Shown in pieces: positions 1-64,000 of a stretch of 64,000 nt of DNA (its first letter is position 1; each line of letters opens with the position of its first letter). The stretch is from a bacterium (GTDB lineage: Bacteria > Vulcanimicrobiota > JABDET01), in the NCBI GenBank assembly GCA_021817145.1, contig JAKAVV010000001.1, forward strand, positions 151,279 to 215,278, read 5' to 3'. The position numbers were made by a program, and so were the translations under genes. The notes beneath the pieces were generated by a model. It worked only from the letters and a program-made list of their open reading frames with translations. It searched no databases and was not told where the DNA came from.

Positions 1-487
1 CGTTTTTATCACTCCTTCGGCTTCTGCTACTTCTTCTCCGACTGTAAAACAGCTTGCCACCACAGTGAATAGGTTGGCAAATCAGGGGATTGTCTTTAAA
101 AAAGATGTGGTTTTACCAGCTAATGAACTGCAAGATGAGTTGAACACCATGAATCGAGTCTCAGCTTTGCAAAGTCTTGCTTATTATGTTAAAACAAGGG
201 GTCCTGTGAGTTACAGTGAAGTAACTTCTGAATTAGTCGCTTTTAAAACCCAGCATCCTAATATGGCTAAAGTCATCAGATTCCAGATTTTACCTGAAGC
301 TTTAAAAAAGGTCTCTTCTAAAGTCACCAAAATTCAAGCCAATGTGGATTTCATGTTTTACTCTGGATTAGGTGTTATATCAGACAAAAATCTCCAAAAA
401 AGCTCAGAAGCTGTTTCTCTGGGATTAGATATGGAAGATGCTGCTTTTACAACAGCGGAATTGGTGAAATCGGGAAGCACTCCGTAA
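1..487 (+). CDS. Hypothetical protein, 5'-partial (frame open from the window start)
   Basis: The frame reads VFITPSASATSSPTVKQLATTVNRLAN... from position 2 without a stop until TAA at 485-487. No family recognised. Confidence 0.7.
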   Translation, partial: VFITPSASATSSPTVKQLATTVNRLANQGIVFKKDVVLPANELQDELNTMNRVSALQSLAYYVKTRGPVSYSEVTSELVAFKTQHPNMAKVIRFQILPEALKKVSSKVTKIQANVDFMFYSGLGVISDKNLQKSSEAVSLGLDMEDAAFTTAELVKSGSTP

Positions 488-566
488 GATGAAAGAGATC
501 TAAACCCTGTTAAGGCGTTTTAAGAAGTATAGAGCAGAGGATTTTAGTGGACCAAATGATTCAAAA

Positions 567-1232
567 TTGAAAGAAATTTACGATTTTGTCAGCGAGAAGA
601 ATGATAGGTTTAGGTGCTTTGTGCAGAGTGAATTGGATAAAAGTGGACTCTCGTATAAAATTAAACGTAGGGCTAAAGATCCTCCCTCCATTTATCAAAA
701 ATTAGTCAAGGATAAATCAAGTATAGGCGACTTGAAAGATCTATCAGGGGTCAGGGTTAATTTGGACGTTACAAAATCTAATTTTGAAGAATATTATAGA
801 GTTCGTGATATTTTGAAGGGTAATACCAATTACCGTCAAGTCCCAGGAAGATTTAAAGATACGATTAAAAATCCGCTCCCAAACGGGTACACTGGCAGAC
901 TCCATGACAATTTTAAAGATGATGATGGAGTGACGCATGAAGTTCAAATAGGCTCCAATGATCTCGAAGACTTCATTGGTCATAAGATTACCATGAAGGA
1001 TGGGAAGAAAATTTCGTTACATGATCTTTTTTATAAAGGGAAAGATCTTGGTATTACGGTTTCTCCAGATCTTGCAAATGAGTATAAAAATCTTATTAAT
1101 AAAATCACCCAAATCAATGGTAAAGGGGAAAATCTTAATTCAACATTAGATGCTCAAGAAGTCCAGGATTTTTTTCGTAGAGTCGAGAATTCTATTAATG
1201 AGGGGGGTAATCCAAATGAAAACAAAGATTAA
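567..1232 (+). CDS. Small alarmone synthetase (RelA/SpoT synthetase-only domain), divergent
   Basis: Motifs RAKxxxSxxxK, DLSGVRV, NGYTGRLH, EVQI and HxxxYK (HDLFYK). The TTG start is uncertain; an in-frame ATG at 489 is blocked by TAA at 501. Confidence 0.8.
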   Translation: MKEIYDFVSEKNDRFRCFVQSELDKSGLSYKIKRRAKDPPSIYQKLVKDKSSIGDLKDLSGVRVNLDVTKSNFEEYYRVRDILKGNTNYRQVPGRFKDTIKNPLPNGYTGRLHDNFKDDDGVTHEVQIGSNDLEDFIGHKITMKDGKKISLHDLFYKGKDLGITVSPDLANEYKNLINKITQINGKGENLNSTLDAQEVQDFFRRVENSINEGGNPNENKD

Positions 1233-1623
1233 GAAAGACAATTGTGAAACCCAAACCTCTAAAAGCATTCCGACAAATACGACAAATACTAATAGGGAAG
1301 TCAATGCTCTCCTGGTTTTTAAAAGACATGAAAATGATGAGCCTATTCAAACAGATGATCTGTTTTCTTCTTCGGGGGAAATGGTGTACTGCGAAGTTTA
1401 CAAAGCCGGAGGTCGTTCTTCTCAAAAAGACCCTGGTATACTTCTTAAACAACAAGAGAACAAATTGGGGAAAACATATCCCTGGCCTGATTATGAAATT
1501 ATCCGTGAAGGAATCAGCGTTTCAAAAGACAAAGATGCGCTTGAAAAGTTTTATTTGGAGTATCCTGAGTGTAAAAAATACCCGGTTCAAAACCTTGAAG
1601 ATGGAATTCAAGTAAAAGATTAG
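1216..1623 (+). CDS. Hypothetical protein (candidate antitoxin/immunity or accessory protein)
   Basis: ATG at 1216 follows a GAGGGGGG RBS and overlaps the synthetase end; its TAG directly abuts the next ATG at 1624. Confidence 0.7.
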   Translation: MKTKIKKDNCETQTSKSIPTNTTNTNREVNALLVFKRHENDEPIQTDDLFSSSGEMVYCEVYKAGGRSSQKDPGILLKQQENKLGKTYPWPDYEIIREGISVSKDKDALEKFYLEYPECKKYPVQNLEDGIQVKD

Positions 1624-2238
1624 ATGAATTTATTGCAAAGTGATTTTTTTACAGATCAAAGCTTTGAAAAAGAGCTGATGGAAATAAAAGACCCTGAATT
1701 TCTAAAGAAAGAGCTTTTAGAAAAACTCAAAGATGGGCAGAAATATGCGGTCATGGAAGAAGCAGTAGAGTTTGCTGAAAAAGCGCATAAGAACCAGAAA
1801 AGAGATGAGGGAACATCCTACATCTTACATCCACTTCGAGTTGCGATTCGACTTTATCACAGTGGGTACCGTTCCCCTGAAATTTTAGCTGTTGCTCTGC
1901 TGCACGATGTTCTCGAAGATTCTCAAACCAACCCTATGACTTTGAAGAAAAAATTTGGTTCGCGAATAGGAGATGCTGTTCTTACTTTGAGCAAGCAAAC
2001 CGTAAATGGTAAAATCTCCAATCCCGTTTATTTTCAGAGACTTCAGAGCGCTGGAGCTGAAATTCAAGCGATTAAGATTTTTGATCGGATAGATAATCTT
2101 TATTCTTTGCGTTTAATTGATAATCACAAAAAGAAGGAACAGTATCTGCAAGAAACTCAAAAGTATTTTCTCGATTTAGCAAAAAGTTCTTCTGTTTTAA
2201 AAAAAAATTTAGATTTAGCTATCTCGCAGATCTCTTGA
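1624..2238 (+). CDS. Small alarmone hydrolase (HD domain, Mesh1/SpoT-hydrolase-like)
   Basis: Motifs AHKNQKRDEGTSYILHP, LLHDVLED and IKIFDRIDNL. Confidence 0.88.
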   Translation: MNLLQSDFFTDQSFEKELMEIKDPEFLKKELLEKLKDGQKYAVMEEAVEFAEKAHKNQKRDEGTSYILHPLRVAIRLYHSGYRSPEILAVALLHDVLEDSQTNPMTLKKKFGSRIGDAVLTLSKQTVNGKISNPVYFQRLQSAGAEIQAIKIFDRIDNLYSLRLIDNHKKKEQYLQETQKYFLDLAKSSSVLKKNLDLAISQIS

Positions 2239-2292
2239 TAATCGATTGAGGCATCTTTTAATTTCTTTTGGTTTGGATTGGTAGGCAGGACG

Positions 2293-3285
2293 TCAGATAT
2301 TTAAGTTTTTAAAGGCTGCCTTAAACTGTTGGCTGGCTTTCTCGGCAGCATCCTGAATAGGTCCCTCCAGTTCAGGGTTAAACGAGTTGGGGACAAGGGT
2401 GCTTAACAAGCCGGGTGAAGCTCCAACAGGAGTATCGGAATTTGAAGCTAATTCTTTTTTCTTTTCCAGCAGGAACTGCTGCATTTTACCTTGATACTCC
2501 TGGAGTTCTTGCCCTTCAGGAGATTGACTTAATTGAGAAGTAAAGCTATTTTCATCATCTTTGAATCGTTTGAATAGTTCATCCGCTTTTTCTTTCAGTT
2601 CTGAGGTGGGAAGTCCAACTTTTAAGATGTTCATTTGCAAGTTTTCTTCAAATTCATTCAGACCAGTTTCAGCTCTGGCTACTGAAGCCTGGAGCTGGGC
2701 TTGAACCTGTGGTTCTGTTAACTGCCCTATATTATTTTGGATCTCTTGTTGATACGATTCTGCGAAACTTTTAACGTAAGCTTGTTTTTGTTCAGCTGTA
2801 TTTTGTTGAAAAAGGGAGGTTTGTTTAGATTCCCAATTTTGTCTGGCAGCAGCCTGTGTCTGTGTTTCCCCACCATTAAACAGCTTTGGATTTCCTTGTG
2901 AATCCAGGAGAGGGTTTCCGTTTTTGTCAAATTCATAGTGTTGGGAAGAAAAGAGCTCACCTTTTTCTTGCATCAAATTTCCAAATTCATTTGACCAGAT
3001 CGTACTGTGAACATTGTAAAAAGTGTTTGCTTTTTGGGCTGCTGTGTCTGCCGCTTCTTTTGGGAAAGTGGGGAGCCCTGATGTATTCATCAGCTGCTGT
3101 TCTTCTTCCATCTGCCTCTGCATTTGCTGCTGCATGAGAAGCATTTCTTGATGAATTCTGTTAAATACTAACTCCTGAGTCTGGTTATTAGACGCTAATC
3201 CTTGATAAGCTTTTTGAAAAACGCCTGACTGATTTTGAGAACCGGCAGATCGAATTATTCCTAAAGCTAACCCTGCTAACTGCAT
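2293..3285 (-). CDS. Gln-rich, probably coiled-coil hypothetical protein
   Basis: 330-aa ORF with Q/E-rich helical composition; no family recognised. Confidence 0.75.
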   Translation of the reverse strand: MQLAGLALGIIRSAGSQNQSGVFQKAYQGLASNNQTQELVFNRIHQEMLLMQQQMQRQMEEEQQLMNTSGLPTFPKEAADTAAQKANTFYNVHSTIWSNEFGNLMQEKGELFSSQHYEFDKNGNPLLDSQGNPKLFNGGETQTQAAARQNWESKQTSLFQQNTAEQKQAYVKSFAESYQQEIQNNIGQLTEPQVQAQLQASVARAETGLNEFEENLQMNILKVGLPTSELKEKADELFKRFKDDENSFTSQLSQSPEGQELQEYQGKMQQFLLEKKKELASNSDTPVGASPGLLSTLVPNSFNPELEGPIQDAAEKASQQFKAAFKNLNI

Positions 3286-3291
3286 ACTTTT

Positions 3292-3334
3292 ATTTTATCA
3301 CAAATTTGTTAAATTTTTGTTACCTTTTTGTAAA
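3292..3334 (-). promoter_or_regulatory. Extended -10 promoter (probably leaderless) with three direct repeats spaced 11 bp apart
   Basis: Minus strand TG-A-TAAAAT ends 6 nt before the ATG at 3285. Plus-strand GTTAA/GTTAC/GTAAA start at 3308, 3319 and 3330. Confidence 0.5.
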
Positions 3335-3377
3335 TATTTTCTTAACAATTTTATCTTTTTAAATAGAAGACCTGGGT

Positions 3378-4652
3378 TTATAGTTTTAATCTTCCGCCCA
3401 TGTATGGTCTCAGTATTTCAGGGACAACCACTGACCCGTCTTCTTCTTGATAGTTTTCAAGAATCGCTATCATGACTCTTGGGAGGGCAAGCCCAGAACC
3501 ATTTAAAGTATGCACAAATTCTGGCTTTTCTTGAGGGGCTCTGCGAAATCGGATATTTGCCCTTCTTGCCTGGAAAGCTTCAAAATTAGAAACAGAGGAG
3601 ACTTCAAGCCACTTCTCTTCAGCAGGAGACCAGGCTTCTATATCATAGCATTTTGCAGCAGAGAACCCCATGTCACCCGCGCAGAGCAAGAGGACTCGAT
3701 AAGGGATATTAAGCACTTGGAGAATCTCTTCAGCATCATTCAGCAGTTTTTCATGTTCCTGGTAAGAATCTTCTGGATTGGTTAATTTGACAAGTTCTAC
3801 TTTGTCAAATTGATGAAGTCTTTTCAATCCTCTGGTTTCAGATCCTGCTGCTCCAGCTTCTCTTCTGAAACAGGCTGTATAGGAAACATAATATTTAGGC
3901 AGCTCCTCAAAATTTAAAATCTCGTCTCGATGGAGATTAGTTACAGGAACTTCTGCTGTTGGGATTAAAAAAAGATCATCTTTTTCACAGGAATACATGT
4001 CCTCTTCAAATTTTGGCAGCTGCCCTGTTCCAACCATAATTTCTCGTTTTACAAGATAAGGGGGATAGATTTCTTTATATCCATGTTTTGCCACGTGAAA
4101 ATCCAGCATGAATTGAATTAAAGCTCTTTGAAGTTTCGCTCCTGTTCCTGTATAAAGAGAGAAGAGGGGTCCAGATAGTTTAGAAGCCCGTTTTTGGTCT
4201 AAAATTTCAAGTGATTCTCCGATTTCCCAGTGAGGTTTTATTGGAAAATTGAATTTCCTTTTTTCCCCCCAGGTTCTGATGATTTGATTTTCTGAAGCGT
4301 CTTTTCCACTGGGAACAGTTTCATGAGGGATGTTTGGAAAAAATAATAGGCGCTGGTTTAAAGTGTTTTCTAAATTGGTTAATTCAGTTTCTATCTCTTT
4401 AATTTTAAGATTGATTTTTCTCACTTCTTCCTGTTTTTCTTCCGTGTTTTCCCCTGCCTTTTTTAATTTTCCGATCTGTTCAGATGTTTGATTTCTTTCT
4501 TTTTTTAATCCATCGGATTGGATGAGCAGCTGCCTCCACTTCTCATCTAATGACAGAAACTCATTTAGAACAGAGATAGATGTCCCCCCTCTTTTCATTA
4601 AACCTTCTCGTATTTTTTCGGGCTGCTGTCGGATAAATTTTTGTTCCAGCAT
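3378..4652 (-). CDS. serS: Serine--tRNA ligase
   Basis: Motifs [27 protein letters not shown] and HTLNGSGLA; N-terminal coiled arm. Confidence 0.98.
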
Positions 4653-5716
4653 TAGATTGCCAGAGCAGACATTCGCTTTAATTCTTCAGGTCTAGCTGCT
4701 TTTGCCTGCGCCTCCTCCATGTCAATTAAATTTTTCTTTGAGAGATTGCGAAGAAATAGCTCTTGTGAAATCATTCCTTGATCCCTGTTGTTATTCATTA
4801 AGGAAACCAGCTGCTGCAGTTTTCCTTCCCTTATGATGTTTTTTACATTGGCTGTTCCTGTTAAGATTTCCAGTCCCAAAACAGTTCCTCCCCCTTTTTT
4901 GTTGAGTAAAAGCTGGCTGACTGCGAGTTCAAGTCCAGCAGAGATCTGGCTTTTTATGATTTGTTGATAATGGGGGGGCGCCATCTCAATGATTTGTTCT
5001 AATGCCATAATAACTCCATTGGCTTTTATAGTGGCAATGACCAGGATTCCAGAGGATGCCGCTGCCAGGACTTCTGTGGTTGTTTCAAAATCTGGAAATT
5101 CTGTTACAGCCATGATATCTGGATTTTGTCGTAAAGCCGTTTGAATCGCTTGTTTGTAAGTTGGGGCATCTGTTCCGATTTCTCTTTGATAGATAACCCC
5201 TTTTTTATTTCGAAGCAAGAATTCAATTGGGTTTTCTAGACTGACAATCTGAATCGACCGATTTTCCAGGAGAAAATCCAGGAGAGCTGCTAAAGTTTGA
5301 GATTTTCCACTTGCTTTTGGTCCTGCAATCAAGATCAAGCCTTGAGGTTTTACGACTGTTTCTTTTAAAATAGGGGGAAGTCCAAGTGTTTCAAGTGACT
5401 GCGGGGTAGGGGGTGTTAAACGAAAAACAGCTGCTAATGAGCCTCTTTGATAAAAGATATTAGCCCTGAACCGGCTTACTCCTTCGACACTGTACCCTGT
5501 ATTGAGTTCTTTCTGCTTCTCAAGCGTTTCTTTTTGGGATGGAGTCAGCGCATTGTCTAAAATAGTTTTAACTTCAGTTACGGATAAAATGTCATTGGTC
5601 AAAGGAAGAAGGAGATTTTCTTGAGTTTTGCAGAGAGGAGGACTTCCGCCTACAAGATGCAGAATTAAGCCTTTTCTTTCAATCATGAGAATGAGGAGTT
5701 GATTTAAATCCATCAT
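4652..5716 (-). CDS. PilT/PilU-family ATPase with degenerate motifs
   Basis: [11 protein letters not shown], Walker [20 protein letters not shown] and ALRQNPD; the His box is lost. Confidence 0.85.
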
Positions 5717-5719
5717 GGC

Positions 5720-6097
5720 TTAAATGCTAAGAATCTCCTTTATTCGATTGACTAAATGAGTTGGACGAAAAGGTTTTGTTATATGTTCGTTAATTCCGAT
5801 CTGCGCGGATTTTAATTTGTCTTTTTCCTGCCCTCTTGCTGTTAATGCAATGATATAGATATTTTCATATTCAGGGTTCTCTTTTATTTTTTTAGCAAAT
5901 TCATATCCATCCATATAGGGCATCATAATATCCAGAAGAATTAAATCGGGAAGGGTTTGAGACAGCACTTGTATGGCTTCAAGAGGATCAGAAGCGGTTA
6001 AAACATTAAATCCTTCCATTTCCAGGATTAAGCGAAGAGATCTCTGAATGTACGGTTCATCATCCACTACAAGGATCTTTTGGCTTTTTTTTTCCAT
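5720..6097 (-). CDS. Single-domain response regulator (receiver)
   Basis: VVDDE, LLDIMMP, ALTA and KPF receiver motifs. Confidence 0.93.
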   Translation of the reverse strand: MEKKSQKILVVDDEPYIQRSLRLILEMEGFNVLTASDPLEAIQVLSQTLPDLILLDIMMPYMDGYEFAKKIKENPEYENIYIIALTARGQEKDKLKSAQIGINEHITKPFRPTHLVNRIKEILSI

Positions 6098-6102
6098 AAA
6101 AA

Positions 6103-7389
6103 TTAAGAGGCTTTAACCTGATGGGCAATCACGCAATTTCCGTCGGGATAATTTAAATTTTTATCCATAAACAGGGCTCTTGCCCTGCATCCCCCTCTGC
6201 AGCTGGAAAAATAGCTGCAGGCTGAACAGGTTTGATTTCCTTCAAATTCCCTGAACTGCGCCAGTACTGCTGCATTGTCCCAGATTTGTTTCAAAGTTTT
6301 CTCTCTGATTGTTCCCGCAGAAAATAGATCTTTCAGGAATCCTGTTGGGGAGACGTTTCCTCTAGGGTCAATATGACAGATTAATGTGCCGCACTTGCAT
6401 CCGAATCCATCAAACATTAAATTTTGTCCTGCCCGAAAAGGGACGTAATGAGGAATTTCAATCTTAATATGAGTATTTTTTTGAATTTTTAGAGCGGCTT
6501 CCCATAATTTATTAGACTCTTCAAGGGTTAACAGCAGTTGAGGATTTTGGGCCGCTCTCCCAACAGGCATGATGGTTTCTAAAAGTATTTTTTCTACTTT
6601 TAACTTTTCCGCAATTCGAATTAAAGAGGGGAGTTCGGAAATATTGGGTTTCATAAAAACCATTTGAAGAGAGATGGGGATGCTTAATTCTTTTAAATTT
6701 TTAATTCCTCGCAAGGTTTTTCGGAACGATCCGGATTTCCCGCGGATATAATCATAAACTTTTTCACTTCCCCCTTCCATGCTGATTTTTAAGGATTTAA
6801 TTTTCAAACCTTTTAATCTTCTCGCTGCCTCTTTTGTGGCTGCAGCAGCATTGGTTGAAAGACGCACAGAAACACCGCGTAGATTGGCATGAGCGATAAT
6901 TTCGGGAAGGTCTTCCCTAAGGAGAGGTTCTCCGCCACCAAGGGATAGTTCGAAACATCCAATGGAAGCCATTTCATCAATTAATTTCTTGATTTCCGGA
7001 GTTTTTAATTCGTCGGGGTATGAACTGCCGGAAGAAGAGAAACAGTGGCGGCAGGAAAAATTGCAGGACTTTGTGATTGAGAAATAGACTTTTAAAGGAG
7101 CTGAAAGGTGGTCTTCTTTAGATAAGTCTCTTCCAATAAAAGTTCCCGTGAACTTTCCTTTAGAATCTAAAATTTCAATGCTCTGGCACAATTGAACAAA
7201 AGTTTCAAAATTTCTCTGCTGGATTCTGTCTTCCAGCGCTTTATAAATTTGAGGAAGAGTTTTGGTTTCAGTTAATTCGAAGATTTCTGCTGCATCGTGG
7301 TCAAAAGGAATATAATCCGCTCTTTCCCTGTCATAGATAATACATCCAAAATGCTCTTTTCTCCCAATGAACCTGGTTAATCCTGCCAA
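6103..7389 (-). CDS. Radical SAM/SPASM enzyme with N-terminal PqqD/RRE-like domain
   Basis: CNFSCRHC, GGGEP and SPASM CSACSYFSSCRGGCRA; N-terminal RKEHFGCIIYD segment recalls MftB/RRE domains. Confidence 0.88.
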   Translation of the reverse strand: MAGLTRFIGRKEHFGCIIYDRERADYIPFDHDAAEIFELTETKTLPQIYKALEDRIQQRNFETFVQLCQSIEILDSKGKFTGTFIGRDLSKEDHLSAPLKVYFSITKSCNFSCRHCFSSSGSSYPDELKTPEIKKLIDEMASIGCFELSLGGGEPLLREDLPEIIAHANLRGVSVRLSTNAAAATKEAARRLKGLKIKSLKISMEGGSEKVYDYIRGKSGSFRKTLRGIKNLKELSIPISLQMVFMKPNISELPSLIRIAEKLKVEKILLETIMPVGRAAQNPQLLLTLEESNKLWEAALKIQKNTHIKIEIPHYVPFRAGQNLMFDGFGCKCGTLICHIDPRGNVSPTGFLKDLFSAGTIREKTLKQIWDNAAVLAQFREFEGNQTCSACSYFSSCRGGCRARALFMDKNLNYPDGNCVIAHQVKAS

Positions 7390-7418
7390 TCTCTCTCCCC
7401 CTTTCCTGTTTTTCTTTA

Positions 7419-7427
7419 TGGTATAAT
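7419..7427 (+). promoter_or_regulatory. Extended -10 element (TGnTATAAT) upstream of argF
   Basis: TGGTATAAT about 85 nt upstream of the ATG at 7513. Confidence 0.5.
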
Positions 7428-7512
7428 GTTAACCTTTTTTCTCTTCCTTGAAAAGGACTCCTTCAAAAAATGGTGTATTCATGTATCAAAACTTATTGAT
7501 AAGGGGGACAAT

Positions 7513-8478
7513 ATGAATTTATCAGGCAGAAGTTTTATCGTTATGAATGATTTTTCCGAGAATGAACTGCGTGAGGTTCTTAAGCTTTCACAAGAGCTTA
7601 AAAATGAGTTAAAGAATAATAAATCTCGCAAGTATCTTGAAGGTAGAACTTTGGCTATGATTTTTGAAAAGCCTTCCACCCGAACAAGGGTCAGTTTTGA
7701 AACAGGAATGTTTCAATTAGGCGGACATGCTCTTTATCTTTCTGCTTCTGATCTCCAATTGGGCAGGGGAGAAACGATTGAAGACACAGCAAAAGTTTTA
7801 TCAGGGTATGTGGACTGCATTATGGCAAGGACTTTTAAACATGATACTGCTGCTAAACTTGCAGAATTTGCGACAGTTCCCGTGATCAATGGATTAAGCG
7901 ATTTAGAGCATCCTTGTCAAATCCTGGCTGATTTGTTAACCATTTATGAAGAAAAAAGAGATTTTAAAGGGTTAAAAATTGCCTATATTGGGGACGGAAA
8001 CAATGTGGCTCATTCTTTAATGATAGGCTGCGCAAAACTGGGAATGAATGTTTCAGTGGCTTCCCCCAAAGGGTATGCTCCAGATCAGAAGATTACAGCA
8101 GTAGCCCATCAGGAAGCAGAAAATCATGGAGGGATTCTTGAAATCACGACAGACCCAGAAAAAGCCGCTCATCAGGCTGATATTCTTTATACAGATGTCT
8201 GGGTCAGTATGGGACAGGATAAAGAACAAGAAGAGAGATTGAAAGTGTTTAAACCTTATCAGATTAATAAAGCACTGCTCTCAAAAGCCAAGAATGACTC
8301 TATTGTTCTTCACTGTCTGCCTGCACATAGAGGACTTGAAATTACAGGAGAGGTTATGGATGGAGAGCGCTCCCGAATCTTTCAGCAGGCTGAAAACCGC
8401 CTTCATACCCAAAAAGCGCTGCTCTGTTCACTGATTAAAAACGTAAGCATGCTGTGGGAGCCTTCTCTAAAAAGCTGA
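7513..8478 (+). CDS. argF: Ornithine carbamoyltransferase
   Basis: STRTRVSFE, HPCQ, DVWVSMG and HCLP; start moved to the ATG at 7513 after the AAGGGGG RBS. Confidence 0.96.
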   Translation: MNLSGRSFIVMNDFSENELREVLKLSQELKNELKNNKSRKYLEGRTLAMIFEKPSTRTRVSFETGMFQLGGHALYLSASDLQLGRGETIEDTAKVLSGYVDCIMARTFKHDTAAKLAEFATVPVINGLSDLEHPCQILADLLTIYEEKRDFKGLKIAYIGDGNNVAHSLMIGCAKLGMNVSVASPKGYAPDQKITAVAHQEAENHGGILEITTDPEKAAHQADILYTDVWVSMGQDKEQEERLKVFKPYQINKALLSKAKNDSIVLHCLPAHRGLEITGEVMDGERSRIFQQAENRLHTQKALLCSLIKNVSMLWEPSLKS

Positions 8479-8506
8479 ATCAGAAGCTTATTTTCGGGTA
8501 TAAGGA

Positions 8507-8737
8507 TTAAAATTGCCCTGACTGCCTGAATTTCACTCCCAGCATAATGCCTTTCATAAAATCATCGGCTTCTCCTGGGCTGAAAACAGAACTGCTTGGA
8601 GTAAACTGATCCTGACCATAAGAAGAAGGAGAGCTGGTTCCTGCCTGGATATTGGGTTGAGGTTGAGATTGAAATCCCCCTGTCCTTTCCCTAAGGGCTT
8701 GCATTGATCTGACTGAGGAGTTTGTCTGTATATTCAT
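8507..8737 (-). CDS. Small Ser/Gln-rich hypothetical protein
   Basis: 76-aa ORF filling the intergenic gap; TGCTAGAAT extended -10 just upstream. Confidence 0.65.
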   Translation of the reverse strand: MNIQTNSSVRSMQALRERTGGFQSQPQPNIQAGTSSPSSYGQDQFTPSSSVFSPGEADDFMKGIMLGVKFRQSGQF

Positions 8738-8789
8738 GGCTCTAGATTTATTCTAGCATACCCTGGGGAAAAGAACAATAAACAATAAG

Positions 8790-9500
8790 TTAAGATTGTA
8801 AACTTTTTGTTACCATTTCTTTTCCTTTTTTGATTCCGATTAATTTCTGCTGCATGGCGACAACAACAGCATGGGTTCTATCGTTGACATGGAGTTTCTG
8901 GAAGATATTGCTGATGTGGTTTTTTATCGTCCTTTCTGTAATGGAGAGTTTTTGGGCAATCTCTTTATTGGATAATCCGTCAGCAACCCAGTTTAAAACT
9001 TCAATTTCCCGAGGAGTTAAGTGATCATAAACTTTTTCTTCAAGTCCTTGAGGAGTTTCATCTTTTTCATAAAATTCTCTAAATTCTTTCAGCAAAATGC
9101 TGGCAATTCGACTGGAAAGCAGAGCCTCCCCTTGAGAAATGGATCGAATGGCTCGCAGCAGCTGCTGAGGGGACTCATCTTTCAATAAATATCCCATAGC
9201 CCCTGCCTTTATGGCGGGAATTACAGCATTTGGATCATCGGCAATGGTCAGCATAATGACTTGAACCCCAGGATTCTGTTTACGAATCAGTCGAGTGGCT
9301 TTGATTCCATCCAAGGCAGGCAGGGTAATGTCCATAAGCACCACATCAGGAAGGGTCTCTCCTATTTTTCGGATGGCATCATTTCCATTTAATGCGTATC
9401 CTATGACCTCTATGTCTGGTTCTTTTTCCAGGACTCTTTTTAATCCCTCAATAAAGAAAAGCTGATCGTCAACAATAAAAATTCGGGTCGAATTTTTCAT
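8790..9500 (-). CDS. NarL/LuxR-family response regulator
   Basis: Receiver (IVDD, LMDI) plus LTPREIEVL...GLSNKEIA HTH; ATGA overlap with the kinase places the start at 9500. Confidence 0.93.
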   Translation of the reverse strand: MKNSTRIFIVDDQLFFIEGLKRVLEKEPDIEVIGYALNGNDAIRKIGETLPDVVLMDITLPALDGIKATRLIRKQNPGVQVIMLTIADDPNAVIPAIKAGAMGYLLKDESPQQLLRAIRSISQGEALLSSRIASILLKEFREFYEKDETPQGLEEKVYDHLTPREIEVLNWVADGLSNKEIAQKLSITERTIKNHISNIFQKLHVNDRTHAVVVAMQQKLIGIKKGKEMVTKSLQS

Positions 9501-10144
9501 GATTTGCAAGGAACCATGACTTTAAGCATAGTTCCTCTTCCGTTTTCAGATTCAATGATCAGTTCTCCCCCCATTTGTTCGGCTCGTTCTTTTATAAATT
9601 TTAAACCAAAATGGGGAGAGTTATTGGTTTTTTCCGTGAGGATCATTCCTGTTCCATTATCTTTTATAGAAGCAGAAAGAGCGTATTTTTGAATTTTCAG
9701 CGAAACTTCGCAAAATGTGGCTTGAGCGTGTTTTAAAATATTGTGCAGTCCTTCCTGGATAAACAATTGAACAAAATTTCTGACTTCGCGCGGCACTTCT
9801 GAATCTTCTCCTTCAGTTAGAAATCTGACTGGAATTTGAGCTCGTTCTTTGAAATCGTTGATAGAATCTCGGATCACTGGGATCAAGGGCCACGGCTCTT
9901 CATTTCTAAGTTCATGGATCGCGTGCCTGATTTCAGTAACCGCAATTTTAATTGCCTGGCGAGCTCCTTCTAGATCTTCAGACTTTCCTTCTTGTTCATA
10001 TAAGTTTAAAAGGAATAGAGCATGGGAAAGAGTTTGAGCTGCTCGTGAATGAAGCTCTTCGCCAATTCTTCTTCTTTCTTCTTGAAGAAGTTCTTCCGGG
10101 CTTAAATTCGAATGGTCCTTTGCAGTGGAGCTGGAATTTCTCAT
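9497..10144 (-). CDS. HisKA_3-type histidine kinase without sensor or TM domain
   Basis: EERRRIGEELH H-box, EGLHNILKHA N-box, DNGTG and HFGL; start chosen downstream of upp. Confidence 0.85.
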   Translation of the reverse strand: MRNSSSTAKDHSNLSPEELLQEERRRIGEELHSRAAQTLSHALFLLNLYEQEGKSEDLEGARQAIKIAVTEIRHAIHELRNEEPWPLIPVIRDSINDFKERAQIPVRFLTEGEDSEVPREVRNFVQLFIQEGLHNILKHAQATFCEVSLKIQKYALSASIKDNGTGMILTEKTNNSPHFGLKFIKERAEQMGGELIIESENGRGTMLKVMVPCKS

Positions 10145-10184
10145 TGATAACTGTATTCTTACCAGGGGTTCATCATCCCTGCCA

Positions 10185-10811
10185 TTACTGAGTTCCAAAA
10201 AGTCTGTCCCCAGCATCCCCAAGTCCTGGCACAATATACCCTTTTTTGTTTAAAACTTCATCGACTGCTGCTGTGAAGATTGGAATATTTGGGTGTATTT
10301 TGGTGATTTCTTCAATTCCTTTTCTGGAAGCAATCAAACAGATCAGAGAAATTTCTTTTCCTCCTATTTTTTTAATATAGTCAATGGCAGCGATAGAAGA
10401 TCCTCCTGTTGCCAACATGGGATCTAAAATAAAAAGATGACGTTCTGATAAATCTTCTGGAAGTTTTGCGTAATATTCAACTGGCTTTAAGGTGTCGTGT
10501 TCTCGATAAATGCCCAGATGTCCGACTTTTGCCGCCGGGATCAGTTTTAAGATCCCATTCACCATTCCTAATCCTGCGCGTAAAATAGGGACAAGACCCA
10601 GTTTTTTTCCAGAGATGACCTTTGCGCTGCATTCTCCTAATGGGGTTTCAACTCGAATTTTTTCAAGAGGAAGATTTCGAGTGGCTTCATAAGCCATCAG
10701 GGTTGAGATTTCTTCAACCAGATCTCTAAAATCTTTTGGACCAGTGTTTTTGTCTCTAAGAATACTGATTTTATGCTGCACCAGAGGATGGGTGATAAGT
10801 TCAACAGACAT
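10185..10811 (-). CDS. upp: Uracil phosphoribosyltransferase
   Basis: [18 protein letters not shown] and [13 protein letters not shown]. Confidence 0.97.
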
Positions 10812-11253
10812 TTCTCAGTTCCTGATTTTGAATTTTTTCGATTCTTCGTTTATGATGGCCGCCTTGAAAATCAGTTTCCAGCCAGGCTTTCACAATGGCT
10901 TTTGCGACTTCTCCGCCAATAATTCTTCCTCCCATTGTCAGGATATTCGCATTATTATGGGCGCTGCTGAAATACGCGCTGACAGGTTCATGGCATAAAG
11001 CAGCTCGTATTCCTGGAAATTTATTGGCTGATATGCTCATTCCTATCCCTGTGCCGCAGATGAGAATACCTTTTTGAGCTGTTTTTCTTAAAATTGAGGA
11101 GGCGACTTTTTCAGCAATATCGGGATAATCCACAGGATCCATTGAAAAGCATCCACAGTCCTCCAGCTCTATTTTTAGAGACTGGATCAAGTATTCTTTA
11201 ATGGTCTCTTTTAGAAGATACCCTGCATGGTCACTTCCGATCGCTATTTTCAC
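10801..11253 (-). CDS. rpiB: Ribose 5-phosphate isomerase B
   Basis: [19 protein letters not shown] and HNNAN. Confidence 0.96.
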
Positions 11254-11704
11254 TGTTTTTAATCCTTTCGAACGCTATTTCTACCGCTTTTTTTATTTCA
11301 CGGTAGGTTTTTTCATAAACTTCTAAAGAGGTTCCAATTGGATCTTCAATATCCCCCTTTTCATGCACAAATTCCTTGAGGGTAAAGAGTTTTCCTTGCA
11401 TTTGCTGAAATTGTTTTAGAATTTCTTGTTTCTGCTTTTCAGTCATAGTTAAAATGAGGTAGCTCTCTGCCGCCAATTCTGGGGTTAAAGGTTGGCTGAC
11501 ATGGGAGGAAATGTTAATTCCATCTTTTTGACACAATTCAATCGCGATTTCCGATGCTTTCATTCCATAAGCAGCATTTGTCCCAGCGGAAAACCCTTTT
11601 AAATGATCCCCTAAATTCCTATTGTCTGCCAGAGAGTTGAAATACCCCTCTGCCATCGGGCTTCTACAGGTATTACCAGCGCAAACAAAAACGATTTTTT
11701 TCAT
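11231..11704 (-). CDS. Low-molecular-weight protein arginine/tyrosine phosphatase (YwlE-like)
   Basis: CAGNTCRSPMAE P-loop and DIEDP; Bacillus-like ywlC-ywlE-rpiB gene order. Confidence 0.92.
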   Translation of the reverse strand: MKKIVFVCAGNTCRSPMAEGYFNSLADNRNLGDHLKGFSAGTNAAYGMKASEIAIELCQKDGINISSHVSQPLTPELAAESYLILTMTEKQKQEILKQFQQMQGKLFTLKEFVHEKGDIEDPIGTSLEVYEKTYREIKKAVEIAFERIKNSENSDRK

Positions 11705-12336
11705 GATAACGCTTTTTGGATATCTTTTTCAGAGACAGCTCCAATTCTTAAAATTTTAATCTCCTTTTTTTCACAAGACACAATAGTGGATTCCAGTCCA
11801 ATGTTCGATCTACCTCCATCCAGGATCAAGGGGATTTTTCCTTTTAACTGTTCCAAAGCATCTTCCGCTGTTTTAGGAGATGGTTTCCCTGAAAGATTGG
11901 CTGAAGTGACAGCCAGAGGTTCATGGATGGCATCAATGACTGCCAATGGAATTGAATGGGAGGGAAGTCTGATTCCAATGGTTTGGGTTTCTGAAGTAAT
12001 CCATTGGGAGAGTCCAGGTTTTGCCTGAAAGATAATTGTCAAAGGACCTGGCCAGAATTTGTCTATTAATTTTTGAGCGCTGTCTGAAATATTCTGAACG
12101 ATTTTTGAAAGCATTTTGGTCCTCGAGATCATGACAGGAAGAGTTTTGTTAAAATCTCTCCCTTTAATTTTATAAATTTTCTCTAGAGCGTTTTCAGATG
12201 AATAAAGAGCTGCCAGCCCATAAACAGTTTCAGTTGGAAAGATAATCGGTTCTCCCTTTTTTAATCTTTCCGCAGCTTCTTCAATGATCTCTAAATTTTC
12301 AGTTTCTGGGTCAAGAGCTTTGATTTTTGTTTTCAT
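11701..12336 (-). CDS. tsaC: L-threonylcarbamoyladenylate synthase (YrdC/Sua5 family)
   Basis: FPTETVYGL, KGR, WPGPLT and TSANLSG. Confidence 0.93.
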   Translation of the reverse strand: MKTKIKALDPETENLEIIEEAAERLKKGEPIIFPTETVYGLAALYSSENALEKIYKIKGRDFNKTLPVMISRTKMLSKIVQNISDSAQKLIDKFWPGPLTIIFQAKPGLSQWITSETQTIGIRLPSHSIPLAVIDAIHEPLAVTSANLSGKPSPKTAEDALEQLKGKIPLILDGGRSNIGLESTIVSCEKKEIKILRIGAVSEKDIQKALS

Positions 12337-13208
12337 GGCATTTCATCCCCTTTACTGATGAGAATAACACGATCCTGTCCCGAAATATCCTTTTTAATAG
12401 AATAAGCGCGATAAAGGTTTTTATAATGTTTCAGCAGGGTTTCAATTGGCTCTCGTTTTTTGGGATCGATTTCTAGAATGCAGTATCCTGGCGATTTCAG
12501 AAAAGACCAGAGATTGGGGATAATTTTTCGATAGGATTCAAGTCCATCTTCTCCCCCATAAAAAGCGCCATAAGGCTCAAATTTCAAATCAGTCGTGATT
12601 TCTCCTGATGCAAGATAAGGGGGATTAGAGATAATCAGATCAAATTTTTCTTTCTGCTTAAGAGCGGAGAAGAAATCCCCTTTCAGAAATCGCGCTCTTT
12701 CATCCACTTTATGGGCGCGGGAATTCTCTTTCGCGTAATTTAAAGCGGTTTCTGAGATATCGATCCCTACTCCATATCCATAAGGGTATTCTCTTAAAAG
12801 AGTGATTAAAATAGCTCCGCTTCCTGTTCCTAAATCTAAAATTGAAATTGGCTGATGAGAAGGGAAGAGTCTGCAGCTTTCTTCAATCAGAACTTCTGTG
12901 TCAGCCCTTGGGATGAGAACCCCTGGTCCCACTTTAAACGTTAACGAAAAAAACTCTTTTTTCTTCCTTAAATAAGCTGTAGGCGCGCCATCAGCTCGCT
13001 GTTTTATTAAGGTTTCAAAAAGGGACATAATTTCCATGGGGATCTTTTTTTCGGGAAAGCGATACAGGTCTATTCTTTCCACGTTCAGTGTGTATGCAAG
13101 AAGGATTTCAGCTTCTAATCTTGGAGATGAAATATGCGACTGTTCAAAAAATAGAACCTCTTTTTTTAATGCCTCATCAATACTGACTGACTCTTGCATG
13201 ATCCACAT
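12333..13208 (-). CDS. prmC: Release factor glutamine methyltransferase
   Basis: VLIPRADTE, DLGTGSG and SNPPY. Confidence 0.95.
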   Translation of the reverse strand: MWIMQESVSIDEALKKEVLFFEQSHISSPRLEAEILLAYTLNVERIDLYRFPEKKIPMEIMSLFETLIKQRADGAPTAYLRKKKEFFSLTFKVGPGVLIPRADTEVLIEESCRLFPSHQPISILDLGTGSGAILITLLREYPYGYGVGIDISETALNYAKENSRAHKVDERARFLKGDFFSALKQKEKFDLIISNPPYLASGEITTDLKFEPYGAFYGGEDGLESYRKIIPNLWSFLKSPGYCILEIDPKKREPIETLLKHYKNLYRAYSIKKDISGQDRVILISKGDEMP

Positions 13209-13267
13209 TTCTTTTTTTTCTCCTATAAAAAGGAGAAACCTCCAATTTTTTCTAATGTTTAACCAAA

Positions 13268-14521
13268 ATGCCGAAATCGAAATTTAGAAAATTTTTAAGT
13301 TTTATGAGGGTTTTCGGCCCCGGTTTTATTGTTATGATCGCTGATATGGATGCCGGTTCTATTGTTACGGCAGGAGTCTCTGGAGCTAACTGGGGATATA
13401 AACTCATTTTATGGCAGATTCTTTTAATTTATCCTCTTTATCTTGTTCAATCCATTACAGCCCGACTTGGATGTGTTTCAAATAAGGGACATGGTGAATT
13501 GATTCGTGAATATTATGGAGATTTCTGGGGGGTTTTTGCGACAGCTACTCTTTCTGTTGTTGTTTTCGCTTCTCTTTTAACTGAATTTTTAGGAATTGCA
13601 GCTGCTGGGGAAATTTTTGATATTCCCAAGTACTTGTCTGTTGGGATCAGTCTGGTGATCTTGATTCTTGTCGCTTTATCCGGATCTTACAAAAAAGCTG
13701 AAAATATAGCTTTGGTTTTTGCCTTGTCAAGTTTTGTTTTTGTTCCTGCTGCAGCTGCTGCCAAACCCGATCTTCATGCTCTAGTTTTTTCGGGTATTTT
13801 CGGGAGTCAGCCGATTTTGAATCAAAATTATTTGTGGTTAATTGCAGCCAATGCTGGAGCAGTGATTATGCCATGGATGATTTATTATCAGCAGAGCGCT
13901 ACTGTTGATAAGGGATTATGTCCTAAAGATATCAAGGAAACAAAAATTGATACTTTAATTGGATCGATTGCGACCCAGATTTTAATGATTGCTGTGATTG
14001 CTTTGACTGCAGCCACTCTTTTCCCTCATCACGTTATTCCTTCAACCGCGAAAGCTCTTGCTTTGTCTCTGATTCCATTGGCAGGAAAATATGCAGGGTA
14101 TTTTTTTTGCGCAGGGCTTTATACCTCCTCTTTTCTAGCGGCTTTTGTGGTTTCCATGGCTTTTTCGTGGGCTGCATCTGAAACCTGGGGAGGGAGCCAC
14201 AGTTTGAATGATAAGTTTCAAGATGCGAAAAGTTTTTATATCATTTATATGCTTTTTTTGATTGTATCGGCCGCGATCGTTTTAATTCCAGAAATTCCAC
14301 TGGTAAGAATCATGGTAGATGTGGAAGCCTTTAATGGTTTTGTTCTACCTATTGTTTTAGGATTTTTAATTGCGCTGGCGGGAAATAAAAAAATTCTTGG
14401 AGAGCACGTCTATTCTAAAAAGACTTTAATTTTTATCGCTTTCTTGGGTATGATTATCGTTGTCTTAGGAGTTTTAACCTCTCTTCCGCCAACCTGGTTG
14501 AAACTTGTTGGGTTTGGATAA
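13268..14521 (+). CDS. Nramp-family divalent cation transporter (NrmT-like subgroup)
   Basis: GPGFIVMIADMDAGS and GAVIMPW; about 11 hydrophobic segments. Confidence 0.9.
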   Translation: MPKSKFRKFLSFMRVFGPGFIVMIADMDAGSIVTAGVSGANWGYKLILWQILLIYPLYLVQSITARLGCVSNKGHGELIREYYGDFWGVFATATLSVVVFASLLTEFLGIAAAGEIFDIPKYLSVGISLVILILVALSGSYKKAENIALVFALSSFVFVPAAAAAKPDLHALVFSGIFGSQPILNQNYLWLIAANAGAVIMPWMIYYQQSATVDKGLCPKDIKETKIDTLIGSIATQILMIAVIALTAATLFPHHVIPSTAKALALSLIPLAGKYAGYFFCAGLYTSSFLAAFVVSMAFSWAASETWGGSHSLNDKFQDAKSFYIIYMLFLIVSAAIVLIPEIPLVRIMVDVEAFNGFVLPIVLGFLIALAGNKKILGEHVYSKKTLIFIAFLGMIIVVLGVLTSLPPTWLKLVGFG

Positions 14522-14544
14522 GGACACAGGGGACGATCCCCTTT

Positions 14545-15237
14545 TTACCACAACTCTTTTCCTAAAATTTCTTTTAACTTTTCCAGTCCTTTTTGTATGA
14601 CTCTAGAAACTTTTCTTTGACTGAGTCCGAGTTTTTTTCCGATCTCCATTTGGGTCAGATCATAATAGAAAAACAGATAAATCGTTTTTTTTTCTACAGA
14701 AAGGAGCTTTTCAATTGCTTGATACAGAGTGATTTTATCTTCTACAGGAAGCTGAAAACTGATTAATTTTTGCGATTTCAGCTTCTGTCGAAGCGATTCG
14801 AATTCTTCTTCTGCAGCAGGCATCAGGGGATTAGAAACAAATTCTTGGAGTTTCAGAGCTTCAGTAATCCCTTCTTCAGCAATATTTAATGATTCTGCGA
14901 CTTCTTTAGAGGTTGGATGTCTGCCTAACTGCTGGGCTAGTTTTTCTGATTCCTGACCAATTTTGTAGAGTAAGAAGCGCAGCCAGCGAGGAGGTTTGAC
15001 CAAATTTCCTTTATCTCGCAAGTAGTGACGAATTTCACCTGCAATTTGAGAGAGGGCATAGTGGTTGAATTCTGACTCTCGGGTAGAGTCAAAGTGGTCC
15101 ACGGCTTTAATTAAGCCTATGGCTCCTACCTGAATTAAGTCCTCTAAAAATTCACCATGGCTTCTGCGGAAAAACTTTTTCGCCGTTGTTTCAACCAAGG
15201 GCATATGTTGGAGAATGACTGCAGTTCGATCTTCCAT
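14545..15237 (-). CDS. Alternative sigma-70 factor, SigB/SigF-like
   Basis: EDLIQVGAIGLIKAVDHFD, GEIRHYLRD and region-4 TQMEIGKKLGLSQ. Confidence 0.9.
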   Translation of the reverse strand: MEDRTAVILQHMPLVETTAKKFFRRSHGEFLEDLIQVGAIGLIKAVDHFDSTRESEFNHYALSQIAGEIRHYLRDKGNLVKPPRWLRFLLYKIGQESEKLAQQLGRHPTSKEVAESLNIAEEGITEALKLQEFVSNPLMPAAEEEFESLRQKLKSQKLISFQLPVEDKITLYQAIEKLLSVEKKTIYLFFYYDLTQMEIGKKLGLSQRKVSRVIQKGLEKLKEILGKELW

Positions 15238-15294
15238 GAAAAGTAATCACCTCTCATACATGCCTCACAATGCTGAAAACGGCAGCTTTCTGTT

Positions 15295-16545
15295 TTAATG
15301 CCCCCCCTGGTTTCCTAACTGTCCAATCAGAGAGTAAAGCGGTAAGAAAACCGAAATGACAATAAATCCTACAATTCCACCCATTCCTAAAATCAAAAGA
15401 GGCTCCAGCATAGAAGTTAAGGATGCCAGCATGTATTCAACTTCAGTATCATAAAAATCAGCGATTTTAGACAGCATGGCATCTAGATTTCCGGTTTCTT
15501 CTCCAACAGAGACCATCTGTGTTACCATGGGAGGGAATAGTCCTGAATCTTGTAATGGGCCCGCAATGCTCTCTCCTTCTCTAATGCTTTCTCGTACTTT
15601 TATAATCGTTTCAGCAACTACTTCGTTCCCTGATACTTTTCCTACAATCTCAAGAGCCTGCATGATCGGAACCCCTGAACTTAAAAGGGTTCCAAGTGTG
15701 CGGCAGAAACGAGAGATAGAGACTTTTTTGTTTAACATGCCAAAAACAGGGAGCTGCAATTTAAACTGGTCAAACTGCCGTTTTCCTGTTTGTGTTTGAA
15801 CCCATTTAGCAAAAATAATGAGTAAGAAAATTATCACGCTAACAACAGCTAAATCAATATACCAGACTCTGACCCCTTCTGTGATTCCAATTAAAATTTT
15901 TGTTGGAAGTGGGAGAGCGACATCCATCCCTTTAAACAGGTTGACAAAAGTGGGAAGGATCCATCCAACCAGAAAAGTCACAATCAGCATAGCCATGACT
16001 AAAATGACAACAGGGTATGTCATGGCTGCTTTGACTTTTTTCTTTAAGTTGAAATCTCTTTCCATAAAACCTGCCAGACGATCCAGCACTTCATCCAAAA
16101 CACCTCCCAATTCCCCTGCTCGCACCATGCTTACATAAAGATTAGAGAAAACAGAAGGATATTTCGACATAGAATTGGAGAGAGACTGTCCACCTTCCAC
16201 ATCTCTCCGAACAGAAAGGAGGGTTTCCTGCAGTTTTCTATCTTCTGTCTGTTCAGAAAGGATGTCAAGACACCGCACCATTGCAAGTCCTGCATTAATC
16301 ATTGTAGAGAATTGGCGGCTGAAAACTGTTAAAGCTTGATCGTTAACTTTTTGGTACTTGCGAAGAGGGGCAAGTATGTCGTTTTTCCAGTCCGCCTGTC
16401 CGCCGCCTTTTCTTTCTTGTATTTCAATGATGGTCAGCTTCTGTTCTCTAAGCTTATTTTGTACTAACCGTTGACTTTCCGCTTCAATGGTCTCTTGAAT
16501 GACCCGCCCATCCGCGGTTTTAGCTTTATATGTATATTGAGGCAT
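15295..16545 (-). CDS. pilC: Type IV pilus platform protein PilC (GspF family)
   Basis: FSRQFSTMINAG, AGELGG and GEETGNL. Confidence 0.93.
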   Translation of the reverse strand: MPQYTYKAKTADGRVIQETIEAESQRLVQNKLREQKLTIIEIQERKGGGQADWKNDILAPLRKYQKVNDQALTVFSRQFSTMINAGLAMVRCLDILSEQTEDRKLQETLLSVRRDVEGGQSLSNSMSKYPSVFSNLYVSMVRAGELGGVLDEVLDRLAGFMERDFNLKKKVKAAMTYPVVILVMAMLIVTFLVGWILPTFVNLFKGMDVALPLPTKILIGITEGVRVWYIDLAVVSVIIFLLIIFAKWVQTQTGKRQFDQFKLQLPVFGMLNKKVSISRFCRTLGTLLSSGVPIMQALEIVGKVSGNEVVAETIIKVRESIREGESIAGPLQDSGLFPPMVTQMVSVGEETGNLDAMLSKIADFYDTEVEYMLASLTSMLEPLLILGMGGIVGFIVISVFLPLYSLIGQLGNQGGH

Positions 16546-16608
16546 ACAAGCTTAACCCCCTGTAAAATTTTTAATTTTTCTCTTAGACACTAAAATAAAA
16601 TGCAAAAT

Positions 16609-16680
16609 TCAAACCCGATAAGCTAATCCTACCAATGTCATTGCTAAAAATAAAAGCCACCACCATCCTGAAGGCAACAT
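16609..16680 (-). CDS. Unannotated 23-aa hydrophobic peptide MLPSGWWWLLFLAMTLVGLAYRV
   Basis: Strong SD GGGAGGTG 5 nt before the ATG; one TM-like stretch; lies between the two pilC genes on the same strand. Confidence 0.6.
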   Translation of the reverse strand: MLPSGWWWLLFLAMTLVGLAYRV

Positions 16681-16749
16681 TTTTTCACCTCCCTTTCTTA
16701 AATCTGCGTTATCTGACAAACCTTCTAGGAAGGATAAAAAACTCCTTTT

Positions 16750-17973
16750 TCATCCGCCCCCATTCATGCTAAAATGCCCAATCAGAGAATAAATAGGCAG
16801 AAATATTGAAATGACCACAAATCCTACAATCAACCCCATGGCTGCAATTAAAATTGGTTCAAGAAGTTTTGTAAATCGAATGAGAGTTAATTCAATTTCT
16901 GCGTCATAGAAATCAGCTACTTTTTTCAGCATTTTAGGGAGTTCTCCTGTTTGTTCTCCTACTTGGAGCATACTGACAGCAAGAGAAGGAAAGATTTTTG
17001 ATTCTTCCAGGGGAGCTGAAATCGTGCTGCCGTATTTGACTGCTTGTCTAGCCTGGTCAACCGCTTCGTTTAATACTTCATTTCCTGTCACACGGCCTAC
17101 AATATCAAGGGACTGCATGAGAGGGACACCTGCTGCTATAAGAGTGGAAAGAGTTCTGCAGAAACGGGAGGCTGCCACTTTTTTGTTTAGATCTCCAAAA
17201 ATAGGCATGAATAAAAGCCATTGATGATAATGCCTTCTTCCAACAGCAGTCCTCAAATACTGTGAAAGAAGAAAAGCCAGCACACCTAAAATTCCTATTA
17301 TTATAAGAATGAAAAAAGGATTTTTTGCGAGATTAACCGTGAACATTAAGATTTGGGTTGGAAGAGGGGTTGGCACATGGAATCCGCGAAATAAGCTGAT
17401 GAATTTAGGAAAAATGTAAATCACCAAAAGGAAAGCGATAAGAACGCAGAAGCTGAAAACAACGATCGGATAAGTAAGGGCTGATCTCAGCCGTTTTCGA
17501 ATAAAAGCGTCTTTCTCGAGATAATTTGCCATCCGTTCCAAAATATCCCCCATATCACCTGATAGTTCTCCCGCTTTTATAAGCTCCAGGTAAACAGGGT
17601 TAAAAACGTCAGGGTAACGGGCTAAAGCTTGAGAAAGAGAATTTCCTGCTTTGACATGTTCTCTTACAAGGAGAATAACATCTTCAAGTCTTAGATTATC
17701 CCCTTTTCTGCTGAGCAGATCCAGACACCGCATAATGGGAAGTCCGGCTTTTATCATTGCTGCGAATTGTCTTGTAAAAATAGCAATGCTGTCCTGATTC
17801 ACTTTTTGAAGTTTATGAAGAAAAAGCAGGAGTTTGGTTTGTTCCTGAATTTTTTTAATTTGATAGCGGTACTGTTTTAAAGCCTCAAGCGCCTGAATTC
17901 GAGTTTTTGCTTCAAGAATCCCTCTAACAGTTCTTCCTTCGTCATTGACTGCTTCATAAACGTATGTGGGCAT
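16750..17973 (-). CDS. pilC: Second PilC/GspF-family platform protein
   Basis: FTRQFAAMIKAG, AGELSG and GEQTGEL. Confidence 0.92.
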   Translation of the reverse strand: MPTYVYEAVNDEGRTVRGILEAKTRIQALEALKQYRYQIKKIQEQTKLLLFLHKLQKVNQDSIAIFTRQFAAMIKAGLPIMRCLDLLSRKGDNLRLEDVILLVREHVKAGNSLSQALARYPDVFNPVYLELIKAGELSGDMGDILERMANYLEKDAFIRKRLRSALTYPIVVFSFCVLIAFLLVIYIFPKFISLFRGFHVPTPLPTQILMFTVNLAKNPFFILIIIGILGVLAFLLSQYLRTAVGRRHYHQWLLFMPIFGDLNKKVAASRFCRTLSTLIAAGVPLMQSLDIVGRVTGNEVLNEAVDQARQAVKYGSTISAPLEESKIFPSLAVSMLQVGEQTGELPKMLKKVADFYDAEIELTLIRFTKLLEPILIAAMGLIVGFVVISIFLPIYSLIGHFSMNGGG

Positions 17974-18003
17974 TTTGATTGTACAGCCCCTTGTTAAAAA
18001 AGG

Positions 18004-19089
18004 TTATCTGGTCCCTTCAATCAGGCGGCGCAGTTCATCCGGGTGAGCAGTTCTTGCCATTGCTTCTTCTGCTGAAATTTGTTTATTATGATAAAGATCC
18101 AGGAGGCTTTGATCCATGGTTTGCATTCCAAATTTAGAGCCTGTCTGCAAATGAGAGTAGATTTGATGAGTTTTGCCATCTCGGATCAAGCTCCTGAGCG
18201 CAGGAGTGGCTAATAAGACTTCGACAGCCGGAATTCTCCCAATTCCACTGACATGAGGGATCAGCTGCATAGAGAAAATAGCTTCTAAAACACTTGCTAA
18301 CTGAATTCTGACCTGCTGCTGCTGATGGGGGGGAAACACATCAATAATTCGATCAATGGTTTGAGCTGCATCAACAGTATGCAGGGTTGATAAGACTAAA
18401 TGCCCTGTTTCTGCTGCTGTTAAAGTGGCAGCAATGGTCTCGGGATCCCGCATTTCTCCTACCATAATGACATTGGGGTCTTCACGCAGAACAGAGCGAA
18501 GAGCAATTCCCCATGACTGCGCATCCTGTCCTATTTCTCTCTGGTTAATCATTGATTTTTTATGTCCATGAATATATTCAATTGGGTCTTCAACAGTAAT
18601 AATATGGCACTGGCGCTCAGCATTGATGGAATCAATCATGCATGCAAGGGTTGTAGATTTTCCAACTCCGGTAGCGCCTGTTACAAGAATCAATCCATAA
18701 GGGCGTTTAATAATTTCATCCAGAATCGGAGGAAGATTTAATTCTTCGCGAGATTGAATGGTATGGGGGATATGTCTGAAAGCAGCTCCATAAGCCCCTC
18801 TTTGTTTGAAAATGTTGACTCTAAATCTTCCGTACCCTTTGACTCCATGGGAACAGTCCAAATCCCATTGTTTTTCGAGCTTTTCTTTTTGTTTGTCATT
18901 TAAGATGCCATAGATTAATCTTTTTGTGTCTTCTGCTGTCAGTCGTGGAAATTCGGTTGGCGTTAATTTTCCATCAATTCGGAGCATGGGGGGAAGTCCC
19001 ACAGCTAAGTGCAAATCAGAGGCTCCTCTTTCTACTGTCAGTTTTAAGAGTTCATCCATTCCTAATTTTAGAGGTTCAGTTGTCAGCAT
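18004..19089 (-). CDS. pilT: Type IV pilus retraction ATPase
   Basis: ASDLHL, GATGVGKSTT, EDPIE, VGEMRD and TLHT. Confidence 0.95.
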   Translation of the reverse strand: MLTTEPLKLGMDELLKLTVERGASDLHLAVGLPPMLRIDGKLTPTEFPRLTAEDTKRLIYGILNDKQKEKLEKQWDLDCSHGVKGYGRFRVNIFKQRGAYGAAFRHIPHTIQSREELNLPPILDEIIKRPYGLILVTGATGVGKSTTLACMIDSINAERQCHIITVEDPIEYIHGHKKSMINQREIGQDAQSWGIALRSVLREDPNVIMVGEMRDPETIAATLTAAETGHLVLSTLHTVDAAQTIDRIIDVFPPHQQQQVRIQLASVLEAIFSMQLIPHVSGIGRIPAVEVLLATPALRSLIRDGKTHQIYSHLQTGSKFGMQTMDQSLLDLYHNKQISAEEAMARTAHPDELRRLIEGTR

Positions 19090-19095
19090 TCTTTA

Positions 19096-20829
19096 TTATT
19101 CTCCTTCCATGTAAACGACCCTTAGGGTCTCTTCAATACTGGTAACTCCATCCAGAACTTTGCGAATTCCATCGTCTTGAAGCGTTCTCATTCCTTCTTC
19201 TAGAGCAGCTTTTCGGATTTCTGTGGAAGAGGCTTTCTGGAGAGTTAGTCCTCGAATTCGATCCGTCATCACCATGAGCTCATAAATTCCAGATCTTCCT
19301 TTATACCCTGTATTTTTGCAGGCATCGCATCCTCTTCCTTTGTAAAAGTTGATCTCTTCCCCTGCATACATTCCGAGTCCAAATTTGCGGACCGCTTCTT
19401 GCGGCGGAGTGTAAGGTTCTTTGCAATTGGGACAGATCAGTCGCGCTAATCTCTGCGCCTGGATTCCGATTAAAGCAGATGCGATTAAAAAGGGCTCAAT
19501 TCCCATGTCAACCAGACGGTTTATGGCTGATGGGGCATCATTGGTGTGTAAAGTGGAGAGAACCAGGTGTCCTGTTAAAGCTGCTTCAATCGCTATTCTG
19601 GCGGTTTCAGTGTCTCGGATTTCTCCCACCATGATAATGTCAGGGTCCTGCCGCAGAAAAGATCTTAAGGCATTGGCAAAAGAGAGTCCTGCTTTTTCAT
19701 TGACCTGGACTTGATTCACTCCAGGCAGCTGATATTCAACAGGATCTTCAATGGTGATAATATTTTGAACTCCTGTGTTGATTTTATTTAAGCAGGAGTA
19801 AAGAGTGGTGGATTTTCCCGATCCTGTTGGTCCTGTAACTAGAATCATTCCGTAAGGTTTAAGAATCATCCCTTCCAGCTTCTCTTTTATATCGGGATAA
19901 AACCCCAGTTTATCTAATCCCAGCATAACAGAACTTTTGTCTAAAATACGGAGAACCGCTTTTTCCCCATGAACTGTTGGGATGGTGGAAACACGGAGAT
20001 CGAACTCTTTATTATTATGTTTCAAGTGGATTTTTCCGTCCTGTGGAACTCTTCTTTCCGCAATATCCATGCTGGACATGATCTTGATGCGGGAGATCAT
20101 GGGAGCTTGAATATGTTTAGGAGGGGACATCACATCATGTAAAACCCCATCAATTCGATACCGAACACGCACCTGTTTTGCTTCTGGTTCGACATGGATA
20201 TCAGAAGCTTTGTCATTAATCGCTTGGGAGATGATCAAATTGACAACACGGACAATAGGGGCTTCATCAACCAGTTCTTTTAACTTATCGACCGAGATCT
20301 CTTCTTCTTCTTGGACCGCTTCAAGAGCTGAACCAGCATCTGATGCTTCAAGGGTTTTTACGGTTTCTTCGACTTCCGCCAGTTCGGTAACCCCAAAATT
20401 GCGATCAATAATTTTTGTAATGCTTGCTTCTGTTGCAATCATGGGCTGGATGTCAAACCCTGTAATCAATCGAATGTCATCAATGGCAAGCACATTTAAA
20501 GGATCAGCCATGGCAACCGAGAGTTTGCTGCCAATTTGTCCAACAGGGACTACTTTGTAACGTCGGGCAAGATGTTCAGGGATCGTTTTGATGAGCTCGG
20601 GATCGATTTCCTGGACATCGAGATCAACAAAGGCAACCCCCATTTGTTTTCCCATGACTTCTGTAATGTCTTTTTCAGTAACATAATTGAGCTGAACCAG
20701 AATTTTTTCGAGTTTATCCCCTGTTTTTTTCTGCTGGTCAATCGCTTTTTGGAGCTGACGTTCTGTAATTAATTTTTCTTCAATCAGAAGTTCTGACATA
20801 TCTTGTTTTGAAGAAGATTTGGTTATCAT
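19096..20829 (-). CDS. pilB: Type IV pilus assembly ATPase
   Basis: N-terminal domain, ASDIH, GPTGSGKS, LRQDPD and Zn-binding CPNC/CDAC. Confidence 0.95.
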   Translation of the reverse strand: MITKSSSKQDMSELLIEEKLITERQLQKAIDQQKKTGDKLEKILVQLNYVTEKDITEVMGKQMGVAFVDLDVQEIDPELIKTIPEHLARRYKVVPVGQIGSKLSVAMADPLNVLAIDDIRLITGFDIQPMIATEASITKIIDRNFGVTELAEVEETVKTLEASDAGSALEAVQEEEEISVDKLKELVDEAPIVRVVNLIISQAINDKASDIHVEPEAKQVRVRYRIDGVLHDVMSPPKHIQAPMISRIKIMSSMDIAERRVPQDGKIHLKHNNKEFDLRVSTIPTVHGEKAVLRILDKSSVMLGLDKLGFYPDIKEKLEGMILKPYGMILVTGPTGSGKSTTLYSCLNKINTGVQNIITIEDPVEYQLPGVNQVQVNEKAGLSFANALRSFLRQDPDIIMVGEIRDTETARIAIEAALTGHLVLSTLHTNDAPSAINRLVDMGIEPFLIASALIGIQAQRLARLICPNCKEPYTPPQEAVRKFGLGMYAGEEINFYKGRGCDACKNTGYKGRSGIYELMVMTDRIRGLTLQKASSTEIRKAALEEGMRTLQDDGIRKVLDGVTSIEETLRVVYMEGE

Positions 20830-20887
20830 AATGGGCTTTTTTCCTCCTACCCTTTCAGCTGCCAGCAGCGATTTTTTCGCTCATTTT

Positions 20888-20896
20888 ATTATAACA
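20888..20896 (-). promoter_or_regulatory. Extended -10 element upstream of pilB
   Basis: Minus strand TGTTATAAT about 60 nt upstream of the ATG at 20829. Confidence 0.5.
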
Positions 20897-20911
20897 TACC
20901 TTGTTCTAATG

Positions 20912-22081
20912 TCAAGATTCTTTGTTTTGCATCATTTTCGCGCTTTGTGAATATTCTACGGCTTTTTTAGAATTCCCTGATTTTTGATAAAATATGGAAA
21001 GGGTATTGTATAAAGCAAAAGAGTGGGGTGAGTTTCCTTCTAGTTCCAGCAGGACAGGTTTTGCTTCATCCAGATAACCAAGATCCACAGCCAAAATTCC
21101 AAATTGAAGCTTGATATCTGCGTTGTTTGGAAAAGCGGAGACCCCCTTTTTTAAAAGATTGTAAGCTATCTTTTTTTTACCGCTTATAATGAGAGCGTCT
21201 GAAAGCAGGAGGTAGCTTTCCTGATCATAAGGATCTAAATCCAGCGCCTCATAAAAATACTGAACAGCGTCATCGTACTTTGACAGGTGGAGAGCAACTT
21301 TTCCAGCCAGGCTGTAAAGAGGAGAGGAGTCAGGGAATAGATTGATGGCTCCTTGAAACATTTCGAGGGCTTCTGCTGTTTTGAGCTCATTGAGATAAAG
21401 GTATCCTGCAACAAGATAATCTCCAACTGTTCTAAGGGTTAAATTCTCTTCATTCAGGAGTTTTATTAAGTGATTCTGGGTGTTTTTTATGTGCTGCGCG
21501 TATTTTTCTCTTGATAGGGGAAATGGAGCGGCATGATGAGATGTTTCGTATTCCTCAGTATATTTTTTGTGAGCATTCCAAACTTCTGACAATTTGCCTG
21601 GCTCCCAATGAATTTTGCTGTCCCCTGGGAAAAAATGGATGGAACTTTCTCTTTCGCCAAAAGCTGTTATGACCGCGCCTTTTTCAAAAAGAGTGAAGAA
21701 GAGAATTAAAATGTTTCTGGTTGGGAAGATGGTCAGATCAGCGAAACAGGGGGATTTTTCGTGAGTGAAATTCCAGCAGGGAGAGGGCCACAGCTTGAAT
21801 TGTTCTCTGCTGAGTTTCTGTTTTAAAGAAAAACCTAACTGTTCCAGTTCCTTTGAAAAATAATTTAATTTTTCTTCAGAAATGGTTGGAACAGGCAGCG
21901 GAAATTGAATGGTTCCAAGTTTGCTTCGTCGAGCTTTTTTTTGCAGGTAGATGACAGTAAAATAGAAAATTATCCATAAAATAAAAAAACCTCCTGCTGC
22001 AGTGAATATTTTAAGAACCACGACAAGATTTTTGGCAGAGCTTTTCTTTAATCCTGCTCTTGGAAGTGATCCTGCCCCCAT
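20912..22081 (-). CDS. Membrane-anchored TPR-repeat protein (start uncertain)
   Basis: N-terminal hydrophobic helix; C-terminal TPR-like repeats (A..F..A...P, ALDLDP). Confidence 0.8.
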   Translation of the reverse strand: MGAGSLPRAGLKKSSAKNLVVVLKIFTAAGGFFILWIIFYFTVIYLQKKARRSKLGTIQFPLPVPTISEEKLNYFSKELEQLGFSLKQKLSREQFKLWPSPCWNFTHEKSPCFADLTIFPTRNILILFFTLFEKGAVITAFGERESSIHFFPGDSKIHWEPGKLSEVWNAHKKYTEEYETSHHAAPFPLSREKYAQHIKNTQNHLIKLLNEENLTLRTVGDYLVAGYLYLNELKTAEALEMFQGAINLFPDSSPLYSLAGKVALHLSKYDDAVQYFYEALDLDPYDQESYLLLSDALIISGKKKIAYNLLKKGVSAFPNNADIKLQFGILAVDLGYLDEAKPVLLELEGNSPHSFALYNTLSIFYQKSGNSKKAVEYSQSAKMMQNKES

Positions 22082-22194
22082 CTCGAAAGAAAAACTGGCA
22101 GGGATGTCATGTTTTTATTTCGGTTTAAATCGGCAGACAGGGATGGCTGCCAACATCTCGAAAGAAAAACTGGCAGGGATGTCATGTTTTTATT
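22079..22194 (+). repeat. Two identical 41-bp direct repeats separated by 34 bp, forming three CAGGGATG-loop hairpins
   Basis: CATCTCGAAAGAAAAACTGGCAGGGATGTCATGTTTTTATT at 22079-22119 and 22154-22194; the spacer contains GGCAGACAGGGATGGCTGCC. Confidence 0.9.
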
Positions 22195-22209
22195 CGAAAA
22201 AGATAACCC

Positions 22210-23205
22210 ATGGTTACGATTGCTCTCGATGCAATGGGGGGGGATTATGCCCCTTCTGAAATAGTTAGAGGCGCTTTAGAGGCATGTCATCAGGATCGAT
22301 CACTTGAAGTTATTCTCGTGGGAGATGAAAAGCGAATCAAGAGAGATATAAGAAAGCCGCTCCCCAATCTTTCTATTCTTCATACGGATGAAGTGGTTGA
22401 AATGCATGAGTCCCCTTCTCAGGCGCTAAAAAAGAAGAAAAAAGCTTCCATTATTTTAGCTGCTAATTTAGTGAAAAATGGGGAAGCCCAGGCTGTTCTA
22501 TCAGCAGGAAATACAGGGGCTATTTTAGAGACTTCAGTCTTAACTCTTGGGAGATTAAAAGGAATCCGAAGACCTGCGATTGCCACTTCCTGGCCCACTC
22601 ACAAAGGAGTGGCTCTTCTTTTAGATTCTGGGGCGAATGCGAACAATAAACCTGAGCATCTGGTTCAGTTTGCTTTAATGGGATCGGTTTTTGTGGAGAA
22701 GATCCGTGGAATTACTTCTCCTGCGATTGGACTGCTTAATATTGGTGAAGAACCTAATAAGGGACCCTCAGAGATTCAAGAGGCATTTCAGATGCTGCAA
22801 AAGTCTAAATTAAATTTTATCGGAAATGTGGAAACAACAGGATTTTTAGCAGGTGAAGTAGATGTGGCGGTTTGCGATGGATTTGTTGGGAATATGGTGT
22901 TAAAAACCGCGGAAGCTGTTTCAGAGTTCCTCTTTGATGTGATTAAAAAAGAGTTAAGGAGAAGATTCCACACAAAAGTGCTGTCTGGTTTTTTAAAACC
23001 AACATTTCGTTCTATTGGAAAAAGGATTGATTATATTGAATATGGAGCAGCACCTTTTTTAGGAGTGAATGGGATCTGCTTAAAAAGTCATGGCAAATCA
23101 AAAGCAAAAGCGATCAAAAATGCGATTTTTACTGCTGATCAAATGGTCAAAATTAAAATTTTAGAAGAAATGAGCACCCTTGTTGAAGAAGTCAAGGTTG
23201 AATGA
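22210..23205 (+). CDS. plsX: Phosphate acyltransferase
   Basis: DAMGGDYAP, SAGNTGA, CDGFVGN and KSHG. Confidence 0.96.
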   Translation: MVTIALDAMGGDYAPSEIVRGALEACHQDRSLEVILVGDEKRIKRDIRKPLPNLSILHTDEVVEMHESPSQALKKKKKASIILAANLVKNGEAQAVLSAGNTGAILETSVLTLGRLKGIRRPAIATSWPTHKGVALLLDSGANANNKPEHLVQFALMGSVFVEKIRGITSPAIGLLNIGEEPNKGPSEIQEAFQMLQKSKLNFIGNVETTGFLAGEVDVAVCDGFVGNMVLKTAEAVSEFLFDVIKKELRRRFHTKVLSGFLKPTFRSIGKRIDYIEYGAAPFLGVNGICLKSHGKSKAKAIKNAIFTADQMVKIKILEEMSTLVEEVKVE

Positions 23206-25547
23206 CTTTAGAAGATCTGCTGCCCCCTCTTGACAAAGAAATAAAAACAGGGTGTCTTAATTCAAGCGCTTTTGGTGGGTTCCACCGCTATTTTTTGACC
23301 TCTCTTGAAGAGTGTCATGCTCCATCGGATCGATCAGAACAGAATATTGAGAAAAGTTTATTGGCAGAGTTAAAAAGATTATTCCAGGACTACGAGGATC
23401 GCCCAAGACAGGTCAGGAAAGAGCGCATTGAACAGGCTAAACAATTAATTCAAAGCGCTGGGAAAAAGGAGAACTCTTTAAAAAAGCTTGATCCTCTTGG
23501 ATTTTCTGTTCAATATGTAAAAGGGGTTGGCCCTCAGTTAGCTCAGAAATTTCAGAAACTCGGAATCAGCACAGTTCGAGATCTATTGACCCATTTTCCT
23601 AAACGGCATGAAGATCGAAGACAATTGATGACTCTTCGAGATTCTCCCTGGGGAACTATGCAGACAATTCGCGGGAAAATAGGGAAATCCAGTGAATTTA
23701 AACCGAGAAGAGGGCTTTCTATTACAAAGATTTCGATCAGTGATGGAACTGCGGTCGCTTATTTAATTTGGTACAACCAGCCTTATATGAAGATCTCTTT
23801 GAAACCTGGGTTAGAAGTGATTGCTTATGGGAAATTGGAAAGAAAATTTGGGGAACTTCAAATGACAAATCCTGAGGTTGAAGTTCTTATTCCGGATCAG
23901 GAAATAACTCTGCATACGAATCGGATTACTCCTATTTACGCTGCTGCTGAATCACTTTCTCAGGTCCTTTTAAGAAAAATTATCTATTCTGCCCTTGAAA
24001 AACATGAAAAGGATTGGCAGGAAATCTTTTCCGAAGGCATTCGGGAGAGATATGGGTTAATGGGAATAAGGGAAAGTTTGAGGGGAATTCATTTTCCAGA
24101 AGAGTGGGGAGAGTTTAAAAAAGCTCGCAGCAGACTGGTTTTTGAGGAGTTTTTTATTTTTCAACTGTATCTTGCTTTGAAGAAAAGGGGGGATGAAGCT
24201 CAAAAAGGGATCTCTTTTCCAGTAAATGATGAGATTTTAAATGAGTTCCAGACTCAACTTCCTTTTCCTCTGACCAGCGCGCAGAAAAGAGTTGGTTTAG
24301 AGATTGTTAGAAATATGCGGGATATGAAATCTATGCATCGCTTGATTCAAGGGGATGTGGGATCAGGGAAAACGGTTCTCGCCGCTTTTGCCGCTCTGTG
24401 CGCTGTTCGTTCAGGGTACCAAGCTGCCTATATGGCGCCAACCGAGATTTTGGCTGAGCAGCATGCAAACAGTTTGAACAAGATTTTATCCCCTTTTAAG
24501 ATTCCTGTTTTTAAACTGCTAGGGGACCAGACGAAATCAGAGAAAGAGTATGTTCTGCGATCCCTGCAGATTGGAACAGCTCAGTGTGTTGTAGGAACTC
24601 ATGCTCTTGTTCAAGAGGACGTTTTTTTTCAAAAATTAGGGATTTGCATTATTGATGAACAGCATAAATTCGGCGTTCTGCAGAGAACAGTTTTAAAGAA
24701 AAAAGGGGATAATCCTGATATTCTGGTGATGACAGCCACTCCTATTCCAAGAACTCTTGCCATGACTTTGTATGGAGATTTGGATGTTTCTGTTCTGGAT
24801 GAAATGCCTCCTGGGAGGAAACCGGTTAAAACCGCCTGGATTCCTTTGGATCAGGAGCAAAAAGTTTGGAATTTTGCTTGCAAGGAGATAGGGAAAGGGA
24901 ATCAAGTGTTTATTGTTTGCCCTTTAATTGAAGAATCAGAAAAATTATCGCTGTCTTCAGCTGTAAAAGAATCAGAACGTTTAAAAAATGAAGTTTTTCG
25001 CGATATTCCAGTTGGTCTTCTGCATGGCAGACTGAATTCTGAAGAAAAAGAACAGATGATGGAAAAATTCAGAGAGAAAAAATTAGCGGCTTTAATCGCG
25101 ACAACAGTGATTGAAGTTGGGGTTGATATTCCGGATGCTACCCTTATTATTATTGAAAATGCGGAACGATTTGGGTTAAGCCAACTCCATCAGTTAAGAG
25201 GTCGAGTTGGGAGAAGCCATCATCAATCGTACTGTATCCTTCTGGCTGATGCTAAAACTGAAGATATTCGGGAGAGACTTGAAATCTTCTGCCAATCCCA
25301 GGATGGTTTTGCTATCGCGGAAGCGGATTTAAGACTTCGAGGACCAGGAGAATTTTTTGGGACAAGACAGCATGGAGTTCCTGACTTCAAAATCGCTGAT
25401 TTAATTCGAGATCTTCCAATTTTAGAGGAGACGAGAAAATTGGCTTTTGAAACGGTTCAGGAAGATCCCAATTTGACTCGTCCAGAACATCGCCTTTTGC
25501 GTGAGAAGATAGAGGAGAAGTTTGGCGGAAAAATTGAACTGATATGA
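23202..25547 (+). CDS. recG: ATP-dependent DNA helicase RecG
   Basis: QGDVGSGKT, DEQH, TATPIPRT and QLRGRVGR; wedge domain and an N-terminal extension. Confidence 0.97.
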   Translation: MTLEDLLPPLDKEIKTGCLNSSAFGGFHRYFLTSLEECHAPSDRSEQNIEKSLLAELKRLFQDYEDRPRQVRKERIEQAKQLIQSAGKKENSLKKLDPLGFSVQYVKGVGPQLAQKFQKLGISTVRDLLTHFPKRHEDRRQLMTLRDSPWGTMQTIRGKIGKSSEFKPRRGLSITKISISDGTAVAYLIWYNQPYMKISLKPGLEVIAYGKLERKFGELQMTNPEVEVLIPDQEITLHTNRITPIYAAAESLSQVLLRKIIYSALEKHEKDWQEIFSEGIRERYGLMGIRESLRGIHFPEEWGEFKKARSRLVFEEFFIFQLYLALKKRGDEAQKGISFPVNDEILNEFQTQLPFPLTSAQKRVGLEIVRNMRDMKSMHRLIQGDVGSGKTVLAAFAALCAVRSGYQAAYMAPTEILAEQHANSLNKILSPFKIPVFKLLGDQTKSEKEYVLRSLQIGTAQCVVGTHALVQEDVFFQKLGICIIDEQHKFGVLQRTVLKKKGDNPDILVMTATPIPRTLAMTLYGDLDVSVLDEMPPGRKPVKTAWIPLDQEQKVWNFACKEIGKGNQVFIVCPLIEESEKLSLSSAVKESERLKNEVFRDIPVGLLHGRLNSEEKEQMMEKFREKKLAALIATTVIEVGVDIPDATLIIIENAERFGLSQLHQLRGRVGRSHHQSYCILLADAKTEDIRERLEIFCQSQDGFAIAEADLRLRGPGEFFGTRQHGVPDFKIADLIRDLPILEETRKLAFETVQEDPNLTRPEHRLLREKIEEKFGGKIELI

Positions 25548-26089
25548 TTCGAATTACAGGAGGGGAGTTTCGCGGCAGAAAAATTAAAAGCCCTCCTGGC
25601 AGTTTTTCTCGTCCCACCATTGATAGGGTAAGGAAAGCGCTGTTTGACATTTTGCAAGATTCTATTTTGGGGTCTGTTTTTTTAGACCTCTATTCAGGGG
25701 TTGGTCTGGTTGGCATTGAAGCTTTGAGCAGAGGAGCAGATAAAGTTATTTTTGTGGAAAAAGATCAAAACCTTGTTCGAGTTTTAAAAGAGAATCTGAG
25801 ACTGCTGAATATCCATGATAAAGGGGTTGTTTTTAATGCTGATGCAGCAGCAGCCCTTCCCCAAGCGATCCGCTTCAAGCCTGATATTATTTTTTTAGAC
25901 CCTCCATACTCAGAAGGGGATATTCCTAAAATTTTAGGACGATTAAGCCTTGTTGATTTAAAAGAAAACTGCCTTGCTGCAGCTCAACATTCTGTTAAAG
26001 AAAAAGTTTTAGATCATTACGGAATATTGAAATTAAAGAGACAAGAGCGGTACGGAGAAACCATGCTTTCATTTTTTAGAATCAGGTGA
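25544..26089 (+). CDS. rsmD: 16S rRNA (guanine(966)-N2)-methyltransferase
   Basis: RITGGEFRGR, EALSRGA and DPPY. Confidence 0.94.
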   Translation: MIRITGGEFRGRKIKSPPGSFSRPTIDRVRKALFDILQDSILGSVFLDLYSGVGLVGIEALSRGADKVIFVEKDQNLVRVLKENLRLLNIHDKGVVFNADAAAALPQAIRFKPDIIFLDPPYSEGDIPKILGRLSLVDLKENCLAAAQHSVKEKVLDHYGILKLKRQERYGETMLSFFRIR

Positions 26090-26090
26090 A

Positions 26091-26204
26091 TTTTTTATCA
26101 CCAGCGATTATGTTCTTGATGAAAGTTATACGATCATACGATTTCGCGCCAGTCATTCAATAGCTGTTCAGTTCGGCGAAGATGTGCAAATACGGAAAGT
26201 TTGA
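26091..26204 (+). pseudogene. Internal fragment of a PIN-domain (VapC-like) toxin
   Basis: Translates as FFITSDYVLDESYTIIRFRASHSIAVQFGEDVQIRKV*, matching the T(S/T)DYVLDE..T..R.R..H..A..FGE pattern of PIN proteins; no N-terminal acidic motif. Confidence 0.6.
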
Positions 26205-26206
26205 AG

Positions 26207-26965
26207 TCATGCCTCAATGAGCAGTCTCAGTCCATCCAGTAAGAGATTAGGATCGACTTTTTGAATTTTATGGGTCCCGCTTGAAATTAAGTGAGATAGT
26301 CCGCCTGTTGCAATGACTTTTGTTTTTGCTCCTAATTCTTCTTTGATTAACTGGATGATTTTTTCCGCTTGTCCGATGAAACCATAAAACAGCCCTGACT
26401 GCATGCAGTGAATCGTATTTTTTCCAATAGGTGAGGGGGGTTTTTCAATTTGAATTCGAGGGAGTCGAGCAGCTTTTGAAAAAAGAGCTTCTGCCGAAAT
26501 TCCGATTCCAGGAGCGATAGAGGTTCCTAAAAATTCTCCGCTTTTTGAGACTGCGCTGAAAGTTGTGGCTGTTCCAAAATCCACAATAATCACAGGGCCT
26601 CCATATTGTTTAAAAGCGCTGTAAGCCCCTACCAGAAGATCGGCGCCGACCTCTTCAGGATGGTCAGTTGAAACTTTCAATGGGATTTTTAAGGATTCAC
26701 CGGCAAAAAGGGGAGGGGAGTGAAAGTAAGTTTTTCCCATTTCTTTAAAAGGGAAATTTAAAGGAGGAACAACACTTGAAATGGCGAGACGATTAATTTT
26801 TTTTTCGTTAATCCCAAACTCTCGGAGGAAAAGGATGGCTTCAAGCCCCCATTCATCCCCTGTTTTATCTCGAACAGTGGCTGTTCTCCAGGAAGCTGTC
26901 AGTTTTTCTCCTTCAAACACCCCCCATCCAATATTTGTGTTCCCTATATCAATGCAGAATAACAT
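26207..26965 (-). CDS. coaX: Type III pantothenate kinase
   Basis: DIGNTN, SSVVP, VGAD, VDFGTATT and ATGG. Confidence 0.95.
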   Translation of the reverse strand: MLFCIDIGNTNIGWGVFEGEKLTASWRTATVRDKTGDEWGLEAILFLREFGINEKKINRLAISSVVPPLNFPFKEMGKTYFHSPPLFAGESLKIPLKVSTDHPEEVGADLLVGAYSAFKQYGGPVIIVDFGTATTFSAVSKSGEFLGTSIAPGIGISAEALFSKAARLPRIQIEKPPSPIGKNTIHCMQSGLFYGFIGQAEKIIQLIKEELGAKTKVIATGGLSHLISSGTHKIQKVDPNLLLDGLRLLIEA

Positions 26966-27002
26966 AAAGTTCAGCTCTCACTTTTTTAAACTCTTTTTCA
27001 GC

Positions 27003-27926
27003 TTAAAGTTCATATTCATAATGGAGTAAATTAGCGTTATTCTGCAGCAAACCCTGTCGAGCTTTATCTTTCTGTTTTAAGAAAGTGTCAAAGAACAAAA
27101 GAGAATAGCCTAAAATAGTTTGCGCTTTCGGATTCTTCATCTGGCATGTTGAAAGGTTCCTATAAAAAAGGCAGGTCCAGTCTGTAAAAGTAAAGTGGTT
27201 CCCATTCTTAATCATTAAAAAGAATTTCGGCGGGTTGGTTTGATCATAAGCTGTTTTTCTGGGAAGTTTTTTTTCTCTTAGAATAAATCTCAAGAATGAC
27301 TTTAGGTTGTCCTGATCCATTTCCCCTACCATGTGCATTTGTGGAATATGGATTCTTTTAAAGTCATTTGGTGTATAATCTTTGATAAAAGGGGCTAAAA
27401 AAAGTCCTGCTTTGATTCGATGGTCTGAATAATTTTGGCTGCCTCCGCTTATTCCAACAGCGGTCCATCCTCCTAAAGAATGACCTGCAGTCCCAATCGC
27501 ATTTTCAGAGATTAAGCCGAACAGTTCGGAGCGTGGATTTTGATTTAGTTCCAGCAGTTCATCTAAAGCTGCTTTCATATCTTTTAATCTTTCTTCAGCA
27601 AATGCGGAGATTGGTTTTTTGACATTAAAAAATTTGATCGGTTGATAAGGGTTGTAAAATAATCCATCGGTATGTTCAGGGGCTGCCACAATGTACCCAT
27701 TTTTTGTTAGAAAATGGGTTAAAAATAAAGATTGGGAAGCTGCCCCTAAATATCCATGTGAAAAAAGGATCAAAGGATAGGAGTGCAGCAGCTTAATTTG
27801 AGAGCTGACAGAGTTTTCTTTTTTTAAAGGAATCCATAGTTTAAGGGTTAAGAATTTCGCTTCATTAGGATTAAGCTGGTATTGAAAAGTATGAGTGATT
27901 TCTTTAAGGGAATAAGGGAACTCCAT
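27003..27926 (-). CDS. Alpha/beta hydrolase (dienelactone hydrolase/PAF-acetylhydrolase-like)
   Basis: PLILFSHG, GHSLGG nucleophile elbow and NHFTF His motif. Confidence 0.85.
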   Translation of the reverse strand: MEFPYSLKEITHTFQYQLNPNEAKFLTLKLWIPLKKENSVSSQIKLLHSYPLILFSHGYLGAASQSLFLTHFLTKNGYIVAAPEHTDGLFYNPYQPIKFFNVKKPISAFAEERLKDMKAALDELLELNQNPRSELFGLISENAIGTAGHSLGGWTAVGISGGSQNYSDHRIKAGLFLAPFIKDYTPNDFKRIHIPQMHMVGEMDQDNLKSFLRFILREKKLPRKTAYDQTNPPKFFLMIKNGNHFTFTDWTCLFYRNLSTCQMKNPKAQTILGYSLLFFDTFLKQKDKARQGLLQNNANLLHYEYEL

Positions 27927-27936
27927 GGTTCAGTTT

Positions 27937-29142
27937 TTAGAAATTTGAAATGTTTTTCAAACTATTTTCCACTTCTTTTAGAATAAGGTGAGCCAGATTC
28001 AATTTGCTCGTTTTCTGAAAGGGTTTTATCTCTCCATTTTTAGAAAGAAGGGCTGCTTCATTCTCATCAGACCCCAAAGGGTTTTCCCCATTCGTATGGA
28101 TTTGATTGGCTATAATGAAATCCAAGTTTTTTTCTTTTAATTTTTTTTTGGCGTTTTCTTCTAAATTTTCAGTTTCTAAAGCAAATCCTATCACGATTTG
28201 TTCTTTTTTCACTTTTGAAATAGAAGATAAAATATCAGGAGTTGGGATAAGTTCGATTATTTTGTTCTCTCCTGATTTCTTTTCTTTTGCAGGGTGATAC
28301 TTTTTAGGTTTCCAGTCACTCACTGCTGCAGCGGAAATAAAGAGATCGCATTCAGGGAAATGAGTTTTGACTGCTTCCAGCATTTCATCCGCTGTTTTGA
28401 CTTTGATGAAATTTGCTCCATAAGGAGGGATCAACTCAACAGGTCCGCTGATAAGGGTGACTTCTGCTCCAAATTTGGCGGCTGCTTTTGCTAGAGCATA
28501 CCCCATTTTCCCGCTGGAGGGATTGCTTAAAAACCGGACAGGATCAAAATGCTCTTGAGTCGGTCCTGCTGTGATTAAGATTTTTTTTCCCGTATAGATC
28601 TGCTCAGTATCCATAAGGATTTGAATTTCAACTAAAATTCTTTCGGGTTCTTCCATTCTTCCTATTCCTTCATATCCACAGGCTAACCCCCCTGATGATG
28701 GTCCGATGATTTCAATTCCTCGATTTTTTAAAATTTTGATATTTTCTTGTGTGGCTTGGTTTTCCCACATAAAAAGATTCATGGCAGGGCAAACACAAAT
28801 CTGTTTTTGGGAGGCAAGAACAAGAGTGGTTAACAGATCATCTCCTATTCCATGAGCGATCTTGGCGATGATGTTAGCGGTTGCAGGGGCGATCAAGATT
28901 ATATCCGCGGTTTCAGCAAGAGCAATGTGCTGGATCTCCCCTGATTCAGAACCCTCGAAGTTTCCAGTTAATACTGGATTTCCTGAAAGAGTGGCAAAAG
29001 TCAAAGGAGTTATGAATTGTTTTGCATGATCTGTTAAAACACAGTGTACTTTATACCCTGCTTTTGTTAAAAGACGAGTCAGTTCTGCGGATTTGTAAGC
29101 TGCAATCCCTCCAGTCACTCCTAAAATGATCTTTTTATTCAT
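27937..29142 (-). CDS. coaBC: Phosphopantothenoylcysteine decarboxylase/ligase
   Basis: GVTGGIAAYK, PAMN, DPVRFLSNPSSGKMG and GFALET. Confidence 0.97.
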   Translation of the reverse strand: MNKKIILGVTGGIAAYKSAELTRLLTKAGYKVHCVLTDHAKQFITPLTFATLSGNPVLTGNFEGSESGEIQHIALAETADIILIAPATANIIAKIAHGIGDDLLTTLVLASQKQICVCPAMNLFMWENQATQENIKILKNRGIEIIGPSSGGLACGYEGIGRMEEPERILVEIQILMDTEQIYTGKKILITAGPTQEHFDPVRFLSNPSSGKMGYALAKAAAKFGAEVTLISGPVELIPPYGANFIKVKTADEMLEAVKTHFPECDLFISAAAVSDWKPKKYHPAKEKKSGENKIIELIPTPDILSSISKVKKEQIVIGFALETENLEENAKKKLKEKNLDFIIANQIHTNGENPLGSDENEAALLSKNGEIKPFQKTSKLNLAHLILKEVENSLKNISNF

Positions 29143-29151
29143 TTATTCCCT

Positions 29152-29964
29152 CTAGGATGTAAGTTTGGTTTCAACCTCAGATAGATTGGCTTTTTGCGTA
29201 ACCATTTTTACAATGTCTGGATCCAGGAGGATTTCGAGGTCTTTATTCCAGTCAGCTCCTGGATGGAAGTACAGCTCGTAATTTCCGTTTAAGTTCATTG
29301 CCAGCAAACTTAAAACATACTCTTTTGACATGGAAAATGTCTCCAAAATTCCAAAAACTGAGTCAAAAAGGAAAAAGTTTTCTCGTTTTAATTTTTCAGC
29401 CATTCCTCTTGTCAGCCAGTAGTAAATTTTTCCATGGAGGTTTTTTAAAAATTGTTTTTGAGCTTGAGTTTTTTCCCAGATCCTTAAATCTTCTTTTGGG
29501 ACTCTTATCCACTGCGCCCCTTGTTTTTTCCCTTCTTGAACGGCTGTATTAAAAATTTTTGGATGAATATGCAGATGATGATGGCCATCCACGTGGGAGA
29601 GTTTTAATCCTGTTTTCTGAAAGGCTTCAAATTGAGCAGTGATTTCTCTTTTCAGCTGGCGAGCGGCTTCAGGGTTGAACAGGTACTTTATCCAGGCGCT
29701 GGCAGGGTTTTTAGGAAAATTCCTCTGCTGATCTACGAGAAGTGGAATTTCAGAAAAAGGAAGAACAGATTTTCCATCTACTGCAGTCAGATGAAGCCCT
29801 ATTTTTAAGGATGGATTTTTTCTTGCTAGGTCAACTGCTTCTTGAGTAAAATCTTCCCCCACCATTAAACTGGCTGAATGAAGAGTTCCTGCTTGATGAG
29901 CTTTAACAACTGCCTGGTTGACAGCGGATGAAGCTCCAAAATCATCGGCATTGAATATGATCAT
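29152..29964 (-). CDS. hpnK: Hopanoid-associated YdjC/ChbG-family deacetylase (HpnK-like)
   Basis: NADDFG, GLHL, HVDGHHHLH and ELYFHP; adjacent to an HpnN-like gene. Confidence 0.8.
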   Translation of the reverse strand: MIIFNADDFGASSAVNQAVVKAHQAGTLHSASLMVGEDFTQEAVDLARKNPSLKIGLHLTAVDGKSVLPFSEIPLLVDQQRNFPKNPASAWIKYLFNPEAARQLKREITAQFEAFQKTGLKLSHVDGHHHLHIHPKIFNTAVQEGKKQGAQWIRVPKEDLRIWEKTQAQKQFLKNLHGKIYYWLTRGMAEKLKRENFFLFDSVFGILETFSMSKEYVLSLLAMNLNGNYELYFHPGADWNKDLEILLDPDIVKMVTQKANLSEVETKLTS

Positions 29965-29977
29965 GGAGAGTTCCTTT

Positions 29978-32827
29978 TCATTCTTTTCCGCGAATCAGTT
30001 CATTATTGAGGATTGGCGCCTTTTTTATTCCTAAAAAGAAATGAATAATACAGGGTAAAACAACTAAAGCTTGAAAAGTGACAAGGAATAATCCAACAGT
30101 CATCGTAAATCCAAGACTTCTTAAACCACTGCTGGTAAAAAGCAGAGCTGTAAACCCTGAAATACTTGTTAATGCGCTCAATAAAACCGATTTTCCTGTG
30201 CTAGTTGAAAAAATTGAGGCTTCCCCTTTTTCTCGATAGCGGTTCACCACATATACTCCAAAAGCCACTCCAATCCCTAAAATTACAGGGAGTGTCAGCA
30301 AATTCGCAGGGTTAAACGCTGAATGAGTTAGTACCATAATTCCAAGCAGCCATAGAAATCCAATGGCAAGAGGAGTTAAAGTTAATAATGTTAGACTGAA
30401 CTGTCTGAATTGAAGGAAAGTCACAATCAGAATGACGATGAGAGCGATCCAGGCTGCATGTTGGTAACTATTAAGCATCACCCGCAGCGTCTCATAAATG
30501 AGAATAGGGGTTCCTGTAACATGGGGGTCCACTTCTCTTAACTGCGCGACAAATCGGTCTAGATTAACCCGAACCCAGATATTGGTTGCAGGGAAAATTT
30601 CTATGGCGATTTTCCCGCCTTTTTTGCTGATAAATTCATTTTTTACATAAGGAGGAAGATCGCTTAAAGTAATAATGCGATTTGGAATCCCATGTTTTAT
30701 TAGCAGCAGTCCTTGATTTAATTCATTAAAGAATTTCCCCTGGAAAAGAGATAAAGCTTGTCTTGTTTTTTCTGGATCTGTTTTTTTTACCGTTTCCAAA
30801 AAGTTGGAAATAGTTTGCAGAAAAGAAGTTAATCCTGAATGAATTTCAGCCAATTGAGTTTCAGTGGATGAACCAGGCAGAAGATACCTTCCAGGAAACA
30901 TAAAGATTGAAAAAAAGCCGAAAGCGCTCCCTGCATTCGTGGTGATCCTAACTGCTTTATGAACAGATTTTTTCATCTTTTCAAAAGTTTGAGTTAATGC
31001 TTGCACGTTTACCTTTGAAGTGGGGGCTGGATCAGTCAGATGGACCCCTGCCATTTCTTTTTGGATCTTCAGCAAGATCGGCATTTTTTTCTTTTGCTGT
31101 TGAGGTATAAAAGGGAGAGGGCTTATAATTCTTCCCACAGTTGAAAGGGTTTCTAATTGATTGACATAAAGCTGCGCTTGTTGAGGGTTTTTTGCTACAG
31201 CAACAGCGACAAGAGAAGATTGATTGGCGATTTTTATCATTTTCAGCTCTGTTGTGACAGAGCTGACGTGGGGGAATAAATGCAAGATGTCTCGATCAAA
31301 AGAGATGTCTTTCGCTTTTATTCCAAAAAATAAAGTGAGTAAAGCAGCTCCCATAACAATGTAAGAAGCATTTTTTAAAAAAAATCGTTCCAAAGTTTCA
31401 CCAATCTGGGGAAGGCGGAGAGAAATCGCTTTTGCTTTCCCCTTTTTTTCGGAAAAGATCAAAAGCGCGGGCAGGATAGTTATAGTTGAAAAAAAGCAGA
31501 GCAGAAGAGAGCCACCTGTCGCTGTTCCTAATTCAGCAATCCCTTTATAATCTGTTAGGGAAACAGCGAAAAAACCGAGAGCCATGGTTAATGCTGCTGT
31601 TAAAAGCCCTGCTCCTGTTGAAAGATAAGTGGCATGAATCGCTTCCTCAGGGGTTTTCAACAAGGTTCTTTCCTCATTATATCTCCCCATAAATTGAATT
31701 GAAAAATCAATTGCCAATCCAATTAACATGGGGAAAATGCTGATTGTAAAAATATTTAAATACTTAACAGAAAAAGCGATCCATCCTAATGACCAGCCAA
31801 TTCCAATAAAAAGAGAAATAATGGCTAAAAATGGCTTTCTCCATTCCATAAAACCTAAAATAAAAATAGTTGAAGATAAGAGAAGAGCAAGGATTCCAGC
31901 AAAAAGAATATCATGTTTGGAAACCTGCATTGCCTGCACTCCCATAACTGGTTCCCCTGTTAAGTGAACATGGACATCAGGGAAAAAAGGTTTCATTTCT
32001 TTTACCGCTTTTTGAACTGCTTCAACAGCTGGGATGACTTGCCCAATTCCTTGTTTATTTTTTGCTGGTGTGGCTAGAAGTATGGCATATTTTCCATTTT
32101 TTAGAGTAAAATAAATACGCTGATTGAGAAGAGTAAAGTTTTGGCTTTTTCCAAGTTTAAAGTTTAAATTAAAAAAATGCTGCAGTGGATTGGAGTTCTG
32201 CACTCCTCCTTTTTGGATTGATTTTGTCATGGAAGTAACAAGCCCTTCCATTTCTTTAAGTCCTAAAACGTAAGATTTTAAATTGTGAGGCAGCTGCTTT
32301 GACTGGGTTTGGGATCCTGCTTTGTTTTTACCAAATTGATAAATCGTGTTCCAGAAGTGGACTAAATCTTCTCGGTTTTGGATGGAGAGGAGAAGGGGTT
32401 TCATAACCCTTAATAGAGAAGAGATTTTTTTAAGCTGTTTCGAAGGGAGATATTCCATTGCCCAGGATTCAAAGGGTTTAATATTATAAGAATAGAGGAC
32501 AGTCGCTAAATAAGGGTTGGGTTTTATTTTTTTGGACAGAGCTTTCAAAAACTTTAGATTCTCTTTTGGATCTTTCCCATGAGTTACAACATAAATTTGA
32601 GGTTCCTGGTCAAATTCTTTTGAAAAATGATAGTAGGTTTTACTGAAAGAAGCCCCATTGCTGTTGAGCCCCGCAAAATTAGGAAGAAAAACAATGGTCT
32701 TATAAGCATAAAAAGAGCCACAAAATGCGACTGCCAGCCCAATCAGTAAAACCCCTGAAGGATAATTTAAGATAATATGTAGAAACCTGTCTCTTAATTT
32801 CTCAACCCAGGTTTTCATCAGGTTCAT
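29978..32827 (-). CDS. hpnN: MMPL/RND transporter, HpnN-like
   Basis: Two TM bundles with LTGEP, GLAIDFSIQ...RYNEE and VTGTP...GIGVAFGVY motifs. Confidence 0.8.
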   Translation of the reverse strand: MNLMKTWVEKLRDRFLHIILNYPSGVLLIGLAVAFCGSFYAYKTIVFLPNFAGLNSNGASFSKTYYHFSKEFDQEPQIYVVTHGKDPKENLKFLKALSKKIKPNPYLATVLYSYNIKPFESWAMEYLPSKQLKKISSLLRVMKPLLLSIQNREDLVHFWNTIYQFGKNKAGSQTQSKQLPHNLKSYVLGLKEMEGLVTSMTKSIQKGGVQNSNPLQHFFNLNFKLGKSQNFTLLNQRIYFTLKNGKYAILLATPAKNKQGIGQVIPAVEAVQKAVKEMKPFFPDVHVHLTGEPVMGVQAMQVSKHDILFAGILALLLSSTIFILGFMEWRKPFLAIISLFIGIGWSLGWIAFSVKYLNIFTISIFPMLIGLAIDFSIQFMGRYNEERTLLKTPEEAIHATYLSTGAGLLTAALTMALGFFAVSLTDYKGIAELGTATGGSLLLCFFSTITILPALLIFSEKKGKAKAISLRLPQIGETLERFFLKNASYIVMGAALLTLFFGIKAKDISFDRDILHLFPHVSSVTTELKMIKIANQSSLVAVAVAKNPQQAQLYVNQLETLSTVGRIISPLPFIPQQQKKKMPILLKIQKEMAGVHLTDPAPTSKVNVQALTQTFEKMKKSVHKAVRITTNAGSAFGFFSIFMFPGRYLLPGSSTETQLAEIHSGLTSFLQTISNFLETVKKTDPEKTRQALSLFQGKFFNELNQGLLLIKHGIPNRIITLSDLPPYVKNEFISKKGGKIAIEIFPATNIWVRVNLDRFVAQLREVDPHVTGTPILIYETLRVMLNSYQHAAWIALIVILIVTFLQFRQFSLTLLTLTPLAIGFLWLLGIMVLTHSAFNPANLLTLPVILGIGVAFGVYVVNRYREKGEASIFSTSTGKSVLLSALTSISGFTALLFTSSGLRSLGFTMTVGLFLVTFQALVVLPCIIHFFLGIKKAPILNNELIRGKE

Positions 32828-32862
32828 ATTTTTATCTTTATGCTTCCTTTATCTTGTTTTAT

Positions 32863-34212
32863 CTAGAAAATTTTAACCACGCTGAACTGCACTGTTAAAT
32901 ACTTTCTTGGATTTTTCCGAAAATCTTTCATAAATTTAGCCAGCTGTCCTGAAAGTTCTGTGATATTATTGTAAAGGGTTTTATCTTTTAATAATAATCC
33001 AAGGCTTCCCTGTCCATTTTGAAGCCTTTTTGAAACAGCGGCAAGGGATGCCATGGCTTGAGAAGCATTCTGATAAAATTGTTTATTATTGGCAAGTTGT
33101 CCAAGACTTCCTTTTCCTTCATTGATCTTTTTTAAAAGGCTGGCTGCATTGGCAAAAGTTTCGCTTGAATTATTATAGAGAGAAGGGTTTGTTAAGAGCT
33201 GATGAACTGCTCCATTTTTGGTATTGGCTGTTACTGCCAGATGGTTCATTTTGGCGATAAGACCATTCATGTTATTGTAAAGAGAAGGATCTTTGAGAAG
33301 ATGCCCCATGGTTCCTTTCCCTTTTTCGATATTGACCATGACATGTGTTGCAGTATTGTAAAGAGTAGGATTCGTAAAAAACTTTCCAAGTGTTCCTTTC
33401 CCTTCTTGAATGGAATGAAGCATTTCACCCGTATAGAGTGTCGCCTCAGCAGTCGCTTTTAAGGCTTTGTTGAAATTATCATAAACAGACTGGCTTTTAA
33501 CCAGTTTGCCAAGGGTTCCTTTCCCATGCCGGACATCACTGGCAATTTCACTGGTTACTTGCTGAAGGGAGTTTGTAATCCCAGCAGTTTGGGCAACAAT
33601 TCTATTAAAACTAGGGGACTCCTGGCTTGGAATTTCAATTGCTTCCAGATGATGGGCTCCAGGGATAAAAGGAAGGGAAGGATAATTCAATGTTCCAGGA
33701 GTAATTGCTATCACTTCCTGTCCTCCAAAAATTCCTTGAGGAAACAGCATTGCCACTGAATCTGCTCGAATAAGAGGCGCATTATCTTTTGAAATGCTCA
33801 TTAAAACAACAATGTGTTTTAGTCGGGATTGAAGATCCCGATAGCGCTGCTGCAGTTTTCTGTAGGTCTGGGATTGAGCGTGGTTCTGCAGATTTAAATG
33901 GTCCATTTGATTTTTTAAATCTTTCAGTTTCTGGACAGTAGATTTATCAATTGTAATATTTGATAATTTATTTGGGGGTATAAAACTGATTTTAGTAACG
34001 GATCCAATTTGAACCCCGGACATCATCACTGGATCTCCAACAGCCAGCCCTCTTACAGAAGCAAATAAGGAACGGGCGTAAACCGTTGAAGTGAATATCT
34101 TCTCGGGTTTTACGAATAAAACAAAAAAGATGATAATGGCGATTCCAGTGAGGAGAAATACCCCAACCCGAACATCGCTCCATGTAATATTTTTTTTCCT
34201 GGATGAAAGCAT
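32863..34212 (-). CDS. MCE/MlaD-family protein with long helical GTLGKL-repeat tail
   Basis: N-terminal TM, GLAVGDPVMMSGVQIGSV MCE motif, and repeated GKGT/SLG(K/Q)L...LYNN. Confidence 0.9.
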   Translation of the reverse strand: MLSSRKKNITWSDVRVGVFLLTGIAIIIFFVLFVKPEKIFTSTVYARSLFASVRGLAVGDPVMMSGVQIGSVTKISFIPPNKLSNITIDKSTVQKLKDLKNQMDHLNLQNHAQSQTYRKLQQRYRDLQSRLKHIVVLMSISKDNAPLIRADSVAMLFPQGIFGGQEVIAITPGTLNYPSLPFIPGAHHLEAIEIPSQESPSFNRIVAQTAGITNSLQQVTSEIASDVRHGKGTLGKLVKSQSVYDNFNKALKATAEATLYTGEMLHSIQEGKGTLGKFFTNPTLYNTATHVMVNIEKGKGTMGHLLKDPSLYNNMNGLIAKMNHLAVTANTKNGAVHQLLTNPSLYNNSSETFANAASLLKKINEGKGSLGQLANNKQFYQNASQAMASLAAVSKRLQNGQGSLGLLLKDKTLYNNITELSGQLAKFMKDFRKNPRKYLTVQFSVVKIF

Positions 34213-34300
34213 CTAAAAATCCTCCTTATTATAAATGAATTGTTGTTTTATTACTCTATTGGCAGCGGATGAATCTTTTCCGTTTCAGCGCGATTATCCT

Positions 34301-35122
34301 TTAGTGAGACGCTAGAATTTTTAAACTGGAAAGGAATTCTTGGACGTAAGGATCGGTTGAATTTAAAAGTTTCTGCCAATCCCCTTCTGCCAGAATTTGT
34401 CCGTCTTTTAAAATAACCAGCCGTGTTTTTTTTGTGCAAGTATGATCGGAACTGGGTTTTACCTGAATCCCTGTGGAAGTTTTATGGGCGCAGTGGGTTA
34501 CCATTTGAAAACTGCTGATGAGATCCTGGGTTACAATGATAGAAGTTACTTCTTCCATGTCTCTGAGTCTGATGATAAACTCAGTAATATGACTGGCAGT
34601 TATGGGATCCAGTCCTGCTGTTGGCTCATCATAAAGCATGATACGATGATCTCCCGCCATCCCGCGGGCAATGGCAACTCTTCGTTTCATTCCTCCCGAT
34701 AATTCTGAAGGAACTTTAAAAGCGTCCTCTTCTTTAAGATCTACCATTTGTAAGAGATGTTTTGTTTTTTCAAAAATCTCTTCTTCTGAGAGCTTCCCTT
34801 CTTCCCTCATGCGATAGGCAATGTTGTCATAAACAGTTAAAGAATCAAAAAGGGATGATTCTTGAAAAACCATTCCCATCCATTTTCTAACAGGAACAAG
34901 CTCTTCTTCTTTTAAAGAAGTAATATTGAGATTATTGACAAGAATCTCTCCTTCATCCGGTTCGTCCAGTCTGAGAATCAAACGGAGAATTGTGGATTTT
35001 CCCTGTCCGCTTCCCCCCAGAATAATAACTGTTTCTTCTTCTTGAATTGTTAAATTAATGCCGCGGAGAACCTCTTGATTTCCAAATCCTTTCCAAACGT
35101 TTTTTAATTCAATAAGAGCCAT
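34301..35122 (-). CDS. mlaF: MlaF-type ABC ATPase
   Basis: GGSGQGKS, LSGGMKRRVAIAR and YDEPTAGLDP. Confidence 0.88.
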   Translation of the reverse strand: MALIELKNVWKGFGNQEVLRGINLTIQEEETVIILGGSGQGKSTILRLILRLDEPDEGEILVNNLNITSLKEEELVPVRKWMGMVFQESSLFDSLTVYDNIAYRMREEGKLSEEEIFEKTKHLLQMVDLKEEDAFKVPSELSGGMKRRVAIARGMAGDHRIMLYDEPTAGLDPITASHITEFIIRLRDMEEVTSIIVTQDLISSFQMVTHCAHKTSTGIQVKPSSDHTCTKKTRLVILKDGQILAEGDWQKLLNSTDPYVQEFLSSLKILASH

Positions 35123-35123
35123 A

Positions 35124-35909
35124 TTAAAAAGTTAAATGGGTGAAAAAACTGATCCCTTTGGTCAAGAAAAAATCACTGGCAATAATTAAAACTGAAGAAA
35201 TAACAACAGCATGAGTGGTGCTTTTTCCAATTCCTCTTGTACCTCCTGTTGTTTTTAATCCTTGATAACAGGCAGTTACAGAGATTAAAATGGCAAAGGT
35301 AATCGCCTTGAAAAAACTATAGTATAAATCATGCAGAACAATGTGATCTTTAACAGACATCCAGTAGATATGGTAACTTTGATGCACGGTCAGCCAGGTC
35401 ATCACCCACCCGCTCCAAATAGAGACCAGGTCTGTTATTCCTGTTAATAGAGGAAGAGCGATTAAACAGGCTAAAACTCTTGGAGTAATCAGTTTTTTAA
35501 TATAATCGGTTCCAAGGGATCTCAAAGCATCTACTTGTTGAGAAATGACCATTCCCCCTAATTCAGAAGCGATTCCAGACCCAACTCTCCCTGAAAACAT
35601 TAAAGCAGCCAGCACAGGACCCAATTCTCGAATCATGGTAAAAGACACAACCTGTCCCATTGTGTTCGTTGTGCCGTACTGCTTTGAAACACTGAGGATC
35701 TGGAATGCAAAAACAGCTCCTGTAAATAGACTGGTAAGGAGAATTACAATCAGAGAACCAAGCCCTATGGATTCCAACTGTTCGACGAGATCATCAAAAT
35801 AAAACGGTTTTGACAATACATTTCGGACAGCTTTCCAGAACAAGAAGAAAGCCTCTTGAATTTCAAGCAGAATAATTTTAAAATTTTCAAGAAAATCTAA
35901 ATTTTCCAT
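35124..35909 (-). CDS. mlaE: MlaE-type ABC permease
   Basis: RELGPVL, GRVGSGIASELG and QVDAL; start reassigned to the ATG at 35909 because the longer ORF runs into mtrA. Confidence 0.9.
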   Translation of the reverse strand: MENLDFLENFKIILLEIQEAFFLFWKAVRNVLSKPFYFDDLVEQLESIGLGSLIVILLTSLFTGAVFAFQILSVSKQYGTTNTMGQVVSFTMIRELGPVLAALMFSGRVGSGIASELGGMVISQQVDALRSLGTDYIKKLITPRVLACLIALPLLTGITDLVSIWSGWVMTWLTVHQSYHIYWMSVKDHIVLHDLYYSFFKAITFAILISVTACYQGLKTTGGTRGIGKSTTHAVVISSVLIIASDFFLTKGISFFTHLTF

Positions 35910-36074
35910 ACTGTTAAAATCGCTATTTTCGAAATTACCACTTATGCTGTTAAATCCCTTTTTTAAGAAGAGCAGCCAGAGATGATAAAGGGCTGCTTCA
36001 GCTATTTTTCTTTTCATAAAGGTTATTTTTACCCATAAAGAAGGATTTTTTTTTAAAGGATTGAATGGGGTAGA

Positions 36075-36096
36075 AAATGTGATCTTTATCACATGA
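36075..36096. promoter_or_regulatory. CRP-family binding site
   Basis: AAATGTGATCTTTATCACATGA contains an exact TGTGA-N6-TCACA palindrome about 80 nt upstream of the decaheme gene. Confidence 0.7.
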
Positions 36097-36174
36097 TTTA
36101 AATCATACCTTAAAGTCGTAGAATTAAGCTGCAGCAGCCACGAAAAAGTAGAAGAATCCTGCTGGAGGTGGGAA

Positions 36175-37164
36175 ATGAAAGGAAAAAGGAATAATGAAAG
36201 CAGAAAGAGATTTCTGTTTCCAATTCTCCTGTTTTTAGTTTTTTCAATCTGTTTTATTTTCTTGAGGAATGCCCAAGCAGCCGGCAACATTACTCCAAGG
36301 AGACCCCATTTTACATCGAATCGAAATGGGAAAGTTCCAAAGTATTGGCTTAAATTGGAAAATCAAAAAAAATATGCTTGGTTAAAAAAAGCGAAATTTG
36401 TAGGGAAAGCAGTTTGTTTTGACTGTCATCCCCAGCCAGGAGATGAACCCGGTCTGTCACGACCAGAGTGGGACATGGATGTTCATGAAAAAATAGCTGG
36501 GACTTTCCAATGTGAAGCCTGCCATGGTCCGGCTTCTCTTCATGTCAAAGCTAATGCCGCTAAATTTATTCTTGATCCGACTTATCTCTCTAAACCGATC
36601 CAAAATGAAATGTGTCAGTCCTGCCATTTGCAGGGAATGGTGGCTTTTCATGCAGGAGCGAATCTTTCTTGTTTAAGCTGTCATCAATTTCACACTTATG
36701 ATAATCCTTACGATTTGAAAATTCGCCCTGAACGGGATTTATGCTATAAATGTCATCCTGGAGTCCGCTCACAATTTCAGATGTACACCCATCATCCTGT
36801 GAATGAAGGGATCATGAACTGCACAGACTGCCATGCAGCCCATTTTACTTCTATGTTCAATGAAATTGCGGGGCAATCCGCTGTCATGGGCACCAGAGCT
36901 TCCATTGAATCCTGCGGGAAATGCCATCCTGCTGAAGCAGGTCCTTATGTGGCTTCTCCAACAGCTTTAGAAGGATGTATTGGGTGCCACATGCCCCATG
37001 GTTCTCCTTTCTCTAATTTAGAGAGAATGCCACAGCCTGCTCTCTGCATTAAATGCCATGAACCAAGCTCTTTCCAGTATGGATTAGTCACAATGGGAAT
37101 GAAATGCACGAACTGTCATCCTGATATTCATGGGTCTGATCACACCAGATATCTGTTTCAATAA
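36175..37164 (+). CDS. Periplasmic decaheme cytochrome c, MtrA/DmsE/PioA family
   Basis: Ten CxxCH motifs (CFDCH, CEACH, CQSCH, CLSCH, CYKCH, CTDCH, CGKCH, CIGCH, CIKCH, CTNCH); CHGP, HHPVNEG and IHGS signatures; signal peptide ending AQA. Confidence 0.92.
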   Translation: MKGKRNNESRKRFLFPILLFLVFSICFIFLRNAQAAGNITPRRPHFTSNRNGKVPKYWLKLENQKKYAWLKKAKFVGKAVCFDCHPQPGDEPGLSRPEWDMDVHEKIAGTFQCEACHGPASLHVKANAAKFILDPTYLSKPIQNEMCQSCHLQGMVAFHAGANLSCLSCHQFHTYDNPYDLKIRPERDLCYKCHPGVRSQFQMYTHHPVNEGIMNCTDCHAAHFTSMFNEIAGQSAVMGTRASIESCGKCHPAEAGPYVASPTALEGCIGCHMPHGSPFSNLERMPQPALCIKCHEPSSFQYGLVTMGMKCTNCHPDIHGSDHTRYLFQ

Positions 37165-37176
37165 AGGAGGGATATA

Positions 37177-39864
37177 ATGAAAAAGGGATATATAAAAAAA
37201 ATATTGATGGCGCTTGTTTTAGGAATCTTTTTGATTCAGCCGATCTTTGCCCAGGTTTTTCTTCCTGCTCCACCTGCTACTTTTGGGCTTCCAATCCCGA
37301 ATTATGGAGTTCCTTCCAATCAGGCGATTCATGGACAGTGGAATGAAACCTCTATTATTAATGGAATTATTGCAGCCATTCTTGCCAATAACCCCAATGT
37401 TTCGATGAATGCTTCTTTTAATGTGAATACCATTACTGGAAATTCAGGGATTCTGGATCCTTATGGACCTCTGCAGAATGGTTTTTATCTTAACTCTCTG
37501 GATTTTGAGTCTCTTTTAGGAGCAAAAACAACCCTTTTTGCTCATTTGAGAAATCAGGATGATTTTAACAGGGCAGCGTACCTTAATATTCAGGATGGGC
37601 ATTTAAAAGAAGGGTTCAGATATACTGAGCTCATTGATAGAAAAGTTCCTGAAGACATCATTCCAAATACTAGCGGTATTGATGTTACGCCCTGGTTTGG
37701 GTTCCCTGATGCAGCAAAAGCTCCTCAGTTAGCCAGTGTGACCACCTTAAATTATGGCGCTGGGTTTAATCCGAATCAGTATTTTTATCCGATCATTGAT
37801 AATTTCTTTGTGAATGATCTGCAGTACACCTATAATAATGGATTGAGTTTTTTTGCCACAGATTGGTTGAGAAGCCAGACAGGTCAGCAGTTCCTCAGCA
37901 TTTCTACAACAAACAATTTGAATGAGTTTAATAATGGAAGAGATAACAATCTTTCTGTGATTACAGAAGGTGCTGCTTATACCAGTGCAGGAAACGACCA
38001 GTTTTATGCTGCGACAACTGCTCGGAGCTGGAATAATCAAGATCAGCTCAATAAGCAGGTTGTTAGTTTGGCTGCTGAAGGGGGAAACCCAGATCCAACC
38101 GGAAATCTCATTTATACTGATACCCGCTGGTCTATCAATCAAGCAGGTCTCCATATTCCTCTCAATCGTTCTATTTCTTTCCATGGAACCTGGAAAAGAT
38201 GGGATAAAATCTCAGATGGAGTTTTTGGAACTGGGTTTAATTCTATCCTAGGTCCAACCATCGCAGGGTTTACCAATGCGACTAATACTCCTACGAATTT
38301 ACAGCCTGGAATGGATGTGAATCAATATCGGGCAGGATTTACTTTTGCTCTTGACCCTAATGATGCCCTCTTTTTTGATGTCGGTCATTGGGAAGAGATT
38401 CCAAATCAAGGGGTAGAAGCTCAAACTCTGCAGAACAGGAATAATGCGGATTTATTTTTCCGCCACACTTTTGGCAATCAATCTTTAAGTCTTTATGGAG
38501 CATGGGAACAGGATCATTATGACAGAACTGTGGATTATCGAGATATTCGTTACTGGACCGCTTTTAACCCATTAGTCAATACCACTTTTGGAATGGGAAC
38601 TGATGGCAGCGCCACATTTTATGAAAATAGCACAGGTGGGCTCCCTTATATTGTGTTTACCCCTGCCCCTGGGAGCGGGCTTTCCCCTTTTACACAGCCT
38701 GTTGCTAATATTCCATGCGTTCCAGGGGTTATTGCGGATCAGTGTGGAACCAACAGCATTACTTATCCTGTTGATGGGTTTGTGAACATTACTCCTGCTG
38801 AAGGGAAACTATATGGCCTTATTCCTGGAACTTATCCTGTGGCAGGTCTTGTTGGAAGGGAATCGGTTGCCTTTGATACTTATGTTGGGCAGCTTCTGTT
38901 AAATGGACCCATTGTTCGACATCTGAACTACAGCTTTAAACTTGCAAAAACCATGGCAAATGGATCTCTTTTTAGAACAGATCCACAGGATCAGTGGAAT
39001 GGAAATCTCCATTTAGATTGGACCCCTACGAATAATCTGACTTTAGGGGCGGGATATCGCTTAGTGGATAATAAAAGCAATAATTCAGTCTGGATCTATC
39101 CTTTCCAGTACCGCTCCAATACATTAGATTTTACCGCGAATTATGCGGTTGCCAGAAAGGTTTCTTTATCTGCTTCTTACTGGAATTACATCCAGAACAT
39201 TTATTTCACATCCCCTGTTTTAAACACAGGAACTCAAAACTTTATTGAACCGCCAACCTTTGGGGCGACAGGTCCTGTTCCAGGGTTTGGGAATCTTCTG
39301 GATACATTCCTTTTCACCCCATTTTATCAGTATTATGCTTCCCCACTCAATACTGTGAATGATTCATTAAGCAATTCAGATCAAGAGATCATGTTTGGGA
39401 TTAATTTTGATTTAAATAAAAATTGGCATGTCAGCGCTAATTACGATCATTCAGAACCCAGATCGTTCCAGAATGTTTATATGGCAAATCCGGTTTTTTA
39501 TGATTTAGGTCCTTTTACTGCTCCAACAGGACCCAATGTTCCTGATGGGTTTGTTTCTTCAGAACCTGTGCTGGACAATATGCAGGCAGTGAATGGAAGA
39601 GAAAATATCTGGTCCTTGAATTTTTCCAGAGAACTTCCAGGTCATGCCAGTCTTGGAATCAGCGGAGCCTACATGGTCTTTAGAAACCTGGCTCCAAGAA
39701 TTACGGGGGTCAGTCTGCCTTTAGGCTGCACTTCAACTGTCCCTCCAGGATATGGATGCGGAGCCCCTGTTCCAGGGTATGGAACCAATGTTTTTGAATA
39801 TGGTCAAAGTTTGGATGATGGATCTATCTTTTCCACTGCCATTACTTACAGTAAGAGTTTTTAA
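37177..39864 (+). CDS. Outer-membrane beta-barrel, MtrB/PioB-like porin partner
   Basis: Signal peptide, N/Y/F/G-rich amphipathic strands, C-terminal YSKSF; 12 nt after the decaheme gene with an AAGGAGG RBS. Confidence 0.75.
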   Translation: MKKGYIKKILMALVLGIFLIQPIFAQVFLPAPPATFGLPIPNYGVPSNQAIHGQWNETSIINGIIAAILANNPNVSMNASFNVNTITGNSGILDPYGPLQNGFYLNSLDFESLLGAKTTLFAHLRNQDDFNRAAYLNIQDGHLKEGFRYTELIDRKVPEDIIPNTSGIDVTPWFGFPDAAKAPQLASVTTLNYGAGFNPNQYFYPIIDNFFVNDLQYTYNNGLSFFATDWLRSQTGQQFLSISTTNNLNEFNNGRDNNLSVITEGAAYTSAGNDQFYAATTARSWNNQDQLNKQVVSLAAEGGNPDPTGNLIYTDTRWSINQAGLHIPLNRSISFHGTWKRWDKISDGVFGTGFNSILGPTIAGFTNATNTPTNLQPGMDVNQYRAGFTFALDPNDALFFDVGHWEEIPNQGVEAQTLQNRNNADLFFRHTFGNQSLSLYGAWEQDHYDRTVDYRDIRYWTAFNPLVNTTFGMGTDGSATFYENSTGGLPYIVFTPAPGSGLSPFTQPVANIPCVPGVIADQCGTNSITYPVDGFVNITPAEGKLYGLIPGTYPVAGLVGRESVAFDTYVGQLLLNGPIVRHLNYSFKLAKTMANGSLFRTDPQDQWNGNLHLDWTPTNNLTLGAGYRLVDNKSNNSVWIYPFQYRSNTLDFTANYAVARKVSLSASYWNYIQNIYFTSPVLNTGTQNFIEPPTFGATGPVPGFGNLLDTFLFTPFYQYYASPLNTVNDSLSNSDQEIMFGINFDLNKNWHVSANYDHSEPRSFQNVYMANPVFYDLGPFTAPTGPNVPDGFVSSEPVLDNMQAVNGRENIWSLNFSRELPGHASLGISGAYMVFRNLAPRITGVSLPLGCTSTVPPGYGCGAPVPGYGTNVFEYGQSLDDGSIFSTAITYSKSF

Positions 39865-39889
39865 TTCAGAAATCTGTCTCGATTGATAA

Positions 39890-39927
39890 AAGAGGCTGAA
39901 AGGGGAACAAACTCCTTTCAGCCTCTT
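39890..39927. terminator. Hairpin terminator between convergent genes
   Basis: AAGAGGCTGAAAGGGG-aacaaa-CTCCTTTCAGCCTCTT inverted repeat. Confidence 0.75.
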
Positions 39928-39971
39928 CCTTTGATACCTCTGAAAAATCATTTTAAAAGGATAGAGATCTT

Positions 39972-41159
39972 TTAAGTTGTTTCAGTTAAATGAATTCCTC
40001 TTTTAGAAAGTTCTTTTACAAACAAACCCCCAGGGACCCCTTTTTCTAGCGAAATGACCCCTTTTTCGATTCCCCCTTTTGCCAGCATAATTGCCACAAT
40101 AGAAGCGGGAAATCCTGTGGTTCTTTCCATTGCCGAAAAACCTGTTTTTGGATCCTGAAAATCGAGGATGTCAAGTTGAATTTCAGCGGGTCTTCGGTTT
40201 TTTTCCCCTTTTGCAGTGACTCTGAGAACAACCAGATCCGGATCTTCAGGAAAGCTCATGGCAGGGGCTGCCATACGGCAGAAAAAATCTCTCGGAGATA
40301 CCTTTACGGTTTCTATTTTTCTTTCGTGAAGAGCGGCTTTTATTTCGATCGGTTCTGGATCAAAGAACCCGAGGTCAAAAAAGAGTTTCATTTTTTCATA
40401 ATGTCCTGGATATCGAACTGTTTTATAATCATAAGACTGGAGTTTCCCTTCGAAACTCCAGGGGCAGGTAGAGGTTCCTCCTGTTGTGACAAAAGCTTCG
40501 CAGTTTCCAACTGGAGTAGGGAATTCAAGAGTTTCTACTTCTGAGAAAGCGGGGATTTCCATGATTTTTTCATTTCTTAGAATAGTGGCTTTCCCAGAAT
40601 ACTCATTGATCAGCCCTTCCATACTGAAAACGAGTTTATAGTAAAAAGGAGGTTTTGGATTTTGGGGAAGCCCGCCGCAGCGGATCTTGATTTCGCTGCA
40701 GAGGTCCAGTTTTTCCATGGCATAAACTGCCAGGGTATTCCCCATTCCAGGGGCTAATCCGCAGTCAGGAACAATGCTGACTCCTGCTTTTTGAGCTTGA
40801 TCATGAAGTTCATGCTGCTTAAACACAATCTGAGTATTTCCCCCTAGATCACAGAGATTGGCTTTTACCTGGATCGCGGCTTTTGTAACCGTGGGATTAA
40901 AATAGTATGGGACTGCGCTTAAAACCGCATCACAGCCTGATAATGCACGAGTCAGCTCTTCGAAGCTAGTGACATCTACCTGCAGCGGATGAACTAAATC
41001 TTTTCCTGTCAGATGATTGACTTTTTGCGCGGATTTTTCAGCTTGAGACAAATTGATGTCTAAAAGCAGTATTTGTGAGGCTTCTCCAAATAAAGCCATA
41101 TCGTACGCAGCAGCTGTTCCCTGCTGCCCCGCTCCTAAAATTGCGTAGTTGTACTTCAT
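39972..41159 (-). CDS. Saccharopine dehydrogenase / lysine 6-dehydrogenase family
   Basis: GAGQQG Rossmann motif, DLGGN, DCGLAPG, KTVRYPGH and AMERTTG. Confidence 0.9.
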   Translation of the reverse strand: MKYNYAILGAGQQGTAAAYDMALFGEASQILLLDINLSQAEKSAQKVNHLTGKDLVHPLQVDVTSFEELTRALSGCDAVLSAVPYYFNPTVTKAAIQVKANLCDLGGNTQIVFKQHELHDQAQKAGVSIVPDCGLAPGMGNTLAVYAMEKLDLCSEIKIRCGGLPQNPKPPFYYKLVFSMEGLINEYSGKATILRNEKIMEIPAFSEVETLEFPTPVGNCEAFVTTGGTSTCPWSFEGKLQSYDYKTVRYPGHYEKMKLFFDLGFFDPEPIEIKAALHERKIETVKVSPRDFFCRMAAPAMSFPEDPDLVVLRVTAKGEKNRRPAEIQLDILDFQDPKTGFSAMERTTGFPASIVAIMLAKGGIEKGVISLEKGVPGGLFVKELSKRGIHLTETT

Positions 41160-41211
41160 TTTTTCCTCCTTGTACAGGGGATTGGATTAGTAAATTAAGA
41201 CCCTGCTGTTT

Positions 41212-42141
41212 TCATGGTATTCTCCTGAACACTGTAAAATCCAATAAAAATTTTATCCCTAGAATCAGCAGGCCAATTGCTGCAAAGTACCAGGTTATAT
41301 CTTGATATTTTTTTATGATCTTTATTTTTCTGCTCAATTCTGAAAGAGCTTTTTTAAGGGAGACAACACTGCTGACTTTATAATATTTTCCACCTGAGAG
41401 TTCAGCAATGGCTTTCAGTGTTTTTTGTTCAAGATAAACTTTGATCGGAAATCCGGGCAGATAAGCTCCGCTTTTTGTTCCAACTCCAATCGTATAAATT
41501 CTGATCCCTTGGGCTTTTGCCGCTTTTGCCGCAAGAATTGGACTGCTTCCCGAATTGTTCCCTCCATCGCTGAAAAGAAGGATCACTTTATGGGCGCTCG
41601 GATATCCATCCAAAAGGCTCATGGCTCCGAAAATAGCGTCTCCGATCGCTGTTCCCCCTAAATGAGCATGGACATGTGAAATAGCTGAAAAAATCTTTTT
41701 CTTGTTGGTGGTTGGATTCAGCCGAACCAGCGGGAAAGTAGAGAAAGTGATAATTCCAATAGGATAGGATCCTTTTTCATGTTTAACAAACTCTTTTGCC
41801 GCTTGTTTTGCTGCTCCAATTCGGGAAGGAAAAAGATCCGCTGCCATCATGGAACCAGAAGTGTCAAAAAGAATGGCAATCGCGATTTGATTCGTAGGGA
41901 GAGGAAGAACAGCTTCTGGTCGGGCAAGAGCTAAAATGAGAATAAAAAGCAGGAGAAGTTCCAGAATAAAAGATCCATGTCTTCTCCAGGACTTTACCTC
42001 TGCTCCAATCTGTTTTAACGTTTCAATACTGGAAAAGTTTAATGTTTCCTGATTCTGTTTTTTTCTGTAATACCAATATAAAAGAAGCGCAGAAGGAAGA
42101 AGGAGGAGCAGAAAAAGAAATCCAGGGGCTTTGAAGTTCAT
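41212..42141 (-). CDS. VWA-domain membrane protein (BatA-like)
   Basis: LALARP, DTSGSM MIDAS motif, GTAIGDAI and SDG. Confidence 0.9.
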   Translation of the reverse strand: MNFKAPGFLFLLLLLPSALLLYWYYRKKQNQETLNFSSIETLKQIGAEVKSWRRHGSFILELLLLFILILALARPEAVLPLPTNQIAIAILFDTSGSMMAADLFPSRIGAAKQAAKEFVKHEKGSYPIGIITFSTFPLVRLNPTTNKKKIFSAISHVHAHLGGTAIGDAIFGAMSLLDGYPSAHKVILLFSDGGNNSGSSPILAAKAAKAQGIRIYTIGVGTKSGAYLPGFPIKVYLEQKTLKAIAELSGGKYYKVSSVVSLKKALSELSRKIKIIKKYQDITWYFAAIGLLILGIKFLLDFTVFRRIP

Positions 42142-43007
42142 CTGGTTTTAGAAAGTTGGTTGAGAAAATGAAGGAAGGAGTCTAGAGGAGGGATATTCGT
42201 TGAGAAAAAAGCCGGATGGATCCCTAGACGCAGAAAGTTCAATTCTAAATTTTGATAGAAACTGACTCTTTTTTTTTGGTACTCTTCTCTAATTTTCTGC
42301 GAGCTGGTCTCTAAAAAAAAGGGCTCGCCTGTTTCCAAATCTCGTATCAGAACTCTTCCTGAATGAGGAAGTTCCCATTCCACTGGGTCTGTGAGAATGA
42401 GCGGGAAAATTTCATGTTTTTTTGATAAAATCTTTAACTGCCCTTGTGGAAGAGGATCCTGGAAATCAGAAAGAAGAAAAAGGTACCCTTTTCTTTTTAG
42501 AAGATGCTGAAGAAAAGTAAGAGCTTGTTCCAAACTGCTTAAACCGGGTTTTGGGCGCTCTAGAATCTTTAAATTTCTTTGAATGTGATCTCCTCCTTTT
42601 GCTGGCGGGGAAAAAAGCAGCCCTGTTTTTCCATAAGCCATTACACCAAATTGATCCTGATGACTGGAAGCTAAAAGGGCTAAAAGAGAAGCGGTTTCAA
42701 GCCCTAAAACCTCTTTTGTTTTTCCTTTTGTTCCAAAATTCATGGAAGGGGATTTGTCCAGGACAGCCATATAAGTCAGTTCCCGTTCTTCTATTAGTTC
42801 TTTTACATAAGCGGTTCCCATTCGGGCTGTTACGTTCCAATCAATCTGGCGGATATCATCCCCCCATTGATAGGGGCGAACCTCTTTTAATTCCACCCCC
42901 TGCCCTTGAAAAAGGCTTTTGTACTCCCCTGTCAAGAGTCCTTCTGTCAGTTTCGAGCTTTTTATTTTTAATCGTTTGAGAAGAGGTAAAGAGGAAGAAG
43001 GGTTCAT
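42138..43007 (-). CDS. DUF58-family protein
   Basis: VRPYQWGDDIRQIDWNVTAR, EERE and SDF. Confidence 0.92.
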   Translation of the reverse strand: MNPSSSLPLLKRLKIKSSKLTEGLLTGEYKSLFQGQGVELKEVRPYQWGDDIRQIDWNVTARMGTAYVKELIEERELTYMAVLDKSPSMNFGTKGKTKEVLGLETASLLALLASSHQDQFGVMAYGKTGLLFSPPAKGGDHIQRNLKILERPKPGLSSLEQALTFLQHLLKRKGYLFLLSDFQDPLPQGQLKILSKKHEIFPLILTDPVEWELPHSGRVLIRDLETGEPFFLETSSQKIREEYQKKRVSFYQNLELNFLRLGIHPAFFSTNIPPLDSFLHFLNQLSKTR

Positions 43008-43972
43008 GGGACAGGGACGCTCTGCAGAATACTGGAAATTAAAGTGTCTGTTCTGACCTCTTCTGCAAGGGCTTCGTACGATAAAAGGATCCGATGGCGA
43101 AGCACATCAGGAGCAATCTCTTTAATATCTTCAGGGAGAACGTAATCTCTTTTTTTTAAGTAGGCTTCTGCTTTTGAGGCAAGTGCTAAATACAAGGTTC
43201 CTCTTGGACTGGCTCCATAGTGGATCCAGTTCTTAAAATTTAAACCGAATAAAGAGGGGTTTCTTGTGGCTTGAACCAGATCCGCAATATACCCTTTTAA
43301 TTTGGGTTCAAGGTGAATGTTTCTGACTTTTTTCTGGGCTTCCAAGATCAGCTCAGAATTAGATACTGCTGAAACAGAAGGGGTTTCTAAAGATGCCATT
43401 CGATCCAGAATGATCATCTCTTCTTCTTTAGAAGGATAAGTGATCACAAGTTTCAGCATGAATCGGTCCACTTGAGCTTCTGGAAGTGGATAAGTTCCTT
43501 CTGTTTCAATGGGGTTCTGGGTTGCCATCACAAAAAAAGGGGAGGGGAGAGGATGAGTTTCTCCTCCAATGGTTACCTGTTTTTCCTGCATTGCTTCTAA
43601 AAGAGCGCTTTGGACTTTTGCAGGGGCTCTATTGATTTCATCAGCTAGGACTAGATTGGCGAAAACAGGTCCTTGAACAGTTTCGAATGTTCCATTTCGA
43701 TTATTGTAAATTTTTGTTCCAATTAAATCCGCGGGAAGGAGGTCAGGGGTAAATTGAATTCTTTTAAAGGAGGTTCCTAAGACTTCTGTTAAAGTGCGGA
43801 GAGTTAACGTTTTAGCAAGACCTGGGACCCCTTCTAATAAAACATGTCCATCAGCCAAGAGAGCAGTCAAGAGCCTTTTCAACAAGAGTTCCTGCCCAAC
43901 AATGACTTTTCGCAGTTGAACTAAGATTTCATCAAGGAAAGCAGAGCTTTTTTCTAATTGTTCATTTGGCAT
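43004..43972 (-). CDS. moxR: MoxR-family AAA+ ATPase
   Basis: EGVPGLAKT, RIQFTPDLLP, DEINRAPAKVQSALLEAM and GTYPLPEAQ. Confidence 0.95.
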   Translation of the reverse strand: MPNEQLEKSSAFLDEILVQLRKVIVGQELLLKRLLTALLADGHVLLEGVPGLAKTLTLRTLTEVLGTSFKRIQFTPDLLPADLIGTKIYNNRNGTFETVQGPVFANLVLADEINRAPAKVQSALLEAMQEKQVTIGGETHPLPSPFFVMATQNPIETEGTYPLPEAQVDRFMLKLVITYPSKEEEMIILDRMASLETPSVSAVSNSELILEAQKKVRNIHLEPKLKGYIADLVQATRNPSLFGLNFKNWIHYGASPRGTLYLALASKAEAYLKKRDYVLPEDIKEIAPDVLRHRILLSYEALAEEVRTDTLISSILQSVPVP

Positions 43973-44447
43973 TGGTTTTCCTTACTGCTTCAACAGGGTT
44001 TTCTAAAATCTTTTGGAAAGTCGCAAAAAGGAGCTGCCATGCTTCTTCCGCTTTTTCTTGTTTAGCGAATTTAACCTGATCCGCTTCCTGCAGCAGGAGA
44101 GCGATCTCCTGGATCTCTTCTTGTGAAGCAGCGAGGTTTAATTTTTGAAGTGTTTCTGTTGTTGTTAGAAAAGAAGCTTCTAAATGGTATCGTTTTTGGA
44201 CATAACTATCCACCAAATTCGAGAAGCGAGCCATGGCTTCTTTCGGCTGTTCAATATGAAAAGGACCTTCTAAAAAACTCAGCTCTTTCAAGACCTCTTC
44301 TTTCCAGGGAAGAGAAGGCTGGGATAGGACAGAGTTAATCACCCGGTTTTCCTTTTTTGCGCTGCTCCAAAAAAGAACCGCATAGACGAGTGTTGTTAAA
44401 GTGATGCAAAACCATAATACCTCCTCTGCTGGATAAAAGTTTACCAT
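43962..44447 (-). CDS. Membrane-anchored MoxR-cluster accessory protein
   Basis: N-terminal TM; LTTTE and ADQVKFAK motifs typical of Bat/MoxR-cluster accessory proteins. Confidence 0.7.
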   Translation of the reverse strand: MVNFYPAEEVLWFCITLTTLVYAVLFWSSAKKENRVINSVLSQPSLPWKEEVLKELSFLEGPFHIEQPKEAMARFSNLVDSYVQKRYHLEASFLTTTETLQKLNLAASQEEIQEIALLLQEADQVKFAKQEKAEEAWQLLFATFQKILENPVEAVRKTNAK

Positions 44448-44520
44448 TTTATCTCAAGATACACAGATATCCCTTCTCATTGGAAGCCAACAATATAAGG
44501 ATTGACATGGAAGCCAGTCC

Positions 44521-45936
44521 TTATTTGGTGTGTGTATAGAAAACCACAAATCGATCAAATCCCTGATGATCCACAAGAAGAAGGGTTGGACCAGAGTGAG
44601 TTTTCAAGAGGCGTTTAAATTCTTCAACCGATTTAATGGGGATTCGATCTACTTGTTGAATAATATCCCCTGGAGTAATCCCTGCTTGCAGAGCTAAAGA
44701 ATTTGGATCCACTGCGACAACAAGCAGCCCTGAGCTGACCTGAAGGTTATCTTCCTGTTTTACAATAGGAGTAATGGTTTTCAAATGCATCCCCCAAAAA
44801 GAAGGAGTTTTAGTGGTTGAGGCAAGTACTTTTCCAGTAGGTCTTGCTCCAACAATCACAGGCAGATACAAGCTCTGTTTCCCTCGTAAAACTTCAACCA
44901 TAACTTTTGTTCCTGCTGGAGTATCCAGAGTTAAATCCAGAAGGGACTGTGGGGATGAAACTTTGTGCCCATTAAATTTTACAATTACATCCCCTTGTTT
45001 GATCCCTGCTTTTGCTGCAGGTCCATTAGGGGAAACCTGGGCAACAAGAACCCCTTTTTTAATCCCGAAATATTTTGCAAGAGAAGAGGTTAATGGTTCC
45101 ATATAAATTCCTAAGAAGCCATGTTCAACTTTCCCTTTTGTGATTAATTGATACAATTCATTTTTTGCGATATTGATTGGGATGGCAAATCCGATTCCAA
45201 CATCCCCTCCTGATGGGGTGGCAATTGCTGTATTCATCCCTATAATTTGTCCATTTATATTAACAAGGGCTCCTCCTGAATTTCCTGGATTAATCGGAGC
45301 ATCGGTTTGAATTAAATCATGATAAATGGCTTCCCCCTGTCCTTGAACAGAAATATTTCGATTGAGAGCTGAGATGACGCCAACTGTTACAGTGGAGTGA
45401 AATCCATAAGGATTTCCAATAGCAATTGCCCACTGTCCAACCTGGATATGATCTGAATTTCCTAATCTCCCTGATGGAAGAGGGTGATGGGGATTGATTT
45501 TGAGAATGGCTAAATCAGAGATGGGATCAACCCCTACCAGTTTTGCGTTTTTATAGGTTTTTCCACTGCTTAAGATAACCGAAATTTTGCTGGCATTCCG
45601 AATAACATGATCATTGGTTAAAATATACCCATCGCTTTTGATGATCATCCCGGAGCCAAGGCTGGTAAAATGTTCTCTGTATTGAGGGGTAAAGAATTGT
45701 TTAAAGAACTGCTGGAAAGGGGTCCCCTGGAACTGGTTTTGAAAAGGGGATGCCGCTGTATTGACTGTTCCCTGGGCGCTGATGTTGACTACAAGTGGGG
45801 TTACTTTTTTTACAACGTTTACAAATCCATCCTGGAATCGTTCCAGAAGAGATGCGCTGGATGGGCTTGTTCTAAAAGCCGCAAATAAAAGAGTCAGAAC
45901 AACAATGATATAAATAAATCGCTCATAACGAGCCAT
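44521..45936 (-). CDS. degP: HtrA/DegP serine protease with two PDZ domains
   Basis: LGSG, TNDHV, QTDAPINPGNSGG and two PDZ domains. Confidence 0.93.
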   Translation of the reverse strand: MARYERFIYIIVVLTLLFAAFRTSPSSASLLERFQDGFVNVVKKVTPLVVNISAQGTVNTAASPFQNQFQGTPFQQFFKQFFTPQYREHFTSLGSGMIIKSDGYILTNDHVIRNASKISVILSSGKTYKNAKLVGVDPISDLAILKINPHHPLPSGRLGNSDHIQVGQWAIAIGNPYGFHSTVTVGVISALNRNISVQGQGEAIYHDLIQTDAPINPGNSGGALVNINGQIIGMNTAIATPSGGDVGIGFAIPINIAKNELYQLITKGKVEHGFLGIYMEPLTSSLAKYFGIKKGVLVAQVSPNGPAAKAGIKQGDVIVKFNGHKVSSPQSLLDLTLDTPAGTKVMVEVLRGKQSLYLPVIVGARPTGKVLASTTKTPSFWGMHLKTITPIVKQEDNLQVSSGLLVVAVDPNSLALQAGITPGDIIQQVDRIPIKSVEEFKRLLKTHSGPTLLLVDHQGFDRFVVFYTHTK

Positions 45937-45984
45937 TTTAATTCACCTCCATCATTTGTGATAAATCATCATTTCCATTTTATT

Positions 45985-46497
45985 TCAACTATGAACTTGA
46001 ATTTCATTAACCACCTTTTTAACTCCTGCCACTTCTCTTGCCAGATGAGTGGCAAGAAGAGATTGTTCTTTATGAGATACCTTCCCTTTTAAAAGGACAG
46101 TTCCATTGTAGGTTTGAACATGCAGTTTCAATCCCGCAATTCCTTCTTCAGTCACAAGCCTTTCAAAAACAAGGGTTGTTATTTTTAGATCGCGAAACAA
46201 CTGAGTCGGGGTTCTGATGGTATGGGCTAAATGAATTTCATTTTTTACACTTTTCACTCCTCTCGCGCTTTTTGCGATTGAAACGATCCTTTTTTCTTCC
46301 TGATGATTAGCGCTGCCTGTCAGCCATACGATTCCATGTCTTGCTTTTACTTTTACGCTGAACAAAGCCAAAGGGTATGTTTTAGCCGTTCTACCCAGGA
46401 TTTCCGCTGTCACAGCAGCGTTTTTTACCCCTTTCCAATGGCTCCAAACCCAGTATCCAGCAGCAGCTAAAATTAAAAGTAAAATAATCTTTTTCAT
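45985..46497 (-). CDS. Dual BON-domain (OsmY-like) protein
   Basis: GIVWLTG...GVKSVKNEI and GTVLLKG...GVKKVVNEI. Confidence 0.88.
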   Translation of the reverse strand: MKKIILLLILAAAGYWVWSHWKGVKNAAVTAEILGRTAKTYPLALFSVKVKARHGIVWLTGSANHQEEKRIVSIAKSARGVKSVKNEIHLAHTIRTPTQLFRDLKITTLVFERLVTEEGIAGLKLHVQTYNGTVLLKGKVSHKEQSLLATHLAREVAGVKKVVNEIQVHS

Positions 46498-46556
46498 CGT
46501 ATAGAAAGAAAAGCGCTTTGAATAAAGAGATTCTCCACAATCGAGTTGTTTCCATT

Positions 46557-46608
46557 TTTTTAAGGATTCTTTTTAAGGATTTCGAATTGTCGAATTCGAA
46601 TTGTCGAA
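46557..46608. repeat. Two adjacent short tandem duplications in a divergent promoter region
   Basis: TTTTTAAGGATT twice (46557 and 46570), then TTCGAATTGTCGAA twice (46581 and 46595). Confidence 0.75.
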
Positions 46609-46721
46609 GAGGAAACAATTTGTTCATGATTTTCCCCTTGTTCCTTCCTTTTTTTAGAGGTATATTAAAGTTAAGATCCCATAAACAAAAATGTGGGGAA
46701 AAAGATTAAGGAGGAACGGTT

Positions 46722-48158
46722 ATGGAAATTCGAGTAAGTTCAGGTTCAGGATTAAAAGGGACAGCAGCGGCCCAAACTTCAACCATTGATCCAACTCAAA
46801 TTCAAGGTTCATCAGGAATTCCGCCAGCAGGGGCTGTTTATGTCGGACTTTCTCCCCAGGATCAAGTTTCAATTTATCATGGAACAGTTGCTGGAGATAC
46901 AGATGCAGCCCCTTCAGCTCAAGAGCTTTTGAAAGCTGCTCCTGACACAGGAGGGTTATCCAATGCTGACTATATTTATAATCAGATTTCAAAATTAAAT
47001 GGAGGAGCCCAGCTCCCTGTTTTTACGGATCCGAATGGAAATCAGGTTAAATCTTTAATTTATGTTTCAGGCAGCAGTCAGGGACCTTATGGAGCTTTTC
47101 ATATTGATGATGCTGGGCAGGTTGGTTTTGATAAAATCGTGGTGGACAGTTTAGATGCAGCAGGAAATTATTCTACGGGATCAGGGCTTTCCAGCGCAAT
47201 TAAACCGATCTCAAACAATTCTGGAATGGTGTATGATGGACCAAATGGGCTATTTAAAGCAACCATGGCAAAAGATCCCAGTATTCAATCTGCCACAACA
47301 GCCCAACTGCTTCAAGCGATTGCTTCCCAGGAACAGTCAGGGAGAGCTTTAATGAGTTATTTGACAACAGGAAATCCTTCTGCTCCTCCGACCAGGTTGA
47401 CAGGTGTTGTGAATGATTCTGCTTTGACAAAAACCCAGCTTGCTCAAAAATTAACTGGACTGAATAAAAGCGTTCAAGCTCTGATGCAAACAGTTGCAGC
47501 ATCAACTCCTGGAAGACAGTACCTTTCAACTGCTCTGTTTGCCGCTGAACTAACAGAAAGTTTCGAACAGCTTGGCAGCTATGCCAATGCTGGTCAAACC
47601 GATGGTGAAGCATTAAGCCGCTGGACTGCTTTCAGCCTTGCTCCTGAAATTGCTCTTGTCCCTGGATTTAACAGCGCTGTAACTCAGCAGTGGTGGCAGG
47701 ATGGGCATCCAGATTGGGTGAATAACAATTCTCAGAGCGATCAATCAACAGATGGAAATGCCGCAGGAGTAATGTTCCTCGGGTTTTTAAATCATTATCT
47801 TGGAATTCCTCTGGATCAGATCATTAAAAATATGCCGGTAACCCAGGGGGATAATGGGTCTCCTCTTGGACAAACCTACGTGAATTTGACGAAGCAGTAT
47901 CCTAAATTGGCTCAAGAAGTGGCTCAACTAGCAGGGAATAAAGCTGCTGGAACAACTGGTCAGGATGCTTTTAATGCCATGATCAATCTTTTAACGAAAA
48001 ATGCGCAGAACTCAAATGGGACTTTGAATCTTCCTGCTGATGGGGATCCCTATTTAAGCATGGCGGGAGCAGTGAATGGAGGGCTTTATGCAAGCGGTTC
48101 TAGTTCAGCCGGGGCGGGAGGCGCCTCTGCGAAAAGCCTAGTTTCTGTCATGGCATAA
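46722..48158 (+). CDS. Ala/Gly/Ser/Gln-rich hypothetical protein
   Basis: 478-aa ORF with AAGGAGG RBS and its own terminator; globular-looking core AAELTESFE...GEALSRW...PDWVN...FL.FL. Confidence 0.85.
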   Translation: MEIRVSSGSGLKGTAAAQTSTIDPTQIQGSSGIPPAGAVYVGLSPQDQVSIYHGTVAGDTDAAPSAQELLKAAPDTGGLSNADYIYNQISKLNGGAQLPVFTDPNGNQVKSLIYVSGSSQGPYGAFHIDDAGQVGFDKIVVDSLDAAGNYSTGSGLSSAIKPISNNSGMVYDGPNGLFKATMAKDPSIQSATTAQLLQAIASQEQSGRALMSYLTTGNPSAPPTRLTGVVNDSALTKTQLAQKLTGLNKSVQALMQTVAASTPGRQYLSTALFAAELTESFEQLGSYANAGQTDGEALSRWTAFSLAPEIALVPGFNSAVTQQWWQDGHPDWVNNNSQSDQSTDGNAAGVMFLGFLNHYLGIPLDQIIKNMPVTQGDNGSPLGQTYVNLTKQYPKLAQEVAQLAGNKAAGTTGQDAFNAMINLLTKNAQNSNGTLNLPADGDPYLSMAGAVNGGLYASGSSSAGAGGASAKSLVSVMA

Positions 48159-48177
48159 CTTTAAGTAAAATACGAGT

Positions 48178-48228
48178 TAGGTGCTCTAGCGAGTGTGTAA
48201 AAGCTTGCTAGAGCGCCTGAGGTTTTTT
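48178..48228 (+). terminator. Rho-independent terminator
   Basis: TAGGTGCTCTAGCGAGT...GCTTGCTAGAGCGCCTG stem followed by a T-tract. Confidence 0.75.
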
Positions 48229-48258
48229 CATTTTTTTTCATCTTTTTTACTGGAATGG

Positions 48259-50490
48259 TTAAAAAAATGCGTAAGTGTACTTCAGTTCGAATTTCTGATT
48301 TTCCTGGAGAGGGCTGGCGCCAGTTATTGATGAGACAAATTGAGGACCAAGGATATAAATAGCATAAAGGTGACTTTCTGTCCGAAATCTCCAGTCTAGA
48401 ATCGCGTCTTCGGATCCTGGATGAGGGGCTGTTGAATCGTTTTGATATTGAATTTGTAGATTTAAATAGCGTGAAAAGGCATAAGTTAAACTGTCTGTGT
48501 CTAAAATCAAGTGAATCTTTCCTACTCCCAATTGAAGGGCTTGATCACTGTGAGAGTAGTTGGCTGAAAGATGGATCCCAGGGTTTAGACTTATGGTGTA
48601 ATTGATCCCATGCTCTTTTCCTGTAAAGGTTCTTCCCCAATAATAACTTAAAAAATATGAAAAAAGAGAGGTTGGATTAGAACTGTAAGAAACAACATGT
48701 TCCTGAGTCGTATATCCCCCTGCTGGAACTGTAAGATTTGGGATCGGCTGGAAAGAGGAGAAAAGGTTCCAGTTTGTTTTATCATAAGGCTGGATATAAA
48801 GAAAAGAGCCATTATTAAAAAGAATGGTCATCTGATAATGAAATTCAGACAAAAAAGGTTCCCCTTGAATCAGATTGACTCGTAAAAGTTCATCAAAAAA
48901 ATTGATATGTCGAATATCAAAAATTCGAGGCCTAAGAGTAAAACTTTCATTGAGATCCGTGGTATTGTCATCCGAAAATTTCCGAAATCCCAGTTCAGGA
49001 TTAAAATTTGGTTCTTGATCTTCTTGAAGAAAAGAGGCATTAACCCAATTGTTTTGATAACTTGCTCCAAATAACCCTCCCCAATTGTTTCCTTTTAACC
49101 CTGGAGTATTTGTTTCAGCAAAAAAACCTCCAATCCCAAAATGGGAATTCAAAAAATTTAGATTGTAGTCAGTTCCATAAGTGTCATTATTTAATAAAGA
49201 GTCCCCTGGAACATCTTTTTGTATTCCGATAAATCCAATGTAGGATCCGGATGAAAACCTTTGTTTCAGTCGTTCCACACCATAATTGATCGGGGGTGTT
49301 AGAGGAGTGGCATCCTGCCTAACCGCTAACATTCCAATATCTTCATTCCCAATTGAACCATCTACTTTTAATCCCCCTTCAAGAGGAACAACAGCCCCTG
49401 TGGCTGGATCAATTCCAATATTTCTGCTGAAAAATAACTGATTCAACCCTGAAAATCCAGCATTAAAGATATCTTCTCTTTCCAGAAAAAAAGAGCGGTC
49501 TTCTGGCAGATAAAGAGGGATTGGAGAGAAATTAATCTGCTCTAAATCAGCGGGAGTTTGCGAAAAATCAGGGTTGACTGCCGCTCTTCCCATGATTCCA
49601 CTGGTAATCCCAAATTTATAATCAAATCCAGAGGTTCCATACAGTCCATAAGGCTCAGGAAGGTTCTTCTGATACGCGCCTGAAACGTACGGTTCAAATA
49701 ACTGAAGTTTTGTGGATTTGATCCCGTGAAAAGGACCGATTGTTCCTGCTTTTGAAAGAGTATAAATCCCGTAAATCCTCTGCCAGGCTGTCCATACATC
49801 CACTTCTTGTTTTCTGCGGATATCTCTTTGAAAATTGATCCTCCAGATGGCATGTTTGCTGCTGAAGTTTAGAGTTGAAAAAGGGATCGCGATTTCAGCA
49901 GTCCAACCTGTTTTAACGATTTTTGCTCTGGAATGCCAGATCCCATTCCAGGCAGTATCTACCAGTCCCCCTTCTTCTCCAACAAGGGCATCCAGTTTTG
50001 TTCCTAATGGATTGACCGCGAAAAAATATCCGTTCTGACCGCTGTCCGTTGGATCAATGATAACAAGAAACTGATCATCAGTTCCTTGATTTCCATCTCT
50101 GACCAACTGTTTCGCCAAAATTTTAGAGGGATGGGGATCATAGCAGTAGATCCCAAAATAAATCGCTTTTTTTGTATAAAGAATTCGAACTGTTGTTTTA
50201 AAAGTGGCAGGTTCCCCATTATCTGGGGAATATTGAATAAAATGAGTTACTAAAGCCCCTTTTTCCCATTCGGGATCAGTGAGAGTTCCTGTTAATCGAG
50301 GGGGGCGCTTTACATAAACAGGAATAATTCCATGAGCAGGGATGACTGTTTGAGCAGGGATGAGGGATCTTGGGGCTGCATAAGATTTTACAGGCATGAA
50401 TCCAAGTAAAAAAAAGATAAGAATCCAAGCAGCTCTGTATTGAAAACCACTCCAAGCGCGCTGTTTCGGTGTTGTGAAGGAGTCAAACAT
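48259..50490 (-). CDS. CBM9-like/DUF5916-type outer-membrane protein
   Basis: GWTAEIAIPFSTL, WRINFQR, NPDFSQ, EDRSFFLE and LFFSRNIG; aromatic C-terminus. Confidence 0.82.
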   Translation of the reverse strand: MFDSFTTPKQRAWSGFQYRAAWILIFFLLGFMPVKSYAAPRSLIPAQTVIPAHGIIPVYVKRPPRLTGTLTDPEWEKGALVTHFIQYSPDNGEPATFKTTVRILYTKKAIYFGIYCYDPHPSKILAKQLVRDGNQGTDDQFLVIIDPTDSGQNGYFFAVNPLGTKLDALVGEEGGLVDTAWNGIWHSRAKIVKTGWTAEIAIPFSTLNFSSKHAIWRINFQRDIRRKQEVDVWTAWQRIYGIYTLSKAGTIGPFHGIKSTKLQLFEPYVSGAYQKNLPEPYGLYGTSGFDYKFGITSGIMGRAAVNPDFSQTPADLEQINFSPIPLYLPEDRSFFLEREDIFNAGFSGLNQLFFSRNIGIDPATGAVVPLEGGLKVDGSIGNEDIGMLAVRQDATPLTPPINYGVERLKQRFSSGSYIGFIGIQKDVPGDSLLNNDTYGTDYNLNFLNSHFGIGGFFAETNTPGLKGNNWGGLFGASYQNNWVNASFLQEDQEPNFNPELGFRKFSDDNTTDLNESFTLRPRIFDIRHINFFDELLRVNLIQGEPFLSEFHYQMTILFNNGSFLYIQPYDKTNWNLFSSFQPIPNLTVPAGGYTTQEHVVSYSSNPTSLFSYFLSYYWGRTFTGKEHGINYTISLNPGIHLSANYSHSDQALQLGVGKIHLILDTDSLTYAFSRYLNLQIQYQNDSTAPHPGSEDAILDWRFRTESHLYAIYILGPQFVSSITGASPLQENQKFELKYTYAFF

Positions 50491-50995
50491 AAGGTTCTTT
50501 TTTCAGTTTTGCCTGTCCTGATTCGATTAAATTAGAAAGGACATCTACCAGAACATCCCGATCTCTGTCATGTTCCTCTAAAATACCATCGAACTGTTTT
50601 TCCGAGATGAGGAAAAAAGCTCCATATAAATATTGATCTCCTTGAACCTGACTTTTCCATATAATGTGTCCTGTAATAAGGGGGGATTCAATGGCATGAG
50701 AAACAAAAGGAGTAAAATCGAACAAAATGGTTGAGTCAGGCATAAGATCTATAGAGGTTTCCATTTGAAGACCTTCAAGACTGAAGTCGCTGATAACGCA
50801 TTCCTGCCATTTATCGCTTTCTTCAGAGTACCAAAAATTTAAAGGAATCTTTACAGAATAGCGGCGAAAACGCCTTTTCTCTCTGTCAGACCGTTCAGGA
50901 GTTTTCCTTGGAACTGAGTCCACTCTTCTTATTTTACCACGAATTTCATTCCCATTCAATGGTTCCAGGGGGTTTTGGGGTAATATCATAAACAA
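50483..50995 (-). CDS. PilZ-domain c-di-GMP receptor (true start probably nearer the guaA stop)
   Basis: RRFRR (RxxxR) and DFSLEG (DxSxxG) motifs. Confidence 0.8.
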   Translation of the reverse strand: MFMILPQNPLEPLNGNEIRGKIRRVDSVPRKTPERSDREKRRFRRYSVKIPLNFWYSEESDKWQECVISDFSLEGLQMETSIDLMPDSTILFDFTPFVSHAIESPLITGHIIWKSQVQGDQYLYGAFFLISEKQFDGILEEHDRDRDVLVDVLSNLIESGQAKLKKEPYV

Positions 50996-52481
50996 CCCGA
51001 TTAATTCCTTTTACTTCACTAATGATTCTGCTTGAAATTTGATTTAACACTTTCCAGGGCAGAGGAGCAGAAGAAGCAGTCATTCCATCTTGAGAGTGAA
51101 CCGCTCGAATGGCTGCCACTTGTTCATAAGTCCTCTTATCTCCCATCACACCAACTGTTTTTAAAGGGAGGAGAACAGCAAAATACTGCCAAAGCTTCCC
51201 TGCTTCTTTCGTTTTTTCTATCTCTTCCTGCACAATTAAATCCGCTTTTCGTAAAAGGGAGAGCCGTTTTTCATCAACTGCGCCTAAAATACGGACAGCC
51301 AGCCCAGGTCCAGGGAAAGGCTGCCTTTTTAAAATTTTGTCTGGCAGCCCTAATGTTTTTCCGATTTCTCTGACTTCATCTTTAAAAAGATACCGCAGAG
51401 GTTCAATGAGTTCTAGTTTCATATTTTTAGGGAGCCCTCCAACATTATGGTGGGTTTTAATTTTAGCGGAAAGCTTGTTCTTGCCAACAGAGCTTTCAAT
51501 AACATCAGGGTAAAGCGTCCCCTGCGCCAAAAATTTCACGTTTAAGGATTTTGCTTTTTTTTCAAAAAGTTGAATAAAAGTTCTGCCGATGATTTTTCTT
51601 TTTTTTTCAGGATCTTCCACATTTTTGAGCTCTTTTAAAAAAAATTCAGCTGAATTTGAGACGTGAAAACTCATCGGGAAATGAGAAAGAATCTCTATTA
51701 CATCCTGTTTTTCATTTTCTCTTAAAAGCCCTGTGTCCACAAAAACAGAGTGAAGGTTTTTCCCAACCGCTTTTGCGGTTAAAAGAGCGGCAACTGTTGA
51801 ATCAATTCCTCCTGAAACTCCGCAGATTACTTTCTCTTCTTTGACTTGTTCTTGGATCTGCTGAATTGAATCTTGTATAAAGGAGTTTAAATTCCATGAA
51901 AATTGGCAATTGCAGATCTTTAAAAAGTTTTTTAAAAGAGTTTTCCCAAAAAGGGTATGGGTTACTTCAGGATGGAACTGCACCCCATAAATTTTTTTCT
52001 CGTCATTTCCTACAGCAGAAATCAATCCTGATAAACTTCGAGCAAGGACATGAAATGGAGAAGGGATTTTTGACACTTCGTCCCCATGACTCATCCAGCA
52101 GGAAGATCCAGTTTTTATATTTTGAAACAAAGGGGAAGAATTTAGAATTTCAATTTGCGCTGGACCGTACTCTCTTTTGAGTGATGAGCGGACCTCTCCA
52201 TTAAACTCTTTTGCCAAGAGCTGCATCCCATAACAGATTCCAAGAACAGGGAGGTTTTGTTTTAAAATCCAATCAGGAAGTTGGGGCGCATCTTTGTCAT
52301 AGACACTGGCAGGACCCCCGCTTAAAACGATCCCTTTGGGTTTAAGAGATAAAACTTTTGTTAATGCTGTGTCAGGAGGGAGAAGTTCTGTATAAACTCC
52401 GAGTTCTCGAATTCTTCTGCAAATCAATTGGTTGTACTGCGACCCGTAATCCAGGACTAGAATGGTTTCCCTGCTGTTCAT
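50946..52481 (-). CDS. guaA: GMP synthase (glutamine-hydrolysing)
   Basis: DYGSQY, GICYGMQ, QFHPEV, SGGIDS and KPPGTIEWE; start set by the ATGA overlap at 52478-52481. Confidence 0.97.
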   Translation of the reverse strand: MNSRETILVLDYGSQYNQLICRRIRELGVYTELLPPDTALTKVLSLKPKGIVLSGGPASVYDKDAPQLPDWILKQNLPVLGICYGMQLLAKEFNGEVRSSLKREYGPAQIEILNSSPLFQNIKTGSSCWMSHGDEVSKIPSPFHVLARSLSGLISAVGNDEKKIYGVQFHPEVTHTLFGKTLLKNFLKICNCQFSWNLNSFIQDSIQQIQEQVKEEKVICGVSGGIDSTVAALLTAKAVGKNLHSVFVDTGLLRENEKQDVIEILSHFPMSFHVSNSAEFFLKELKNVEDPEKKRKIIGRTFIQLFEKKAKSLNVKFLAQGTLYPDVIESSVGKNKLSAKIKTHHNVGGLPKNMKLELIEPLRYLFKDEVREIGKTLGLPDKILKRQPFPGPGLAVRILGAVDEKRLSLLRKADLIVQEEIEKTKEAGKLWQYFAVLLPLKTVGVMGDKRTYEQVAAIRAVHSQDGMTASSAPLPWKVLNQISSRIISEVKGINRVVYDITPKPPGTIEWE

Positions 52482-53728
52482 TGGTTCAATTTTAAAAATT
52501 GCAGAACGCTTTCCCAAACATCATGAGCATGGGAGCCTAGATGAGGGGTGTGGTCAGTTTTGCTGTATAAAGTCAGTTTATAAGGAGTTTGGAAGCTTTT
52601 CAATTCTCGTATTAAATCTTGGATTTTTGAGACAGGAATCAGGGAATCAGAATCTCCCAGAAATAGGGATAAGGGGGAGTGAAATCGATCCAGATATTGT
52701 AATGGGGAGCGTTTCCGATAAGGGTCAGGAGTTTGATCCGCTAAGGCTCCAATGAAAAGAATAAGGCTGACCATTTGCCAGGTCTGCGCTCTGTCTTTTG
52801 ATTTTTGCAGGAAGTTCCAGTAAGCCATGAAATCCAGAATGCAGGGGAGAAGAATAAGCCCTTTTGTTTTTATCTGGGCTGCAGCAATAAAATTCGCAGT
52901 CCCTCCTTCCCCTTCTCCAAGAAGAAAGAGAGCTTCTGGATCACTGTGCCCTTGGCCTGTCAGATATTGAACTGCAGATAAAATATCTTTTACTTCTCCT
53001 AAAGAAAACTCAGGAACCCCATCTGATAATCCCTGCCCCCGAAATTCTGGCGCAAATGCAGTGAATCCGTTTTGCGCCAGTGAAATACAAGAAGCCAGGC
53101 TGAAAGGGGTAAATCCCCAAAACCCGCTGTGCCCAATGATAACAGTGGAAAGATGAGTTTTGTTTAAGGGCACAGCTAAAAAACCTCGAATATTAAATCC
53201 GTCAGATTGATATTGAACCATTTCGATTTTAATTTCATTTTCCTCTTTAGCAGTTAAAACAGGGCAGGGGATTGGACCAATTGGGGAGAGCGCTTCACTT
53301 AAGACCTCTAAAATAAGTTTTGCTGTTTCTGGAGAGGTTTGTTTTAAAGAAACAGCTTGATTGAGGAGAAGTGTTTCACCTTCAACAGGCTGGTTTTTAT
53401 TTTGTTTTATTTTCATCCCTTTTTGACACGATTCTTCTAGTTCTTCAATCGTTTTACTTTTTTCAGGGAGAGGGGGGGAGCTCTTCCACTGTGTGAGTGT
53501 TTCTTCCAGTTCATCAAATCGGATCCCAAACCCTGGAGGTTTGAGCAGTTTTAAGATTTTATGGCGTACTGAAAAAAGATCTTTTTTATTCTCTGCGGAT
53601 AAGTTGGGTGTCCAGGATCTGCTGTATTCCTGCCACAGCGGAATAAAACTCAAGAGCAGTTTTCGTTCTTGTTCTGTTAAAAGTGCAGATGTAAAAGTAA
53701 GAGTGGGCTCGGCAGACAGTCGAATCAT
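52478..53728 (-). CDS. S9-like alpha/beta hydrolase-fold protein with N-terminal extension; nucleophile Ser absent
   Basis: YQSDGFNIRG, FRGQGLSDG, GEGEGG elbow, GDSD and DH. Confidence 0.75.
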   Translation of the reverse strand: MIRLSAEPTLTFTSALLTEQERKLLLSFIPLWQEYSRSWTPNLSAENKKDLFSVRHKILKLLKPPGFGIRFDELEETLTQWKSSPPLPEKSKTIEELEESCQKGMKIKQNKNQPVEGETLLLNQAVSLKQTSPETAKLILEVLSEALSPIGPIPCPVLTAKEENEIKIEMVQYQSDGFNIRGFLAVPLNKTHLSTVIIGHSGFWGFTPFSLASCISLAQNGFTAFAPEFRGQGLSDGVPEFSLGEVKDILSAVQYLTGQGHSDPEALFLLGEGEGGTANFIAAAQIKTKGLILLPCILDFMAYWNFLQKSKDRAQTWQMVSLILFIGALADQTPDPYRKRSPLQYLDRFHSPLSLFLGDSDSLIPVSKIQDLIRELKSFQTPYKLTLYSKTDHTPHLGSHAHDVWESVLQFLKLNQ

Positions 53729-54435
53729 AATTTATTTTTCTTGCAGGCATCAGTAAACCCTTTAAAAAGAAGGAGAAAATTTGATAAAATCTCCCGGGCT
53801 TCAGGATGCCACTGAACGCCTACGATCCACTGAGATTTTTGATATTCGACCCCTTCTATAATTCCATCTTCTGAGAGCGCTGTGACAATTAAATTTGGAG
53901 CCAATTCTTTCACTGCCTGGTGGTGTCTTGAATTAACTTCTATTTCTTCGCCGCAGCAGCGGCTTAAAAGAGAATCGGGTCTAATTTTTACTTGATGGCG
54001 AACCCTTCTTTTCTCTTCTCGAGTTAAGTGGTTTTGATTTTTATGGGAGAGATGGAGCCCCTCTTTTATTTGGGTTTCTAAATCCTGATACAGGGTTCCT
54101 TTTAAAGCCACATTTAATATTTGAATTCCTCTGCAAATAGCGAGGATAGGTTTTTTTGAAGATAAAAAATCCTGGATGGTTTGAAATTCAAAGTGATCCC
54201 TTTGTTCATCCGGTTCATCGCAGAAATCCTCTTTTTTCTCCCCATAAAATTTTGGGTGAACGTCCCCTCCTCCTGTTAGAAGCAGTCCATCTGTTTCAAT
54301 TAAATGGTCGGAAGTGAAATTGTCTCCAGGGCGAAAGACAATCGGGTTTCCACCTGCTTTTGAAATCGCTTCAATATACTCTTCATCAGAAGGTTTTTTC
54401 AATTGGCCTAAAAGGACTGCGATGTTTGGATTCAT
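53725..54435 (-). CDS. Peptidase C26 / gamma-glutamyl-gamma-aminobutyrate hydrolase family (PuuD-like)
   Basis: LTGGGDV, AICRGIQ, VNSRHHQ and GVQWHPE. Confidence 0.92.
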   Translation of the reverse strand: MNPNIAVLLGQLKKPSDEEYIEAISKAGGNPIVFRPGDNFTSDHLIETDGLLLTGGGDVHPKFYGEKKEDFCDEPDEQRDHFEFQTIQDFLSSKKPILAICRGIQILNVALKGTLYQDLETQIKEGLHLSHKNQNHLTREEKRRVRHQVKIRPDSLLSRCCGEEIEVNSRHHQAVKELAPNLIVTALSEDGIIEGVEYQKSQWIVGVQWHPEAREILSNFLLLFKGFTDACKKNKL

Positions 54436-54449
54436 GGTATGCCCTCTTA

Positions 54450-55418
54450 TTAGACTCGGATACAGGCGACTTTATGTCCTGGTTCAATGGTTCTAAGTTC
54501 TGGAACCGCTTCTCTGCATTTTTCAATGGCAAGTGGGCAGCGAGTGTTAAAAGGGCAGCCAGGGGGTGGATGAATAGGGGAGGGAATATCCCCCTGCAGA
54601 ATGATTCTCTGTCTCTGCTTTTGAATTTCCGGATCTGGAATCGGAATAGCGCTCATTAAAGCTTTTGTGTAAGGGTGAAGAGGATTGTTATAGAGCTGAT
54701 TTTTTTCAGCGAATTCCATGAATCTTCCAAGATACATGACAGCCACATGATTAGAGATATGTTTGACAACAGAAAGGTCGTGCGAAATAAAGAGATAGGT
54801 TAGTCTAAATTTTTCTTGAAGCTCCTGCATCAGATTGATGACCTGAGCTTGAATCGAAACATCCAGCGCGCTGACCGGTTCATCTGCTACAATAAGTTTG
54901 GGTTGAACAGCTAAAGCTCTTGCAATTCCGATTCTCTGCCTCTGCCCTCCGCTGAATTCATGAGGATAACGGTTTGCCTGGTTGGCATTTAATCCTACCA
55001 CCTTTAGGAGCTCTTTAACTCTCTCCTGGCTCCCTTTCCCATTGGTTAAATGATGGAGTTTTAAGGGTTCTGCGATAATTCTCCCTATGGTCATTCTAGG
55101 ATTCAAAGAAGCATAAGGATCTTGAAAAATGATCTGCATCTTTTTTCTGAGGGAGCGAAGAACTTTGTGGCTGGCTTTAAAAACATCAACTCCATCAAAA
55201 ATGACTTCTCCATCTGTCGGTTCATTTAATCTTAAAATAACTCTTCCAAGGGTTGATTTACCAGAGCCGGATTCCCCTACAATTCCCAGGGTTTCCCCTT
55301 CCTGAACTTCAAAACTGACGTCATCCACTGCCCGCACATTTCCTGTGACTTTTGAAAAGATAAGCCCAGAAGTGATGGGAAAATACTTTTTTAAATGATT
55401 GACAACCAATAGACTCAT
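54450..55418 (-). CDS. oppF: Oligopeptide ABC transporter ATPase
   Basis: GESGSGKS, FSGGQRQR, HPYT and C-terminal GCPF..RC...C. Confidence 0.92.
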   Translation of the reverse strand: MSLLVVNHLKKYFPITSGLIFSKVTGNVRAVDDVSFEVQEGETLGIVGESGSGKSTLGRVILRLNEPTDGEVIFDGVDVFKASHKVLRSLRKKMQIIFQDPYASLNPRMTIGRIIAEPLKLHHLTNGKGSQERVKELLKVVGLNANQANRYPHEFSGGQRQRIGIARALAVQPKLIVADEPVSALDVSIQAQVINLMQELQEKFRLTYLFISHDLSVVKHISNHVAVMYLGRFMEFAEKNQLYNNPLHPYTKALMSAIPIPDPEIQKQRQRIILQGDIPSPIHPPPGCPFNTRCPLAIEKCREAVPELRTIEPGHKVACIRV

Positions 55419-56407
55419 CTTTTTACCTGTGATTGAACCTCAACTTTTTCGGAAAGGATGCATCTTGCTTCATGGTTGGGTTCTACCATTTTCAGATCGG
55501 GTTCTGACTGCAGGCACTGCGGTATAACCAGTTTGCAGCGGGGGGCAAAAGTGCAGGAATTTGCTTTCTCTCGTAAAGTAGGTGGCTGTCCATCAATCGG
55601 GATTAATCGTCTGTCTTGGGTTTCATCCAGTCGTGGAAGAGAGGTTAAAAGTCCTGCTGTGTAAGGATGTTTTGGGCTTTTAAACAGAAGCCGAGATGGC
55701 GCTTTTTCAACCGCTCTTCCCGCATACATCACCATCACATCCTCACAAATATCAGCGACAATTCCTAAGTTGTGAGTAATCAGAATAATGCTGGTTTGAA
55801 ACTCTTTTTGGAGTTCTTTCATAAGATCTAAAATCTGGGCTTGAACTGTCACGTCCAGGGCGGTTGTAGGTTCATCCGCAATCAGCAGAGAAGGGCTGCA
55901 GGATAAAGCCATGGCAATCATAGCCCTTTGTCTCATTCCCCCGCTTAATTGATGCGGATAAGCTTGATACCGTTCAACAGGATTTGGAATTTTAACTTTT
56001 TCAAGCATTTGAATCGCTTCTATTTTTGCCATCTGTTTTCCTATCCTTTTGTGGATTTGAATCGCTTCAGAGATTTGGTCTCCAATGGTAAAAACAGGGT
56101 TTAAAGAAGTCATGGGATCCTGAAAAATAACAGAAATTTTTTTTCCTCGAATTTTGTGCATATCAGATTCTGAGAGGTCCAGAAGATTTTGATTTTCAAA
56201 AAGAATTTTTCCTGAAGCAACCTTTCCTGGGGGGGGGATCAATCTCATGGTGGCTAAAGCAGTCATTGATTTTCCGCACCCTGATTCCCCTACAATTCCA
56301 AGAGTCTTCCCTTTTTCAACTGAAAAGCTCAATCCATCCACTGCTCTGACAATCCCTTCATCTGTAAAAAACTGCACCTGTAAATCTTGAATCTCAAGAA
56401 GAGGCAT
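55415..56407 (-). CDS. oppD: Oligopeptide ABC transporter ATPase
   Basis: GESGCGKS, LSGGMRQR and DEPTTALDVTVQ. Confidence 0.92.
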   Translation of the reverse strand: MPLLEIQDLQVQFFTDEGIVRAVDGLSFSVEKGKTLGIVGESGCGKSMTALATMRLIPPPGKVASGKILFENQNLLDLSESDMHKIRGKKISVIFQDPMTSLNPVFTIGDQISEAIQIHKRIGKQMAKIEAIQMLEKVKIPNPVERYQAYPHQLSGGMRQRAMIAMALSCSPSLLIADEPTTALDVTVQAQILDLMKELQKEFQTSIILITHNLGIVADICEDVMVMYAGRAVEKAPSRLLFKSPKHPYTAGLLTSLPRLDETQDRRLIPIDGQPPTLREKANSCTFAPRCKLVIPQCLQSEPDLKMVEPNHEARCILSEKVEVQSQVKR

Positions 56408-56413
56408 CTTTTT

Positions 56414-57760
56414 TCATCTCCTCATTTTTGGATCAAAAGCGTCTCTGAGTCCATCACCTAAAAGATTAAAGGCTAAAACTGTAAGAATAATAAAGAATCC
56501 TGGCAGCAGAATCCATGGATAATGGATCAAAGCAATGACATTTTGCGCTTCTGTCAGCATATTTCCCCAACTGGCTTTAGGCTGCTGAATTCCCAGATCC
56601 AGAAAACTTAAAAAAGCTTCCAGCAAAATATAATTTGGGATGCTGAGTGTCATTAAAACGATAATTTGGGAAAAAGTGTTTGGAATAATATGGCGGATAA
56701 TTGTTCTAAGATTGCTGCAGCCAATCCCTTCTGCTGCCATGACATATTCTCTTTCCCGCAGTGAAAGCACCATCCCTCGAACAATTCGGGCAATAAAGGG
56801 CCAGCTGATAAAAGAAATGATAAAAATAATCATAAAATAGACATCTACAGAGGAGATATTCTCAGGAATCACAGCCCGTAAAGCTAAAAGCAGATACAAA
56901 GAGGGGATTGTCATCAGCATTTCTCCGAATCTCTGGATCCAGTTGTCAATATCTATCGCTGGTTTTAACCAGCTTTTATTTCCTGACAAAAACCCTCCAA
57001 TGGTTAGCAGAATCCTTGCGGCTAAAGCGATCGCAGCACCTGTTAATGCGCCATTTCGCAAGTACAGCATGGATTCATGATGTTTGATACCTGTATAAAG
57101 CCCGATTCCTGATCCCAATAAAAGAAGAGAAATCTCCCACCAGATCCCCAGTTTAATTGGTTTCCCAGCATAAAATCCCGATATTCCTCCGATTAACATT
57201 CCAAAACTGTAGCTGATTAAGACCCCGAATAGTCCTATTGTTAATGAGATTCGAGATCCATATAAAATTCGCGAAAAAATATCTCTCCCTAGTCTGCCGC
57301 TGCCTAAAAGGTAAATTCGAGCTGGTGGGCTGACCCCAAAAAGCCTCATTTTCATAGGAATAAATCCAAGAAGATAATGTGTTTTTGCTTGAGGCATCGT
57401 ATAAAAGAAATGAATGGGATACCGTTTTGATGTGATGGCCACGTATTTGTTAGAAAAAGGGGGAGTTTCGATATAATTATAAATAAAAGGATCAAGATGA
57501 AATTTCCCCTGTTGATCAAAGAAGTGTATCGCGACAGGAGGCATATAAGGTTTGCGGTGATCCGCAAAAGTCTGAGGATAAGGAGCAATAAAATCTGCAA
57601 AAATCATTAGAAAATAAAGAACGACTAAAATCCAGAAACCCGCTAACGCCAATTTATTTTTTTTCAACTGACGAAACGCGATCTGCCATTCAGATTTAGG
57701 TTTAGTTTCTTTAATAACCTCGATCTTTAATTTCTGATTTTCTATGGGTTGAACCGCCAT
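56414..57760 (-). CDS. oppC: Oligopeptide ABC permease with extra TM insertion
   Basis: GRDIFSRILYGSRISL, EAA loop, LSFL.LG and GDGLRDAFDP. Confidence 0.9.
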   Translation of the reverse strand: MAVQPIENQKLKIEVIKETKPKSEWQIAFRQLKKNKLALAGFWILVVLYFLMIFADFIAPYPQTFADHRKPYMPPVAIHFFDQQGKFHLDPFIYNYIETPPFSNKYVAITSKRYPIHFFYTMPQAKTHYLLGFIPMKMRLFGVSPPARIYLLGSGRLGRDIFSRILYGSRISLTIGLFGVLISYSFGMLIGGISGFYAGKPIKLGIWWEISLLLLGSGIGLYTGIKHHESMLYLRNGALTGAAIALAARILLTIGGFLSGNKSWLKPAIDIDNWIQRFGEMLMTIPSLYLLLALRAVIPENISSVDVYFMIIFIISFISWPFIARIVRGMVLSLREREYVMAAEGIGCSNLRTIIRHIIPNTFSQIIVLMTLSIPNYILLEAFLSFLDLGIQQPKASWGNMLTEAQNVIALIHYPWILLPGFFIILTVLAFNLLGDGLRDAFDPKMRR

Positions 57761-57767
57761 TTACATT

Positions 57768-59030
57768 TTAACTCCCGTATCGAATTCTTGGGTCTGACCA
57801 GGCAAGCAGAATATCTCCAATAAGATTTCCGATAATGAGAAAAAGCCCTGAAATCATGACATCCCCCATGACCAGGTATAAATCTTTTTCCAGGATTGCT
57901 CTATAAATTAAATATCCGAGGCCAGGCCAATTCATTACAATTTCAATGGTTAAGATTCCAGAGATTAAACTTCCTAACTGAAACCCAAAAAGAGTGATGA
58001 TCGGGTTTAAGGCATTTCTAAAAACATGTTTGAAAATGACATTTTTTTCGGTGACCCCTTTTGCTCGGGCTGTTGTCACATATTCGGCTCTAAGAACTTC
58101 AAGGGTGCTTGCTCTCATTTGCCTTAACATATAGGCAACACTGACAACAGATTCTACAAGAGTTGGAAGAGCTAAATGGCGGAGCAGATCTAAGAATTTA
58201 CCCCAGGGGGAAAGAAAATAATAATCAGGGGAGGTGGCTCCTCCAATTGGAAAGTTCGCTTTTTGAAAGAGATAATAAACTCCTAAAAGGATGGAAAAAG
58301 AGAGGATCCCTGTTAAAATGCTTCCACCCAGGAATCTGAATATGTTTTCTGTCCACTGCCTCCATTTTTCTTTTTTGCCAGGTTGATGCTGGAGTGAAAA
58401 AAATCCTCCTAAAACCGCGATGACGAGGGAGATAATTTCAAGGATAGGGATCGCGTCATGAAAAGGGAAAAGTTTGGCTCGAGCCGCTAAAAAAAGAACG
58501 AGAAGAGCAAGAAAAAAATCAGGGATTGCATACCCTATATAGGAATAAAAAATGGTTGCTTGATCAAAATATTTTCCCTGCTTAACAGCGGAAAGGGTGC
58601 CTAAGGGGAGAGCAATAGCCCAACTGACAATGGTGATCGCTATGGCTAAAACTAAAGTATTAATCATGGGATGCCATAAAACTTTTGCGATAGGTTCTCT
58701 ATAAGCGAAAGAGATTCCAAAATTAAAAGCTCTCCAGGAGTGGATATTCCATGTCCACCAGTAATGCAAATTCCACCAGTTGTATTTTTTCCAATGCTGA
58801 GGATGAGGCAGAATCCCTCTAATCCAGCGGTAATACTGCACATACCAGGGTTTGTTCAATCCGAATTGGCGTTCCATTTCATGCAGCACGCGCTTTGTAA
58901 TATGAGGGTTTAATTTAAGAATATCCAGATAATTTCCAGGGGCTAACTGCATAATTAAAAAAGAGATAAAAGAAATACCGAACAGTAATATGACCATACT
59001 GATCATTCTTTTTACAATGTATCGTATCAT
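57768..59030 (-). CDS. oppB: Oligopeptide ABC permease with extra TM insertion
   Basis: GLNKPWYVQY, TARAKG, NWPGLG and DPRIRY. Confidence 0.9.
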   Translation of the reverse strand: MIRYIVKRMISMVILLFGISFISFLIMQLAPGNYLDILKLNPHITKRVLHEMERQFGLNKPWYVQYYRWIRGILPHPQHWKKYNWWNLHYWWTWNIHSWRAFNFGISFAYREPIAKVLWHPMINTLVLAIAITIVSWAIALPLGTLSAVKQGKYFDQATIFYSYIGYAIPDFFLALLVLFLAARAKLFPFHDAIPILEIISLVIAVLGGFFSLQHQPGKKEKWRQWTENIFRFLGGSILTGILSFSILLGVYYLFQKANFPIGGATSPDYYFLSPWGKFLDLLRHLALPTLVESVVSVAYMLRQMRASTLEVLRAEYVTTARAKGVTEKNVIFKHVFRNALNPIITLFGFQLGSLISGILTIEIVMNWPGLGYLIYRAILEKDLYLVMGDVMISGLFLIIGNLIGDILLAWSDPRIRYGS

Positions 59031-60862
59031 CTGCCGCGCTTTATATAGGCTTGAGCCATGAGCATATCATCTGTCGAATTATAAGTTAAATACTCTCCAA
59101 TAACCGTTGGATCCGCGTTCCCAACGTTGTTTTTAAATGCAAAGAGTTGATCTCTTACCGGTAAAAGAATTTGGGGAACCTCAGTATATAAGATTTGTTC
59201 CAGTTTGTCATAGATTTTCTTTCTCTTTTTTATGTTATAAGTGCCGATTCCTTCATTTGCCAGTTTGTCAATTTCAGCTTCCCAGCGGGTTGCTGGTTTT
59301 TTCTGCATAGGATACCACTGGTGGTCTTCAGCATTGGAAAGCCAAAAATCATCGTTTTCAGATGGTTCAATATCCCCTGATCCGATCCAGCCGAGCAGAA
59401 TGGCTTCATAATCAAAATTACTGTCGAGTTTTGTGATTAAGGTGTTGAAATCAATGGAATGGAAATGGACTTTGATCCCCATTTTTGCCAATTCACTTTG
59501 GAAAAGTTCCCCTTTTAGAAGCCGGATCGTATTCCCTGAGTTTGTTAAAAGGGTAAATTCAACCCGATTCCCATACTGGTCATACATTTTTCCGTTCTTC
59601 CAGTGAAATCCGGCTTCTTTAAAAAGTTCTCTAGCTTTTTTCGGATCGTAATGATAAACAGGAACATTGGGATCGTACCAGGGGGATCCTGGAGAAAAAT
59701 CTTCAATATCATTATATCCCAATCCATTATAAACCAGTTTGATCATGGTTTTGCGATCAATGGAATAAGCGATCCCTTGTCTGAAAAGTTCATTGGTGAA
59801 CCAGCGGTACTTCACTTTGCTTAAAAATTTAGAATGAGGATTTTCATTGAATATGACGATGGATTGTTCATCCCCTGGTCCCATGTTTAGAATATGATAA
59901 TCCCCCCTTTTTTCTCCTGCTTTTAAATCATTGTAAAACTTAGGAGGAAATACAGGGAAAGCATCAATATCCCCTGAAATGAATTTTAAAAACCAGGTAT
60001 TGTAATCCCGAACATAAGTAATCACAATGTGATTTAGATAAGGAAGCCTCTGCCCTTTTATATCTTTAGCGTAAAAATAAGGGTTTCGGGTTAAAATCAA
60101 TCTTTCTTGGGGGTCGTACTCTTGAATTTCATAAGCTCCTGAAACAATGATTTTGTCAGGGGGGGTGCTTACTCCATAAACCGATTCAAACTCGTGATCT
60201 CGATACGCTTTTTCAAGAGACTTTTTTGAAACAATAGGCATGGACCCATCAGCAAAAAGAAAAGCGCTGTCAGGACCGGGGAGAATAAAACGGACAGTGG
60301 TTGGATTCACTTCTTCAACTTGAATGGGTTTTCCATTAACGAATAAATAAGAGGAGGAGAGATTAGGAACATTGGGATCCTCCATGACTTTATAAGAAAA
60401 AACCACATCTGCTGCTGTTAGTGGTTTCCCATTAGACCATTTCAGCCCTTTTCTTAAATAAAAAGTCCAGATGAGTTTATTTTTAGAATGAGTCCATTTG
60501 TAAGCCAGCCCTGAGACGATTTTATTGGTTTTGTAATTGTAGTCAATCAAACCTGAAAAAAGCTGGCTTGCCAGTTCAGCGCTTGTGGCATCATCAGCTG
60601 TAATTGGATTAAACGTTTGGGGTCCTGTGCCAAAATCGGCAAGGCTTAAAGTTCCGCCGTAATATCCTGGTTTGCAGCGGGTGATAATTCTCCAGGGTTT
60701 GACATGAATATTGGCAAAGGGTGGAGGAGCGTAAGATTTAGCTGCTGATAAAGCAGAACACCCTGAGAGAGAAAAAAGAGGAAAAAGGATGAGTAAAATT
60801 CCACAGATAATCGTTCGGACAGACAGAAAGAGTTTTCGTAAGCGCTTGGGGATTATATTCAT
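59027..60862 (-). CDS. oppA: Family 5 ABC substrate-binding lipoprotein
   Basis: Lipobox LSGC, LRKGLKWSNGKPLTAADVVFS and RNPYF. Confidence 0.9.
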   Translation of the reverse strand: MNIIPKRLRKLFLSVRTIICGILLILFPLFSLSGCSALSAAKSYAPPPFANIHVKPWRIITRCKPGYYGGTLSLADFGTGPQTFNPITADDATSAELASQLFSGLIDYNYKTNKIVSGLAYKWTHSKNKLIWTFYLRKGLKWSNGKPLTAADVVFSYKVMEDPNVPNLSSSYLFVNGKPIQVEEVNPTTVRFILPGPDSAFLFADGSMPIVSKKSLEKAYRDHEFESVYGVSTPPDKIIVSGAYEIQEYDPQERLILTRNPYFYAKDIKGQRLPYLNHIVITYVRDYNTWFLKFISGDIDAFPVFPPKFYNDLKAGEKRGDYHILNMGPGDEQSIVIFNENPHSKFLSKVKYRWFTNELFRQGIAYSIDRKTMIKLVYNGLGYNDIEDFSPGSPWYDPNVPVYHYDPKKARELFKEAGFHWKNGKMYDQYGNRVEFTLLTNSGNTIRLLKGELFQSELAKMGIKVHFHSIDFNTLITKLDSNFDYEAILLGWIGSGDIEPSENDDFWLSNAEDHQWYPMQKKPATRWEAEIDKLANEGIGTYNIKKRKKIYDKLEQILYTEVPQILLPVRDQLFAFKNNVGNADPTVIGEYLTYNSTDDMLMAQAYIKRGR

Positions 60863-60874
60863 AAGCTGCTGAGG

Positions 60875-61123
60875 TTAATATTTAAGAATCACAATGATCG
60901 TAGAGAGGATTAAAAAGCTCCATGCAAGCCAAGCTGTAATCCGAGCAATTTGGTCATCCATGGTTTTTTTGCGAAGATAAGGAGCAGCTTCGATTTTACC
61001 TCCGACCAATCCAATTCCTGACATTCCTTCATTTTTGCTGGTTTGCGAAGTAACCGCGATAATCAGGGCTAAAGCAATAATAAAGTAAACCGCTAACAAA
61101 ATATCCATTAAAATTGCTGGCAT
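60875..61123 (-). CDS. secG: Preprotein translocase subunit SecG
   Basis: Two TM helices separated by a Q..K..G.SG-rich loop; AGGAGG RBS. Confidence 0.82.
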   Translation of the reverse strand: MPAILMDILLAVYFIIALALIIAVTSQTSKNEGMSGIGLVGGKIEAAPYLRKKTMDDQIARITAWLAWSFLILSTIIVILKY

Positions 61124-61238
61124 GAATACCTCCTGTTTTTCATGAATAAATTACCTTTTGTCTTTCTCATTCAAATCTTCTTATCTCGACCAATAAATGA
61201 ACTCTTTACTAGATTTCGCTTTTCAAAAGTTCTTCCCT

Positions 61239-61928
61239 TCACTGAATCAATGGATGGATATTTTTTTGAAACTTTTCTGCTGCCTCAATTCCTTTTTTTG
61301 CCTCGGACTGAGAGGGTTCACCATGTGGCAGCAGCCCTTGTTCATTAGGGTATCTCCCTCTGTAAACACTATTTAAGAAAATGATTTCGTCCATGTCAAG
61401 GTTTATACTCCACCCCAGTTTATTTACTTTTTCTAACAGTTCAACAAGGTCATGAGTCCTCTGCGGAGCCTTTCCTTTTTCCAAAATCAATGCTTTTAAA
61501 CCCTTTTCAACTGACTGCTGGGCATGATAACAGGAAGCCCGATATTTTGCATGCTCATATAAAATCGCGGCTGCTTCCAGTTCTTCCTGCGCGTCTTTTA
61601 GACAGTTCTCTGTCTCTTTGCGCATGTAAAGCACCTTGCCTTTCTCTAAAATTTCTTCTATAAATGGACTTCCCATTGAGAATAATCTTCGAATTTCGGT
61701 GGGAGTATAAACCAGAAGGTCAAGAGGGATTGTTCGTGGAGAGAGAAGAGTCTCGACCTCTATGATGCGATCAATAAACCCTTTGGAAGTGCGCTTAATA
61801 ATAAGAAGATCAATGTCTCTTCCTTTTCGAACTCCTGCTTTTGCCGTAGAGCCGTACAGGATGATTCGATCAGGTTTGTAAGAATAAGTCAGTTTTTGCA
61901 CAACTTCTTTCAAGGTTGTGAATTTCAC
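61239..61928 (-). CDS. Fused minimal nucleotidyltransferase (MNT)-HEPN protein
   Basis: GS-X10-DID (YGSTAKAGVRKGRDID) and DLLVYTP, continuing in frame into HAQQSVEKGLKA...RTHDL...RYP; GTG start at 61928 is uncertain. Confidence 0.85.
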   Translation of the reverse strand: MKFTTLKEVVQKLTYSYKPDRIILYGSTAKAGVRKGRDIDLLIIKRTSKGFIDRIIEVETLLSPRTIPLDLLVYTPTEIRRLFSMGSPFIEEILEKGKVLYMRKETENCLKDAQEELEAAAILYEHAKYRASCYHAQQSVEKGLKALILEKGKAPQRTHDLVELLEKVNKLGWSINLDMDEIIFLNSVYRGRYPNEQGLLPHGEPSQSEAKKGIEAAEKFQKNIHPLIQ

Positions 61929-61976
61929 CCTTAAAGCTTCTTTTTCTCCTGCGCCCTTCCTGTATAATATCCATAT

Positions 61977-63698
61977 ACCATTGCTAAACTGAATGAGGCC
62001 GGCCTCTTGTTTTTGGTGATGGAGAAATTCAAAAATATTGACCTTCACCCGGAAAAAGTGGACAATTACACGATGGGAACCATTTTTGAGGAGCTGATTC
62101 GAAAATTTAATGAAGCCCTTGACGAGAATCCAGGTGAACATTTTACACCGCGCGATGTGGTTCACTTGATGGCTGGTCTCCTTACTGCCGGGGATGAGAA
62201 GCATCTCAGAAAAGAGGGTATTGCTCTTACGATTTGCGATCCTTGCTGTGGAACCGGTGGGATGTTGACTATCACAAAGGAGCGCATTCTTGGAGATGGC
62301 GTGCCTGGCATCAACCCGAAAGCCACGATTCATCTTTTTGGCCAGGAAGTCAACCCGGAAACTTTTGCTGTCTGCAAATCCGATTTGTTTATCAAGGATC
62401 CCACAGGTCATGACGCAGACAACATTGCTTTTGGAAGCACGCTTTCAAATGACAAGCACCGAGGCATTCGCTTTGATTACCTGATTGCCAATCCACCCTA
62501 TGGGAAAGAATGGAAACGAGATGAAGAAGCGGTAAAAGCTGAGCACGAGCGGGGTTCTGCAGGGCGGTTTGGCGCCGGACTTCCTCGCATCAGCGATGGA
62601 CAGCTTCTTTTTTTGCAGCACATGCTCTCCCACATGAATTCGACAGAAAAAGGTGGATCTCGGGTAGCTATTATCATGAACGGCTCCCCGCTTTTTACAG
62701 GAGATGCAGGGAGCGGAGAAAGCGAAATTCGTCGGTGGATTTTGGAGAATGACTGGCTGGAAGCGCTTATTGCTATGCCTGAGCAGCTTTTTTACAATAC
62801 CGGAATTGCAACTTACGTGTGGGTTTTGACCAACCGTAAAGCTCCGGAAAGACGCGGCAAAGTGCAGCTGATCAATGCTTTGACCTTCTGGATCCAGATG
62901 CGCAGGAGCCTTGGAGACAAAAGAAGGGAAATTCCAGAAGAGAAAAGATTGGAAATTATAAGAATCCTGAAGGAATTCCGTGAAGGGGAGTACTGCAAAA
63001 TTTTCCCCACCACTTTCTTCGGCTATCGGAAAATCACGGTGGATCGCCCTCTGCGCCTTAATTTCCAAGCCTGCCCGGAGCGAATAGCCCGACTGCAAGA
63101 ACAAAGCGCATTTAAAAACCTTTCAGAAAGCAAGAAGAAAAACCCGAAGGAGCGGGAAAAAGAGGTGGCTGAAGGGCGCAAACTGCAAGAAGTTATCCGC
63201 TCCATGCTTGAGCTTATTCCGCAAACCCTCTTTAAGAGCCGCGATGAGTTTTTGGAAGCGGCTGCCAAAGCCGAAAAGCGAAGCGGGATGAAGCTGACAG
63301 CGCCTCTTCGCAAAGCTGTTGTATCCGCTCTTTCAGAAAGAGATGAAACTGCCGAGGTCTGCCGTGATGCCGATGGGAGACCTGAACCTGACCCCGAGCT
63401 GCGCGACACCGAGAATGTCCCTTTGTCGGAAAGCATCGAAACATTTTTCGAACGTGAAGTCAAGCCCCATGTTCCTGATGCCTGGATTGACACCTCCAAA
63501 CGCGATCCCAAGGATGGTCAGGTAGGAGTCGTAGGGTATGAAATCAATTTTAACCGTTATTTTTATAAGTATGTTCCTCCACGACCGCTTGAGGAAATTG
63601 AAGCGGACCTGCGGGAAGTCGAGGGGGAAATCGCCCGGATGCTGGCAGAAGTGGCTGCTGATCGCCGGAAGCTCGCGTCTCCACAGCATGAGACTTAA
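61977..63698 (+). pseudogene. hsdM: Type I restriction-modification methyltransferase HsdM, 5'-truncated
   Basis: GEHFTPRDVV, DPCCGTGGML, GQE, NPPY and FYNTGI are intact. HsdM-like sequence begins abruptly at TIAKLNEAGLL after an in-frame TAA (61965). The region is visibly more GC-rich. Confidence 0.8.
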
Positions 63699-63714
63699 GA
63701 TATCAATTGACACA

Positions 63715-63756
63715 AAATGTCGGCACTTGACTATATATGCCGACATTTGATACAAT
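63715..63756 (+). promoter_or_regulatory. Promoter with 11-bp inverted-repeat operator for the AbiEi-like gene
   Basis: AAATGTCGGCA-N12-TGCCGACATTT flanking TTGACT (-35); TGaTACAAT extended -10 ends 6 nt before the ATG at 63763. Confidence 0.75.
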
Positions 63757-63762
63757 AGAACC

Positions 63763-64000
63763 ATGGCAGAGAGAACCCTAATCCACGAAAAGCTAAAAGA
63801 GGCTGGAGTTGGGGCATTTTTTCGACCACGAGATATCGAGACTCTTGGTTTTTCTTTCAGGGATCTTAAACGTCTTGTTGACGCTAGAAAGGTGGAGAAA
63901 ATTACAGCTGGCCTTTATCGGCTCAGATCGGTAAAACCTAATGAGTTTGAAACCCTTGCCATGACAGCAGTTATATTTCGAAATGGGATTGTTTGCCTCC
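63763..64000 (+). CDS. Type IV toxin-antitoxin AbiEi-family antitoxin, 3'-partial
   Basis: Not in the ORF track. Translates as MAERTLIHEKLKEAGVGAFFRPRDIETLG...KVEKITAGLYRL...GIVCL, a wHTH with GxYxL and GxxCL motifs. Confidence 0.8.
   Translation, partial: MAERTLIHEKLKEAGVGAFFRPRDIETLGFSFRDLKRLVDARKVEKITAGLYRLRSVKPNEFETLAMTAVIFRNGIVCL

Follow-up and report, generated by a model that had tools for sequence, protein, structure and literature searches.

The closest described counterpart of the locus studied here is apk2-iapK-aph1, a module of MuF polymorphic toxins in prophages in which a RelA/SpoT-type pyrophosphokinase toxin domain is accompanied by a small immunity protein, which blocks access to the active site, and by an HD-type hydrolase, which breaks down the product (PMC12226406). 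From Cellulomonas marina, PMC7229694 and PMC11782079 describe aTfaRel(SAH)-faRel-aT2faRel, a tripartite toxSAS toxin-antitoxin (TA) unit made up of a toxic small alarmone synthetase (SAS), a specific protein antitoxin and a small alarmone hydrolase (SAH) that acts on the product; the toxin is central and the SAH lies upstream. Apk1/Tas1 and Tis1 are an effector and its immunity protein of the T6SS. Exported alarmone synthetases (EAS), of which PMC12691689 reports a set of 1,369 sequences, carry PAAR/Rhs, DUF4157, LXG, MuF or XopAD domains. Polymorphic toxin systems are also known to include toxin cassettes that stand alone (PMC3482391).

Within the window, by which we mean the whole 64,000-nucleotide stretch of DNA analysed, we found three ORFs on the same (plus) strand that resemble these units. 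The synthetase frame (504-1232; 242 codons followed by a TAA at 1230-1232) overlaps by 17 nt (1216-1232) with a middle gene (1216-1623; 135 aa), which runs from an ATG at 1216, with a GAGGGGGG run 8 nt upstream, to a TAG at 1621-1623. The ATG at 1624 of a 204-residue SAH gene (1624-2238) lies immediately 3' of this TAG. Apart from the start of the synthetase gene, the ORFs, the overlap and the 1623/1624 junction were as given in the preliminary description, which had presented the genes as tightly coupled. We read the locus, with a probability of roughly 45%, as a stand-alone ("orphan-type") toxin-immunity cassette that was horizontally acquired and derives from polymorphic-toxin or EAS loci. 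With apk2-iapK-aph1 it has in common its gene order and its logic, occlusion and hydrolysis being predictions in the present case, but its synthetase lacks a delivery domain at the N-terminus, MuF or otherwise. Like the C. marina unit, it is chromosomal, lacks a delivery domain and comprises one SAS and, by predicted role, one protein antitoxin and one SAH; the order, in contrast, is toxin, middle gene, SAH. The same logic having been published for both systems (PMC12226406, PMC7229694 and PMC11782079), the earlier suggestion that the module was undescribed had to be dropped.

The synthetase matched RelA_SpoT (PF04607) in Pfam with an E-value of 2.5e-13 and 50.7 bits against a gathering cut-off of 27; this is the profile match on which the preliminary description had made its proposal depend. 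No N-terminal delivery domain, HD, TGS or ACT domain is present in the frame. The catalytic motifs of RSH SYNTH domains are RxK..S..K, DxxGxR, an aromatic G-loop and ExQ. Reading of the sequence located RxK..S..K, DLSGVR, GYTGRLH, EVQIGS and HDLFYK, as had been reported, with R35, K37, S41, K45, D58, R63, Y108, E125 and Q127 (221-aa numbering) as the catalytic-motif residues; K37, S41, K45, D58, R63, R111, H113, E125, Q127, H152 and D153 are invariant in 20 clade members. The G-loop and the residues following ExQ depart from the canonical form, but the deviations pointed out earlier are no peculiarity of the gene: GYTGRxH, EIQVGS and HDLxYK are a conserved signature of the clade. The best sequence, profile and fold matches of the protein were to long RSH and RelP/RelQ enzymes, with which it shares RxK..S..K, DxxGxR and ExQ; among PDB chains, the best sequence match was 7oiw (E 4.8e-10) and the best match of the clade profile 9s6k (E 2.4e-17). 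The clade differs from these enzymes in having GYTGRxH, one residue longer and with an invariant Arg, where they have GYQSxH, and EIQVGS in place of ExQIRT. The AlphaFold2 (AF2) model of the synthetase (pLDDT 90.5, pTM 0.85) gave Rel SYNTH domains as best Foldseek matches (8acu, E 1e-8) and ends in a helical region (helices 188-233) that is specific to the clade and, together with the missing HD, TGS and ACT domains, distinguishes it from long RSH. Tas1 (6ox6) was matched at the level of fold only (Foldseek rank 32, E 8e-5, 15% identity) and was not found at E <= 1 with either the protein or the clade profile, although 6ox6 is part of the fold library. CapRel (7ztb) was likewise a fold-level match only (rank 18, 14% identity), and searches with the protein or the profile retrieved neither it nor any other named toxSAS chain at E <= 1. 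By sequence, and in contrast to Apk2, the SYNTH clade of the window matches Rel, RelP and RelQ and no (p)ppApp-synthetase toxin chain.

The start of the synthetase gene could not be kept at 489, where the preliminary description had placed it, since the ATG at this position meets an in-frame TAA (501-503) after four codons, leaving the frame open from 504 only. The segment at 489-503 (plus strand), which by sequence reading consists of ATG, three further codons and TAA in frame with the synthetase, is either a nonsense-interrupted former start or a four-codon mini-ORF; starting at ATG 489, the protein would have 247 residues, and the stand-alone relative P0008 has 253. The only canonical starts (ATG, GTG or TTG) are TTG 567 (221 aa) and GTG 621 (203 aa). 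A clade HMM built without the window synthetase scored 153.4 bits for the 203-residue, 160.5 bits for the 221-residue and 183.8 bits for the 242-residue form, the 21 codons preceding TTG 567 being worth 23 bits; homology thus reaches 21 codons 5' of the first canonical start, up to the in-frame TAA, and residues 1-21 are well ordered in the AF2 model. CTG 507 could also act as a start, though a non-canonical one. No longer gene call was found among the 27 contigs recorded for the protein cluster of the synthetase, and terminator-like sites were not above chance (2 against 2.2 expected).

These starts bear on the alternative that survives best, possible but rather doubtful, namely an active chromosomal toxSAS-type TA or abortive-infection module whose synthetase is translated from CTG 507, TTG 567 or GTG 621, checked by the middle protein as type II antitoxin and by the SAH as type IV antitoxin, and freed upon phage attack or stress. 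By eye, candidate ribosome-binding sites precede CTG 507 (an AAAGAG run, 9 nt before) and GTG 621 (AGGTG, 4 nt before), which favours translation, but the full domain lacks a canonical start, a start at GTG 621 would take away the greater part of helix 20-45 in the model, and promoter-like sites upstream were at shuffle background (8 against 6.5 expected, none above chance). The genes overlap or abut in the manner of TA genes, and the three-gene FaRel TA (PMC7229694) provides a direct precedent. Moreover, the toxin frame is intact and has kept every catalytic motif, which in an AT-rich genome fits a gene still in use and in this respect favours an active TA module over an acquired toxin-immunity cassette.

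The relatives of the synthetase point the other way. Nineteen were retrieved (E 1.5e-28 to 1e-10), the aligned stretches spanning the greater part of the query or almost its whole length; in nine of them the domain sits at the extreme C-terminus of proteins of 395-1533 aa, and the scan of all 19 found PAAR_motif in two and eCIS_core (DUF4157) in two. As in Apk1/Tas1 and EAS, the SYNTH fold thus appears as a warhead on T6SS/eCIS carriers. Judged from sequence, the nearest relatives appear to be mostly toxin domains inside larger proteins, delivered toxins rather than TA toxins, which sets the locus apart from C. marina FaRel and argues against an active TA module. While relatives have the make-up of polymorphic toxins or EAS, the window copy is without an N-terminal domain and its 97%-complete genome yielded no match to PAAR, eCIS_core or Phage_sheath_1, so the synthetase and its partners would equal the warhead-plus-immunity part only. 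A word-based homologue search with the synthetase returned the query alone. A literature search for DUF4157 together with RelA_SpoT found no paper, and the sequence sets of PMC12691689 and PMC7229694 may already include the clade.

A locus scan with a tighter alignment (A4) confirmed nine of 132 pattern matches in metagenomes and none of 60 in genome contigs. A small ORF follows the toxin in all nine metagenome loci, starting between 4 nt before and ~25 nt after the toxin stop; these ORFs encode 77-81 aa, are truncated in L040 and L041, and fall into two families, one with five distinct loci plus one duplicate and the other with three loci. A word-based search with the small ORF of the relatives gave three close homologues, none of them named. 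Three of the nine loci have an SAH as well, which comes directly after the small ORF in L035 and in L036 and lies 1.2 kb further downstream in the case of L038, so that the order toxin, small ORF, SAH is the same in the window, L035 and L036. Conservation of the neighbourhood, which the preliminary description had proposed to check, is thus seen in these relatives.

The middle protein had no match in Pfam, NCBIfam or PADLOC, and a word-based search of 5.8 billion proteins returned only itself. Its profile (A6), run against all PDB chains, reached a best E-value of 0.088, to unrelated enzymes, which is a further difference from the apk2-iapK-aph1 module; homology to IapK or Tis1 was not detected with A6, the Tas1-immunity complex 6ox6 being in the fold library and the statement on IapK holding only if an IapK chain is deposited. 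Against one of the small-ORF families (family A), the protein gave a weak whole-length alignment at 20-28% identity. The HMM score between the middle protein and the relatives' small ORF was 7.5 bits, a value reached by 3 of 3000 shuffles, and hhalign returned a P-value of 0.0053 yet a probability of only 6.8%; phmmer found nothing at E <= 10. The single-sequence AF2 model (pLDDT 38.2) was too poor for use, and the ESM Atlas held no usable feature match, the structure rows being derived from a model with a pLDDT of 0.35. Co-folding with the synthetase placed the middle protein over the catalytic site with ipSAE values of 0.90, 0.90 and 0.02 in three runs, the best control giving 0.00; the mark applied was attained for 58 out of 80 solved complexes and for 2 out of 110 mismatched pairs, counts that apply roughly here, where our own alignments were used. 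At least 51% of the contacts agree between runs. The pLDDT of the middle protein was at least 47 (48-75) in the complex and 38 alone, which leaves its own fold uncertain. The predicted interface comprises R56, K58, S62, K66, D79, G82, R84, E146, Q148, H173, D174 and K178 (242-aa numbering), which are the clade-invariant residues of the catalytic motifs. The models thus predict that the middle protein covers the catalytic cleft of the synthetase and not an allosteric site. Of the earlier proposal that this protein was a new antitoxin or sensor, the first half is consistent with what looks like an unannotated immunity family, weakly linked to the small ORFs of the relatives, whereas nothing pointed to a sensor role.

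The third gene product matched HD_4 (PF13328) with an E-value of 4.1e-12 and 46.6 bits, the cut-off being 27.2. The metal-binding and catalytic motifs of SAHs are H..HD..ED..D..N, and HPL, HD..ED and D..N can be read in the sequence as well as in alignments to Rel and SAH chains. Matches in the PDB were to Rel hydrolase domains, a P. aeruginosa-type SAH, MESH1 and a (p)ppApp hydrolase (E 1e-12 to 6e-10); the Aph1 family is reportedly the subject of a dedicated family paper (PMC10083569). In phmmer comparisons with the SAHs downstream of related toxins, those of L036 and L038 were found at 1.1e-13 and 2.9e-12. Since the protein is as close to solved SAH/Rel hydrolases (~1e-12) as to the SAHs of the relatives (~1e-13), these matches do not establish common descent of the whole three-gene unit. 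The co-folded middle protein, the recurrent gene order and the PAAR- and eCIS_core-bearing relatives do agree with an effector-immunity-type module in which the SAH would add a second protective layer, as had been proposed.

To place the cassette in its genome, we compared the window with two further genomes. BLAST aligned positions 3-487 with G001:C9:28506-28987 and positions 2321-5709 with 29111-32502, only 123 bp separating the two blocks in G001, a genome of the same genus in which tblastn confirmed the flanking genes. The cassette is thus a ~1.8-kb indel (488-2320) that is missing at the syntenic site of G001 by both BLAST and tblastn; in the loci searched in G001 and G002, tblastn detected none of the cassette genes, and G002 was also without the flanking accessory genes. 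A clade-level match was found in one of 401 phylum genomes, the window's own (G000). We tentatively favour acquisition here over loss elsewhere, a choice between gain and loss that is based on three genomes. Neither a mobility gene nor a tRNA marks the indel, and no terminal repeat was convincing; an 18-nt inverted repeat of 78% identity (561-578 / 2260-2277) flanks the cassette, and the repeat scan was not above chance. The same cassette proteins occur on 26-27 contigs with a single conservative SAH substitution as sole variation, a stability that would suit an active TA module. Against such a module, the neighbours are housekeeping genes, including SerRS and PilT-like genes, and form no defence island, and the only PADLOC match was that of the synthetase domain to the candidate PDC-S33, with no named defence system matched. 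Nor did anything else point to the anti-phage role considered earlier. The best named match of the SerRS (70%) was to a MAG labelled Candidatus Melainabacteria, and the remaining ones lay at about 52-59% in many phyla; the thought that the host might be an environmental chlamydia was given up accordingly.

The lack of the cassette in a sister species, the in-frame TAA immediately 5' of the conserved domain and the delivery system missing from the genome could also be taken as signs of a decaying remnant, one that came by recombination, lost its toxin start and now has no function, all three genes heading for loss. Relatives do decay, as is illustrated by L040 and L041, where a fragment of the toxin and a shortened small ORF adjoin a 495-aa ORF. 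We consider a remnant improbable nonetheless, as ORFs of 242, 135 and 204 codons are still open in DNA of 36-38% GC, the catalytic residues are retained in both enzymes, and about 27 contigs show but the one SAH substitution. A non-toxic regulatory pair, in which an accessory small alarmone synthetase and the hydrolase tune (p)ppGpp with the middle protein as regulator, is highly improbable, for while the SYNTH domain is nearer in sequence and fold to long Rel and RelP/RelQ than to Tas1 or CapRel and a canonical long RSH (735-aa frame) elsewhere implies that the genome uses (p)ppGpp signalling, that same enzyme argues against a housekeeping task for the cassette's synthetase and SAH, the clade occurs in fusions with the trafficking domains PAAR and eCIS_core, an immunity-like small ORF follows the toxin in 9/9 loci, the cassette is absent from the 400 other phylum genomes and the sister species, and the middle protein is predicted on the catalytic cleft, not an allosteric site.

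If the locus is an acquired toxin-immunity cassette, its SYNTH domain would move pyrophosphate from ATP onto a 3'-OH, either that of a purine nucleotide or possibly that of a tRNA CCA end, the cognate immunity protein would bind across the ATP/acceptor cleft and block catalysis, and the SAH would strip the 3'-pyrophosphate off any product that escapes. Because no ATG, GTG or TTG start is available for the full conserved domain, the toxin is probably made poorly, or N-terminally shortened, in the host genome, and the retained value would most likely reside in the two immunity functions and/or in a self-contained toxin-antidote unit. No new principle would follow, two-layer protection and the gene order being already published; an acquired cassette would instead enlarge the growing set of toxic alarmone synthetases by a clade of SYNTH toxins and bring in a small immunity family, both of them lacking annotation in Pfam, NCBIfam and the PDB, provide a compact case (242 + 135 + 204 aa) for comparing binding and enzymatic immunity on one toxin, and indicate that a warhead-plus-immunity block can leave its delivery gene for a small genome without the matching secretion system. 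A bolder and, in our view, unlikely extension is that the GYTGRxH / EIQVGS / HDLxGYKG clade is an uncharacterised toxic SYNTH branch whose origin from long-RSH-like synthetases was independent of that of Apk1/Tas1 and of the named toxSAS, that it has two unannotated immunity families of its own, and that one of its warheads was captured here as a chromosomal three-gene toxin-antidote unit translated from CTG 507 or TTG 567, starts that are weak or non-canonical. Such a captured warhead, if real, would show, caught in the act, how weapons used between bacteria connect with TA or defence modules of the toxSAS type.

Upstream of the cassette lies an ORF of 177 aa with a signal-peptide-like N-terminus, which the preliminary description had associated with the unit. 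It does not belong there, being 80% identical in G001, which has no cassette. Its fusion to the synthetase was also considered and rejected, as the two are in different frames with two stops between them and the ORF aligns over 177/177 residues in the cassette-free genome.

The cassette, which lies in a genome of 2.66 Mb (41% GC, 42 contigs, 97% complete; the window is G000:C28:151279-215278), comprises three ORFs on the same strand at the positions claimed for them in the preliminary description: a synthetase frame open from 504 to its TAA stop at 1230-1232, a middle ORF of 135 aa running from ATG 1216 to TAG 1621-1623 and overlapping the synthetase by 17 nt, and an ORF of 204 aa whose ATG at 1624 abuts the preceding TAG and which ends at 2238. 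The RelA_SpoT profile of Pfam matched the synthetase, as anticipated (E 2.5e-13; 50.7 bits for a cut-off of 27), and HD_4 matched the third ORF, a small alarmone hydrolase (SAH; E 4.1e-12); the earlier observation was largely borne out. NCBIfam agreed with Pfam for all three ORFs. PADLOC matched the synthetase domain alone (candidate PDC-S33, 4.3e-8), and the middle protein had no family match in Pfam, NCBIfam or PADLOC. The synthetase and the middle protein are each recorded as a single sequence across 26-27 contigs; the SAH exists as two alleles differing by V90A, with 10 contigs carrying the window's form and 17 the alternative.

An exhaustive HMMER search of 1.84 billion representative proteins with the synthetase returned 356 proteins at E <= 0.001, of which 20, the query itself included, reached E <= 1e-10. 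The 19 relatives (P0003-P0021) are 30-45% identical to the query over alignments spanning most or nearly all of it, and are mostly long proteins. In nine of them (395-1533 aa), the synthetase domain sits at the very C-terminus; in seven, another C-terminal extension comes after it; three are short or fragmentary, among them the stand-alone P0008 (253 aa). In Pfam, 18 of the 19 matched RelA_SpoT at E <= 0.001; P0009 and P0011 had a PAAR_motif match, P0004 and P0013 an eCIS_core match (PF13699). Judged by sequence, such layouts are those of polymorphic toxins delivered by T6SS and eCIS. Published examples show RelA/SpoT-like warheads on carriers of this type (PMC3482391; PMC12691689, available parts), and the available part of the second report catalogues 15 sequences with Rhs/PAAR carriers and 7 with DUF4157 carriers among exported alarmone synthetases, some of which produce (p)ppGpp alone. 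In P0003, P0016 and the metagenome locus L042 (3-1019), a Gly/Ala-rich hydrophobic extension of ~110-170 aa follows the synthetase domain instead of an N-terminal carrier; it may serve membrane anchoring or export.

The motifs initially flagged as deviating from canonical SAS proved to be the consensus of the clade (RAKSxxSIxGKL, DLSGxR, WGYTGRxH, EIQVGS and LHDLTGYKG). The best sequence matches were long Rel synthetase domains (7oiw at 4.8e-10 with the protein; 9s6k at 2.4e-17 with the clade profile), followed by RelP and RelQ, and neither query matched Tas1, CapRel or other named toxSAS chains at E <= 1. An AF2 model built from an 8-sequence alignment (pLDDT 90.5, pTM 0.85) retrieved with Foldseek, in this order, Rel domains (E 1e-8), RelQ/RelP-type SAS, CapRel (rank 18) and Tas1 (6ox6; rank 32, E 8e-5).

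None of 60 pattern matches in genome contigs was confirmed as a clade member, and a metagenome scan yielded nine loci (GC 58-71%). A small ORF follows the toxin frame in all nine, starting between 4 nt before and ~25 nt past the toxin stop, and an SAH is also present in L035, L036 and L038. These small ORFs fall into family A (77-81 aa; L034, L035, L036 and L042, and in truncated form L040 and L041, a single region present on two metagenome contigs) and family B (81 aa; L037, L038 and L039). L036 (E 3.7e-9) and L035 each have an HD_4 hydrolase right after the family A ORF, the L035 gene being cut by the contig end but with HD..ED visible; in L038 the hydrolase is found 1.2 kb further downstream, past two lipoprotein-like genes (E 3.7e-10). 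The contigs of L034, L037 and L039 end 0.2-1 kb on, and the available DNA of L042 and L040/L041 holds no SAH. The window's SAH matches those of L036 (E 1.1e-13) and L038 (E 2.9e-12) about as well as it does solved chains of Rel hydrolase, SAH and MESH1. The gene order thus recurs, but common descent of the whole unit does not follow. The two lipoprotein-like genes (L038, 6125-7400; L037, 1046-1746), paralogs 35% identical to each other that carry an LLAAC motif and have no Pfam match, sit between the family B ORF and the SAH and are possible additional genes for immunity or an accessory role. L040 (691-2953) and L041 (5739-7842) carry a decayed toxin copy, of which the last ~110 residues alone match, together with the truncated family A ORF and an adjoining 495-aa ORF.

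The middle protein had no homologue in a word-based search and no usable Atlas match, its single-sequence structure model was poor, and phmmer with this protein found nothing at E <= 10 among the relatives' small ORFs. Against family A, hhalign aligned 66 columns at 24% identity (P 0.0053, with a probability of only 6.8%), and the family A HMM scored 7.5 bits, a value reached by 3 of 3000 shuffles. MAFFT aligned the protein along the whole of family A with F35, R37, E60, L84, Y88, P89, P117 and E118 invariant. The middle protein may thus belong to family A as a divergent member, extended by ~30 residues at its N-terminus and carrying two internal insertions, a weak but position-consistent assignment. 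Co-folding with the 242-aa synthetase, each chain with its own alignment, gave ipSAE values of 0.90, 0.90 and 0.02 (median 0.90; best of three controls, 0.00); of 80 solved complexes, 58 reach the ipSAE mark, as do 2 of 110 mismatched pairs, counts that are rough when each chain has its own alignment. The runs share 51% or more of their contacts, with a partner pLDDT of 47 or higher. The predicted interface takes in the N-terminal helix and the clade-invariant catalytic-motif residues R56, K58, S62, K66, D79, G82, R84, E146, Q148, H173, D174 and K178 (242-aa numbering), as would be expected of an active-site-occluding immunity protein.

The synthetase start had been placed at 489, where ATG AAA GAG ATC is in fact followed by an in-frame TAA at 501-503, the frame being open from 504. 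Its first ATG/GTG/TTG starts are TTG 567 (221 aa), called once on record, and GTG 621 (203 aa), called on 26 contigs; none of the 27 contigs listed for its cluster has a longer call. Against an HMM of nine clade relatives, from which the window's sequence was left out, the GTG 621 form scored 153.4 bits, the TTG 567 form 160.5 and the frame from 504 183.8, so that the 21 codons 5' of TTG 567 (…LRRFKKYRAEDFSGPNDSK) contribute 23 bits; they align to the conserved L.A.DF.G.DDPRL..I segment of the clade. Together with tblastn alignments to the metagenome relatives that begin at residues 2-5 of the 504 frame, and with the AF2 model, in which the residues encoded 5' of TTG 567 are well ordered (block pLDDT 87-97; long helix from residue 20), this indicates that conserved coding reaches TAA 501 without an ATG/GTG/TTG start. 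Possibly, translation originally began at ATG 489, which would give 247 aa (P0008 has 253 aa), until codon 5 turned into a stop; CTG 507, with an AAAGAG run read by eye 9 nt 5', may serve as translation start; or the shortened forms alone may be produced. The mini-ORF at 489-500 and TTG 567-578 (TTG AAA GAA ATT) both encode (M/L)-K-E-I, possibly by coincidence.

We put at somewhat below even odds (about 45%) the reading of the cassette as an orphan-type toxin and dual-immunity unit of polymorphic-toxin ancestry. The window's copy has neither a carrier domain nor a canonical start, and its genome gave no match to PAAR, eCIS_core or sheath; polymorphic-toxin diversity is said to come from recombination with stand-alone toxin cassettes (PMC3482391, available part). 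The main rival, in which the cassette is active as a TA or defence unit of toxSAS type, appears less likely to us. For either reading we infer toxicity, substrate, binding and expression. The initial interpretation of a toxin with two layers of protection got the kind of system right, but the kind is not new, since precedents are described in the available parts of PMC12226406 and PMC7229694. The former describes the apk2-iapK-aph1 unit, in which IapK blocks the acceptor site and the hydrolase Aph1 acts on (p)ppApp, with the gene order found here and the logic predicted for it; in C. marina, the FaRel toxin lies between two antitoxins, one an SAH and the other a specific type II antitoxin (PMC7229694, PMC11782079, available parts). 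Particular to the cassette are its synthetase clade, nearer in sequence to long RSH than to Tas1, and the two unannotated immunity families tied to that clade, besides the missing carrier domain and canonical start.

Window positions 3-487 and 2321-5709 match a same-genus genome (G001) at C9:28506-28987 (76% identity) and C9:29111-32502 (77%), where a mere 123 bp separate them. The order there, by tblastn, is a reductase-like gene, a 177-aa secreted-looking ORF (80% identity across its full length), a 330-aa convergent ORF (75%) and SerRS, with none of the three cassette genes at the syntenic site. The 177-aa ORF upstream, retained where the cassette is missing, is thus not part of the unit. 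In a same-family genome (67% complete), SerRS adjoins the reductase-like gene with neither accessory ORF between. Thus, the intergenic site varies, and among the genomes seen the cassette belongs to the window's lineage alone. The variable interval corresponds to G000:C28:149881-155930 in the window's genome (window -1397 to 4652; loci L026, L029 and L032), where the cassette sits between the 177-aa ORF and the 330-aa Q/E-rich convergent ORF; Pfam assigns no family to either accessory ORF. The indel edges showed no mobility gene and no convincing terminal repeat. A short, AT-rich 18-nt inverted repeat (561-578 / 2260-2277; 78% complementary) brackets the cassette, probably by chance. GC content is 0.34-0.38 in the cassette, 0.41 in the genome and 0.36-0.44 in neighbouring DNA.

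At E <= 1e-10, the 242-aa frame matched one of 401 sampled phylum genomes, the window's own. At E <= 0.001, matches were found in 37 of 60 relatives, all of them long-RSH frames of mostly 720-830 aa; the window's genome encodes its canonical long RSH elsewhere, in a 735-aa frame (HD_4 E 1.1e-50, RelA_SpoT E 1.6e-44). Five genomes of one genus (family f4, genus g5: G019, G041, G036, G033 and G024; loci L011, L013, L015, L016 and L018) carry two tandem long-RSH-sized frames (~780-826 aa) ~2.4 kb apart on one contig.
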